The notes under the pieces: generated by a model
The model's database searches: none
What the model was told of the DNA's origin: nothing
Seen by the model: only the letters and a program-made list of their open reading frames with translations
Assembly (NCBI GenBank): GCA_951406725.2
Contig: OX597818.1
Coordinates: 48,918,001 to 48,982,000 of the forward strand
Length of the DNA stretch: 64,000 nt
Reading direction: 5' to 3'
Source of the DNA: Octopus vulgaris
Lineage: Eukaryota
Part shown: positions 1 to 64,000 of the stretch, in pieces
How positions within the stretch are numbered: the first letter of the stretch is position 1
Layout of the letters: the number at the start of each line of letters is the position of its first letter
Program-made: the position numbers and the translations under genes

Positions 1-43
1 ACTAGACGAAACTCAACCAGTGAACATTATTATAAAGGTACTA

Positions 44-454
44 GGATCTTTTCAGTTTGAACGGCAGTTTTTTAAAATAATTTCCACGTAACTAAACACT
101 TTAAAACTTCGTATACTGGTAGAATGTGTTTATAAAACATCTTTTTCTCTTGGCTTTATTGAGAAAATTCTATAGTTTGTAAGATATTTGTTGTTTTTTT
201 TCTTCAGTTTCTGTAATTTCAACCAATCAATGACGTCTATTGAGGTGAAAACATTCTGTGCCGTATGAAAATGTCCCTTGTTTAAGAAACAGATTGGGTT
301 TATTTACATTTCTGAAGAAAAAAAGATACCCTTCCCCTCACCCCTAACCCTAAAATAGATAGAAATGCAATAGATCGATACTAGGGTCATAATTATGGGT
401 GACAATTTCATATGACACCGCTAGAAAAAACTGCCATTCAAACCGAAAAGATCC
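44..454. mobile_element. MITE with ~30-bp TIRs and 8-bp TSD (Merlin-like)
   Basis: TIR GGATCTTTTCAGTTTGAACGGCAGTTTTTT (44-73) matches AAAAAACTGCCATTCAAACCGAAAAGATCC (425-454); AGGTACTA duplicated at 36-43 and 455-462; GG termini. Confidence 0.85.
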
Positions 455-459
455 AGGTA

Positions 460-490
460 CTAGACTTCCCGTGACCCGTTGGGTCACTGA
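460..490 (-). mobile_element. Helitron-like 3' terminus
   Basis: Minus strand has hairpin GTGACCC-AAC-GGGTCAC, 7 nt, then CTAG|T. Confidence 0.5.
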
Positions 491-1458
491 CAATTCAAGT
501 TATAAAACACTGAAGCTGATTGCAACATTGCATTGAAATGAAAGTTAATTTTATGATGATTCAGTTAAATATTTCAATCCGTTTGTGTCATCTCAGGTCT
601 GGTTTACAAGTTCATGTTTAAGGTTTTATTGATTATTTACAGCATCTAATAGAAACAGAACTTCCAGGATAAACTCAAACTCCAATAACAGCATTTATTT
701 ATGGCATATGGGCTCACTTCAACAAAAATGCAAAAGGAATTGTTATATAACGTAAACATAAAATTAATGGAAACAATTTTTCGCAGTATTATCTGTTCCC
801 CTGTTCCAATTTATGTAAAACTTGTTTTATTCCATTTGTATTTACGTTTCAAGGGTAACTTACTTTTAGAGTATTTTTCTATTATGCACTGGTTTGGCTG
901 TTTTAAACTACAGAAAAGCATGCATGCAAGCAAGCAATCGCAAAATTTTAGTAGTATGTAGCTAGATAGATAATTAAAATGAATTAATCGGGTTTACATT
1001 TATGTTATTGTTGCTTAGCTCCAGGTCAACCTTGATCAAGCAGATCTCTGATGAAAGGAGTCCCAGCTATGACCATAGTTTTTTTTTTGTTTTCATTTAT
1101 CTAGGACCACCTTTGAAAATATCTTCTTTTTCAAGGTAGGCATAATTTGAAGGCGATTTAACTGCTATTTCTAGCAGACCTAGTGATTGTTCTAGTGTTT
1201 TTAAAGCAATGTCATTTGAGCAGCTGTATTGTCATGCACAATCTTTCTTCAGTCACTCCCTATATGAACTTTTCTCATCACCATAGCCATTGTGAAACCC
1301 ACTCGGTGACAATAAATGATAATTATTGAATATCAAATGTCACATTTGTATACTTGTTAGTTTATGATTTCTGTTTAATTATTCTGTTAATTAACAAAAA
1401 CACAAAAATAACATCATTCAGTGTGAAATATTCTTTATTATTGACATTTACTTTGCAG

Positions 1459-1734
1459 GAATCAGTACAACATGTCAGTTCAACACCTATCATCCCTCCA
1501 GAACATTGTGATTCCCATGTTTCAAAATACTCAAGTAATATGGATATATGTCGCATTTGTCACTGCGAAGGAGAAACAGAAGCTCCACTTGTAGCGCCAT
1601 GCATATGTTCTGGCAGTTTGCGATGGGTGCACCAAGCTTGTCTACAAAAATGGATTAAAAGTGCAGATACTAAATCATGTGAACTATGTAAATTTGAATT
1701 CATCATGACAACGAAAGTAAAGCCATTCCAAGAG
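1459..1734 (+). CDS. MARCHF8: RING-CH exon of a MARCHF1/8-like E3 ubiquitin ligase (5' exons lie outside the window or were not recognised)
   Basis: ttgcAG acceptor and GAG|GTGAGA donor, phase 0-0; DICRICHCEG...APCICSGSLRWVHQACLQKWIKSADTKSCELCKFEF is a C4HC3 RING-CH. Confidence 0.93.
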
Positions 1735-1774
1735 GTGAGAAAAACTTTGTTTTTTAAATACTATATATATAGGC

Positions 1775-2040
1775 TCAGGTGTGGCTGTGAGGTAAGAAAT
1801 TTCCTTCCTAATCACATGGATTTGATCGCCAGAAATGTTAGCGTGCCAGGTGAAATGCTTATCGGTATTTCATCTGCCATTATGTTCTGAGTTCAAATTC
1901 CGCCGAGGTCGACTTTGCCTTTCATCCCTTCGGGGTTGATAAATTAAGTACCAGTTATGCACTGGGGTTGATGTAATCGACTTAATCCCCTCGTTTGTCC
2001 CCTCTATGTTTAGCCCCTCGTGGGCTGTAAAGAAATAAGA
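1775..2040 (+). mobile_element. SINE: family B head fragment followed by family A body
   Basis: GTGGCTGTGAGGTAAG head, then GAGTTCAAATTCCGCCGAGGTCGACTTTGCCTTTCATCC core shared with the 9230, 9457 and 28119 copies. Confidence 0.75.
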
Positions 2041-2064
2041 AACTGCTGTGTGTGTGTGTGTATC

Positions 2065-2580
2065 TCTTTTTACTCTTTTACTTGTTTCAGTCATTTGACT
2101 GTGGCCATGCTGGAACACTGCTTTGAAGGGTTTTAGTCAAACAAATCGCCACCAGGTCTTATTTCTTAAGCCTAGTGCTTATTCTATTGGTCTCTTTTTG
2201 TCAAACCACTGAGTTATGAGGATGTAAACACAGAAGCACCAGTTGTCAAGCATTGAGGGGTATGACAAACACAACACAAAGATACACACACACACACATA
2301 TATATATACACATACATACATACATATACATATGTGTGTATGTGTGTGTGTGTATCTATGTATGTGTGCCTTTGTGTTTGTGTTGCATTCATCCCCCATC
2401 ACTGCATGACAACCAATGTCAGTTTGTTTACATCCCCATAAGTTAGCAGTCTGGCAAAAGAGACTGATTGAGTAAATACAGGCTCAAAAAAATAAGTACT
2501 GGGGTTGATTCATTCGACTAAAAGGCAGTGCTCCAGCATGGCTGCAATCTGATGATTAATACAAATAAAAGGATAAAATA
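2065..2580. mobile_element. Two back-to-back SINE B 3' halves around a (CA/TA/TG) microsatellite
   Basis: CTTGTTTCAGTCATTTGACTGTGGCCATGCTGG (minus-strand tail) and CTCCAGCATGGCTGCA (plus-strand tail). Confidence 0.7.
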
Positions 2581-3264
2581 TTAAAATATATATATATATA
2601 TATATCATTCACACACTACCATGTGTGAATAATATTCGTAAGGTCAACTTTTACCCACTCGTGACCACTTCTAGGATTTGTCACTAACTCAGTTTTTAAC
2701 CAAATTTGATGATGTTTACATTTTTAGATTGGTCACATCCTAAGCTATATTTCCAGCTACAAAATTTGAAAATTGCTTCAGTAGAATAAAAGTTTCTGTA
2801 AAATATGTCAAAAACAGATTCCAAATATTTGTTTTAAAGAAATCTATATTTTATTTTAACTTATATGATAGATCTCAATGAGAGGAATCCATCCATGTTA
2901 CTTATATGCAAAAATATTCAGTAGAAAAAAAGTACTGAGGTAAAAACTAGCGCAAAAAATAGAGATTAATGTCTAGAATTGCCTGAAATCAACCTTGACT
3001 CCAAATATTATTCTTATTTCAAAACAAAACTATATTTAAATTCAACTCCTCTGATAGATATCCACTAGAGGAATCTGATGATACCAATTATATCAAAAAA
3101 ATTTTTTTGATAAAAACTACTGGGGCCAAGTGACCCGTAAAATGTGGTAATGCCTAAAATTGAATTCAGAACCTAAAAACTATTTTTTACCTCATATGAT
3201 AGAACTCATCAAGATGAGTGTCATGATGCTAATCTTTTCAAAAAATATCATTTACACATGGTAG

Positions 3265-3660
3265 TCATCATCATCATTTAACATCCGCTTTCCATGCTGG
3301 CATGGGTTGAATGATTTGACTGAGGTCTGGCAAACCAGACTCCAATCTGATTTGGCAATGTTTCTACAGCTGGATGCCCTTCCTAACGTCAACCACTCCA
3401 AGAGTGTAGTGGGTGCTTTTACATGCCACCGGCACGAGGACCAGTTTGGTGGTACTGGCAACGGCCACGTCCAAATGGTGCATTTTACGTGCCACCTGCA
3501 CAGGAGCCAGTCCAGCGGCACTGGCGATGTCCTCGCTCGAATGTTTCACGTACCACCAGCACAAGTGCTAGTAAGGCGACACAGTAACGATCACGCTCAA
3601 GGCCAGTTTGTTGCTCAAGCAACGATCTCACTCATATGGTACTCTTAGTGCTCCAAGAGT
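3265..3660 (-). mobile_element. RTE LINE 3' tail
   Basis: (CAT)n tail + TTTCCATGCTGGCATGGGTTG...CAGCTGGATGCCCTTCCTAACG, as in the 3' UTR of the longer RTE copies. Confidence 0.8.
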
Positions 3661-3984
3661 AGCGTGTGAATAATATTCTTAAGGTTAACATTTACTCACT
3701 CACATCCACTTCTAGGCTTTGTCACTAACTCAGTTTTTAACAAAATTTGATGATGTTTGCATTTTTAGATTAGTCACATCATAAGCTACATTTTGGGTTA
3801 AAATTTTGAAAATTGGTTCTTTGCCTTTTATCTTTACGGTACTCCATAAAATCAGTATCACTGAGCTCATTCTGCCAAAATTGGAAACCAATATTGCAAA
3901 ATGTTTGATTCAATCCAGTATTTCAGTATCTTGCAAAGATCTACCTCATATTCATAGAATACACTATATTGTAATAAATATAAA

Positions 3985-4316
3985 CCCCCTTCGGTCATGA
4001 ATGAACATGGGATTGCACCTAGAAAGTTACCCTCCTAGACACAAGTCCGGGCAAGGTTGTTTATGGAAGACCAGCAGTCGCCTATGCATACCAGCCTCCC
4101 CTCTCCACGCCACCAGTGTTATCCAAGGGAAAGACAAAGGTCGATACAGCTTGGCACCTGTGACGTCGCAACTCATTTCTACAGCTGAGTGAACTGGAGC
4201 AACGTGAAAATAAAGTGCTTTGCTCAAGAACACAACACGCAGCAGGACCAGGATTCGAGCTCACAACCTCACGATCGTAAGCTCGACGCTCTAACCACTG
4301 ACCCATGCGCCTTCAG
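3985..4316 (-). mobile_element. tRNA-derived SINE (family D variant)
   Basis: Minus strand GGCGCATGGGTCAGTGGTTAGAGCG A-box and GAGCTCGAATCC B-box-like; second copy at 42805-43130. Confidence 0.75.
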
Positions 4317-4974
4317 TAATAAATATATATTGTAATAAATATCCTTCACACACGGCAGTGTATGAATGATATTCTTAAGGTCGACATTTACTTACTTGCA
4401 ACCACTTCTAGGTTTTGTCACTAATTCAGTTTTTTTTTTTGTTTTTTTTTTTTTACCAAATTTGATGATGTTTATACATTTTTAGATTGGTCACCTCCTA
4501 AGCTACATTTTGAAAAAACAAAATTTGAAATTTGGTTCTGTAGAAAAAAAGTCAAGATTTCAAATATGTGAGGTCAAAAAGGGGAGAATAACACTGGAAA
4601 TTGACTTCAAGGATATACATGAGATGCTGCATGCATACTTTTGTAAACACACACACACACGCATACGCATACGCACACATGCACATAAGTAACTTTTAAA
4701 ATGCTCATGAGAGGAAACAAAGGTTAATGTGACGAATAAGTAGCTTTAAGGAGAGAGGTGGTAAGTTGACAACAATTGATGACAAGTGGACTCTTTTCTG
4801 CTGTCCATAGTAAATAAACTCTCATACACACACACACACACACATGCTTATTGCAGAAAAATGTTACTGAGGTTTAAAGTTTAATCATTTTTCGCCTAAT
4901 CAGGAAACAGGATTTGGAAACTGGCATTTTCTGCATGATAGCTGTCTATCGCAAAATGAAAGCAAAAATCATTA

Positions 4975-5185
4975 TACTCTTACTTGTTTCAGTCATTTGA
5001 CTGCGGCCATGCTGGAGCACCGCCTTTAGTCGAGCAACTCGACCCCGGGACTTATTCTTTGTAAGCCCAGTACTTATTCTATCGGTCTCTTTTGCCGAAC
5101 CGCTAAGTGACGGGGGACATAAACACACCAGCATCAGTTGTCAAGCAATGCTAGGGGGACAAACACAGACACACAAACACACACG

Positions 5186-5243
<58 letters not shown>

Positions 5244-5390
5244 TACGATGGGCTTCTTTCAGTTTCCGTCTACCAAATCCATTCACAAGGCTTTGGTTGG
5301 CCCGAGGCTATAGTAGAAGACACTTGCCCAAGGTGCCACGCAGTGGGACTGAACCCGGAACCATGTGGTTGGTTACTTACCACACAGCCA
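4975..5390 (-). mobile_element. SINE family B (CORE-like) with internal TA microsatellite
   Basis: GTGGCACCTTGGGCAAGT core and GACTGAAACAAGTAAGAG tail on the minus strand. Confidence 0.85.
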
Positions 5391-6249
5391 GAGGGGGGAA
5401 TTTTTATTAAATAAATGAAAGTAAAGCATTACAGTGACCAAAGTTGTAAGAACTTCTGAAGTTTTAATAAGTTTTTGTTTGCTTTCAAACTTTAATTCAG
5501 AATTTAGATTATAATTTCTTAGAGTAAATTGACAAGGTGTTTGCTTTCAGACAGTATGATTGGATTTTCAGTGTAGCAGGATTCAGATATTTTATTTTCA
5601 GACAAGAACAGTAGCTGAATTGCAAGCTTCATTTTTATTTTGCATGAATTTCAACTCACAAACCAACTTTGCTCTAACAAGGGCAGGTGGCTCCTCCTGC
5701 CTTATGGTGGATAGATTGGCTATTTTTGCATTTTTAAAATCATTTTTATATTAGCCAATGCAATTAAACCCTGTCCAGATAACTTTGTTCTTTTTAGAAT
5801 TTAAGAAAAAATATGTGAAAATTAAAGAAACACAGCATTAAATTTTTATTTCAATTCAATCATCAACAATGAAAAATAATTCAAATATTTTTATTGCATT
5901 GCCTGGAAAAGATGTGGATTATAAGGAAAAATGTGGGCACATGTTAATATTCTTAAGTTATTACTGCTGGAAAAGTACAGAACAAGATTTCTACAGTAGA
6001 ATTTGCCTAATTCGTCACCTCTAAAGCAAACTAAGAAGTACTTAAAATTAAAATTCTACTGTACTTAAAATAGATTATATTAGATAAATGTGGGATAATT
6101 TATTTTTTCTATTATGAGAATCTAAAAAACAAATCTTTAAAAACATAATCAAAAACAAGTTTTAAACAAAAACATTTTTTAAAATCATGTCTTTTATACA
6201 ATTAAAATAGTCTTTTTATTCAGTTGTACAAACAATAAAATATTAAGTT

Positions 6250-6700
6250 CATCATCATCATCATCATCATCATTTAATGTCCCCTTTCCATGCTAGCATG
6301 TATTGGACGATTTGACTGAGGACTGGCGAACCAGATAGCTGCACGAGGCTCCAATCTGATCTGGCAGAGTTTCTACAGCTGGATGCCCTTCCTTGCGCCA
6401 ACCACTCCGAGAGTGTAGTGAGTGCTTTTGCGTGCTACCGGCATGAGGGCCAGTCAGGCGGTACTGGCAATGGCCACACTCAAATGGTGCTTTGTACGTT
6501 CCACCTACACAGGAGCCAATCCAGCGGCACTGGTAACGATCACGCTCGAATGGTGCTCTTTATGTGCCACCGGTACGGAAGCCAGTTGGCTGCTCCGGCA
6601 ATGATCACACTCGGATGGTGCTCTTAGCACTCCACTAGCACGGATGCCAGTCATAGAATTTGATTTTGATTTCGATTTCACTTGCTCCAACAGGTCTTCG
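6250..6700 (-). mobile_element. RTE LINE 3' tail
   Basis: (CAT)n tail and RTE 3' UTR modules. Confidence 0.8.
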
Positions 6701-6999
6701 GAAAAATCCCATCACACACAAAAAATACATTGATTGCAGTAGAATGGTCATTAAATGGTTTCAAATCAAACATATGTTCAGTCAACTAATGCATGTGTTA
6801 ATTATTGGCATAGTTACCCTCCTGAGATACAAATTTAATTTGAGCATAGGCTTAAAGATACACTTTTGGGTGAATTGATTATATGGATCCCTTTACATGG
6901 CTGGTACTTATTTTATTGATCTTGAAAGGATGAAGGGCTGAGTCTACCTTGGTAGGATTCAAACTCAGAATATAGAGGAACATAAATGAATACAAGATC

Positions 7000-8335
7000 T
7001 AAATACAATCTAGCAAAAACCAAAATCTTAGTAAGTAGGAAGGTAGACAAATCACAAATCCCTTCAGGTAGATGGCCCTGCTTGATCTGTAGAAAAGGCG
7101 TAGGTAGAAACTCCATAAGATGTACCCAGTGTAAGCTGTGGACACATAAGAGGTGCAGCAATATCAAAGGAAGGCCAACTGAGAAGATAATCTTTGTGTG
7201 TGGCAAATGCTCAGGGGAAATAAACACTGAAAATGTGCAGAAAACAGCTTGCATCACATTCCAGGGAGAAAAACTAGAAGTAGTTGATAGCTTCCGTTAC
7301 CTAGGTGACCAAGTCTGTAGCGGGGATGAATGCTCAGAGAGTGTAGCTGCTTGAATAAGAATAGCCTGGTTAAAGTTCAGAGAGTTCCTACCTCTGCTGG
7401 TAACAAAGGGCCTCTCACTTAGATTAAAAGGCAGACTGTATGACACATGTATGTGAACAGCTATGCTACATTGCAGTGAAACATGGGCTGTGACTGCTGA
7501 GGACATGTGTAAGCTTGCAAGGAATGAAGCTAGTATGCCCCACTGGATGTATAACATCAGTGTGCATACACGACAGTGTTAGCACCCTGAGAGAAAAATT
7601 GGATGTAAGAAGCATCAGATGTGGTGTGCAAGAGAGACGACTGTGCTTGTATGGTCATGTGTTGCGAATGGATGAGGACAGCTGTGTGCAAAAGTGTCAC
7701 ATCCTAGCAGTAGAGGGAACCTGTGGAAGAGGTAGACCCAGGAAAACCTGAGATGAGGGGGTGAAGCACAACCTTTGAACATTGGGTCTCAAGGAGGCAA
7801 TGATGAGTGACTGAGACCTTTGGAGATATGCTGTGCTTGGGAAGACCTGGCAAGCCAAGTGAGACCATAACCATGACCTATGATAGTGCAGCATAACTGG
7901 CCCATTTAAGAGTACTCTTCAATCATTGGGCAATGAACTGTGCTTGAGAAGACCTGTTGAGTCAAGTGAAATCATTGTTGTGGCCAATGCCAGTACTGCC
8001 CTTCTTGGCACCCATGCTGGTAGCATGTAAAAAGCACCGTTTGAGCGTGGTCGTTGCCAGTGCCACCTGACTGACTCCCATTCTGGTGGCACTTAAAATG
8101 CACCATTCAAGCCTGGTCGATGCCAGTATCGCCTGACTGACCCTCATGCCGGTGGCACATAAAAAGCACCCACTACACTCTCAGCGTGGCTGGCATTAGG
8201 AAGGACATCCAGCTGTAGAAACCTTGCCAGATCAGATTGGAGCCATTTTACAGCCTTCTGGCTTGCCAACCTTCGGTCAAACCGTCCAACCCATGCCAGC
8301 ATGGAAAGCAGACGTTAAACGATGATGATGAAAAT
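7000..8335 (+). mobile_element. 5'-truncated, degenerate RTE-clade LINE (RT C-terminus and 3' UTR)
   Basis: WPCLICRKGVGRNSIRCTQCKLWTHKRCS, LEVVDSFRYLG, YGHVLRM...GRGRPRKT with stops and frameshifts; (GAT)n tail. Confidence 0.9.
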
Positions 8336-9229
8336 GATGTGTTGTCTGTCATGTAACTGATTTTAGCAATTCATTATTTTAGCACGTGATGGACTCTGTT
8401 TCAGTGTGGACAATAGTTTTCACTCCTACAGTAGCCTGTCACTTTGGCTCAACATTTTCATATCATTTTACATTCTTCTGTTCCCCTGCCAAACTATATT
8501 ATGTATAATGCCAATCATATGTAATTTAAGAAAAAATATTTTTGAGCTTTGGTATCAGAGTACAATCATAGTTATCTCCATTGTTGGTTCTTAACTGCTT
8601 TTTTCTTTTTCTTTCATTTATCATACGTAAAACATGTTCATGGCTTTAATATTCAGTCCAAGGTCAATATTGGTCGAAAAGACTTATGACTCATAAATTT
8701 GTTTGCTAAACCATTAAATGTAGTCTAGTTGGTAATTGTATAGAATGTAATATGGTAGTGTGGGTTGGGTGTGTTTCATTCCCTCCATTATATAGTCTGC
8801 TTCTGTACACCTGTACAAAAAAAGACTGACCTCAATGGAGATGGGTAAGATCATCTCAGTCAGAGCGTGACGCTTTACCTCTGAGTTTATTCGTGCTTGC
8901 AGTTAATGAGGTTACTGTTCCGCTGTTATTTTTGGATTGCTTGCGTGTTTTTTTTAAGTTTGCCTGCACTCAGTTGGAGAGATATTGCTCTTAAGAAAGA
9001 TGGTGTCGTAGTATTATGGGATGTTAATATGGCTCTGAATATGATTGAGCCTGTAATGGTAGGGGCTATTGGGGTTAGAGCTTGTAAGGATTGTGTCCCT
9101 TTCACGTTCGTAGTATTTTATTCTTTGGTCTGTGGATATGGTCTGTTGTCACCTGCACAGGTTTATATGTTTGTAGTTTATTGTGGAGAGAGTGAGGACT
9201 AGCATAAGTCATGATATATTGTTTGTACA

Positions 9230-9690
9230 AGGCGGTGAGCTGGCAGAAATGTTAGTACACCGAGCAAAATGCTTAGCTATATTTCGTCTGTCTTTACACT
9301 CTGAGTTCAAATTCCGCTGTGGTCAACTTTGCCTTTCATCCTTTTTGGGTCGATAAATTAAGTACCAGTTGCGTATTTGGGTTGATCTAATTGACTGGCC
9401 CCCTCCCCCAAAATTTCAGGCTTTGTGCCTAGAGTAGAAAAGCATATAATGTTTGAAGGCGGCGGTGAGCTGGTAGAAACGTTAGCACGCCGGGCGAAAT
9501 GCTTAGCAGTATTTCGTCTGCCGCTACGTTCTGAGTTCAAATTCCGCCGAGGTCGACTTGGCCTTTCATCCTTTCGGGGTCGATAAATTAAGTACCAGTT
9601 ATGCACTGGGGTCGATGTAATCGGCTTAATCCGTTTGTCCTTGTTTTTGTCCCCTCTGTGTTTAGCCACTTGTGGGTAGTTAAGAAATAT
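9230..9690 (+). mobile_element. Two tandem SINE family A copies
   Basis: GGCGGTGAGCTGG heads at 9231 and ~9461; flanking ATAT(A/T)ATGTTTG-like target duplications. Confidence 0.85.
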
Positions 9691-10374
9691 ATAATGTTTG
9701 TACAGCAATCTTCTTGTTCATTGTCAATTCATCATCATAACCATCATTTTATTGTGGTATGAATACTTATGGCCAAACACGATGTCCATAAATGCTCCAA
9801 TTGTGTTTGGGAACAGTATTCCTAATATTTTTGTTTTTTGTGTGTCTTGTTTACATTTTGGGTGCGATTATTGTATTTGATGTTCTTTGATCTTGTCAGA
9901 ATTTCATACTGAATGAACATGGCAGATTCTGCTTTATCTAAGTCTTTTGTTTTGGAACCAAGTTGATTTGATTAATGTGTCATCGGAATAGTTGTGTAAC
10001 AGTATCTGCTGAGTGACTGGGGGATTTATTGATGTCATCTGTATATAAAGTTGTGTATACATTTCACAAAGGTGGCATGTCTTTGTGTTACTACTTCAAA
10101 GGTGTTTTTGTTGGGTTTTTAAATTTGAATGGTTTTACCCAGTTTAACCCCTCCTGTTAAACCATTTTTTTCCCCCAACCAGTTGCCATGCTTGACCACT
10201 AAATCCACAAGTTTCTTTTTTATTCTCTCTCTGTTTATTTTCTCTTATTCCTTTCTGTTGAAGAGTGTAGGCTCAAAATGTAAAAGACTCTCTCACTTTT
10301 CCGAGTGTCAAGCTAATACACCTGTCTTCGTCTTTTTGTTTTTCTGTAAATTTCATCTCTCTCTCTCTCTCTCA

Positions 10375-10655
10375 GTGGTTAGGGCAGCAGACTTGCGGTC
10401 GTAGGATCGCGGTTTCGATTCCCAGACCGGGCGTTGTGAGTGTTTGTTGAGCTAAACACCTAAAGCTCCACGAGGCTCTGGCAGGGGCTGGTGGCGATCC
10501 CTGCTGTACTCTTTCGTCACAACTTTCTCTCACTCTTTCTTCTGTTGGCCTGCCCGCTTAGCCAGCGGGGTGGCGTCCTTTGAAGGCTAAAACAATGAGA
10601 AGCGCATTGTGACCAGCGATGTATAGCAACATCTGATAGCCTGGTCGGTCAGGGT
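10375..10655 (+). mobile_element. tRNA-derived SINE family E
   Basis: GTGGTTAGGGCAG...GGTTTCGATTCCC head; near-identical minus copy at 27230-27685. Confidence 0.8.
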
Positions 10656-11119
10656 GATATATATATGTATGTATGTATAGATAATGTGTGTGTATATGTA
10701 TATATGAATAGTTGAAGATGTTTAGTGAGTGCAGTGATTCCTTCAGGGTGAAAGTTTCTTAAGTGTGTGCTCAAAATTTTATTAGTTTGCAGCTTGTTGG
10801 ATTTCTCTGTTGCTTTTCTGGTTTCTGATGTAAGGAATAATTCAAAGTTCAGGTCCAAATTTAAATTAAATTATATATAATATATGTGTTCCAGTTTTCA
10901 TAGTGTAGATTTTGGAGTTTTTGTTGGGTTTTTAAATTGTGTTGGGTTTTACAATTAGATCGACCCCAGTCGATCTATTTCACTGGCCCCCTTCCCCCAA
11001 ATTTTGGGCCTTGTGCCTAGAGTACAAAAGACTATTTTACAACTATAATATTATGTCAAGACTAGGAAACAAACACACACACACACATACATACAATGGG
11101 CTTCTTTCAATTTTCGACT

Positions 11120-11520
11120 TCGCCTTACTGGCACTTGTGCCCCATGCTAGTAGGGTGCTAAGAGCACCATTTGAACGTGGTCGTTGCCAGAGCAGCTAAC
11201 TGGCTTCCATGCCGGTGGCATGTAGGAGGCACCATTCGAGCGGGATTGTTACCAGCACTGCCTTACTGGCACCTGTGTCGTTGGCATGTGTAAAAAAAAA
11301 AAAAATTCGAGCAAAGTGTTGCCAGTGCCGTCTGACTGGCCCCCGTGCCGGTGGCACGTAAAAGCACCCACTACACTCTCGGAGTGGTTGGCGTTAGGAA
11401 GGGCATCCAGCTGTAGAAACTCTGCCAGATCATGACTGGAGTCTGGTGCAGCCATCTGGTTCGCCAGCCCACAGTCAAACCGTCCAACCCATGGAAAGCG
11501 GACATTAAACGATGATGATG
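11120..11520 (+). mobile_element. RTE LINE 3' tail inserted in a SINE B
   Basis: GGTTGGCGTTAGGAAGGGCATCCAGCTGTAG...GATGATGATG. Confidence 0.8.
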
Positions 11521-12289
11521 AAATCCACTCAGACTTTGATTGTCTTGAGCCTATAGTTGAAGATACTTGGTAAAGGTGCCTTGCAGTTACACCTGCACCT
11601 ATACCTGCTTATGTTGTCTCGTAAGGTATGCTTTTTGGATTGTTGTGCTGCCGAGTTGCACAGGTTCCATCAGGACATTTTGAAGTTTCAGAAACTGCTT
11701 TTGTTTAGCTCAACAATGTCCATGTTGTAACGAAGAGCAGATGGTTTGAGAAAAGTTGAGGGATTGTGTTGTTTAGTGGTTGTGCTAGGTATCTGTGTGT
11801 GTGTGTGTGTGAACAGAACAGAGAGTGATATTTGAGAAGAATTATAGTCATTAACTTGGTTAGTTACATGGGTTATTGTGGCTTGTTTTAGATGCTGATG
11901 GAGGCAGTAGTGATGCTAGTATTACATGTATTGTTTTGGTACCGGGATCTGTTGTGCCCATTGAACTCTTCTTCAATCTAGGTTTTAAGAATTATATTAA
12001 GGTATTGCAGTGATATACATTGTCTAGTGAAACAAATGCTGTTCAATACCAAGTAAGACTTGATTAAACAGACCTTTTATCTACTCATAGCAGTCATGAC
12101 AATCCAATCTTTTATTCAGACATAGCATACCTAAGACTGCAACTTACTCTTTTTTTTTTAAGAAACCAGATTTGAGGAAGAATTACTTCATTTTTCTTGC
12201 AAGTGGGGGGATCACAGAGGCTTTCTTATTGGTTTGTGTGGTGGGACGATTAGGTATATGATGTATTTTTGTTTTATTATTTTGGTATT

Positions 12290-12418
12290 TTTTTTTCATT
12301 TTCATCTAGTTTCAGCTCACGAGCTGTGGCCATGCTGGGGCACCGCCATTAGAATAATAATAACTGCGTCAGCCAGGAGTCGAACCCAGATAGACTGCTT
12401 GGAAGGCAACCATCCTTG
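12290..12418 (-). mobile_element. tRNA-Gly(TCC)-derived short SINE fragment
   Basis: Minus strand TGCCTTCCAAGCAG...GGGTTCGACTCCTGGCTGACGCA resembles the 3' two-thirds of tRNA-Gly-TCC; then (TTA)n and a SINE-B-like tail. Confidence 0.65.
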
Positions 12419-12477
12419 TTGGTTTGTATTTTGAATGCAAACCACATGTTTCTTTATCAAACGTTTCAAAAATAAAA

Positions 12478-12992
12478 GAATCTTTTAGATGAGACAATCA
12501 GCTATTGGCCGATATATAACTGTAATCAACGAGTTAATTAATATTGATTAAAATGAAACATTATAGTGTAATTAAGAAAGATAATCATTGTAATACTGAC
12601 TTCTTAGATGAGGAATTAGACAAAGACCATTTAAAATTCCATGAAATATAGATGAGGTAAAATCACATTCAGTAAAAGTAAATCAATAAATAAATAAATT
12701 TATTATTGGAGAAAGATGTAGGAATGCTATGAGATTCTTTGAAGAAGCATCTCCCAGTACTCTTATACCCTTACTCAAATAGCTAATTTTTATTTATTTG
12801 TTTTTGATTGAATGTGGTACTACCTCATCTATATGTCTTCAAATCTCAAACGGTTTTTGCTTAATTTTTTTCTTCTTGGCAGAAGCCGGGACTATGATAT
12901 CCATCTTTATCAGAGAGCAACACATCATTTTAATCTATCTTAATTAACTTGTTGATTGTGTCTAAAAGCTAATCATCCCATCCAACAGATTC
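12478..12992. repeat. Old, diverged fold-back (~250-bp arms)
   Basis: ATATAGATGAGGTA vs TACCTCATCTATAT and AATCAACGAGTTAATTAA vs TTAATTAACTTGTTGATT in mirrored positions. Confidence 0.65.
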
Positions 12993-13169
12993 TTTTGTCT
13001 CCGAGTCAGTGACCGCCCTTCTGTACACACACACCCAAACACGTGTGTGTTGCAGGAGATGAAGAGTTTTCCATTGAGACCACTGCTGCTTCATATGCTT
13101 GTATCCATAGACCCAACTCTTGTCACCAGTGATGATCCACATGTATGTATGTATGTGTGTGTGTGTGGC

Positions 13170-13468
13170 TTACAATCACAAGGTTGTGAGTTCAATTCCC
13201 AGTGACACATTGTGTCCTTGAGCAAGACACTTTATTTCACATTGCTCCAGTCCACTCAGCTGGCAAAAATGAATTGTACTTGTAATTCCAAGGGCTAGCC
13301 TTGTCACATTGTTAGTCATGCTAAATTACCCTGAGAAGTTTGTTAAGGGTACATGTATCTGTGGAGTGGTCAGCTACTTGCACATTGATCTTATGTTAAT
13401 TTCCTGAGCGGGCTGTTACGTTTATCAGATCAGCTGGTAAGCTTGTCGTAATTGATGGAGTGCCAGTA
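13170..13468 (+). mobile_element. SINE family D
   Basis: GAGTTCAATTCCC, TGTGTCCTTGAGCAAGACACTT; matches 32229-32550. Confidence 0.75.
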
Positions 13469-13553
13469 TGTATGTGCATATATACATAAGTATGTGTATA
13501 TGATTGCATGTGTGTTGTGTGTGTGTATATATACATATATATATATATATATA

Positions 13554-13583
<30 letters not shown>

Positions 13584-13584
<1 letters not shown>

Positions 13585-13910
13585 CATCATCATCATTTAG
13601 CATCCGCTTTCCATGCTAGCATGGGTTGGACGGTTCAACTGGGGTCTGGGAAGCCAGAAGGCTGCATCGGTCCAGTCTGATCTGGCAGTGTTTCTATGGC
13701 TGGATGCCCTTCCTAACGCCAACCACTCCGTGAGTGTAGTGGGTGCTTTTTACGTGCCACCCGCACAGGTGCCAGACGGAGCTGGCAAACGGCCACGGAC
13801 GGATGGTTCGCTTACTTGTCACCGGCACTGGTATCACAGCTGCAATTTCCATTGATGTTGATCGACTTCGATTTTGGTTCTGCTTTCTGATATCTGATTT
13901 GATTTGATTT
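13584..13910 (-). mobile_element. RTE LINE 3' tail
   Basis: (CAT)n tail and RTE 3' UTR. Confidence 0.8.
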
Positions 13911-14060
13911 TGATTAAGATAATGGAGGAAATCCAGAGGTAGTACTCATCAGCTGTTAGACATTAAATTATGTCTATTTATTTATTTTAAACAGTTCAGA
14001 TAATATATAAATTCATGTGTAAAGTATTAGTAATTTCTAGAATAGAGAAAGAAGAACAGT

Positions 14061-14186
14061 TTCTTACAGCTGTTTCAGCCAAGAGGTCACAATACCCCAT
14101 GTGTTATTTCTATCTTTTCAGTGTATTGTAGTAATCTGCAGATAAAATTAGGGTACTTGAGTATGCCTCTATGCTTCGTCAGAGAA
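14061..14186 (-). ncRNA. Type I hammerhead ribozyme motif (left arm)
   Basis: uucu CUGACGA agcauagagg..ccucuuggcu GAAA cagcug UA agaa. Confidence 0.65.
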
Positions 14187-14240
14187 TTTTATATGATAGT
14201 CCAAATTAACCCTATGAACTTCTTGGACTATCTTATAAAA

Positions 14241-14364
14241 CTCTCTGACGAAGCTTAGAGGCATACCCAAGTACCCTAATTTTATCTACAGATTTACAAT
14301 ACACTGAAAAGATGGAAATAAAACATGGGGTATTGTGACCTCTTGGCTGAAACAGCTGTAAGAA
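14241..14364 (+). ncRNA. Type I hammerhead ribozyme motif (right arm)
   Basis: CUGACGA 14245-51; stem II AGCUUAGAGG/CCUCUUGGCU; GAAA 14349-52; palindromic ACAGCUGU stem III; predicted GUA cleavage after 14360. Confidence 0.65.
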
Positions 14365-14682
14365 ACTGCTCTTCTTTCTCTATTCTAGAAATTATTAATA
14401 CTTTACACATATATTCGTATATTATCTGAACTGTTTAAAATAAATGAATAGACATAATATAATGTCTAACAGCTGATGAATACAACCTCTGGATTCCCTC
14501 CATTTTCTTCTTGCCATATAAATTAAGGGTAAAACCACTTATTACCCTTGCCTAATTATTATACTCAATGGGGTAATTGCCATGCAATAACCAACACATG
14601 TGTATTAATTAGGTATTCTACCAGTAGTATATTGGATAGATACTATCCCTTAGTTGGTTGGATTCACAACCTCTAACTCTCT

Positions 14683-14726
<44 letters not shown>

Positions 14727-14944
14727 GTCCACAGTCACCATGATAGATCGGTAGCCACTACACACATTTTTTTCTCTCCTTGTTTCTCTCCTTTTTTCTG
14801 TGTCCCTTTCTATAGAAGAGCATAGGCTTGAAACGTAAAAGACTTTTTCTATTACTGAGCGTTATACTAATACATCTGTTTGTTTTGTACACCACCTGCC
14901 TTCGTCTTTTGATTTTTTCGTAAACTCTCCCTATATATATATGA

Positions 14945-15200
14945 TGTAATATCAAAAAGTTACCGGACTAGTTATGTTTAATAAAAAACAACTTATTTAC
15001 TTTTGAAATAGTCACTTTGCACAGCAATACACCGGTACCAATGTTCCTGCCACTTTTGGAATCTAGCCTGGAAGCCGTTTTCTGTAAGTGAGTCGAGAAC
15101 CTTCTGTGATCTGTTCTGGATATTGACAATGGTGTTAAAACGACCGATCTTTGAGCTACCTTTACATCTTAGTGAAGAGATGGAAGTCAAATTTTGTCAC
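14945..15200 (-). mobile_element. mariner transposase 3' fragment
   Basis: GRFNTIVNIQ...FQARFQKWQEHWYRCIAVQSDYF is a mariner C-terminal motif. Confidence 0.75.
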
Positions 15201-15695
15201 CCCTTTTCAATGTCTGGCCCCCTCAACCGTTGCCTGGATTTCTTTCAAGATACCTTCTATTTGATGATTACTCATACTGATTGATAACAGCCACTGTTTA
15301 GATTTAGCATTATCAATATTGTATAGTCTTTAGAATTATATTTCGAATATCGCAGATGTAATTTAGAAACATTATTTCACAATTTTTTTCATCCTGTTTT
15401 CTTTACTGACTCTGAGTTTTCTTTTCCATTGATGTTGACAGTTGCACCACAAGCTAGAAATAGAAATCAAATCTTTCAAATGAAAGACACATTGAATAAT
15501 ATAGTCTTATTATCTTTGAGTTAAAGTCAAGATCATAATAGCTGGAATGCCTTTGATTGTAGATCTTATTGATCAGGATTAAGCAACAGCTGTAGTTGAA
15601 ATATTAAAATTAGATTTGAGATTGTTTTTTTTTGGTTTTTTTAAAATTTTTTTTACTTCTGTCTATTTTTCATTTTTTTTTCTTCTCTTTTTCAG

Positions 15696-16070
15696 TGGGA
15701 GAGACTACAGATGACTTCAGTTGAGAAAAGAAAGATAATCTGTTCAGTGACATTCCATATTGTTGCAATAACATGTGTAGTATGGTCTCTCTATGTGCTG
15801 ATTGATCGGACCACTGAAGAAATGAGACGGGGAGTACTCGAGTGGCCATTTTGGACAAAAATCATTGTTGTAGCTATTGGTTTCACTGGAGGTCTTGTTT
15901 TTATGTATGTTCAATGCAAAATGTATGTAAATTTATGTCATAGATGGAGAGCATACAACAGAGTAATCTACATTGAAAATATTTATGAACATCCATCAGA
16001 GAGCAAATTGTGTGAAAGTTGTAAGAAAGACTCATCTTCCAGTCTATGTGGAGATGTACAGCTAGCCTGA
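15696..16070 (+). CDS. MARCHF8: Terminal coding exon of MARCHF1/8-like ligase (two TM helices and cytoplasmic tail)
   Basis: Long polypyrimidine tract + CAG acceptor; in frame with the RING exon (KPFQE|WERLQMT); [24 protein letters not shown] and [28 protein letters not shown] are the MARCH1/8 TM signatures; TGA stop. Confidence 0.93.
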
Positions 16071-18830
16071 GACTTTCTTTTCATTGTACAGATTTTTTTA
16101 TAGGTTTGTGAAATTGTATATCTTTCAAATTTTCTTTTCTTACAGTTCTCAAAAATTGGTCCCAACAAGGTTTTTAACGTGATCACTCAAAACAATGTAC
16201 ATTCCAAATATAGTGCTGCAGTAACATGCAATTTTTTTTATTGTGTATGCATGTATGTATGTGTGTGAGCGTGTGTGCACGTGTGCCTGCACCTGTGAAT
16301 ATGTGTGTGTCTGTATGTATGTACGGGCCTTTACTTTTCAAACCTATGAGTATTTCTGTATATTGACAGAGAATGAATTGTTTATTTTCAATGTTCTTAT
16401 GTATCTGTGATGTTTTGATGATAGTTATGTCTATTTGCTTGTACATATGAAATATTGTTGACTATGGATGATTTGATGTCTGTTGGGTTTTTTTTCCATA
16501 GTTTATATAATTTGGTGTATTCAGGTAAAATTTTGAAAATAACATTGCCTTTTACTGACTGTTTTGGATTTAGTTTTTGTTAACAATTAATTTAATATTT
16601 TAAGTTGTTTCTTATCTTGAAGATCTTGTGTATTTTCATACTATTAGGATTTATTTTACTTGATCTCTGTAAAAATGTTTTTTTTGTTTTGATAATAATG
16701 TCCAAATGATAGCACAAATGCTTGGAGATTTTTAAATGATACTCATTAAAATTAATCTTTCTCTTAGTTGACTGAAATTAGTGCCAGTCTTTTAAAATAT
16801 TGGAATTTATGTCTTAAACATATCTTAAACATAAGACCCTACTAATTCCAATAATTAGTTTAATCTCTTAATAATGAATAATAAAGTACAAATAGTAATA
16901 AGTTATTATAAAACTCTTTGTATAATTCACTTTACCTCTACTGGTAAAGTTTGTCTAAATGATTTTCTTTCCAACTTTTAATCTTAAGATACCATAGAAA
17001 TGCCATTTACTATCCATAGTTGTTTTATATTTATGTCAGAAGACAAGAAGATAAAATTAGAATAACATCAATATTGGAAAAAGATGTTACAAAAACAGAT
17101 GTAGCATTATGACCATGTTCGGTCATTCAAATTGTAACATTTTTATGAAAGTATAACATTGAAAATTTGCAAATGAACCATATACTGTATTTGCTGGTGT
17201 AGATGATGCACCCTTTTTTTTGTTGTTGTTAAATGTATCAAAAAATGTGATCACATTACAGATGGGAGTCCAAGTGCCGTAAGCTAGGGATCCAGATGAG
17301 CATAAGGCCACAAGTCACAACCACAACAATTGTTACTAGTAATAAAACATTAAAAACAAGCCAAATGATCATGATTTGTTGGCAGTTGCATGGATGGGTG
17401 ACATGATCTCTCTGTACCTCCTTCCTCAGCATCTGTAACTCATACCTAATCTATGTCTTTTTTAATATCTGTGCTATCTTTAAGTATAATTTATTATCTA
17501 AATGAAAAAAATTCTCCTAGAAAGATGTAAGGTATACCAAAGCTTCATATCTGCCTGTCAGCTATTTGCAATGAGTGAATGGCAATTAAGCTACAGTGGG
17601 GCTGTGCACCACCCCGGTGGATGACAGTGGTAACACAAAACATTAAGCCAGAAATATGAGTTTTACGTTCTGTATGGCAATATCCTCTTGATCAAAGGAA
17701 GATCTGAAGTTTCAGTACGGTACTTGTATAACGTAGTTTATTTATGTTTATTTATGATAAATTTATAGTTTATATACTTTATTCCAGTATACTGTCACTA
17801 CATTGTATGTACAAGCACAGAATCATACATTTTCTTCTACAAAACCACTTTAACCCTTTAGTGTTCTGATTATTCTATCAAACATAATGCTTATTGATTC
17901 ACATTGATTTGAATTAATCATGCATTATCTCATATCTTCAAGATCTTGATGGTGTAATTACCTAATGTAGAATAGCATTGTAGGGTAGGTGTGAGAGCCT
18001 GGATCTGGTCAGTTTGAACATAAAACAGATTAAATATTTTGGCTGGATATGGCCGGTTTAAATACTAAAGGGTTAAAATATCTTTCAATGAGTGTATGCT
18101 GAAACATACTAAATTTGGTTTTTTTTTTCTTTCCATAAAATATACTTGTAAAATAGGGGTGCATCTTATACACTGGCAAATATGGTATATATATATATAG
18201 ATAGATAGATAGAAAACTGGTTGAGGGCAATTTACAACAGTCCAGTTGTTGCTGTATACTATAACTCAAAATAACTTTCACAACATTTCTGATGTTTACT
18301 TATACAAAATGGATTATGAACACAATTTAAGGCATACTTTATATTTAAACTAGGTACATTAACATAATTAAGAATGGCTTTTTTTTTTTTGTGGTGGTGG
18401 TGGTAGTGATTGTGATGATGGTGGTGGTGGTGGTGATAGTGATGGTGTGTTTATGTAATGTAAAAAGTTTTTATTAAAAGAAAAATCTTCCATACGAACT
18501 TTGGAAACAGTGTTATGTTTTTTTACTTTTAACTTGTTTCTTAAAAAGTAATTAATATTTTTTTTTCCTAAACAATACTATTTTTGACATTATGAGAACG
18601 AATATTTGAAACAAGCAAGAAAAGTTTTTCCCCCCACCTTTTTCTAAATCCAGTTTTAAAGAGAACATCTCAAAATGAGACATCATAAGCCAAAATTTTA
18701 AATGATTAGCAGAAATATAACATTAAAACTATTTACAGCATACATGCGCATGTACACACACACACAAACATCTAATGTAATTTGTATTCAACATATTCAA
18801 ATTTACCTGCAATAAAAGAGAATTAGTTGA
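16071..18830 (+). promoter_or_regulatory. Probable 3' UTR with candidate polyadenylation signals
   Basis: U-rich and nearly TE-free; AATAAA at ~16880, 17341 and 18811, ATTAAA at 18473; Pumilio-type TGTACATA at 16440. True end unknown. Confidence 0.5.
17854..18072. mobile_element. piggyBac-like MITE
   Basis: TTAA|CCCTTTAG...CTAAAGGG|TTAA. Confidence 0.8.
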
Positions 18831-19475
18831 GTTACAAAAATATTGCTAATTTCTTTCTACTCATTAAATGAACAATGATTTCAAATAGTAAAGATATTTC
18901 CATTGTATAAAATCATATATTGATGGTGTATGTGTGTGTGTGTGTGGTTCTGCAAAACTGGGAAAGAGGAAAGGCATTAAGAAAGAAGAAATGGAAATGA
19001 GAGAGAGAGAGAGAGAGAAAAGAGAAGGAGAAATTGAGAAGAAGCTGAAGGGAGTGAAAAATGTAACTAAAAGAGTGAAAAGTAACAATGAAACAGAGTG
19101 AGTGAGAGAGAGAGAGGGGGAGGTTGTTACTGGAAGAGAAAAAAAGAAAGGATTGGTGCCTGCAACCAAGTGAGATTGAAAGATGAGGAAATTACCGACA
19201 GGTGATGCTACGGAGCAACGGTAGCTACTAAGTCTTAATAACATATCACATGACCAATAGATAAGAGAAGAAAATGCAATACTATGCTTTCTTTTATGTT
19301 ATGATTATCACTTGTTTTTTTTGTCTTTATACATAAAACAGGTTTAAGAAAAATATTGACAAAGAAACAGAAAATAGTGTTTGTTTATTATTGATAAGGG
19401 CACTTAATGATCCCATTTTTAAATATGTTAATTTTTCACTCTTGCTCATGTATCATATTCTCATCATTAATTCGA

Positions 19476-19752
19476 CAAGTTTGGTGAAGTCTCTGCTCTA
19501 CAGAAGAGGTCTAATAAGACTGAAATACTTTAAAGTTATCTCCCATACTTGCTGAAAATATCAAAATAATATTTCTGAGCAACTAATATTGGTTTTTTTC
19601 CTCACCACTACTTTGGCAAGTATGATGAAGTCTTTGCTCTACTGAGAAGGTCTAATAAGAGTAAAATGTCTTTAGAGTTGCTTTGCTATACTTACCAAAA
19701 TCATCAAAATAATAATATTAATTAACAACTAAAATTGTCTTTTCCTCACCAC
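19476..19752 (+). repeat. Diverged tandem dimer, 141-bp period
   Basis: CAAGT..TGAAGTCT..GCTCTAC..GGTCTAATAAGA..TTTTCCTCACCAC occurs twice. Confidence 0.8.
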
Positions 19753-19825
19753 ATATTCATTTCCAATGCTCACTACACTGAAACATGCTAACATTACCTT
19801 TACCATAAAAGATATAATATACCTT

Positions 19826-20243
19826 TCATCATCGTTTAACGACCGTTTTCCATGCTAGCATGGGTTGGACGGTTCTACCAGGGTCTGGGAAGCCAGGAGG
19901 CTGCACCAGGCTCCAGTCTGATCTGGCAGTGTTTCTACAGCTGGATGCCCTTCCTAACGCCAACCACTCCGCGAGTGTAGTGGGTGCTTTTTATGTGCCA
20001 CTGGCACAGGGGCCAGAGGAGGCTGGCAATGGCCACAATCGGTTGGTGATTTTTATGTGCCACTGGCAAGGATATCAGAACTACAATTTCCATTTGATTT
20101 TCATTTTGATGTTGATGTACTTGACTCAATAGGTCTCCTCAAGCACAGCAGGTCGCCCTACGGGGTCGGGGCTGGTTATGCGAAACTGGTGTAGGATACA
20201 GCCATGAACTCACTTTATTTGTCGGGTCTTCGCAGTCACAGCA
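19826..20243 (-). mobile_element. RTE LINE 3' fragment
   Basis: CAT tail and RTE 3' UTR. Confidence 0.8.
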
Positions 20244-20935
20244 TTTGTATATTATGAAACCAAATATATATTTGGAAGGTGGGTAATTGGGGAGATTATG
20301 ATCCAAACAAAGTGACATCACCCAAGATTTTAACTGAACAACTGAAACAAGGATCAAACTTCACCAGACACATTTTATATAGATAAGCACAGGCATGGGT
20401 AAAAAGCATGCTTTGTAATCATGTGATTTTGTGATCACTCCCATTGTGGAGCAACTTGGGTGCTTTCTATTAGAGCCCTGGGTCAACCACTGCCTTGTGA
20501 GTGGATTTGGCAGATGGAAACTGTGGAAGCCAGACGTGTGTGTCTTTTTTCCTCCCTTCCCTTGCTTGGAAACTAGTGTTGGTTTGTTTATGTCCTGTAA
20601 CTTAGTGATTTAGTGAAAGAGACTAATAGAATAAATACCTGGCTTAAAAAGGTAAAAAAAAGGACTGGGGTTGATTTGTTTGATTAAACCCTTCGGGGCA
20701 GTGCCCTAGCATGGCCACAGTGCACCAACAGAAATAAGGAAAATATAAACATAAATTCACACAGTAACAATATAAATGTAAGTTTAATTAAAATATGAAA
20801 AATCAAATTTTAAAAAGTCCAAAATTATAAATGTAAACAAATTAATGTAAACGTAAACAAATGTTATCTTAAAACCAGATTTTGGGATTGTAGCAGTCCC
20901 TAATGTTTATCATTATCAATCAAAAGGCTTCCGCT

Positions 20936-21006
20936 GACATTTCACCTTTGACATTTCACCTCTGACATTTCACATCTAGTGATTTCCCCTTTGGCATTTC
21001 ACTTTT
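20936..21006 (+). repeat. Short ~13-bp tandem repeat (TGACATTTCACCT), about 5 copies
   Basis: Direct reading. Confidence 0.75.
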
Positions 21007-23129
21007 AACTCAGTTTTAGTAATGTCTCAGCTAGTTTTTAACACAACTTTTTACATCTGTTTTTATTTATATATTCAAAAACTTTTCGACATTTAACCCT
21101 TTAGCATTTAAACTAGCCATATCAGGCCCAAATGATCTTACTGGTTTTATATTCAAAATGGCCAGATTTGGTTTCTTACACTTACTCCACAATGTCATTT
21201 TAAAAATAAACAATCACATTATCAAAATCTCAAAGCATAGTTAATTCAAAACTGTGTGAATGCTTAAGTGCAGGCATGGTATCAGTGGTACAATTTCCAT
21301 TTGATTTTCATTTTGATATTGATGTACTTGACTCAATAGGTCTCCTCAAGCACAGCAGGTTGCCCTATGGAGTCGGGGCTGGTTATGTGAAACTGGTGTA
21401 GCATACAGCCATGAACTCACTTTATTTGTCAGGTCTTCGCAGTCACATTTGTATATTATAAGTGCAGGCATGGCTTTGTGGTAAAAAGTTTGCTTCCAAC
21501 TATTTGATTCCAGGTTCAATCCCACTGTGTGGCACCTTGGGCAAGTGTTTACTATTATAGTCTCAGGCTGACCAAAGCTTTGTGAATGGATTTTGTAGAT
21601 GGAAACTAAAAGAAGCCTGTCATATATCTATGTATATATCTCCTACTCTCTCTCTCCTTCTCCTGCACTTCCTCAGGTTGGGTAACCATGTATTTCCTTT
21701 GTGATAGTGCACCTGTCTCTGTCTTCATTCTTGATCTCTCTCCGGACAGATAACCTTGTACTTCCTCTATAGCAACACACCTGTTTCTGTCTCACTATAA
21801 CCTTTCATCATCTGACACAAGATCACCTCCTCCAATGCCCCCTCTCCTCTCGAAAGTTTCTTTTTTGTCTTGCAAGTACTTGGTGACCCTGTCAGTGCAG
21901 GTGCCACTTAAAAGCACCCAGGCCACACTGTAAAGTGGTTGGCATTTGGAAGGACATCTAGCTGTAAAATCATTGCCAAAACTGACTTCGCCTGTGCTTG
22001 TGCCACGTAAAAAGCACTAAGTTCACTCTGTTGGGTGGTTGGTGGTTAGGAAGGGCATCCAACTGTAAAAATCCTGCCAAAACAGTCACAGAAGTTTGGT
22101 GTAGGCTCCTGCCTGGCCGTCTCTTGTGAAACTGTCCCACCCATGCTAGCACAGAAGGTGGATGTTAAGTGATGATGACGATGTATGTGTTTCTCCCCCA
22201 CCACTGTAGTTATAAGATTTGGGGGGATAATTGATTACTGTTTCTAGCAGATCCAATGACCATGTTGAGGCTTCTTTGTTGGCATGATTCTGTCCTTGTC
22301 ATATATGTAGAAGATTCGATGCCATTTATGAATGTCTTTTGAGTTAGATTCTTCCTGATTGCTTACAGACTGTAATATGCTTGTGTGTGTGTGTTCAAAA
22401 ATTCTCCATTCTTAAAACGAAGGATAAGACAAAGAAAGGAATATGAACGTAAAGTGTGAGATAGATAGATAGATAGATAGAGAGAGAGAGTTTGTGTATA
22501 TATGCGGAAGAATCTGCTAAAGAGAAAAGAAAAGATGACACTTGGAGCATACAATACTATTAAAAGAAGAAAAACAGACAAACACTGCTACTGACATACT
22601 GAACAGTGAATGATATGCTAGAGAAAGCAGACAGCACATGACCAACAGATAAGAACAAATGTTCTTATTATAGAAATATTGTTTGTTTTTCTCTTATTTA
22701 TGGTTTTATAGTTGTAATTTCATGTTCATATTTAGTTTTCTTTTATTTTTCCTTTTTTTTTTCTTTTCTTTCATACATCTTGTGAACAATAGCTTTGTTG
22801 GTTATAGATTTCTTAATAGGCCAATCATTGGTTCATTCTGTTTCTGAGGACAAGGAATTGTCTGTGAAACTTGGATGGAACAAATATCACAAGGTGTTTT
22901 TTTTTTTTCCTTTATCGCTTTTCTTCCTGATGTATTTCTGTGTATGGCTCACAAGTGCACACGCACACACGTGTTCATTTTGACTGATCCAGTCGACTGT
23001 CATCCTGGAGTTTTCCCAACATCCATTTGGGTTTTTTGGATAAGGCACAGTGTAGCTTATCATCATCATCTCAATGATCATAAAACTCAAGTAATACCAA
23101 ATAAGTTATTTCATCATCATCATATTCTT

Positions 23130-23427
23130 TTATTTGTTTCAGTCATTTGACTGTGGCCATGCTGGAGCACCGCCTTTAGACAAAGAAATCAACCCTAAGA
23201 CTTATTCTTTGTAAGCCTAGTACTTATTCTATCGGTCTTTTTGGTTGAACTGTTAAGTTATGGGGACATAAACACACCAACATCAGTTGTCAAGCGATGG
23301 TGGTGGAGGCACATACATACATACATCAAGCAGAAGACACTTGTTCAAGGTGCCACACAGTGGGACTGAACCCAGTACCATGTGGTTGGTAAACAACCTA
23401 CTTACCACACAGCAGTGCCTGCGCCTA
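23130..23427 (-). mobile_element. SINE family B, internally deleted
   Basis: SINE B tail and head with a deletion at CATACATC|AAGCAGAAGACAC. Confidence 0.8.
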
Positions 23428-23544
23428 ATATATATATACATATGTTAATGCAATTGAAACAATTGTTGGATTTTTAAGGTGTGATCTAAAATAAAGATAT
23501 AATTTTCTTCATACATATCATTTGTTGTTGTACATATATATATA

Positions 23545-24168
23545 TCATCATCATCATCGTTTAACGTCCGTTCTCCATGCTAGCATTGGTTGGACAGTTT
23601 GACTGGGGTCTGGCAAGCCATGAGGCTGCACCAGACTCCAATCTGATCTGGCAGTGTTTCTACAGCTGGATGCCCTTCCTAACGCCAACCACTCCAAGAG
23701 TGTAGTGGGTGCTTTTTACATGCTACCAGCACGGAAACCTGTCATGGCGGCACTGGCATCGGCCACATATGGATGGTGCTTTTTAGGTGTCAGGGTAGGC
23801 TAGCAATAACCATGAACGGTTGGTGCTTTTTATGTGCCACTGGCACGGAAGCCAGTCAAGGCGGCGCTGGCATCGGCCACGTATGGATGGTGCTTTTTAG
23901 GTGCCAGAGTAGGCTGGCAACGGCCATGAACAGTTGGTGCTTTTTATGTGCCACCGGCACAGAAGCCAGTCAAGGCGGCGCTGGCATCGGCCACGTATAG
24001 ATGGTGCTTTTTATGTGCCAGGGGAGGTTGGCAACGGCCACGATCGGTTGGTGCTTTTTATGTACCACCGGCACGGAAGCCAGTCAAGGCGATACTGGCA
24101 TTGGCCACGTACAGATGGTGCATTTTACGTCACCGGCACAGGTATCACAACTACAATTTCCATTTGAT
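23545..24168 (-). mobile_element. RTE 3' tail with expanded ~118-bp tandem module
   Basis: GGTGCTTTTTATGTGCCACCGGCACGGAAGCCAGTCAAGGCGGCGCTGGCATCGGCCACG repeated 3-4 times. Confidence 0.85.
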
Positions 24169-24322
24169 TATACACACACACACACACACACATTGATTTA
24201 TGTTGGACAAATGAGAAAGGAGTGCTCAGTGATGCAAAGGATATGGTTCTTCTACTGGAACTGAAGCTGAGAGTTTGTTTCACGACTTGAATTTCGTGCC
24301 ACTGAAACTTGGGCTACTAGAC

Positions 24323-24942
24323 CAGGCCTGGTCAACTCGAATTACAATGTGGACCACTTTAATCACAGAAAGCTTTTTGAGGGCCGTTTGTATTCTTTAT
24401 GCTCCAATGATCAAATAATCAAATTACAGAATCAAAAATTTTTCATAAATTTCGTTTGTTTGAAATTATAAAATTGTAGGCTATTGCTTTGTTGCCACTT
24501 ATAAATTTTTAATTTCTTTTGAATAACTGCTAAGTTATGGGGACATAAACACACCAACATTGGTTGTCAAGCGATGGTGGTGGAGGTACATACACATACA
24601 TGCATACATCAAGCAGAAGACACTTGTTCAAGGTGCCACACAGTGGGACTGAACCCAGTACCATGTGGTTGGTAAACAACCTTCTTACCACACAGAAGTG
24701 CCTGCTCCTAATAATATATATATATATATATTATTAGGAGCAGGCATATATATATATATATATATATGTTAATGCAATTGAAACAATTGTTGGATTTTTA
24801 AGGTGTAATCTAAAATAAAGATATTGCACAAGCAATTTTATTTTGAAATTAAACACAATACTTCAAGAAAGTATCAAGTGGGTTGCAAAATAAAAATCTG
24901 CAGGCTGCATGCGGCCCACGGGCCTCAGGTTCGCCAGCCCTG
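24323..24942. mobile_element. hAT non-autonomous element with captured local sequence
   Basis: CAGGCCTGGTCAAC / GTTCGCCAGCCCTG TIRs; TACTAGAC 8-bp TSD at 24315-22 and 24943-50; subterminal GCGGCCC motifs. Confidence 0.85.
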
Positions 24943-25066
24943 TACTAGACAAAGTTTCAGTCTCTATAAGAAAAATTATATGCATATACAATAAGCTGTT
25001 TATTCTGTATCTTTCTATATACAAAATTTCATTTAGAAGTCATTGCTAACCCAAAGCTACAGTTAA

Positions 25067-25287
25067 CCCTTTAGTGTTCGTATTATTCTGCCAAAATTAA
25101 TGCTTTTTCATCCACATTGTTTTGAATTAATCATGCATTATTTCGTAGCTAGGAGATTTTGATGAGGAAGCTGTTAATTTTTTAAAAGATATTGTAAGGT
25201 TGGTGTGAGAGACCAGATCTGGCCAGTTTGAACATAAAACAGGCAGAATACTTTTGGCCGGATATGGCCGGTTTAAATGCTAAAGGG
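25067..25287. mobile_element. piggyBac-like MITE
   Basis: TTAA|CCCTTTAG...CTAAAGGG|TTAA; same family as 17854 and 59398. Confidence 0.8.
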
Positions 25288-25387
25288 TTAAAGACACTCA
25301 AGGTGCCAAGCAGTAGGATTGAACCCAGAACCACATGGTTGTGAAGTGAACTTCTTAGCTTCACAGCTGTGTTTGCACTTAGTTATA

Positions 25388-26176
25388 TCTATAATATAAA
25401 TTGGACATGGGCAATAATTGTATTCTTTCTTGTCTTGAGGTTCACAGCCAAACGGCTGGGTGGATTCACGTGAAAAATGACTCTCATGTGGAGACAGGTA
25501 CGTAGATTGGAATGCAGTTTGTATTTTTTTCTTAACCCCCATACTTACTGAGAAAATTGATTAAAACTTTTTCTAATAGAATTTCATTCTTTCTGCTGCC
25601 ATTAAAACAACCAGTTGCTCAGAAGCTGTTTTCTAACGGGGCGGGGTTAGGAGATTTTCATATAGCTGGAGGCTCCAATCGAAACAGGGGACCCGAAATG
25701 GTAAGGTTGACAAACGCTGTTATAGATTATGCCTAACCGAAAACGATCTTAGGCACAGGAGTGGCTGTGTGGTAAGTAACTTGCTAACCAACCACATGGT
25801 TCCGGGTTCAGTCCCACTGCGTGGCACCTTGGGTGAGTGGATTTGGTAGACGGAAACTGAAAGAAGCCCGTTGTATATATGTATATATATATGTGTGCAT
25901 GTATGTTTGTGTGTCTGTGTTTGTCCCCCTAGCATTGCTTCACAACCGATGCTGGTGTGTTTACGTCCCCGTTACTTAGCAGTTCGGCAAAAGATACCGA
26001 TAGAATAAGTACCGGGCTTACAAAAGAATAAGTCCCGGGGTCGAGTTGCTCGATTAAAGGCGGTGCTTCAGCGTGGCCGCAGTCAAATGACTGAAACAAG
26101 TAAAAGAGTAAAAGAGAGAGAGAGATCACAGCCACATCATCCAAACAGACTGGGTGAAACCGGGCTTAGCTGCTAG
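25388..26176 (+). mobile_element. Non-autonomous Helitron interrupted by a SINE B (25751-26125)
   Basis: A|TCTATAATATAAA start; CTGGGTGAAACCGGG imperfect hairpin then CTAG|T end. Confidence 0.6.
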
Positions 26177-26699
26177 TATTAAATAAATCTCACAAAAATG
26201 TATTGGGAAAAGAAAAAGAAAAGAGAAAATAGTGCCAATCTACTATTAACTATAAGTCATAAATGTAAACACTGAAAATATTTCTTTTTAATTTGTTTTA
26301 CACCAACATATCAGCTTTTCTAAATTTTTTTCTTTCATTTCTCAGAATTTGAATGTTGACAAGCAAGTTAGTCGTATGTCAAGAAATACAACACCATAAA
26401 GAATGTTGGTGTGTCTGTGTTGTAATTTCAAAAAGTTATATTTTCATTGTCTGGAATCTCGCCCAACCCACCTAATTAATAGTGCCTATCCTGTCAATTC
26501 TGTTTTTATTTATATTGAATATTTGAAAGTAATATTTAATTAGAACCGAAAGATAGTCAACAAATTATATTTTCAGTTTATTGAATTTGTAACATCACAA
26601 ATAGAACATGGTAACTATGGGGTACTTTTACAGTTAACCCTTTTTATGGCGATGTTTGAAGTACCTTGTCTTGGTGTTTCCATCCAGTTTGAAAATAGT

Positions 26700-27230
26700 C
26701 GGTTCAGTCCCACTATGTGGAAACTTGGACAAGTGTCTTCTATTATAGCCTTGGGCCAAGCAAAGCCTTGTGAGTAGATTTCGTAAACGGACACTGAAAA
26801 TAACCTGTTGTGTGTCTGTGCCTCTGTGTGTGTGTGTATGTATGTCTTTGTGCCTCTGTGTGTGTGTGTATGTATGTCTTTGTGCCTCTGTGTGTGTGTG
26901 TGTCTGTGCCTCTGTGTGTATGTATGTCTTTGTGCCTCTGTGTGTGTGTGTGTGTGTGTCTTTGTGCCTCTGTGTGTGTGTATGTCTTTGTGCCTCTGTG
27001 TGTGTGTGTGTATATGTCTTTGTGCCTCTGTGTGTGTGTCATTGTACCTATGTTCCCCCCCACACACCAACTGGTGTTGATGTGTTTTTAAGTCCCCATG
27101 ACTTAGCAGTTTGGCAATAGAGACTGGTACAACAAGTACCAGATTAAAAAAAGCACTATGGTCAATTTGTTCAACTAAACTTCCTCAAGGTGGCACCCCA
27201 GGGTGGCTACAGCCTAATGAGTGAAACAAG
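26700..27230 (+). repeat. SINE B with expanded internal minisatellite (GTCTTTGTGCCTCT(GT)n, 26810-27040)
   Basis: About 8 copies of TGTGCCTCTGTGTG between the SINE halves. Confidence 0.85.
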
Positions 27231-27685
27231 TCACCGACCAGGCTATCAGATGTTGCTACACATCGCTGGTCACAATGCACTTCGCATTGTTTTAGCCTTC
27301 AAATGACGCCACCCCACTGGCTAAGCGAGCAGGCCAACAGAAGAAAGAGTGAGAGAAAGTTGTGGCGAAAGAGTACAGCAGGGATCGCCACCACCCCATG
27401 TTGGAGCCTCGTGGAGCTTTTAGGTGTTTTCGCTCAATAAACACTCACAACTCACGGAGTGGTTGGCGTTAGGAAGGGCATCCAGCTGTAGAAACATTGC
27501 CAAATTTAGACTGGAGCCTGGTGCAGCCTTCTGGCTTCCCAGAACCCCGGTCGAACCGTCCAACCCATGCTAGCATGGAGAACGGACGTTAAACGACGAT
27601 GATGATGATGATGAACGCCCGGTCTGGGAATTGAAACCGCGATCCTCCAACCGCGAGTCTGCTGCCCTAGCCACTGGGCCATTGT
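27230..27685 (-). mobile_element. SINE E split by a + strand RTE tail (27451-27613)
   Basis: ACACTCACAA|...GATGATG|AACGCCCGG rejoins to the intact SINE E sequence seen at 10375. Confidence 0.85.
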
Positions 27686-27884
27686 AGAAGGTAAAAAAAA
27701 AAAAATAAAAGATGCATAGAATTATGATGGGAAGGTGTAAGGTTCTGTAAAGATAAGGTGTTAGGTCACTTGATATCAAGTAAGTTAACATTGGCTTTGT
27801 TCTAGTTATTTTATTATTTAGTATTCAGCCAGTCAAAACATGCTTAGAGAAAAAAAAAAACTTTCTTTTTTTAACTAGAATCTA

Positions 27885-28830
27885 GGCATGGCTGTGTGGT
27901 TAAGAAGCTTGCTTTGTAACCACATGGTCTTGTGTTCAATCCCACTACACAGTACCTTGGGCAAGTGGCTTCTACTGTAGTCCTGAGCAGACCAATGGCT
28001 TGTGAGTGAATTTAGTAAATGGAAATAGGGTGGAAGCCCATTGTATGTATGCATGTATGTCAGTGTGTGTGCGCGTTTGTCCTCCCCACTACACGTGATA
28101 ACTAGTGTTGGTTAAATTAGGTGGTGAGCTGGCAGAAACGTTAGCACGCCGGGCTTAATGCTTAGCGGTGTTTTGTCTACTGTTACGTTCCGAGTTCAAA
28201 TTCCGCTGAGATCGACTTTGCCTTTCATCCTTTCGGGGTCAATAAATTAAGTACCAGTTACGCACTGGGGTCGATGTAATCGACTAAATTCCTTTGCCTG
28301 TCCTTGTTTGTCCTCTCTGTGTTTAGCCCCTTGTGGGTAATAAAGAAATAGGTATGGATAGTTTGTATGTGGTGCCAGCACGGGAACATGTTTACTTGGC
28401 ACCAGCATAGGGGTAATATACATGGTGCCAGTACGAATGCTCGTTATGTGGTGTTGGCACAGGTGCTTTTTATGTGACACCGGCACCAGTGTTTTCACAT
28501 AGTACCAGCATATGTGCTCTGTACATGGCTCCAGTATGGGTGCTCTGTATGTGGCACCGGCACAAGTGCTTTTTGGATAGACTGGGGTCGATGTAATCAA
28601 CTTAATCCCTTTGTTTGTCCTCTCTATGTTTAGCCCTTTCTGGGCAATAAAGAAATAAGTGTTGGTTTAATTATGTCCCCTGTAACTTAGCTGTTTGGCA
28701 AAAGAAACTGATAGAATAAGTACCACACCAAAAAAAAAAAAAAAATTACTAAAGTTGATTTGTTCAACTGAAACACTTCAAGGTGCATGGCTGCAGTCAA
28801 ATAACTGAAACAAGTAAAAGATGAAAAGAA
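27885..28830 (+). mobile_element. Nested SINE B / SINE A cluster
   Basis: SINE B 27885-28115 resumes near 28660; SINE A at 28119-28352. Confidence 0.7.
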
Positions 28831-29032
28831 TGCCTGTGGAAAGTTTTTGTTGGAAGATTGCAGAGGATTCTATTGACTTTAGAAGTTCTCTTAATTTGGT
28901 TGTCCACATTAGAACAAATGAAAGTTGAGGGACTGATAATCCTGTATTTCTATTATGTAGCAGATTCACAGGTCTTGTCTCTCTCAATTCTATCATCCAA
29001 TGTTTAGAAAAGTCCCACCCATGATCTTTTGA

Positions 29033-29215
29033 TCTTCTTCTTCTTCTTCTTCTTCTTCTTCTTCTTCTTCTTCTTCTTCTTCTTCCGTTTTCCATGCTAG
29101 CATGGGTTGGACGGTTCAACCGGGGTCTGGGAAGCCAGGAGGCTGCACCAGGCTCCAGTCTGATCTGGCAGTGTTTCTACAGTTGGATGCCCTTCCTAAC
29201 GCCAACCACCCCATG
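29033..29215 (-). mobile_element. RTE tail ending in a (TTC)n microsatellite
   Basis: (CTT)~17 directly abuts CCGTTTTCCATGCTAGCATGGG. Confidence 0.8.
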
Positions 29216-30012
29216 ACTTTTTACATAATTACAGAGCTGGTCTTTTCATAGTATGGAATGTTTTTTCTCTTGGATGTATTAAAGCCATTTCTTAAGCAGA
29301 AGTTTCTGTTTTCTGTGATTCTTAAAGTGTGTTCCACCAGTTAACTTTCTCAGGCTGTGTAGTTCTGCAGTCGCTTTTGCAGTGTCTCTACATCACTGCA
29401 GGGAGATTTTTATGGACTATTAAAATGTTCAAGCTGTTGTTGATGACTGCATTTGGAAGACCATGATACTGCCAAACCAAGATATTTATGAAAAGTCTTA
29501 AAATGTGGATCAGCTCAGTTTTTTTTCAGTTTGTTAATGTCTAACATTTGTTAATCTGTTTCATTAATCAAGTTTTCTTTAGGTAAGTCATTTTGGAATA
29601 TTTTCGTCTCTCAAGTATCCTGTCCCCTCTCACTGTTATCATTTAACATCTGCTTTTCATGCTAGTATGGGTTGGATGATTTGACAAGATCCAGCTAACT
29701 ATGGGGCTGTGCCAAGCTCCTGTGTCTGCTTTGGTGGGGTTTCTACAGCTAGATGCCCCTCCTAATGCCAACTACTTTACAGTGTGCACAGGGTACTTTT
29801 TTTCTCATGCCTCACCCCTTGTACTATTGAGGTTGTTGAATAACTTGCAAGACAAAAAGAATAAATAAAAAAAATCTCACATCATTCATTAAATAATCAT
29901 AGAGTTACATTCAAATCCTTTATAGATTTATCTTAATACAGTTCTATATTTAAGAGATGAGGAATTATGTACTTTATTTACATTTGACGGATATTTGTCC
30001 TCGTATGTTGTT

Positions 30013-30058
30013 AACACAACGTTTCGGCTGATATACCCCCCAGCCTTCCTCAGGTGTC
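30013..30058 (-). ncRNA. Minimal type I hammerhead ribozyme, intact core
   Basis: gacac CUGAGGA a GGCUG gggggu auau CAGCC GAAA cg UU guguu. Confidence 0.75.
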
Positions 30059-30116
30059 TTGGGGAAATTTCGAACCTGGGTTCTCATTCCGAAGGTATTT
30101 TTCGATGTTGTTGTTG

Positions 30117-30161
<45 letters not shown>

Positions 30162-30279
30162 TCACTGCCTGGAATCGAACTCAGAATCTTGGGGTTCGAT
30201 TCCAGGCAGTGACCTGAATAATAATAATAACATAGAAAAATACCTCCAGAATGAGAACCCAGGTTTGAAATTTGCCCAA

Positions 30280-30325
30280 GATACCTGATGAAGCCTGGAG
30301 AGTACATCAGCCGAAACGTTGTGTT
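30280..30325 (+). ncRNA. Minimal type I hammerhead ribozyme (one stem II mismatch)
   Basis: gauac CUGAUGA a GCCUG...CAGCC GAAA cg UU guguu. Confidence 0.65.
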
Positions 30326-30910
30326 AACAACAAACAAGATGAGGATAAATATCTGTCGAATGTAAATAATGTATTTATCTCAATGTTAATCTCTTTTCTG
30401 CAAAATTTTTTCTTTAATGACAACTTTTCAACACTTGATTTCATTCATGTCTAACTCTAGCAAATAAAAAGTCTTAAGAACAATGTGTTTTCCAGTCAAG
30501 ACGATTTCATGTTCTAATTGTTCGTTTACTTTAATTAGTGTCTATAACTTCTCAGCATTGACATCCCCTCCTCCACTTGTGTTATTAAAACTGTTTATGC
30601 TTCGAATAAGGGACAATATAAATTGCTAAGTTATTAACAACAGAGAGTAATTATGTGAATTATCTTGTGACTATGGTTACTTAAAGATGTTAATGCTATG
30701 CCATGTACATCTTATTTTATCTTTTCATAATTTTATCTTTGTCCTGTCATTTATTCCTGTCACCAGCACAGTAATTTTACTACATCTAAACATATGTAAA
30801 ATGACTTATTATCCAGTATTTCTTTGTCGACGATTTTGCTAGATAGAGCTTCCAGTAGTTGACAATATCATTTTGTTGAGGTTATGTCCCTTGTATTCAT
30901 TAACTACACA

Positions 30911-30912
<2 letters not shown>

Positions 30913-31000
<88 letters not shown>
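30913..31000. repeat. (CT)n(AC)n microsatellite
   Basis: Direct reading. Confidence 0.95.
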
Positions 31001-31044
31001 AAACATTTAATTATAAAAACATTTACTAAAATTTTTAAATAAAC

Positions 31045-31444
31045 CATCAGTATGGCCCAGTGTTGCTTGGGCTTGTTTTCTTTTCGACCCTTTAGTATTG
31101 GAACTTTTGAAAAGTAAAAATTTTGCATTATGTAGCTTGTTATTCTCTTTAAGTGAACATTCTTCTGGTTGAAATACACCAAAGAATGGCGACACAGCAG
31201 TCAAAAAATCGTAAAAAATAGGGATTTTCATAGGAAAAAAAGCAGCTTTTTGATGTAAATAATTTTTGGTGTTAACATGGTCCGATTTGAATTTTTTCTT
31301 CTATGGAAGGAAGAGCAGGCCTTCTTCTATCATACTCTCAATTTTGGTCAACTTGTGCCATAGGGTCTCGGAGGAGATAGTGTTAGTTGAAGGCTACCAA
31401 ACCTGCCATACACAGACAACTTCAGCTTTATATATAGAGAGAGA
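31045..31444 (-). mobile_element. Degenerate non-autonomous Helitron
   Basis: CAGTATGGCCCAGTGTTGCTTGGG resembles the H1 3' hairpin; CAGACAACTTCAGCTTTATATATAGAGA resembles a Helitron 5' end. Confidence 0.55.
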
Positions 31445-32228
31445 TTAAACATTTAAACATATGAAGTTAATCATTATATTTTTATTTTATTTTTGTCTTT
31501 AAACTGATATTTGATATGAATGACTTTATAGAGCTTTTTAATTGATATAACTCTGAAAAGATACCTTATAAGTATTACATCATATCTAGCTCTTTGAAAT
31601 ATATTTATATTCAGAAATTTTCTAACATTTCAAATAAAACACTTCTAGGTAAACAGTAAAATATTTTTTCTTGTTAAGACATCAAGCACCAATTTGTAGC
31701 TGAAATTAATATAATATAAAACTAAAATAGCACCAATTATGGTATGTAGAGTTTGGTAGATTTTTTTTTTTGAAAGAAAATTTTAGTATTGTAGTATTGG
31801 TTAGTAGTAATTAGATTTATGCATTCTAAATGAACAGTAAATTAAATTTTCCAAAATGCAGGAATTGTAAGTGTAAAATAAGAAACAATTTCTTTCCTGT
31901 ATTAGATATTATAAGCACCAATTTGAGACAAACTAACAGGTCCACTAACGAGACTCAAGCTGACCGTGTTACTGATTTCACTACAGAGCACCTGTCATAC
32001 TCATTCTCCAAATAAACTACTATAATTTTCTAATTCTCTCTCTCCTCTTTTTAATAATTTTAATGAAGAAACTAAATAGATAAGTGCAGTCTTCTATTTT
32101 TAAATGTTTTATCCATTAAGACACATTAAGTTATTCTTTGACTGATTTACTCATGAAAATTTTACCATTTCTCTTGCACTCACTTCACATATACATACAC
32201 GTGGGCGTATATATATATATATATATAG

Positions 32229-32550
32229 TGAGGGCGCATGGCTTAGTGGTTAGGGCATTCGGCTCATGATCGCAAGGTTGTGAGTTCGATTCCCGGCGAC
32301 ACCTTGTGTCCTTGAGCAAGACACTTTATTTCACGTTGCTCCAGTCCACTCAGCTGGCAAAAATGAGTTGTACTTGTATTTCAAAGGGTCAGCCTTGTCA
32401 CTCTCTGTGTCACGCTGATTATCCCCGAGAACTACGTTATGGGTACACGTGTCTGTGGAATGCTCAGCCATTTGCACGTTAATTTCACGAGCAAGCTGTT
32501 CCGTTGATCGTATCAGCTGGGACCCTCGTCGTCGTAACCGGTGGAGTCTT
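32229..32550 (+). mobile_element. Full-length tRNA-derived SINE family D in a TA microsatellite
   Basis: TGGCTTAGTGG A-box and GAGTTCGATTCCC B-box. Confidence 0.85.
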
Positions 32551-32797
32551 TCTATATATATATATATATAGATATAGATATATGTATTTATATATGTAAA
32601 TGCATGTATGAATTTTTAGGAAATTAAAAGTTATGACCAGTCATAGAGCGACCATTGGTTTCACACTTTCAAAGTGCTTAGCAGTATAAGCGACTCATCA
32701 GACTTATGTGTGTGTATGTATTAATAGTTCACTTTGGCATAGCAATAATAACCTGGTGTTAAAACACAATATACAAATGCTTCAGAATATAATAATA

Positions 32798-33680
32798 ATC
32801 ATCATCATCATCATTTAATGTCTGCTTTCCATGCTAGCATGGGTTGGATGGTTTGATTGAGGACTGGCAAACCAGATGGCGGCACCAGGCTCTAATCTGA
32901 TCTGGCAGAGTTTCAACAGCTGGATGCCCTTCCTAGTACCAGCCACTCGAGAGTGTAGTGGGTGCTTTTACGTGCCACCGGCATGAGGGCTAGTCAGGCG
33001 GTACTGGCAATGGCCACGCTCTAATGGTGTTTTTACGTGCCACCTGCACAGGAGCCAGTCCAGCGGTACTGGCAACGACCTCGTTCGAATGTTCTTTTTC
33101 ATGTGCCACCAGCACAAGTGTCATATAATAATAATAATGAAATTATTGTGTATAGTGCTCAGGTGCACTACAACTCATCAAAGATGCATGTACAGTACAT
33201 AGAACTATGTACTAAAGTCAGAAAAGTGAACAGTGTATGAGTCACGATTTGCATGTGTGCATACGTATGGAAGGGGTGGATATCAAGTGTAGTATTGGTG
33301 AAACTTCAGTTGAGTACAGGGAAATTAGAATGACAAAGGAATAGACAATTATGTTATAATAATAATAATAATAATGAAATTAATTGTATACAGTGCTCAG
33401 GTGCACCACAACTTGTCAAAAGTGCATATAAAGCATATGCAGTAATGTACAAATGTCTGGAAAGTGAACAGTGTATGAGTCAGATACATGCTTGTGTGTG
33501 TATGGAGGGGAGAAAATCAGGTGTAATGTTGGCGAATCTCAGGAAGCATGGAAGTTTTGAAGGATGCAGTGCTCTGACAACTAACAACTGATGCCGGCAG
33601 TCTGTTCCATGCTTCAGCAACTCTTAGCGTGAAAAAATGTTTCCAAAAGTCATGGGAGCTGTGCTGTTTTCTGAAGTTAT
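32798..33680 (-). mobile_element. RTE tail followed by two CR1-like LINE 3' ends
   Basis: RKQHSSHDFWKHFFTLRVAEAWNRLP on the minus strand; (TTA)n tails. Confidence 0.8.
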
Positions 33681-34204
33681 GAACTTTGTTACCTAGTTTA
33701 TAACATAATTGCTTATTCCTTTGTGCGTGTGTGTGTGTGCTGTGCTCCCATGGATCTGACTCCAACATTTACTTAGAGTTATATAAATTTAATAACAGTT
33801 TGACTCAAAGTTTCATGGGTGTATTACATATCCACACCATCGGATATTCAAAGTGAGAGTTGGAACATTTGATGATGTGGAAGTGTTCTATGCTCACGGA
33901 ACTGAATCAAACTGTTATTTAATGTGTGTGTGCGTATAATTCTTTTTCATATTTAGGTTTATATATTATGAATACATATGCAGATAGTTGCACACGCAAC
34001 ATATCTATAAATGCAGAGTAATATATTTCTGAATACCATAATAGGACAACTAATGAAAATAATTTATCGTTTGCAGGCAAGTTTTGATACTAAATGTTCT
34101 TCCATGTAATAATTATTACCATATTGCCAGGTATGATATTCTTATTTTACCTAGATGTTTGCTTTAGAATTTATTATATATCAAACTTGTCTTAAATGAT
34201 TTAA

Positions 34205-34425
34205 CCCTTTCTTTACCGTACTTATTTTGAGATGCTCTGTGTTTCTTTCAATTATTGTAAATATAACAAAGAATTTAGTAAAATAACTTTGCTACCATTA
34301 AGCTAGTGTTAGGAACATAAATTGTGATTAAGGTTTGGTGGAAGATTTTAATTAAAAACTTAAGAAAACAAGACATTTGTACTGCAGAGCCAGAGGCGGT
34401 TTTGGCTGGGTTGGTAATGAAAGGG
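34205..34425. mobile_element. piggyBac-like MITE (second family)
   Basis: TTAA|CCCTTTC...GAAAGGG|TTAA; related decayed copy near 51690-51905. Confidence 0.75.
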
Positions 34426-35525
34426 TTAATCCTTTACTGATGTATCTTGAAATATATTTAAGAATAGATGTTAAGGGTTTCCTTTTGTTTATAATGTTGT
34501 TTTTAAAGTAATTATTTTGAATCTAGATATTGGTACATTTTGATATTTTGATAAACATTTATATGCGTCTGTGGATAAACTATTTGTTTGAAAATTTGAA
34601 AGATGAACTTTTTTTTTCCCTTAAAAAAGAAAAAAAATTCAAAATGAAAATATGCTTATTAATGTAAACAAATTTAAGAAGGAGATATAATAATGATTGT
34701 TTGGTTTTGATGGTTAGCAGTCTTGATTCTGTGATGGTTAAGTTATCTTGGAAAAAATCATTTCATCAAAGCTTGTAAATTATTCATAAATATTGTGATA
34801 GACTAATCAACAAACACCACCACATTGAAAAAATGAAATGGTGTCCACCTCCACATCCTCTTCCTTCTCCTCTTGCCCTATCATCACAATCAGTATCATG
34901 ATCATAATTATCATCACACCACCACCACCACCATCATCATCAACAACAACAACAACAACAGTAAATGCTTACCTATTGCTGAAAAAAAAAAATGGTATGT
35001 GAACCTAAATATAATATTTAAATATTCAATTCTTTTATTCACTAACTCTTAATAACAGATAACAAGACACCACTGTCTCATTTTCTCCATGTTTTTTTTT
35101 ATATATTATTTTGCTGAGTTTTCAGAATCTTTTATGTTGCTGTATATATATATACTTATATACATACTTTGGCCAGACCTGTTTCATGTTGGTTGTGAAG
35201 GACAGGAGAGTTTGAATAAATTTTGTTACACTTTGGAATATAAGATTTATTCAATGAATTGAATTTTATCTTTCTTTTTTTTAATTTTTGTTATGTTTCT
35301 TTATCATCTAAGCCTTCTTTAATCAGTAGTAAATATTTGATAAAAACTATTAATTCTGTAAGACTTTAATATTTGTTTAAATTTGTAATATATGCAATCA
35401 TTAAAAACTAATATTTTCAAGGTTTTTTTTTCTTAAAATCATTATTTTTTCCTCTTTATTTGAACCTTGAGACAGTTTGAACCTTGTTGCATATATATGT
35501 AACTTGTAATTGCATTTAACATTGT

Positions 35526-35895
35526 CTAGCACTATGACCTGGTGTTGCCGGGTCATAGTGCTAGTGCATGCATACCCAGCTGTGTGCGTGCACATATACA
35601 CGTGAGTACAGTCCAGATCCCTGACCAATCACATACAGCTAGCTGGCATTCAATTGGTGTATCAAGTTTTGGGCACTTTGATTGGGTTTTGGATAGAAAA
35701 TTCACAAAAAAGTCACTTCTATTGATTTTTTAATGGCTTTGCGGGGTGACTGGGGAAAGGTAGAGATGTGCACGACCACCCTTGGACGGTTTTGAATGAC
35801 CATAGAAAGTGCGAGCCCTCTAACTGAAAAATTGTGGATTTGTATAAAGAACACACATACACACACAGACAGACATTTCGCTGTTTATATATATA
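35526..35895 (-). mobile_element. Non-autonomous Helitron with palindromic 3' end
   Basis: CTAGCACTATGACC-TGGTGTTGCCG-GGTCATAGTGCTAG hairpin; ACAGACAGAC...TTTATATATAT 5'-type end. Confidence 0.6.
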
Positions 35896-36531
35896 CTAGC
35901 AGTATCGCCCAGCGTTGCTCGGGTTTGTAAGGGAAATAACTATATAAGCATTTTTAGAGAGTTATAGCAAAAAAATAGCAAAAAATGCATTAAAAATGGA
36001 AAAAATATGATGGTAAATTTTTTTTTAAATCGTTGACTCATCGTAGACATTTTTAGAGAGTTACTTCCCTTATATAATAGCGAAAAAATGCATTAAAATG
36101 GAAAAAAAACGATGGTAAATTTTTTTTTAAATCATAGACTCATGTAGACGCTTTCTTAGCCATTTCTGTTTTGGTGTCTTCAAGCCATGAAGTCGTTGTT
36201 CTAAAAGAACACTGGTCTCCTTGACAACGCATTACGACGTTATTTCCTTACACTCCCTTCCCCACAGGTGCAGCTGTGAGCGTGGACGCCAACTCCGCCG
36301 CCATCGACACACGAAAAATTATGCATTAAAATGGAATAAAAAATGATGTTAAATTATTTTTAAAATCGTAGACTCATCGTAGACGCGCGCTAATATTCAG
36401 ACGGGCTCGATATGAATCACGACTATAAGCTACCCCAATTTGGTTAAACTGCACCGCAAAATGTGGGAGTAGTTAGGAATCTAAATCGAAGGGGACAGAC
36501 ACTCACACAACTACAGTTTTATATATATAGA
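35896..36531 (-). mobile_element. Non-autonomous Helitron family H1
   Basis: Minus strand A|TCTATATATAAAA ... CCCGAGCAACGCTGGG hairpin ... CTAG|T. Confidence 0.85.
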
Positions 36532-36544
36532 TATACATAGCACA

Positions 36545-36905
36545 GTAGTGGTGAGATGTGACAGCAAAGAAAAGCATACATTCACTCGCTGCATGCAATT
36601 AGACTCGGAAAGTTCGTGAGGAACCCATTGACCCAATTTGCTGACTTTTCCGATAGCACACAGGTCTCAATGAATGGTTGAATGACCAAATCCAAGCTTC
36701 TCTGCTAGTTCCTCAACAGTTACGATGAGATTTTGTTCCACCAGGGTTTTCAGGATGTCCTTGTCGAGTTCTACAGATCTTTCAGGATGAGGCTCGTCTT
36801 CTAGGCTGTAGTTTATGGCTCGGGATTTCTGGAACCACCATTGACACTGCCTTACGCTTATTGTCCAATCCCCATATACTGCATTTATATTTCTTGTACT
36901 TTGCA
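36545..36905 (-). mobile_element. mariner transposase N-terminal fragment
   Basis: SVRQCQWWFQKSR...SLEDEP...TVEELAEKLGFGHSTIH HTH region. Confidence 0.8.
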
Positions 36906-36966
36906 CACATTTATATTCTGTTATTCTTTTATATGTTTCAGCCTTGAGGTTGTGGCCATGCTGGAT

Positions 36967-36997
<31 letters not shown>

Positions 36998-37104
36998 CTA
37001 TCTGTCTGTCTGTCTGTATGTATATATGTATATGTATGTGTGTGAACAATAATATTTTCAACAGATGTGTTGCAAATGTATCTGATTGTTCTCAAGCTTC
37101 AATA

Positions 37105-37275
37105 CTGTGTGTGTGTGTATGTATGTATGTATGTATATGTATGTATGTATGTATGTGTGTATGTATGTATGTGTGTGTGTATGTATGTGTGTATGTATGT
37201 GTGTGTGTATGTATGTGTGTGTGTATGTGTGTGTGTGTATGTATGTATGTATGTATGTATGTATGTATGTATGTA
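37105..37275. repeat. (GTAT/GT)n microsatellite
   Basis: Direct reading. Confidence 0.95.
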
Positions 37276-37641
37276 TCTCTTATTATAAAAGGCAGATTTT
37301 ATCTGCCTCCCTTTGGGAGTTATACAAATCTACAATATAGGATTTCTTCAATTACAATTTACCTGGCATTTTTGAGAGTACAATGCATCGCGTCATGCCA
37401 GGTCCAGTTTTGAAAATTTAAACTCCAATTAAGCAAAATTTACAGAAAACTCACATTCTGGTGTGTGTGTCAAATGCTTTTCTTAGTCTGGTTTACAGCA
37501 CACGCAAACGCACACACACAGTGGGCAGCGAATAAAATGAAAGTAATTTACTTACTGTAGTGAGTGATTCTTTCACTCTGCCTCCCACTTCCTCTTTCAA
37601 CACATAGACACGCAAATATCTAAATAAAATTGTAAGCTATC

Positions 37642-37690
<49 letters not shown>

Positions 37691-39172
37691 TGAGGGTGCG
37701 CGCGTGTGTGTGTGTGTGTGTGCGTGTGCGTGAGTGTGTGACAGGAAAGTTTTTTACGACGAATATAAGTAGCAGAAAGATAAGACAGTAAGGTGTGATT
37801 TGAGGGAGATTTGGCTGCTAAATCTACCATGTCTAGCTGCCATGTAGGGGTCTTCCTCATAGGCTCATACATACATATATACATAGATAAGACAGTAAGG
37901 TGTGATTTGGGGGAAATTTGGCTGCTATTTCTACCAGGTCTAGCTACCATGTAGAGGTCCCCCTCATTGGCTCATATATATATACATACATAAGACAGTA
38001 AGGTGTGATTTGAGGGAGATTTGGCTGCTGTTTCTACCTGGTCTGTTAGGCCTTCTCATGTAAACTCAAGCTTTCTCATGCCTTGAACATAAGACCAAAG
38101 TAGAGAACGTATTCTTTAATTCTTCTGCTTTTTCCAGCCATTGGTCTGTGGCCATGCTGGGGCAATGCCTTGAAGAATTGTAGTTTAATGAATCAACTCC
38201 AGTTTTATTTTTGTAAGCATTGTACTTATTCTATCTGTTTCCTTTGTCAAACCACTAGGTGACAGGGATGTAAACAAACCAACATTCGTTGTCAAGCAGT
38301 GGTGGAGGACAATCACAAGCACAGACACGCACACACACACACATACATGCAGACACATATACACACATACATACATACATACATATATATATATGTGTGT
38401 GTATATATATATTGCAGCGTGGAAGGTGTTTGTAAGCCATTTAAGAAACACACAAAAACCGTTAGATTCACTTCAACATTTAAATTTAATTTGCCAAAAT
38501 ATTTTCCTCGCTTTGAGACCGCGACCTGTTCACTGACAAAAATATCGTGCTAACAGGTCGCGGTCTCAAAGCGACGAAAATATTTTGACAAATTAAATTT
38601 AAATGTTGAAGTGAATCTAACGGTTTTTGTGTGTTTCTTACATGGCTTATAAACACCTTCAACGCTGCAACTGTTTTCGTTCCAGCACACGATCTCAGAT
38701 CAAGTCACTTGCTATGCAAGTACATCTCTGTAACTATATATATATTTATATATATATATATATGTATATTGGTAAAAACAGTAAGATAACAAAAGAAAGA
38801 AAGAGACCTCAATATTATGTAAATAGAGGAAATCTTTATATATAAAAGTGAGGTTGTGTGTCTGTCTCCTACGATTTAGATTCCTAACTACTCCCACATT
38901 TTGCGGTGCAGTTTAACCAAAACCGGGTATCTTATAGTCGTGATTCATATCGAGACCGTCTGGGTATTAGCGCGCGTCTACGATTTAAAAAAAAATTTAC
39001 CACCAATTTTTCCCATTTTTAATCCATTTTAATCCAACGTAAAAAGCTACAGTAACACCCCTCCCCCTTTGTGGTTAGCCATATTGAGATGGCTATTATA
39101 CTTTACATCTCTAAAAATGCTTATATAATTATTTCCCTTACAAACCCGAGCAACGCCGGGCGATACTGCTAG
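37276..39172 (+). mobile_element. Composite Helitron, copy 1 (1897 bp)
   Basis: A|TCTCTTATTATAAAA start; CCCGAGCAACGCCGGG hairpin and CTAG|T end; internal H1 element begins with its own TC at 38833. Confidence 0.85.
38412..38671. repeat. Fold-back (~119-bp arms) carried inside the composite Helitron
   Basis: TTGCAGCGT..GCGACCTGTT / AACAGGTCGC..ACGCTGCAA; mirrored at ~40959-41217. Confidence 0.9.
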
Positions 39173-39366
39173 TGAGTGTATGTTTACTTTATTACTAACA
39201 CAAGCCACTACGGTTATTTAATGAAAGTCTTCCTCAAATCACTCTCTCTCTCGCTATTTTCACTCACTCTTAGCTCTTAGCTTCCCATACATTTTACTCA
39301 TGTATCTATCAGCGTCATAGACAGAATACTTTCAGTTTAGTCTTCCTCAAATCACTCTGTCGCTAT

Positions 39367-39639
39367 TTACTTTCATTTTATTCGTTGCCCACTGTGTGTG
39401 TGCGTTTGCGTGTGGTGTAAACCAGACTAAGAAAAGCATTTGACACACACACACCAGAATGTGAGTTTTCTGTAAATTTTGCTTAATTGGAGTTTAAATT
39501 TAAAAAACTGGACCTGGCATGACGCGATGCATTGTACTCTTAAAAATGCTAGGTAAATTGTAATTGAAGAAATCCTATATTGTAGATTTGTATAACTCCC
39601 AAAGGGAGGCAGATAAAATCTGCCTTTTATAATAAGAGA
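39367..39639 (-). mobile_element. Third copy of the Helitron 5' module
   Basis: Matches 42291-42561 and ends at the same ATAATAAGAGA|T. Confidence 0.85.
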
Positions 39640-40035
39640 TAGATTTCTTACATAGGCACAGAAACTCAAATGTTGGGTATGAGCCTGACTGATTAGATCA
39701 ACCTCAGTACTCAACTGATAATTATTTTATTGATTTCAAAAGGATGAAAGATAAAGTTGACATTGGAAGGATTTGAACTCAGTGTAAATGTATCCAGCAT
39801 TTTGTCTGCGCTCTACCGATTCTATTAATCCACTGCTTTCTATGTAGTCTATAACATCACATATACTTCAATGGTCTGTGTGTGTGTAACACTTTCAACA
39901 AACACTATCTAATTTGTGGAAAGAAACTGAAGATATTATCTGTTATACAAACAAGATTCATATTATTCACAAAGCAATTGACTGATGAACTATGGAGCAT
40001 AATCGAAGACAGTCTTTTACAGATACAATATATGT

Positions 40036-40305
40036 ATCATTATCATTATCGTTTAACGTCCGTTTTCTATGCTGGCATGGGTTGGACGATTTCACTGAGG
40101 ACTGGCAAGCCAGGAGGCTGTGCTAAGTTCCAATCTGATCTGGTAGTGTTTTTACAGCTGGATGCCCTTCCTAATGACAACCATTCCGAGAGTGTAGTGG
40201 GTGCTTTTTACATGCCACCAGCACAGGAGCCAGTCAGGCAGCATTATCAACAACCCATTCATGCATGGTGCTTATTGTGTGCCACCAGCACAAGAGCCAG
40301 CCACG
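40036..40305 (-). mobile_element. RTE LINE 3' tail
   Basis: RTE 3' UTR motif. Confidence 0.75.
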
Positions 40306-40400
40306 GGATATATATATATATATATACACATACACATACATAGATATCAAACAATGCAAATGAGTCAACACTGCATTGGTGAATAAAGATTATTTGTGTA

Positions 40401-42146
40401 CTAGCAGTATCGCCCGGCGTTGCTCGGGTTTGTAAGGGAAATAATTATATAAGCATTTTTAGAGATGTAAAGTATAATAGCCATCTCAATATGGCTAACC
40501 ACAAAGGGGGAGGGGTGTTACTGTAGCTTTTTACGTTCTGAGATTTAATAATAAATTTTAGAGAGTTACTTCCCTTATATATGTCAAAAATGGATTAAAA
40601 ATGGGAAAAATTGATGGTAAATTTTTTTAAAATTGTAGACTCATCGTAGACGCGCGCTAATACCCAGACGGTCTCGATATGAATCACGACTATAAGATAC
40701 CCGGTTTTGGTTAAACTGCACCGCAAAATGTGGGAGTAGTTAGGAATCTAAATCGTAGGAGACAGACACACAACCTCACTTTTATATATAAAGATTTCCT
40801 CTATTTACATAATATTGAGGTCTCTTTCTTTCTTTTGTTATCTTACTGTTTTTACCAATATACATATATATATATATATATAAATATATATATAGTTACA
40901 GAGATGTACTTGCATAGCAAGTGACTTGATCTGAGATCGTGTGCTGGAACGAAAACAGTTGCAGCTTTGAAGGTGTTTATAAGCCATTTAAGAAACACAC
41001 AAAAACCGTTAGATTCACTTCAACATTTAAATTTAATTTGTCAAAATATTTTCGTCGCTTTGAGACTGCGACCTGTTAGCACGATATTTTTGTCAGTGAA
41101 CAGGTCGCGGTCTCAAAGCGACGAAAATATTTTGGCAAATTAAATTTAAATGTTGAAGTGAATGTAACGCTTTTTGTGTGTTTCTTAAATGGCTTACAAA
41201 CACCTTCCACGCTGCAATATATATATACACACATATATATATATGTATGTATGTATGTATGTGTGTATATGTGTATGCATGTATGTGTGTGTGTGTGCGT
41301 GTCTGTGCTTGTGATTGTCCTCCACCACTGCTTGACAACGAATGTTGGTTTGTTTACATCCCTGTCACCTAGTGGTTTGACAAAGGAAACAGATAGAATA
41401 AGTACAATGCTTACAAAAATAAAACTGGAGTTGATTCATTAAACTACAATTCTTCAAGGCATTGCCCCAGCATGGCCACAGACCAATGGCTGGAAAAAGC
41501 AGAAGAATAAAAGAATACATTCTCTGCTTTGGTCTTATGTTCAAGGCATGAGAAAGCTTGCGTTTACATGAGAAGGCCTAACAGACCTGGTAGAAACAGC
41601 AGCCAAATGTCCCTCAAATCACACCTTACTGTCTTATGTATGTATATATATATGAGCCAATGAGGAGGACCTCTACATGGTAGCTAGACCTGGTAGAAAT
41701 AGCAGCCAAATTTCCCCCAAATCACACCTTACTGTCTTATCTATGTATATATGTATGTATGAGCCTATGAGGGAGACCCCTACATTGCAGCTAGACATGG
41801 TAGAAATAGCAGCCAAATCTCCCTCAAATCACACCTTACTGTCTTATGTATGTATATATATATGAGCCAATGAGGGGGACCTCTACATGGTAGCTAGACC
41901 TGGTAGAAATAGCAGCCAAATTTCCCCCAAATCACACCTTACTGTCTTATCTATGTATATATGTATGTATGAGCCTATGAGGAAGACCCCTACATGGCAG
42001 CTAGACATGGTAGATTTAGCAGCCAAATCTCCCTCAAATCACACCTTACTGTCTTATCTTTCTGCTACTTATATTCGTCGTAAAAAACTTTCCTGTCACA
42101 CACTCACGCACACGCACACACACACACACACACGCGCGCACCCTCA

Positions 42147-42181
<35 letters not shown>

Positions 42182-42561
42182 TCACACACACGCACGTTAG
42201 CTTACAATTTTATTTAGATATTTGCGTGTCTATGTGTTGAAAGAGGAAGTGGGAGGCAGAGTGAAAGAATCACTCACTACAGTAAGTAAATTACTTTCAT
42301 TTTATTCGCTGCCCACTGTGTGTGTGCATTTGCGTGTGGTGTAAACCAGACTAAGAAAAGCATTTGACACACACACCAGAATGTGAGTTTTCTGTAAATT
42401 TTGCTTAATTGGAGTTTAAATTTTAAAAACTGGACCTGGCATGACGCGATGCATTGTACTCTTAAAATTGCTAGGTAAATTGTAATTGAAGAAATCCTAT
42501 ATTGTAGATTTGTATAACTCCCAAAGGGAGGCAGATAAAATCTGCCTTTTATAATAAGAGA
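40401..42561 (-). mobile_element. Composite Helitron, copy 2 (2161 bp)
   Basis: Reverse complement of 37276-39172 with the same termini and an AT target; extra 210-bp minisatellite unit. Confidence 0.85.
41089..41139 (+). ncRNA. Minimal hammerhead ribozyme variant with G3:C8 core
   Basis: uuuguca GUGAACA g GUCGC ggucucaaa GCGAC GAAA auau UU uggcaaa. Confidence 0.6.
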
Positions 42562-42755
42562 TTAAGGCTATCATTAGTTCTTAACAATTTTTCAAGCCAA
42601 TCTAAAACATGAAAACAATACACACACACACACACAGATATATATATATATATATATATATATAGGGAGAGTTTACGAAAAAAACAAAAGACGAAGACAG
42701 GTGGTGTACAAAACAAACAGATGTATTAGTATAACGCTCAGGAATAGAAAAAGTC

Positions 42756-42799
<44 letters not shown>

Positions 42800-43378
42800 T
42801 AAAGACCCCTTTTGGTCATGAATGATCATGGAATTGCACCTAGAAAGTTTCTCTCTGAGGCACAAATCTGGGCAAGGTCGTTTGTGGAAGACCAGTAGTT
42901 GCTCATGCATACCAGTCCCCCCCATTCATGTTACAAATGTTGTTCAAGGGAAAGGCAAAGGGGCCGATACAGTTTGGCACCAGTGATGTTGCAACTCATT
43001 TCTACAACTGAGTGAACTGGAGCGACAGGAAATAAAATGTCTTGCTCAAGAACACAACACAGCCTGGTTTGGGAATCAAACTCACAACCTCACGATTATA
43101 TCATAAGCCCAATGCTCTAACTACTGAGCACACGCACACATGTGTGTGTGCGTAGTACATTTAGTAATATAAAGCAACTGACTGCGATTGCAAGCTGAGA
43201 CCAACTAAAAGTTTCCTTTTCTAATGAAAGAGAACACCAGTCTACGTATATGAATGATTCTTTGTTGTGAAGCTCTTTTAAGATGTCATTTAATCCCCAA
43301 GATCATAGATCTATTTAATCTTAATTAAACAGATCTATGATCAAAATTGTTCTATTCATCTGATTTTCTTTTCTTCAG

Positions 43379-43379
<1 letters not shown>

Positions 43380-43416
<37 letters not shown>

Positions 43417-43975
43417 TAATTCATTTATTGGCCACAAGGGCTAACAAAAATCAATTAAAACATGTAGGGTCAAAAACAGGACGAAAGTTACAAAAGGGTT
43501 TTGTCTGTTTGAAAAAATCCATGTAAAAATTCAGAGATAACAGGGAAAATATTTAACAATTAAAACTCCCAATAGGGGGAGGCGCTTCGAAAGGTTACTC
43601 GTGGAAAAAACCCATAAAAGCCACGGGAGCCTGGTCAAAAGTGGGGTAGAGAGCCCCTTTCTCCTTTTATATTACTTTTTTTTTTACAGGTGTATCCTCA
43701 GAATTGGTCCGTTCATACTGGCCATTCTTCCGACATTCACCCATCTTTCAATGAATTTGCTATGAATCAGCACTTCCCTCTCTACTCTCATCTTCCTTTT
43801 CAAATGGAACTTGAAAAAGTTGATGAGGCCTTGTCCAAAGAGGAAAGTGTCTGACCTTAGCCCTTTCAAACAGGTCCACCATACCACCTCTTTCGCTACA
43901 GCCACTAGGCAAAGGAAAATTGCCTTGCCCTCCTGGTTAAAGGAGGTCAGCGGGGCAATCCTCACTATGGATTCA
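43380..43975 (-). mobile_element. Tx1/L1-like LINE 3' end
   Basis: AVAKEVVWW...KMRVEREVL..KFIERW C-terminal pattern, 3' UTR with AATAAA, (TTA)n tail. Confidence 0.6.
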
Positions 43976-44623
43976 TAATAATAATAATGAACTTATTATA
44001 TACAGTGCTCAGGTGCACAACTCATCAGAAAAAGTAGCCACAATTGCATGAACAAGACATAGAAGAAGTGACCAGTCAATTTAGAATTAGATTGGATTAT
44101 CTAACATAGTGTTTCTTTCTTTAAGCTGGTAAAGTATGATATGAGGGAAATTTGGCTGCTATTTCTATGAGGTTCATCAATAAAATCACTTGGGGGTTCT
44201 TGACAGGAATTTGAATCTCTTAAGTAGTTTAAGCAATTGTAGGATGAAGGTTTGTTTAAGGATGGACTCATCTAAACAAAGCAATTAAAATTCCTGATTA
44301 ATGCATTCCTCACTCGTTATCACAATTGTTACTTTATAATTCCTGAAAAAAGAAGAAAAAAAACTCACAGTAATTTTTATGATTTGCAGATCTGTTATGA
44401 TTTGAAGTGATATTTTTTTCTTTTATTTCTTTTACTTGGCTTGTTTTAATCTATGGCCATGGTGGGGCACTGCCACAAAGGTTTGGCCCAGGCACTCATT
44501 CTCTTTTTAAGTCTGGTATGCAAAGAAACCAACACTTTGTCAAGGTGTGTAGGGACAAACACAAAAGACACACACACACATGTGCATACATACATACATA
44601 CATACATACCAACATATAATATA

Positions 44624-45166
44624 TTGGGTTGTCTGGAAAGTTCGTGCTGATTTTTAAAGGAAAGAAAAAGGTCAATAAATATTTGCCATTATATTTTTAA
44701 TCAACCAAATATGAACCATTTTTTGCACAATGTGTCTCCATCTTTCCTTTAACTTTAAAATACCCACTTCCCCGAACTGAGGTGATTTCCTTAGCAAAGA
44801 ATTCATCAAGGTATCTTTTTATGTCATCCAAGGAATTGAAATTTTTATTATTAAGACTATTCTACAGAGACCTGAATAAGTGGAAATCCAGGAGGGTGGG
44901 GTAACATATCCCAGCCGAGCTGCAGCAATTTTTGTCTGGTTCCCAAAGCATCAAGTGCCGAAAATGAACTTTCTTATCTTCCATTTTAAAGGGTTACAGA
45001 ATTAACACAGGTTATAGGAACATAAACCTTCTTCCATGAAAAGATAGCTTAAACTGTGCTCTAAATGGAGGTGCAGTCAAATCCTATTTTATGGACTCAA
45101 CCATGTTCTAAAATAAATCGAAAGGTAAGCTACTATAAATCGGCATGAACTTTCCGGACAACCCAA
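44624..45166 (-). mobile_element. Internally deleted mariner element
   Basis: TA|TTGGGTTGTCTGGAAAGTTC ... GAACTTTCCGGACAACCCAA|TA TIRs; DFHLFRSL remnant. Confidence 0.85.
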
Positions 45167-45476
45167 TATATATATAAAACAGGCTTCTTCAGTTTCTGTC
45201 AGCCAAATTCACTCAAGGCATTGCTTAGCCTGGTGCCGTAGTAGGAGATGCTTGTCCAAAGTACCAAACAATGGAACAAAATGTCAAACCACACAATTGT
45301 GAAATGAACTCCTGAACCTCATGGCCATGCCTGTGCTTTGAGTTTAACTAATCTATTGTTTAGTAAAGACAATTATGTCCCTCACCCTTTTTCACATTCT
45401 GGCCTAGGGAAATTGTTTTATTTTAAAGAATTCCAACTGCATTTAACCCTTTAACATTCAGATTATTCTTTTAAGT

Positions 45477-46730
45477 CATCATCATCATCATCATCGTTCA
45501 ACGTCCGTTTTCCGCGCTAGCACGGGTTGGACAGTTCAACTGGGGTCTGGGAAGCCAGGGGCTGCTCCAGGATCCAGTCTGATCTGGCAGAGTTTCTACG
45601 GCTGGATGCCCTTCCTAACGCCAACCACTCCGCGAGTGTAGTGGATGCTTTTTACGTGCCACCTGCACGGTCACCAGCATCTGGCAGAGTTTCTACTGCT
45701 GGATGCCCTTCCTAACGCCAACCACTCCGCGAGTGTAGTGGATGCTTTTTACGTGCCACCAGCATCGGTCACGACCGGTTGGAGCATTTAACGTGCCAGC
45801 GGCATGGAAGCCAGCCAAGGCGGCGCTGGCAACGTTCGGATGGTCTTTTTATGTGCCACCGGCACAGGAGCCAGTCGGGGCGGCGCTGGCATTGGCCACG
45901 TTCGGATAGTGCTTTTTATGTGCCACCGGCACAGGCATCACAACTACTATTTTCATTGATATTTATTTCGACGTTCATGTTCATGTACTTGACTCAACAG
46001 GTCTCCTCAAGCACAGCGGGACGTTCTGGGATCCGGGGTACTTTGAATGTGCAGGGGCTATGCGGAACTGATGCAGGAAGCAGCCCGGGTCTTTGCAGTC
46101 ACAGCATATCTCCAGAGATCTCGGTCCTTCGCCATTGCCTCAGTGAGGCCCAACGCTCTGAGGTCATGCTTGACTACCTCATCCCATGTCTTCCTGGGTC
46201 TACCTCTCCCCCTGATACCTTCAACTGTTTGGGAGTGGCACTTCTTCACACATCTCTCCTCATCCATCCGCAGCACATGACCATACCATCACAAGCGTCG
46301 CTCTTGCACACCACATCTGATGCTTCTTATATCCAACATTTCTCTCAGGGTGCTTACACTCTGTCGTGCGTGCACACTGACATTACACATCCAGCGGATC
46401 ATGCTAGCTTCATTTCTTTCAAGTCTACACATGTCCTCTGTAGTCACAGCCCATGTTTCACTACCGTGAAGCATGGCAGTTCGCACACATGCATCATACA
46501 ATCTACCTTTCGCTCTGAGGGAGAGACCCTTTGTCGCCAGTAGGGGTAGGTGCTTTCTGAACTTTGCCCAGGCTATTCGTATTCTAGTGGTAATACTCTC
46601 TGTGCATCCACCTCCACTACTAACTTGGTCACCCAGGTAGCGGAAACTATCAACTACTTCTAGTTTCTCTCCCTGGAGTGTGATGGAATCTGTTTTCTGA
46701 GTGTCTGTGGTGTCTATTGTCCCTGTGCAT
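45477..46730 (-). mobile_element. 5'-truncated RTE-clade LINE
   Basis: YDACVRTAMLHGSETW; HVLRMDEERCVKKC...RGRGRPRKTW; (GAT)n tail. Confidence 0.9.
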
Positions 46731-46745
46731 AAATGTAATGCTTAT

Positions 46746-47409
46746 TTATTACCTCTGCAAGGAAAGAGGTTATGTTTTCATCGGTGTTGGTTTGTCCGTT
46801 TGTGTGCAAAATTTGATGAAACTTACAGGAAAAGTTGGTAATGACACAAGGAACAGATGATGAAATTTTGGTAGTGATATGCGAATTTTTATGGATTCTT
46901 GAAGGATTTTTCATTTGTTATATTTACTTTACATGAAGTATTAGGTTACGTTCTTTGATTATCTCCCTTGAAAACACGTTCATCGTTTCCACTTAACGTA
47001 TTGTGGCGTTGCTGTTTCCAAAGTTTATTTTCGTTTCTCTATTAGTAATTTTACTAGCGTATCTATCTTAGAATGAGCTGCTTGGCGGAGGTCTGCGGAG
47101 GATGACATGACAAGCCTTGACTACTGGAATCGACTCAAAAATCTCAGGCTTTGCTCCTTCCACCGCCGCTGTGAAACTAGCTTGCTGTTGTCATTGATGT
47201 ATTATAACTGCTTCAGATGATTCCTGTTTTTAAAGGGTTTTTTTTAAAAAAATCATATGGCTGCATTATTTTTTTTTTTAACCCCACCAAGGAGGTTATA
47301 TTTTTGCTGGCGTTTGTTTGGGAAATTGGGCGATTTTCAGTATGCATGTATATGGGTGGAAATGAGCTGCCTAGTGGAGGTCTGCGCTCTCCGAGTGCTT
47401 TTCTAGTTC
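46746..47409 (+). mobile_element. Helentron-type HINE / DINE-like element(s)
   Basis: TTATTACCTCTGC...GAGGTTATG 5' IR; GGCGGAGGTCTGCG subTIR; GCGCTCTCCGAGTGC 3' stem-loop; TT target. Confidence 0.65.
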
Positions 47410-48729
47410 ACATTGTTTTGAATTTATTCTGCATTATTTTGTAGCCTTGAGATTTTGATAATATGACTGTAAATTTTTAGATTAACATTATAAGGTAGGT
47501 ATGAGTGGCTGGATCTGGCCAGTTTGAAAATAAAACAGGAAGAAAATGCTAAAGGGTTAAACAAGTCTGGCAGGCATTAACAATATATTTCCCAGAAATG
47601 TTGCACATGTAAATCCTCTATTGCAGTCTTCCGGACATGAGAATGCTAATAATAACAATAATCCTTTCTATTATAGGTGCAAGGCCTGAAATTTGGCAGT
47701 GAGGTGTCTTGTTGATTACATTTGACCCCAGTGCTTGACTGGTATGTATGTTATTGACCCCAAGATGATGAAAGGGAAAGTTGACCATAGCAGAATTTGA
47801 ACTCAGAATGTAAAGATCAATGAAACACTGCTAAGCATTTTCTCTGATTTCCTAATGATTCTGCTAGCTCACCACCTTAATAATAATAATAATGATAATA
47901 ATAATAATAATAATAAAATGCCCTGATGCAGTACCAGACAGTGGATCTCGTGGCTTCTGATCTTAATTGATTGGAAGTGTTATCCTGTACATTGTTTTGT
48001 CTTGGTATAAAAGATGGGCTACAGCAAATATTCTGCTAAATACCACAGATTTGCTTGTCGGTTGTTTGACCTTAACCAGTTGAGCATGTCCCTTGGTGGC
48101 TGGTGATATGCGCATCTCTGATCACGAGCAGAAGTAGTGGGGAAGCATCATAGCCATGTGTTGAGAGGGATTCTTTGGGGTTTGAATAATTCACCTTTGG
48201 AAACATGGGTGTTTTGTTCAACATCCTTAAACAACCCTTATTCAGGGACCTTTTGAGTGGGATGGATTACTCGACCAGAAGAAAATTCTAACTGGGCCCC
48301 ACCTGCAAGCTCATGTGCTGTTTATCTTGATATGCGATCACCACATCGCGCACATATAGTTGTGATGCATGTGCCTGGTGTACCCTTATCAGATGGGTAG
48401 TCATGATGGGTATATTAGGCTTCGTATATTTTACCCCAGTGTCACTTTGATCGCATGCACTGCTCTCTCACTCAATAATAATAATAATGGTTTCAAATTT
48501 TGCCACAATGGCAGACATTATGAGGGGAGGAGGTGCATCAATTACATTGACCCAGTCTTCAACTAGTACTTATTTTATTAACCCTGAAAGGATGAGAGGC
48601 AAAGTTGACCTCGGCGGAATTTGAATTCAGAATGTAGTGAAGAGTAAAATACCACTAAGTATTTCGCCGCCAGGCATGTTAACAAGTCTGCCAGCTCACC
48701 ACCTTAAATAATAATAATAATAATTATAA

Positions 48730-49068
48730 GAGCCAAGGCAACACCAGCATCCTCTCAACGATTAGCCAGAGATGATTTTTAAAATGAGAATATCTGAAAT
48801 AAACTCGACTGCTCTCACAAACGATAATACTAAAAATGAACCTGACAACTCTCAAAAATTAAGTAAAATACAAGAAAAATAATTCAGAATCATTGTCTGG
48901 TACCAGATCAATCCCCAAATCTAAACAGTTCATGCCAGTCACAAGAACAAACATCCCTGAAAGTTTCATCCAAATTCATCCAGTGGTTTTTGAGATATCT
49001 TGTCTGCGGACAAACAAACAACCACAACTGAAAACTATACTTCCGCCTTCGCTAAGGCGGAGGTGATA
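48730..49068 (-). mobile_element. HINE-like element, partial
   Basis: ACTTCCGCCTT-CGCT-AAGGCGGAGGT IR; homologous to 55840-56208. Confidence 0.65.
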
Positions 49069-49099
49069 ACAACAATGATTTCTTTTAGCTACAAGGGGG

Positions 49100-49482
49100 T
49101 GAAGCACTCCGTCGGTTACGACGACGAGGGTTCCAGTTGATCCGAATCAACAGAACAGCCTGCTCGTGAAATTAACGTGTAAGTGGCTGAGCACTCCACA
49201 GACACGTGTACCCTTAACGTAGTTCTCGGGGATATTCAGCGTGACACAGAGAGTGACATGGCCGGCCCTTTGAAATACAGGTACAACAGAAACAGGAAGT
49301 AAGAGTGAGAGAAAGTTGTGGTGAAAGAGTACAGCAGGGATCACCACCATCCCCTGCCGGAGCCTCGTGGAGCTTTAGGTGTTTTCGCTCAATAAACACT
49401 CATAACGCCCGGTCTGGGAATCGAAACCGCGATCCTATGACCGCGAGTCCGCTGCCCTAACCACTGGGCCATTGCACCTCCT
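49100..49482 (-). mobile_element. Chimeric SINE (family E head + family D tail)
   Basis: 49300-49480 matches SINE E; 49105-49275 matches the SINE D 3' half. Confidence 0.8.
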
Positions 49483-50090
49483 ACAAGGTGGTAAGATGAA
49501 GGGGATACCCACCTTGTACGTTGAGGAGCCTCCTAAAATTGCAGCTCCTATTTATCATTTTCACCCTCTCTTCTATATGTAAGTAGCCATGCAACTTCTC
49601 TCTAACAAGACCACCCTTTCCACCTCAAATTCCATAACCTTTCTTGTTGCATGGTGATCTCAAAATTGCTGCTGGCATGAATAAGTACCCTGTACATGCT
49701 GTGAGGTGGTTGGTGTTAGGAAGGGTACCCAGCTGTAGAAACCATGCCAAAGCATGGAACACAATGCAGTTTTTGTACCCCAAGGATCCTGTCAAACTGT
49801 CCAATCCATGCCAGCTTGGAACAAGGACATTAAATCAAGAATGTTAAATTACATGTTACCAACTCCCAGCTCTGTCTTGTACTAATTTTACTGTTGACCT
49901 CCTTAGCTTTCATGACAATGTTCACTAGTTTATCATTGTAATCACTTCTTCCACTGCATTTTCTCTGCCTCTTCAGAAGATCATGCCTGCCATTGATGAA
50001 AAACTTTTCTGTACTACCTGTTCAACAAAGTGAGTAGCTAACGTTATAACTACATGGCTTGATATTTTCAATGCTGGATGTATTTGTACC

Positions 50091-50510
50091 TATATCTTTA
50101 CTATCCACAAGGGGCTAAACACAGAGAGGACAAACGGGTTAAGTTGATTATATCGACCCCAGTGCATAACTGGTACTTATTTAATCGACCCCGATTGCCA
50201 GCAGCAATTGTGAGATCACAAGGCAAAGTCGACCTCAGTGGAATTTGAATTCAGACCGTAGCGGCAGACGAAATACCTATTTCTTTACTACCCACAATGG
50301 GCTAAACACAGAGAGGACAAACAAGGACAGACAAACGGATTAAGTCGATTGTATTGACCCCAGTGCGTAACTGGTACTTATTTAATAGATCCCGAAAGGA
50401 TGAAAGGCAAAGTCGACCTCGGCAGAATTTGAACTTAGAACATAAAGACAAGATGAAATACCGCTAAGCATTACGCTTGGTGTGCTAACGTTTCTGCCAG
50501 CTTGCCGCCT
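50091..50510 (-). mobile_element. Dimeric SINE A with 14-bp TSD
   Basis: GATGTATTTGTACC at 50077-90 and 50511-24. Confidence 0.85.
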
Positions 50511-52630
50511 GATGTATTTGTACCACTTTGCTTTTATCTGATCACTTATCAAAGGCAGCAACATCTTAAACCACGAGTCTAAGAGATGATATTGTGACTA
50601 AAATGTCATATCACTAACCTTTACCAATTCCTTAGCCAAGCTACTAAAAATATATGTGGCTGCCACTTTTTGAATGAATTATCATCTTCTAAACAAGGTA
50701 ATGTAACTTGGATCAAGTTTTCTTTTTGAATAAAACATTGTTTAGTGAAATACAAATCAAAATTCAAGATAGGATTTTAAAATTTATTTGAATAAAAAAA
50801 ATGTATTTTGAATCAACAAAGATAATTGAAAATTGTTTTGCCATTTAATTTAAATATAAAAAAATAGTTTGAAAGAAAATGTTTGATTTACTTCCAAATT
50901 GTTGTAAATAAGCTTCACTCAGCCAGAAATATACAGACATATTTTCACAATTATTTTTTCAATTTAAAGAAAGAAAAAATATAAGAAAGGTTTCCAAAGT
51001 AGCATATTTCTTTGTTGTTTTAAATATCGCATCTCATTTATTTACTTTTGTAACTATTAAAAAATAGCAACACAAGATGACTCTTTTATATAAAATCTTT
51101 GCAGCGAAGTAAAGATACAACTAAAACCTTTCAACTTACAGTAACTGTGGTTGTGGATTCTGTTCTGTTACCACTTTGAGCAATTTCTCTTTCAATCTCT
51201 GCTGAACACAGACATTTTTGCAGTACAATAACTTTGTTACATATTTCACATCCATTACCTTAGATTTTGCCTTTAATTCTCCCAGCTATCATGTTTGATA
51301 AGTCTTGCATTCTTAAATGCAAATCTATAGTAATCCAAGTTATCATCTTCAACATGGCTCTGAACTATCCCAGTCTAGTTCCATAATCCCACCTCTTCTT
51401 CTCTGAAGGCATCTCATCAGAACAACATATATTTTACACACAAAAAAAAAATAGAAACCCTTCTGACCGACCAATTAATGCCTTCATTGTGTTACCTCCA
51501 GCATTTACCATCATCTGTAAAGAACTTTACACTTTCCATGACACTTTTTTGACTATATTTCTGATGAAATGGAAAAGTTTAATACATTCAGTTGCAGTAG
51601 TGAGGCATTTAGAGTCTAATGTTTTGGGGCCTTTCTCTTTATCTGATGTTTAGGAAAAAGTTATAGGAAAGTAAAATGGATTACACTGACCACGTGTTTC
51701 AGTTAATTTTGAAAATAATCAAGGGATTTGGAAGGATTTAGTAAAATAACTAACTTTTCCATTTCTAAACTACTATTCTGAATATAATAAAAGATTTTCA
51801 TATAAAATTATGATGCAAGGTTTTAATTGAAATATCAACCCCTCAAAATAAATTTTGTATCACAGAATCAGAGGGCCATCATTGCAGGTTTAGTACCAAA
51901 AGGGTTAACTGATCGGCATCAAGAGTTGGTAGAAATAATACATTATTTGGTTAAATGCTTTGTTTTTTTTTTCATAAACTGAAATCTTGCGATGACTGAC
52001 TTGGCCCTTCATTCTATATTTTAGTGAAAATTTTAAAACTGGTAAATATACAGAGTTCAGTAAGATTAGTAATACATCAAGATCAATAAAACTGGTGAGA
52101 CACCAAGTCAACAGAATCATTAATACACTGAGGTGAATAAAATTAATAAAATACAAAGTTAAATTCCATTGGAAATATTCATCAACAGATATTGGCCCTA
52201 ATTCTGCATCAAGCTGATACAGGAAGTATAATACAAGAAAAAAAAGAATGAGGTTTCTCAGATAATTTAGTTAGTAAGAATGGTAGCACCACCTCATAAA
52301 AAAAAGAAAAGGGGAGATGTCTGGATTAATAGTGATACCAAATGATAGTAAAAAATATTGGAAATAACATTAGAAATTCATGATTGACAGTTAATAATTA
52401 AAAGGATCAAATACTACTTACAAAAATAAAGATTGTATAAATATGTAAAGAAACTTTTTTTTTCATTGGATTGGTCTGGAGGAAAGGAAATGTGCCCGTA
52501 GCCCTCACAGGCTCTTTCAGATTAGTGAGGTTGAGCAGTTGATATTTTTTCCTCTTGACAGCTGCAGAAAAAACATATGCAAGGGGACAATTCCAGGAGA
52601 GCAAAGTTCTGAGGAGGAAGGGTATAATGG

Positions 52631-52843
52631 TTAGAGAGGGGCCTGGGGGCTGGACAGTGTGGGTGAGAAGAGGAGAGGTGAGTTAGGTAAAGCTGTTTGA
52701 GTGACAGTAGTTTGAGAGCAGTCAATGCTGCAGAATGAAGTTTGCTGTAGTAGCAGAAGAAAAGCAGTGAGTGGAGGTAAGACGTCTATGGACCAAGGGT
52801 TGTGTGCAGTAGTAGTAGTAGTAGCAGCAGCAGCAGCATTGTC
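52631..52843 (-). CDS. Possible terminal coding exon of an unidentified minus-strand gene
   Basis: ttcatttctcctcatctAG acceptor; 70 open codons (DNAAAAATTTTTAHNPW...SPQAPL*); followed by ~1.8 kb TE-poor sequence and AATAAA near 50785; no homology recognised. Confidence 0.2.
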   Translation of the reverse strand, partial: DNAAAAATTTTTAHNPWSIDVLPPLTAFLLLLQQTSFCSIDCSQTTVTQTALPNSPLLFSPTLSSPQAPL

Positions 52844-53429
52844 CTAGATGAGGAGAAATGAACGAACATATTGCTAGAGAAATGCAAACAATGAAAATGA
52901 ACCAAATAAATTGTGGAGGAGAATAATTAAAGCAAAAGGAGATATTTACAGAGGAAAAAAAAAAATAAAATGATAGGTTCATGTAGTATATAAATTATTG
53001 ATTAAAAAAAAAATTAATCATCAGATAAGAAATTGAAGGTAGATTAGTTTGTAATACGAGATTGTCATCACCGTTTGAAAGTTTTGATTATTTGGTGAGG
53101 TGGAAAGAACTTCTATGATAAGACATCTGTCAAGTTAACAAGGATACCTATTTGTGGTCTCGCATTCTGTTAGACATGGCAGCTAAATTCTCCCCCAAAC
53201 CACACCTTACTATACTAAAAAAAGCAACAAGACATGTTGCATAATGTAGCACTGAATATTCTGGCATTTCAGCCAGTATGCTCAACGATTCAGCCAGATT
53301 GCTACATTAATGTGTGCGGATATTGATCACCAATATATAAATATCAACAGATGAGGTAAGCACCAATGAGAAAAAACAAGAAATTAGTGCCTCTGAACTA
53401 TAAAACTCTGTAGCATTTGTTCCACCTAA

Positions 53430-54030
53430 ATGCTACAGATACACAAATACTCCTTTGTCATCATGCTCACCGTTTTTAAATACCTATGAACCAGTGATTC
53501 TCCCTCTGGAAACTGGAAGCCGTTCAGCAACGTGCAACCAAGAGAATACTCCATCAGGTATTTGCCATATTCTAAATGCCTTATTTCCCTGGGCATGGAT
53601 ACATTGAAACTCCGACATCTGGCAGCTGACTTGGCAGACACCCATAAAATTATTAACCATCTTACAAACAATAACTCTGAGCACCTTTTCAAACTCCACC
53701 TGTCTAACACCCGTGGACATGTTTACAAAGTCAGAAAACAGCATAGCTCCCATGACTTTCGGAAACGTTTTTCACACTAAGAGTTGCTGAAGCATGGAAC
53801 AAACTGCTGGCATCAGTTGTTAGTTGTCAGAGCACTGCATCCTTCAAAACTTCCATGCTTCCTGAGATTCGTCAACACTACACCTGATTTTCTCCCCTCC
53901 ATACACATGCAAGCATGTATCTGACTCATACACTGTTCACTTCCCAGACATTTGTACATTACTGCATATACTTTATATGCACTTTTGACAAGTTGTGGTG
54001 CACCTGAGCACTGTATGCAATAATTTCATT
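53430..54030 (+). mobile_element. CR1-clade LINE 3' end
   Basis: LGMDTLKLRHLAADL...TRGHVYKVRKQHSSHDFRK, then RVAEAWNKL. Confidence 0.85.
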
Positions 54031-55019
54031 ACTGCCACATCTGACTGGCCTGGTGCAGCCTTCGGGCTTCCCAGACCCCAGTTGAACCGTCCAACCCATG
54101 CTAGCATGGAAAGCGGACGTTAAACGATGATGATGATGATGATGATGATGATATTATTATTAAACCTCCTAAACATTTATAAAATAAAATACTAAAAAAT
54201 GCAAGCAAGTTATTACAGAGGGGGAGGTATATTCTCCATGACACAGTGAGTAGCTTGTTCCCCAATTTGAACCTGCATCAAGCATATTTGGACATTACAA
54301 TTTTACTCAGTTATGTTCACTTCTTTTGTCTGGCAGACACAAAATAAGATAATAGAAATTTTTATTTCTATTTTTTTTAAAGCATTCACTTCTTACAAGG
54401 TCCTTAGACCACTGAAAACGTAAGTGCTACAAGAATAAAATGGACGTTTGACAGAAGTCAATAGGTGACGATGTACATTAGACTTAAAAGACTGGAGGTC
54501 ATATTGGAGAGGAACACAAGACTGTGGAAAGGAATTCCAAAGTTCAGAGGTGCGAGGGAAGAAATCCTGATGTTATCTCAATAGATAAACTGATCAGTCC
54601 TTTTTATTCTTTTACTTGTTTCAGTTATTTGACTGTGGCCATGCTGGAGCACTACCTTGAAAAAAAATAGGTTGTTCTAAAGTAGAGAGCAATGCCATGC
54701 CCATGTGTGTTAGAAAGATCGATTGATCTCTTCTGTCCATGTGAAGGGATGTGCGAACCGCCACTCCATTTTCGCAACTCAGATATTTTCATATGGAACA
54801 GACAGAAAATATTTCTTATATCCTGTGACTTCACATGCCTTTGAAGTAAAAACAAAAACATCAAAAAAATTTTTAGTCCCCCAAATCCAGTTGTTGCTGT
54901 TGAGTTCTATGTTGGCCTTTACTAGGCATACAAATGACCGAAAATATTACAAACTGACTTTCCCATCTAATTTTTTCAACCTGGACAGATCCAGCCTCTC
55001 ACATATACCCAATGATGAT

Positions 55020-55390
55020 GATCATCATCATTACTAGCATGGGCTGGAAGGTTCGACTGGGGTCTGGGAAGCCAGGAGGCTGCACCAGGCTCTAATCTGA
55101 TCTGGCAGTGCTTCTACAGCTGGATGCCCTTCCTAACACCAACCACTCCAGGAGTGTAGTGGGTGCTTTTTATGTGCCAGGGGAGGCTGGCAATGTCCAC
55201 GATCGGTTGGTACTTTTTACATGCCACCGGCACGGAAGCCAGTCAAGGCGGCGCTGGCATCGGCCACGTTCGGATGGTGCTTTTTACGTGCCACCGGCAC
55301 AGGTATCACAACTACAATTTCCATTTGATTTTTATTTGATGTTGATGTACTTGACTCAATAGGTCTCCTCAAGCACAGCAGGTCACCCCC
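55020..55390 (-). mobile_element. RTE LINE 3' tail
   Basis: RTE 3' UTR modules. Confidence 0.8.
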
Positions 55391-55839
55391 GTAGTTTCAA
55401 AAATAAACAAGCACATAAGTGTAGGTGTGGCTGTGTGGTAAGAAGCTTGCTTCCCAACCACATGGTTCTGGGCTCAGTCCCACTGTGTGGCTCCTTGGGC
55501 AAGTGTTTCTTTTACTATAGCCTTGGGCTGAGCAGGGCCTTGTGAGTGGATTTGGTAGACAAAAACTGAAAGAAGCCTATCATATATATGTGTGCGTGTG
55601 TATTTGTGTTTGTTCCCCACCATCACTTGACAACTGGTGTTTATGTTCTCGTAACTTAGCAGTTTGCCAAGAGAAACTGATAGAATAAGCACCGGGCTTT
55701 TAGAAAAAAGTGCTGGGGTTGATTCATATGACTAAAAATTCAAGGCATGGCCACAATCTGAAACAAGTAAAAGATAAAAAAAGATAAACAAAGACATCTT
55801 GAAGATGAGATAATGCATGGTTAATTAAAATCAATAAGA

Positions 55840-56208
55840 AACAAGAGTACTCAGAGAGCACAAACTTCTGCCAAGACAACACCAGCATCTTCTCAACGAT
55901 TAGCCAGAGATGATTATTAAAATGAGAATATCTGAAATAAACTCAACTGCTCTCACAAACAAGAATACCAAAAATGAACCTGACCACTCTCAAAAATTAA
56001 GTAAAAAAACAGGAAAAATAATCCAGAATCCTTGTCCGGTACTAGATTGATCCCAAAATCTAATCAGTTTGTGCCAGTCACGAGGTCAGACATCCCTGAA
56101 AGTTTCATCCGAATCCATACAGCTGTTCTTGAGATATCTTGTCCATAGACAAACAAACAAACATGACTGAAAACAATACCTCCACCTTCACTAAGGCAGA
56201 GGTAATAA
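55840..56208 (-). mobile_element. HINE-like element, full length
   Basis: AACAAGAGTACTCAGAGAGCAC stem-loop at one end; ACCTCCACCTT-CACT-AAGGCAGAGGTAATAA at the other. Confidence 0.7.
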
Positions 56209-56254
56209 ATAAGCTTTACATTTGACAGAGAATCTGAATGTAAAGAGTTAAAAA

Positions 56255-56765
56255 TGCTGGGGTGTGGTTTGAAGGCGATTTGACTGCTATGTCTAGCAGA
56301 TCAAGCGACTATGCAGTGGTCAGTCCAATCTGTAATTTCTTTTCCATATAAAAAGATATTATTAATGGAAATCACCCCATCTATGTTTTTTAAAGACGGT
56401 AGGTGTAGTTTGAAGTCTATTTAGCTGCTATTTCTAGCAGAGCGAGTGGCTATGTAAATGGTCAGTCCAATTACCCTATAAAAAAACATGGTGGCCATGA
56501 CCATCACATCTATTTTTACTATTTTTATTTTGAAAATAATAGGATACAGTTTGAAGAAGATTTGGCTGCTATTTCTGGCTAATTGAGTAGCCATGTATGG
56601 TCAAGTAATCCAATCTATAGCCTCTTTTCTATACAAAAACCAAAACAATAACACTATATGAGCTACGACCGTCCCATCTATTTGTTTTTTTAAAGCTGGC
56701 AGGGTGTAGTGTGAAGGAGATTTGGCTGCTATTTCTAGCAGATCGAGCGACCATGTAAGGAGTCT
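56255..56765 (+). repeat. Four diverged ~145-bp tandem units
   Basis: TTTGAAG..GATTTGGCTGCTATTTCTAGCAG..GCGACCATGTA core at ~56268, 56409, 56550 and 56712. Confidence 0.8.
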
Positions 56766-58008
56766 TAGTAAAAAATAAAACTACAAAATATTACAAAAGC
56801 ACACACATCTGAAGAAATTGTCTTACACTTGATTTAAAATAAAACTAGTTAATTTTGTTTTGATGATCCAATTAGTCCCTTCTCCCATTTCACATATATT
56901 TTGGTAATCTTAGATTATTCCCCAAAACTTTATACACAGCACAGGCAAGAATGTGTGATTAAGGAGTTTGCTTTGCAACTTCGTGGTTTCAGGTTCAGTC
57001 CCACTGCCAATGCAACACTTTGGGCAAATGTCTTCTATTACATCATTGGACTGACCAATGAATTTTGGTAGATAGGCGCAGGAGTGGCTGTGTGATCAAA
57101 GACATTCCAAGATATAATCATCTTGATAAGATTAGGAAATTATTCATAATTATAGGCGTAGGAGTGGCTGTGTGGCAGCAGCTTGCTTACCAACCACATG
57201 GTTCCGGGTTCAGTCCCACTGCATGGCACCTTGGGCAAGTGTCTTCTACTATAGCCTCGGGCCGACCAAAGCCTTGTGAGCGGATTTGGTAGACGGAAAC
57301 TGAAAGAAGCCCATCGTATATATGTATATATATATGTATGTGTGTATATATATGTTTGTGTTTGTCCCCCCAACATTGCTTGACAACTGGTGTGTCTACG
57401 TCCCTGTAGCTTAGCGGTTTAGCAAAACAGACCTATAGAATAAGTACTAGGCTTACAAAGAATAAGTCCTGGGGTCGATTTGCTCAACTAAAGGCAGTGC
57501 TCCAGCATGGCCACAGTCAAATGATTGAAACAAGTAAAAGAGATGGTAACTGTGGATGTAGGTCTACAATATGTGTTGAGCGTGTCAGATAATATAATAG
57601 TGAACTTATTATATACAGGGCTCAGGTGCACTACAACTCATTAGAAAAAGTAGCCAAAAGTGCAAGAGTAGCAAATAGAATAAAGCACAGGAAGTGAATA
57701 GTGAATGAGTTGTTTAAAACAAAAGAAGAGGGGACATCAGGTGTACTGTTGGTGGATTTCAGGAAGTTTTGAAGGATGTAAGGTCCTGACAGCTAACAAC
57801 TGATGCGAGTAGTTTATTCCATGCTTCAGCAATTCTGGACATGCATAGGAGTAGCTATATGGTAAGTAGCTTGCTTACCAACCACATGGTTCCAGGTTCA
57901 GTCCCACTGCGTAGCACCTTGGGCAAGTGTCTACTACTGTAGCCTCGGGCCGACCAAAGCCTTGTGAGTGGATTTGGTAGACGGAAACTGAAAGAAGCCT
58001 GTCGTATA

Positions 58009-58039
<31 letters not shown>

Positions 58040-59397
58040 ATATATATATAATAAGTACTAGGCTCGCAAAGAATAAGTCCTGGGGTCGATTTGCTCAACT
58101 AAAGGCAGTGCTCCAGCATGGCCACAGTCAAATGACTGAAACAAGTAAAGAGAGTATGCAAAAAATGTTTCCGAAAGTATATTTGTGTTTGTCCCCCACC
58201 ACTACTTGACAACCAGTGTTGGTGTGTTTACATCCCCGAAACTTAGCCGTTTGTCAAAAGGGGACTGACAGAATAAATAACTTGGGTTGATTTGTTCAAC
58301 TAAATCTTTCAAGGCAGTGCTCCAGTATGGCTGCATTCAGATGACTGAATCAAGTGACAGATAAAAGAGATTATCAAAGTTTCAGATTTAATTGACAGGA
58401 GTAGCTGTGTGGTAAGTAGCTTGCTTACCAACCACATAGTTCTGGGTTCAGTCCCACTGCGTGGTATCTTGGGCAAGTGTCTTCTGCTAGCCTCAGGTCG
58501 ACCAAAGCCCTGTGAGGGGATTTGGTAGATGGAAACTGAAAGAAGCCCATTGTATATTTGTATATATATATGTATATATATATGTGTGTATATGTTTGTG
58601 CATCTATGTTTGTCCCCCCGGCATCGCTTGACAACCGATGCTAGTGTGTTTACGTCCCCATAACTTAGCGGTTCGGCAAAAGAAACCGATTGAATAAGTA
58701 CTAGGTTTGCAAAGAATAAGTCCTGGGGTCAAATTGCTCGACTAAAGGCGGTGCTCTAGCATGGCCACAGTCAAATGACTGAAACAAGTAAAATAGTAAA
58801 GGAGTAATCATCTCAATGACTTGCATATTTATTCTTAATGAATATACTAGTTACAGCTGTGTTTTGTCACAGTGATTAGCATATTCATGTTCAAATCTAC
58901 CGGAATGCATTAAGAAGAGATATGCAAGTCATCATTTTCGCTCCCGCTGTTCATTATGCATATGACAATTTATTATCAATAATCTATTGCACAGTATAGT
59001 ACGAAAAATAAGCCAAGTGGATTGAGCTTTGCGAAATGAGGGATAAAATGTATCTACCTCAATCGTTTTGAAAATTATTAGAGAAATACTGGAAAAATTA
59101 TTCCTCTCACACACATTAATTTGCTGTATATTGGCTAGGCAGATGTATTTTTTTATACAGACTATGCAAGAAGTACAATGAATGATGTGATCATGGTTTG
59201 AATCCTGGTGGAAACACGGCTCGTTTTTGTTTAATTGAGTGATAGATCAGGAAAATCAGGAAAATCAGCAACCAACATTTCAAAGCTAAAAAAAAAAGGA
59301 AAAAAAATTAATGATTAATTAGGATATTGTTTGAGAAATCATTAAACATTTCAAATTTTGGCACAAGGCCAGCAATTTTAGGAGTAGATTACGTTAA

Positions 59398-59618
59398 CCC
59401 TTTAGTGTTCAGATTAATCTGATAAATGTAATACTTTTTTCACTCAAATCATTTAAAATTAATCATACGTTATCTTACAGCTTTGAAGTTTCAATGGTGT
59501 GATAGTTTATTCATAGAATGTCAATGTAGGTTAGGTGTGAGAGGCTAGATATGGCCAGTTTGAATGTAAAACATGTAGAATATTTGGGTCGGATATGGCC
59601 GGCTTAAACACCAAAGAG
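59398..59618. mobile_element. piggyBac-like MITE
   Basis: TTAA|CCCTTTAG...AAAGAG|TTAA. Confidence 0.7.
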
Positions 59619-59884
59619 TTAAACACACATGCCAAAACTGATCTTGCCTGAGCTGGTGCCATGTAAAAAGCACTCAACCCACTGTGGGGTGGTTGGTGTT
59701 AGGAAGGGCATCCAGCCATAAAAACTGTGCCAAGACAGACACAGAAGTATGGTGCAGGCTTCTACCTTGGCCAGCTTCTATCAAACTGTCTAACCCATGC
59801 CAGTATAGAAGGAGGACGTTAAATGAGGATGATGATGAGGATGATGATGATGAAAGGCAAATTTGACCCCAAATTTGACAAACA

Positions 59885-60205
59885 CACATACATATGATGG
59901 GCATCTTTAAGTTTCTGTCTAGCAGATCCACTCACAAGGCTGTGGTTGGCCCAAAGCTATAGAAGAAGACTCTTGCCCAAGGTGCCACACTGAACTTGGA
60001 ACTATGTGGTTGGGAAGCAAACTTCTTATTTCTTTACTGCCCACAAGGGGCTACACACAGAGGGGACAAAGGCAAAGTCGACCTCGGTGGAATTTGAACT
60101 CAGAACCTAACGGCAGATGAAATACTGCTAAGCATTTCGTCCGGTGTGCTAACCATTCTGCCAGCTCACTGCCTTTGGGAAGTGAACTTCTTACCATACA
60201 ACCAC
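59885..60205 (-). mobile_element. SINE B with nested SINE A
   Basis: TGGGAAG(CA/TG)AACTTCTTA duplicated around the SINE A. Confidence 0.75.
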
Positions 60206-63200
60206 AGTATAGTTAAAACTGTATTCCAAAGCCTTCAGGTCCACAAAATACTTCACCTTTGACTCTCTTCTGAGTTCCTTCAATAACAGCTGTCTTAAGT
60301 CTCTCATGGGTCCTTGGACTCCTAAGGCCAGAGTTTAACTCAAATTTCCATGGTGTAAGTCTGAGATGAAACTAAATCCTGAATGGGATGCAAGTCTGTC
60401 ATAGTGTCAATTTCCTAGTTATTACTGGAACTTATTTCCAGCTGAGTGGACTAAAGCAACATGAAATGAAGAGTTTTAGTCAAGAACTCAATGTACCACC
60501 TGGTCCAGGAATGAGAACCATGAATAAACAACTCTGTGCAACACCGAAACTACTAGATCCTGTATCTTCACAAGAGCTGTTTTGGACCCTGACAAACTGT
60601 CCATCACATGCAGGCATGATAAGTGAACCAATCATCACTAGGTCTACCTACTCAATCCACCCAATTATCATTAGCACTTTGTCCCTCATTCTCCTTCATA
60701 CAAATGTCTGACATTCTTCCCCTTCTCTTCTCTTTTGATTTTTCCATTACTACATCCCAACATTGCTACCAGTTATTCTCTCCACAACCATCCTCTAACA
60801 ACAATAAATTTGTTCCATTCATTATGGGGCTCTCTTTTCCTTTGTGAACTACCAGAACACTCTGTAAGTGGTTGGTATTCAATTTGAGCAGTGACAATGA
60901 AGGACTCGAGAGGGATCTTTAGTCCAGTTGATGACAGATCAACCTCTATAATGTTGTTGCCATGTAAAAACATACACCCAGTACCCTCTGTAACGGGACT
61001 GGTCTTAAGAAGGGCATTCAGCTGTAAAAACCATGTCAAAATTGAGACATTAGAGCAAGATACAGCCCTCAGACCTGTTGGATCCTGTCAAACCATCCAA
61101 TCCATGTCAGTATGGAAAATGAATGCAAAATGATGATGGAGATGAATAATGCTGCTACAACTGCAATGGTACAGCTGCAACATACATATTGATTGGCAAA
61201 AACTCTTCACCAACACATGGACGCATTGTCTCCTCACTATACAACAGCCACCTCTGCTTGTTTGAATGGCTGCATACCTATTTCTTTACTACCCACAAAG
61301 GGCTAAACACAGAGAGGACAAACGGATTAAGTCGATTACATCGACCCCGAAAGGATGAAAGGCAAAGTCGACCTCGGCAGAATTTGAACTCAGAATGTAG
61401 CAACAGACAAAATACCACTAAGCATTTCGCCCGGCGTGCTAACATTTCTACCAGCTTGCCGCCTTGCACACCACTCTCATCCATCCCATCTCCTGTCATC
61501 ACCCACACTATGTCACATACCTGAAGGCCTGCATTTATCACTTGCCCAATAGCTTCCTCCCCTAGAGCATCAGTTTTCTGGAATTCCCTTCTTATATCCA
61601 AATTTTTCAACTTATAGATGTTAAGGGCATTGATTCTTCTTTTTCATCATTATCACCATCATTGTCATCATCATACATGCCTTTTCCATGCTGGCATGGA
61701 TTGGACAGTTAGACAGGGCAGGCTCCAGTGTTAGCTTTGGTATGGTTTCTACTGCTTGATGCCCTTCTTAGTACCAACCATTTTACAGTGTGTACTGGTT
61801 GCTTTTTTTGTGTAACACTGGTACTAGAAAAGTCAACTTGCAAGACAAAGAAAGAAAAGGAAGAGGAAAAACACCTCTTCAATTGAATCAATGTATTTGA
61901 GAGAAGGAGAGGTGGCTTAATGCCAGGTGTTGAAAGCTAAAGTATGAGAGAAGGATGAGCACAGGTGCCTTCTCATAGAGAAGATACATGGCTACACAGC
62001 ATTATATGAAGGTGGGTGAGAGTAGCCAGAAGAGAGATAAAGATGATGGTGACAGGATCCTAGGGCATACTCTCAAGGTGAGCATAAGGGAAATGCAAAC
62101 TGTGGATCATGAGTGAAGAAAAGTATAAACAAAAAGAAATGTGTAAAGGACGGTAATAGTTGTAGGAGTAAATAATATCAGTAAAAGTTTTCAACATCTT
62201 GGATTTGAATCCACAATAGGCAAAATGATTTCTGAAGTAAGCACGAGGTCATAAATTTAGACTGAGGGTTAATTGATTAAATTAATACTTGATTGATATT
62301 TATATCAACCCCATAAGGATTTTACCACAGAATGTGGTCAAATGAGCTTAGGTGTGGCTGTATGGTTAAGAAAATTGCTTTACAACCATGTAGTCTCAGT
62401 TTAAGTCCTACTTTTTGCTAGAGACGTGGGCTGGAGTGGCTGTGTGGTAAGTAGCTTGCTTACCAACCACATGGTTCCGGGTTCAGTACCACTGCATGGC
62501 ACCTTGGGCAAGTGTCTTTTGCTAGAGACCTGGGCTGATCAAAGCCTTCTAACCAGATTCAACATACGAAAACTGAAAAAAATCTTCCATAGATCTGTGA
62601 GTGTGCCCCTGTCTGAATACCAGATGATGGTCCACATTGAAGGGCATCCAGCTGTAAAAATCCTGCCAAAACTGACCTCGTCTGTGCTGGTGCCACTTAA
62701 AAAGCACTCAGTCCATTCTGCAGAGTGGTCAGTGTTAGGAAGGGCATCCAGCCATAAAAACTATGCCAAAACAGACACAGAAGCTTGGTGCAGTCTTCTG
62801 CTCAGCCAGCTCTTGTCAAACTGTCCAACCCATGCCAGCATGGAAAAGAGACACTAAATGACGATGATGATGATGATGATGATGGTTGTAAACAAGGATT
62901 GTTGCCATTCAACTGAGGTTGTTCGTTTCCAGTCTTCAGTGAAAAACATGTCTGACCATGGGGAAACATTACCATGGAAACAAGTGAGGATTGATGACAG
63001 GAAGGGCATCCAGCTGTAAAAAACCTGCCTCAACAAATTGTATGCCACCCATTTAAGATTGGTAAAGCAGATTCTAAATGATGGTGATGATGAATGTCAT
63101 CACCATCATGTAAAGAAACTAAATGCTAAAACCCATTTTGGTGCATTACCAATTCTGTTACTTTGCTATTTACTCAGAAATAATTATAAGACTATAAGAC

Positions 63201-63257
63201 ATCTCTAGTAACAAGTACGACATGAAATTAAAAATAGATTAAAAAAGAACAACTTAC

Positions 63258-63373
63258 GCATTATGAAGTAATTTATTATCATTGATGAGTTCCAGTGAAT
63301 TTGTGGTTGATGAAAATGAAGGAGTACATTCTTGTACTGGTGAACGCATACTCTGTTGTTCATCTTTGGGTGC
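63258..63373 (-). CDS. Candidate internal exon of an unidentified minus-strand gene
   Basis: tttttatatttttttAG acceptor and GTAAGT donor; 116 nt of unique sequence; open frame APKDEQQSMRSPVQECTPSFSSTTNSLELINDNKLLHNA (a second frame is also open). Confidence 0.55.
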
Positions 63374-63468
63374 CTAAAAAAATATAAAAACAATATTAAA
63401 AACACTTAAAAAAATTGCTTGAAGCATGTTATAATTTTTGAAAGAGTGTTTTATATATACATACATAT

Positions 63469-63505
<37 letters not shown>

Positions 63506-63556
63506 CACACACACATACACACAGATATATATATACACGTGTGTGTGTGTGTACAT

Positions 63557-63756
63557 CAGTGGTTTTCAACCGGGGTTCCGCCAGTACAGTCCAGGGGTTC
63601 CGCAAGAAGTTACAAAACTGCTAAAATCGGCAGTAATTTTTAATTCTCCTGTGCAGAATGTGAACATAAAACTATTAAATTACTGCACAGGGGTTCCTCG
63701 AACCAGTGGTATGTTTCCTTGGGGTTCCGCTCCAGCAAAAAGTTTGAAAAGCACTG
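63557..63756. mobile_element. hAT-type MITE
   Basis: CAGTGGTTTTCAA / TTGAAAAGCACTG TIRs; internal GGGGTTCC repeats; decayed 8-bp TSD. Confidence 0.8.
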
Positions 63757-63773
63757 GCATATATATATATATA

Positions 63774-63903
63774 CTGTTGTGTTTGGGGAGAGTCATTTTC
63801 ATTTTGTGCCTTATAATTTAACACACTCACCAGTAAAATTTTACTGGTGAGTGTGTTAAATTATAAGGCACAAAATGAAAATGACTCTCCCCAAACACAA
63901 CAG
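63774..63903. repeat. Perfect 130-bp spacerless palindrome
   Basis: 65/65 complementary pairs around AAAA|TTTT at 63838/63839. Confidence 0.95.
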
Positions 63904-64000
63904 AATATGCTTCAACACATGAACTCACATAAAGAATCTTGCAAACCAAATCCAAAAACGAAATATATATACTATCAAACCTTTCTTTCAAGATATATGG

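What the first reader, a model, noticed from the sequence alone, without database searches (positions are those of the whole stretch)
41089..41139. Natural hammerhead ribozyme variant with a swapped G3:C8 core pair
Seen: a complete type I hammerhead architecture with 7-bp stem I (UUUGUCA/UGGCAAA), perfect stem II (GUCGC/GCGAC), GAAA, palindromic AAUAUU stem III and a UUU triplet. The core reads GUGAACA instead of CUGANGA. Known: C3 and G8 form a tertiary Watson-Crick pair, and C3G/G8C double mutants are compensatory. Inference: this is covariation rather than decay, and searches for CUGANGA would miss the family. The sister copy (38490-38540, minus) keeps the swap but has lost the stem II closing pair.
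Basis: partly seen in the sequence, partly recalled or inferred. Interest (0 to 1): 0.85.

Follow-up and report, generated by a model that had tools for sequence, protein, structure and literature searches.

The report
Swapped-core hammerhead from a Penelope retroelement
This 51-base stretch has the layout of a self-cutting hammerhead RNA with two paired core letters swapped, a swap carried by about 8,500 retroelement copies in this genome and matched by other paired swaps in related elements, so the family's motif likely still cuts, although this copy is a passenger in another transposon and is predicted to be locked in a long hairpin.

Summary
The motif is at the stated coordinates. It is the terminal-repeat (pLTR) hammerhead of a Penelope-like retroelement with a C-terminal endonuclease. 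Walking out from related copies reached RT and GIY-YIG coding sequence joined to the same repeat. A 16-base pattern finds G3:C8 in 8,481 places and G3·G8 in 292; the 343 C3:G8 hits are mostly another family. An older family also has G3:C8. Across 10 related families, positions 3 and 8 always pair (C:G 4, U:A 4, G:C 1, A:U 1), so this is covariation, not decay. Rfam misses it. This copy is one arm of a head-to-head, 5'-truncated insertion captured by a young non-autonomous Helitron (620 junction matches). It is predicted to be buried in a 119-bp hairpin, and the 'sister' is another Helitron copy. Against a strict need for cleavage, a G3·G8 subfamily also made new copies. Cleavage is untested. 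I found no natural G3:C8 hammerhead in the papers I could read, but several key ones were not held. The scan noted G3:C8 candidates before, in two other genomes.

The parts
41089..41139 (+). Minimal type I hammerhead motif with G3:C8 core pair
41096..41103 (+). Core strand G3-U4-G5-A6-A7-C8-A9 plus extra G (9a); G3=41096, C8=41101
   Evidence: family counts; covariation
41104..41122 (+). Stem II (5 bp, G10.1:C11.1) with 9-nt loop
41123..41132 (+). G12-A13-A14, palindromic helix III (41126-41131, predicted to pair between two copies) and U17; predicted cut 41132/41133
   Evidence: dimer model from PMC4209133
41079..41218 (+). Right arm: 5'-truncated pLTR copy ending at the family's short 3' end (no tail)
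40896..41077 (-). Left arm: inverted pLTR copy truncated inside the core (no complete hammerhead), ending at the long 3' end with the ~58-nt tail, next to (TA)n
40401..42561 (-). Non-autonomous Helitron carrying the hairpin as a passenger (5'-TC at 42561, 3' hairpin + CTAG at 40401, inserted between A and T)
   Evidence: 620 exact junction matches
40401..40794 (-). Inner shorter Helitron-like unit that supplies the 3' end (own TC start at 40794)
37276..39172 (+). Second copy of the same Helitron
38490..38540 (-). Sister hammerhead copy inside the second Helitron; C11.1 changed to G

Best explanation
The motif is the minimal type I hammerhead in the pseudo-LTR of a Penelope-like retroelement family whose core pair reads G3:C8 instead of C3:G8, likely kept by selection for a cleavage-competent fold, while this particular copy is a Helitron passenger predicted to be inactive in place. 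Shown: the motif's anatomy; its position in the repeat that follows the endonuclease and precedes the ORF of full-length elements; G3:C8 as the family state; Watson-Crick pairing at 3:8 in all ten related families aligned; head-to-head truncated insertions with two 3' ends; capture by a Helitron. Inferred: in element transcripts two motifs (5' and 3' pLTR, or two RNAs) pair through the palindromic helix III. G12 then acts as general base and the 2'-OH at position 8, held by the G3:C8 pair, as general acid, cutting after U17, slowly and perhaps with help from the element's protein. Short cDNAs started at two internal sites give the solo and inverted copies. One inverted copy was later captured and spread by a Helitron, where the 119-bp hairpin outcompetes the hammerhead fold.
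For: Family state: 8,481 G3:C8 versus 292 G3·G8. The 343 C3:G8 hits are mostly another family (9 of 10 loci read). None of the 100 listed (of 147) non-G3 family hits has both C3 and G8. Older family C: G3 27 of 38, C8 30 of 38, N7 changed to C, shorter loop II, a 4-nt palindrome instead of 6, and a T-A to G-C change in stem I. Sister family B (about 51% amino-acid identity, tree support 1.0) has C3:G8 at the same place. Candidates were found just 3' of the ORF in 7 of 11 related metagenome elements, all paired at 3:8 although pairing there was not required. Structure count on 10 representatives: 3:8 paired 10 of 10, 93% of cells paired, covariation score 0.84 against 0.21 shuffled and at most 0.22 slid. 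Element link: the repeat runs into an RT-GIY-YIG ORF in L151; GIY-YIG Pfam E=1e-4. Penelope-type insertion marks: long+short 3' ends in 21 of 26 head-to-head rows (23 distinct loci). Helitron ends: A|TC 24 of 24, CTAG|T 28 of 28. Engineered C3G/G8C partly rescues a Penelope hammerhead (PMC11167929).
Against: No cleavage data. A G3·G8 subfamily made several new copies (linked loop variant 8 of 16 versus 1 of 83; 13 of 34 intron- or RT-linked copies are G3·G8, a sample enriched for contig C16). Family B carries C9 instead of A9 (20 of 35 rows share one C9 core, 1 has A9). Hammerhead mutants did not affect insertion in vitro, and no RNA ends were seen at the site, in the Anolis element. Only 1 of 26 inverted partners starts at the predicted cut. 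Family B and D stem I is irregular, and the A3:U8 case (L261) has a weak stem I. The G-C to A-U change in stem II inside family A is explained by CpG decay and is not counted. Pfam RT models did not hit this family's RT pieces; RT identity rests on motifs and homologues.
Confidence: 0.78

Rival explanations
1. Vestigial ribozyme: the motif descends from a hammerhead, but cleavage is no longer needed in this lineage and G3:C8 was fixed in a master copy and amplified passively.
For: A G3·G8 subfamily made new copies (292 genome hits). Family B has C9. Hammerhead mutants do not block insertion in vitro. Penelope hammerheads cut poorly in vitro.
Against: Two transversions that restore a pair, kept across families A and C while N7, loop II and helix III length changed. 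10 of 10 families are paired at 3:8, with four pair types.
Confidence: 0.2
2. The hammerhead fold is kept for a non-catalytic role, such as binding the element's protein or controlling splicing or translation in the 5' leader, with cleavage incidental.
For: The motif sits about 20 nt after a splice-acceptor-like boundary and about 70 nt before an ATG that opens the ORF. The Anolis hammerhead needs protein and is dispensable for insertion in vitro.
Against: The invariant residues are the catalytic ones (U4, G5, A6, G12, A13, A14, A15.1, U16.1 in 10 of 10), and the 3:8 pair is a feature of the active fold.
Confidence: 0.12
3. This very locus works as a ribozyme that cuts host or Helitron transcripts.
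For: The motif is intact here. Some Helitron copies lie in tandem about 2.2 kb apart on one strand, which could supply a partner.
Against: In the full hairpin both stems have probability 0.000 and the hammerhead fold costs +61 kcal/mol. The copy is 5'-truncated and antisense to the Helitron. The 99-100% identity among copies reflects recent amplification.
Confidence: 0.06
4. A chance look-alike created by a fold-back (MITE-like) palindrome.
For: The motif overlaps a 119-bp inverted repeat that folds far better (-75.9 versus -13.2 kcal/mol), and its own z-score is only -2.1.
Against: The same motif occurs in solo copies without any hairpin (30 solo versus 26 paired rows), in RT-linked repeats and, with other paired cores, in distant relatives. 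Reversed controls gave 0 hits.
Confidence: 0.01

Closest known systems
Minimal type I hammerheads of metazoan Penelope-like elements (Cervera and de la Pena 2014, PMC4209133)
   Same: Located in the pLTR; extra nucleotide between 9 and 10.1; G10.1:C11.1; GAAA; palindromic helix III for dimers; U17 common; inverted pairs of motifs nearby.
   Different: Their consensus core is CUGANGAH, and the only covariant pair named is U3:A8. None of the representatives in the Fig. S3 text that I read has G3:C8. Here the extra nucleotide is G in all 10 families.
Natural U3:A8 core variants (Perreault et al. 2011, PMC3088659)
   Same: Natural compensatory change at the 3:8 tertiary pair.
   Different: A pyrimidine-purine pair reached by transitions. 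G3:C8 needs two transversions and reverses the pair, putting C at the general-acid position.
Engineered C3G/G8C hammerheads (Anolis Poseidon element, PMC11167929; review PMC8495972; PMC3884650)
   Same: The same core sequence change; partial rescue of cleavage.
   Different: Laboratory mutants. Here it is the natural state of thousands of copies and of at least two families.
C-terminal-endonuclease Penelope-like clades Neptune and Nematis (Craig et al. 2021, PMC8557442)
   Same: RT followed by a CX3CxxC linker and GIY-YIG with CCHH; pLTR, tail, inverted 5'-truncated copies, (TA)n targets.
   Different: Linker spacing resembles Nematis more than Neptune, but the RT motif after the 'GG' differs from the Nematis rows seen. 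The clade was not assigned by a tree with reference elements.
Non-autonomous Helitrons with captured fragments
   Same: 5'-TC, 3' hairpin + CTAG, A|T insertion, tandem copies, captured mosaic DNA.
   Different: The captured piece includes a ribozyme-bearing retroelement hairpin. No autonomous helper was sought.

Membership tests
Minimal type I hammerhead (PLE type) | Literal core CUGANGA | tested here: not met
   GUGAACA at 41096-41102
Minimal type I hammerhead (PLE type) | Watson-Crick pair between positions 3 and 8 | tested here: met
   G:C here; 10 of 10 family representatives paired, 4 types
Minimal type I hammerhead (PLE type) | U4-G5-A6, A9, G12-A13-A14, A15.1:U16.1, G10.1:C11.1 | tested here: met
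   All present; all but A9 invariant in alignment A3; sister copy lacks C11.1
Minimal type I hammerhead (PLE type) | Extra nucleotide between 9 and 10.1; palindromic helix III; NUH site; helix I closing | tested here: met
   G41103; AAUAUU; UUU; 7 bp; features per PMC4209133
Minimal type I hammerhead (PLE type) | Self-cleavage after position 17 | not testable with these tools
   No bench assay; all runs offered were contigs, which cannot show RNA ends
Rfam hammerhead families | Match to an Rfam covariance model | tested here: not met
   No hammerhead hit at E<=1 in the window or E<=10 in 41060-41170
Penelope-like element, C-terminal endonuclease | ORF with RT and C-terminal GIY-YIG carrying CCHH | tested here: met
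   L112, L151; PF01541 E=1.1e-4; RT by motifs and 127 homologues, Pfam RT not hit
Penelope-like element, C-terminal endonuclease | pLTR both upstream (running into the ORF) and downstream of the ORF | tested here: met
   Repeat joins ORF in L151; repeat after endonuclease in 12 of 17 downstream stretches fetched, 2 of them partial
Penelope-like element, C-terminal endonuclease | Inverted 5'-truncated copies, optional tail, (TA)n targets | tested here: met
   Two 3' end clusters about 58 nt apart; long+short in 21 of 26 rows; flanks
Penelope-like element, C-terminal endonuclease | Intron in the pLTR | tested here: inconclusive
   Branch-point and acceptor-like sequence, and 5' starts clustered at that boundary (43 of 128 units); no spliced junction or donor shown
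Neptune or Nematis clade | CX2-5CxxC linker before the endonuclease; RT phylogeny with reference elements | tested here: inconclusive
   Linker present, spacing Nematis-like; no reference elements in my tree
Naiad or Hydra clade | N-terminal endonuclease (Naiad); CCHH absent (Hydra) | tested here: not met
   Endonuclease is C-terminal and has CCHH (definitions)
Non-LTR retrozyme | Tandem 170-400 nt repeats each with a hammerhead | tested here: not met
   Copies are solo or head-to-head; no tandem array covers the motif
Non-autonomous Helitron (carrier) | 5'-TC, 3' hairpin + CTAG, insertion between A and T | tested here: met
   24 of 24 and 28 of 28 ends found in 30 loci; feature list recalled from general knowledge
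Non-autonomous Helitron (carrier) | Autonomous Rep-helicase partner | not tested
   Not searched

The most novel reading that the evidence does not exclude
A lineage of Penelope-like elements uses all four Watson-Crick pairs at the hammerhead's 3:8 position, and the G3:C8 form is an active natural ribozyme in a family with thousands of copies. CUGANGA-based surveys would then have undercounted animal ribozymes, and some retroelement groups said to lack hammerheads may carry swapped cores.
Probability: 0.5. Interest if true: 0.68.

Novelty: new variant of a known kind. Interest (0 to 1): 0.52.

Why it matters
Whether Penelope hammerheads do anything in vivo is open: they cut poorly in vitro, and mutants did not block insertion in the one reconstituted system. 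Repeated compensatory change at a tertiary pair of the active site is evolutionary evidence of selection on the catalytic fold, and it supplies natural variants (C:G, U:A, G:C, A:U, and an unpaired G·G subfamily) for a direct test. It also shows a blind spot: about 8,500 cores in one genome are missed by Rfam and by CUGANGA descriptors. The specific locus matters little; it shows a Helitron spreading a ribozyme-bearing retroelement fragment.

Tried and rejected
Rfam: no hammerhead match; only miRNA-type hairpin noise near the motif. First BLAST: 40 of 780 candidates scored, all 99-100% identical Helitron copies, so no use for covariation. Apparent stem II covariation inside family A was rejected as CpG decay. 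Naiad partner considered and rejected, since the endonuclease is C-terminal. My early label 'Neptune' was withdrawn after seeing linker spacing. MITE and retrozyme readings rejected. Expression: no RNA holder on record was listed; the four runs laid were contigs and show no ends, strand or level, and no spliced joint. No enrichment of copy starts at the cut site (small, biased sample). No hammerhead candidate in 4 of 11 outgroup loci (L255, L267, L272, L275), two of which end about 110 nt or less after the ORF. No RT was found beside 9 family C-type or 10 family D loci, so these two are placed by repeat similarity only. The IQ-TREE run timed out; FastTree was used, with weak deep nodes and only a midpoint root, so the ancestral pair is not established. 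One row of alignment A2 had wrong coordinates and was replaced in A3. Family C was left out of A3 because its shorter helix III misaligns. Papers not held: Lunse et al. 2017, Przybilski and Hammann 2007 (117), de la Pena 2010 (118), and two ids entered from recall (72, 73).

Full report
Observation. One G (41103) lies between A9 and stem II. The sister at 38490-38540 (-) has lost C11.1. Alone, the 51-mer folds only modestly better than shuffles (z -2.1). Rfam reports no hammerhead. A descriptor left free at positions 3 and 8 gives 2 hits in the window and 0 in the reversed window.

Local context. The motif lies in the loop and right arm of a 119-bp inverted repeat. That hairpin sits inside a 2.16-kb unit shared by the 30 best genome hits that were fetched. 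The unit has Helitron ends: 24 of 24 5' ends found read A|TC and 28 of 28 3' ends read hairpin-CTAG|T. The window copy runs 42561 to 40401 on the minus strand and the sister 37276 to 39172 on the plus strand (the Helitron features are recalled knowledge). A junction-specific pattern gives 620 matches with 0 controls, and 98 of the first 100 listed have G3:C8. The sister is therefore not independent evidence, and identity among these copies reflects recent spread. In a transcript covering both arms the hammerhead stems have probability 0.000 and cost +61 kcal/mol. They return (0.7-0.99) only if the left arm is absent. Exons of a RING-variant gene lie at 1.5 and 15.7 kb, far from the motif.

Source family (A). 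Patterns that exclude the Helitron junction reveal an older dispersed family (820 matches, 0 controls; by my count 89 of the first 100 have C8). Its units are about 205 nt. They start at a splice-acceptor-like boundary or carry the upstream intron-like sequence, and they end at one of two sites about 58 nt apart (128 units), often in (TA)n. Of 69 loci examined, 26 rows (23 distinct loci) had a head-to-head partner, 30 were solo and 13 were not scored; 21 of the 26 pair a long end with a short end. These are the tail and inversion marks described for Penelope-like elements (PMC8557442, passages; PMC11167929, parts 1-2 of 4). The window hairpin is such a pair. Walking upstream from intron-bearing copies reached a GIY-YIG endonuclease with CCHH and a CX3CxxC linker (Pfam E=1.1e-4) and then RT motifs. 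In L151 the repeat runs into the ORF, with the hammerhead about 70 nt before an in-frame ATG, so the core is non-coding. Pfam RT models did not hit these RT pieces. 127 homologues of 841 residues or more were found, unnamed except one 'hypothetical protein'. Linker spacing resembles Nematis more than Neptune (supplement passages); the clade is not settled.

Is it covariation? Genome counts with one 16-base context: G3:C8 8,481, G3·G8 292, C3:G8 343, controls 0-2 each. Nine of 10 C3:G8 loci read belong to a different family, D. Among 147 family hits without G3, none of the 100 listed has both C3 and G8. Contigs from four runs with four organism labels show C at position 8 in 92-98% of depth and no variant at position 3 above 5% (contigs only, RNA status a guess). 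An older family, C (copies about 80% alike), has G3 in 27 and C8 in 30 of 38 rows, both in 23. Here 3 duplicate rows and 11 non-homologous rows of 52 were dropped. N7, loop II length, palindrome length (4 versus 6) and one stem I pair (T-A to G-C) have changed. Sister family B, about 51% identical in protein and grouped with A at support 1.0, has C3:G8 at the same place but C9. Among related elements in metagenome contigs, 7 of 11 examined have a candidate just after the ORF on the sense strand: C:G twice, U:A four times, A:U once (weak stem I). Pairing at 3:8 was not a search condition, and reversed controls gave 0 for the stricter descriptor. On an alignment of 10 representatives (A, B, D and the seven), 3:8 is paired in 10 of 10, 92.9% of all cells pair, and the covariation score is 0.84 against 0.21 shuffled and at most 0.22 for slid partners. 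The stems were partly selected for by the descriptors, so the 3:8 result is the cleanest.

Evidence against a strict need for cleavage. A G3·G8 subfamily shares a loop variant (8 of 16 versus 1 of 83, P=6e-7) and occurs at several insertions with different junctions, so an unpaired master made copies. It forms 13 of 34 intron- or RT-linked copies in a sample enriched for contig C16, but only about 3% of pattern hits genome-wide. Family B has C9. In the Anolis element the double swap rescues cleavage only partly, cleavage needs protein, mutants do not impair insertion in vitro, and no RNA ends were seen at the site. Only 1 of 26 inverted partners starts at the cut. No RNA evidence could be had.

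Mechanism. Shown: anatomy, position, family state, covariation, insertion geometry, Helitron capture. Inferred from established hammerhead chemistry (G12 base, 2'-OH of residue 8 as acid; PMC6155905 and PMC8495972, passages) and the dimer model: two motifs pair through the palindrome and cut after U17, slowly and perhaps protein-assisted, to process element transcripts. I put cleavage competence of the family motif at about 0.65 and activity of this locus at about 0.06.

Novelty. Natural U3:A8 is known (PMC3088659, section 8 and passages). G3:C8 appears in what I read only as an engineered change. The Fig. S3 alignment text of PMC4209133 (supplement parts 1-2 of 3; one supplementary file not searchable) shows none. 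Full-text searches found no natural case. Lunse 2017, Przybilski 2007, de la Pena 2010 and two further papers were not held, and bioRxiv supplements are closed, so prior mention cannot be excluded. Two unchecked scan notes describe G3:C8 candidates behind Penelope-like RTs in other genomes. The host is probably an octopus, from recalled repeat content; this was not tested. Verdict: a new variant of a known kind, well supported by comparison and untested for activity. Interest 0.52.

Noticed in passing
window 30003-30060 (-), core at 30053: A second, canonical (C3:G8) minimal hammerhead with 6-bp stem II and a 4-nt palindrome, beside an inverted repeat at 30147-30227; likely the pLTR of another Penelope-like family.
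   Followed up: partly
window 54659-54780 (-): U6atac snRNA match, 61.8 bits against a gathering score of 33.
   Followed up: no
window 1498-1731 and 15696-16070 (+): Exons of a RING-variant (MARCH-type) E3 ligase gene; RINGv E=8.7e-17.
   Followed up: partly
window 39174-39639 (-): A third, partial Helitron 5' end directly against the 3' end of the sister Helitron.
   Followed up: partly
window 41583-42059 and 37780-38044: A 107-bp tandem repeat carried inside the Helitron, with copy number varying between Helitron copies.
   Followed up: no
window 63771-63905: A near-perfect palindrome of about 60 bp per arm, MITE-like.
   Followed up: no
L111:2810-2860 and L170-L199 (family B): Abundant sister family (1,804 BLAST candidates) whose hammerhead has C9 instead of A9; the same C9 occurs in metagenome locus L257.
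   Followed up: partly
L261:2803-2845: Candidate with A3:U8, the fourth Watson-Crick pair, with weak stem I, from one contig.
   Followed up: partly
L112, L113, L114, L115, L103, L119 (contig C16): Long and intron-bearing copies of family A, including the G3·G8 subfamily, are concentrated on contig C16.
   Followed up: partly
L212 and L220: Two more diverged G3:C8 motifs with different loops and helix III, perhaps further families.
   Followed up: no
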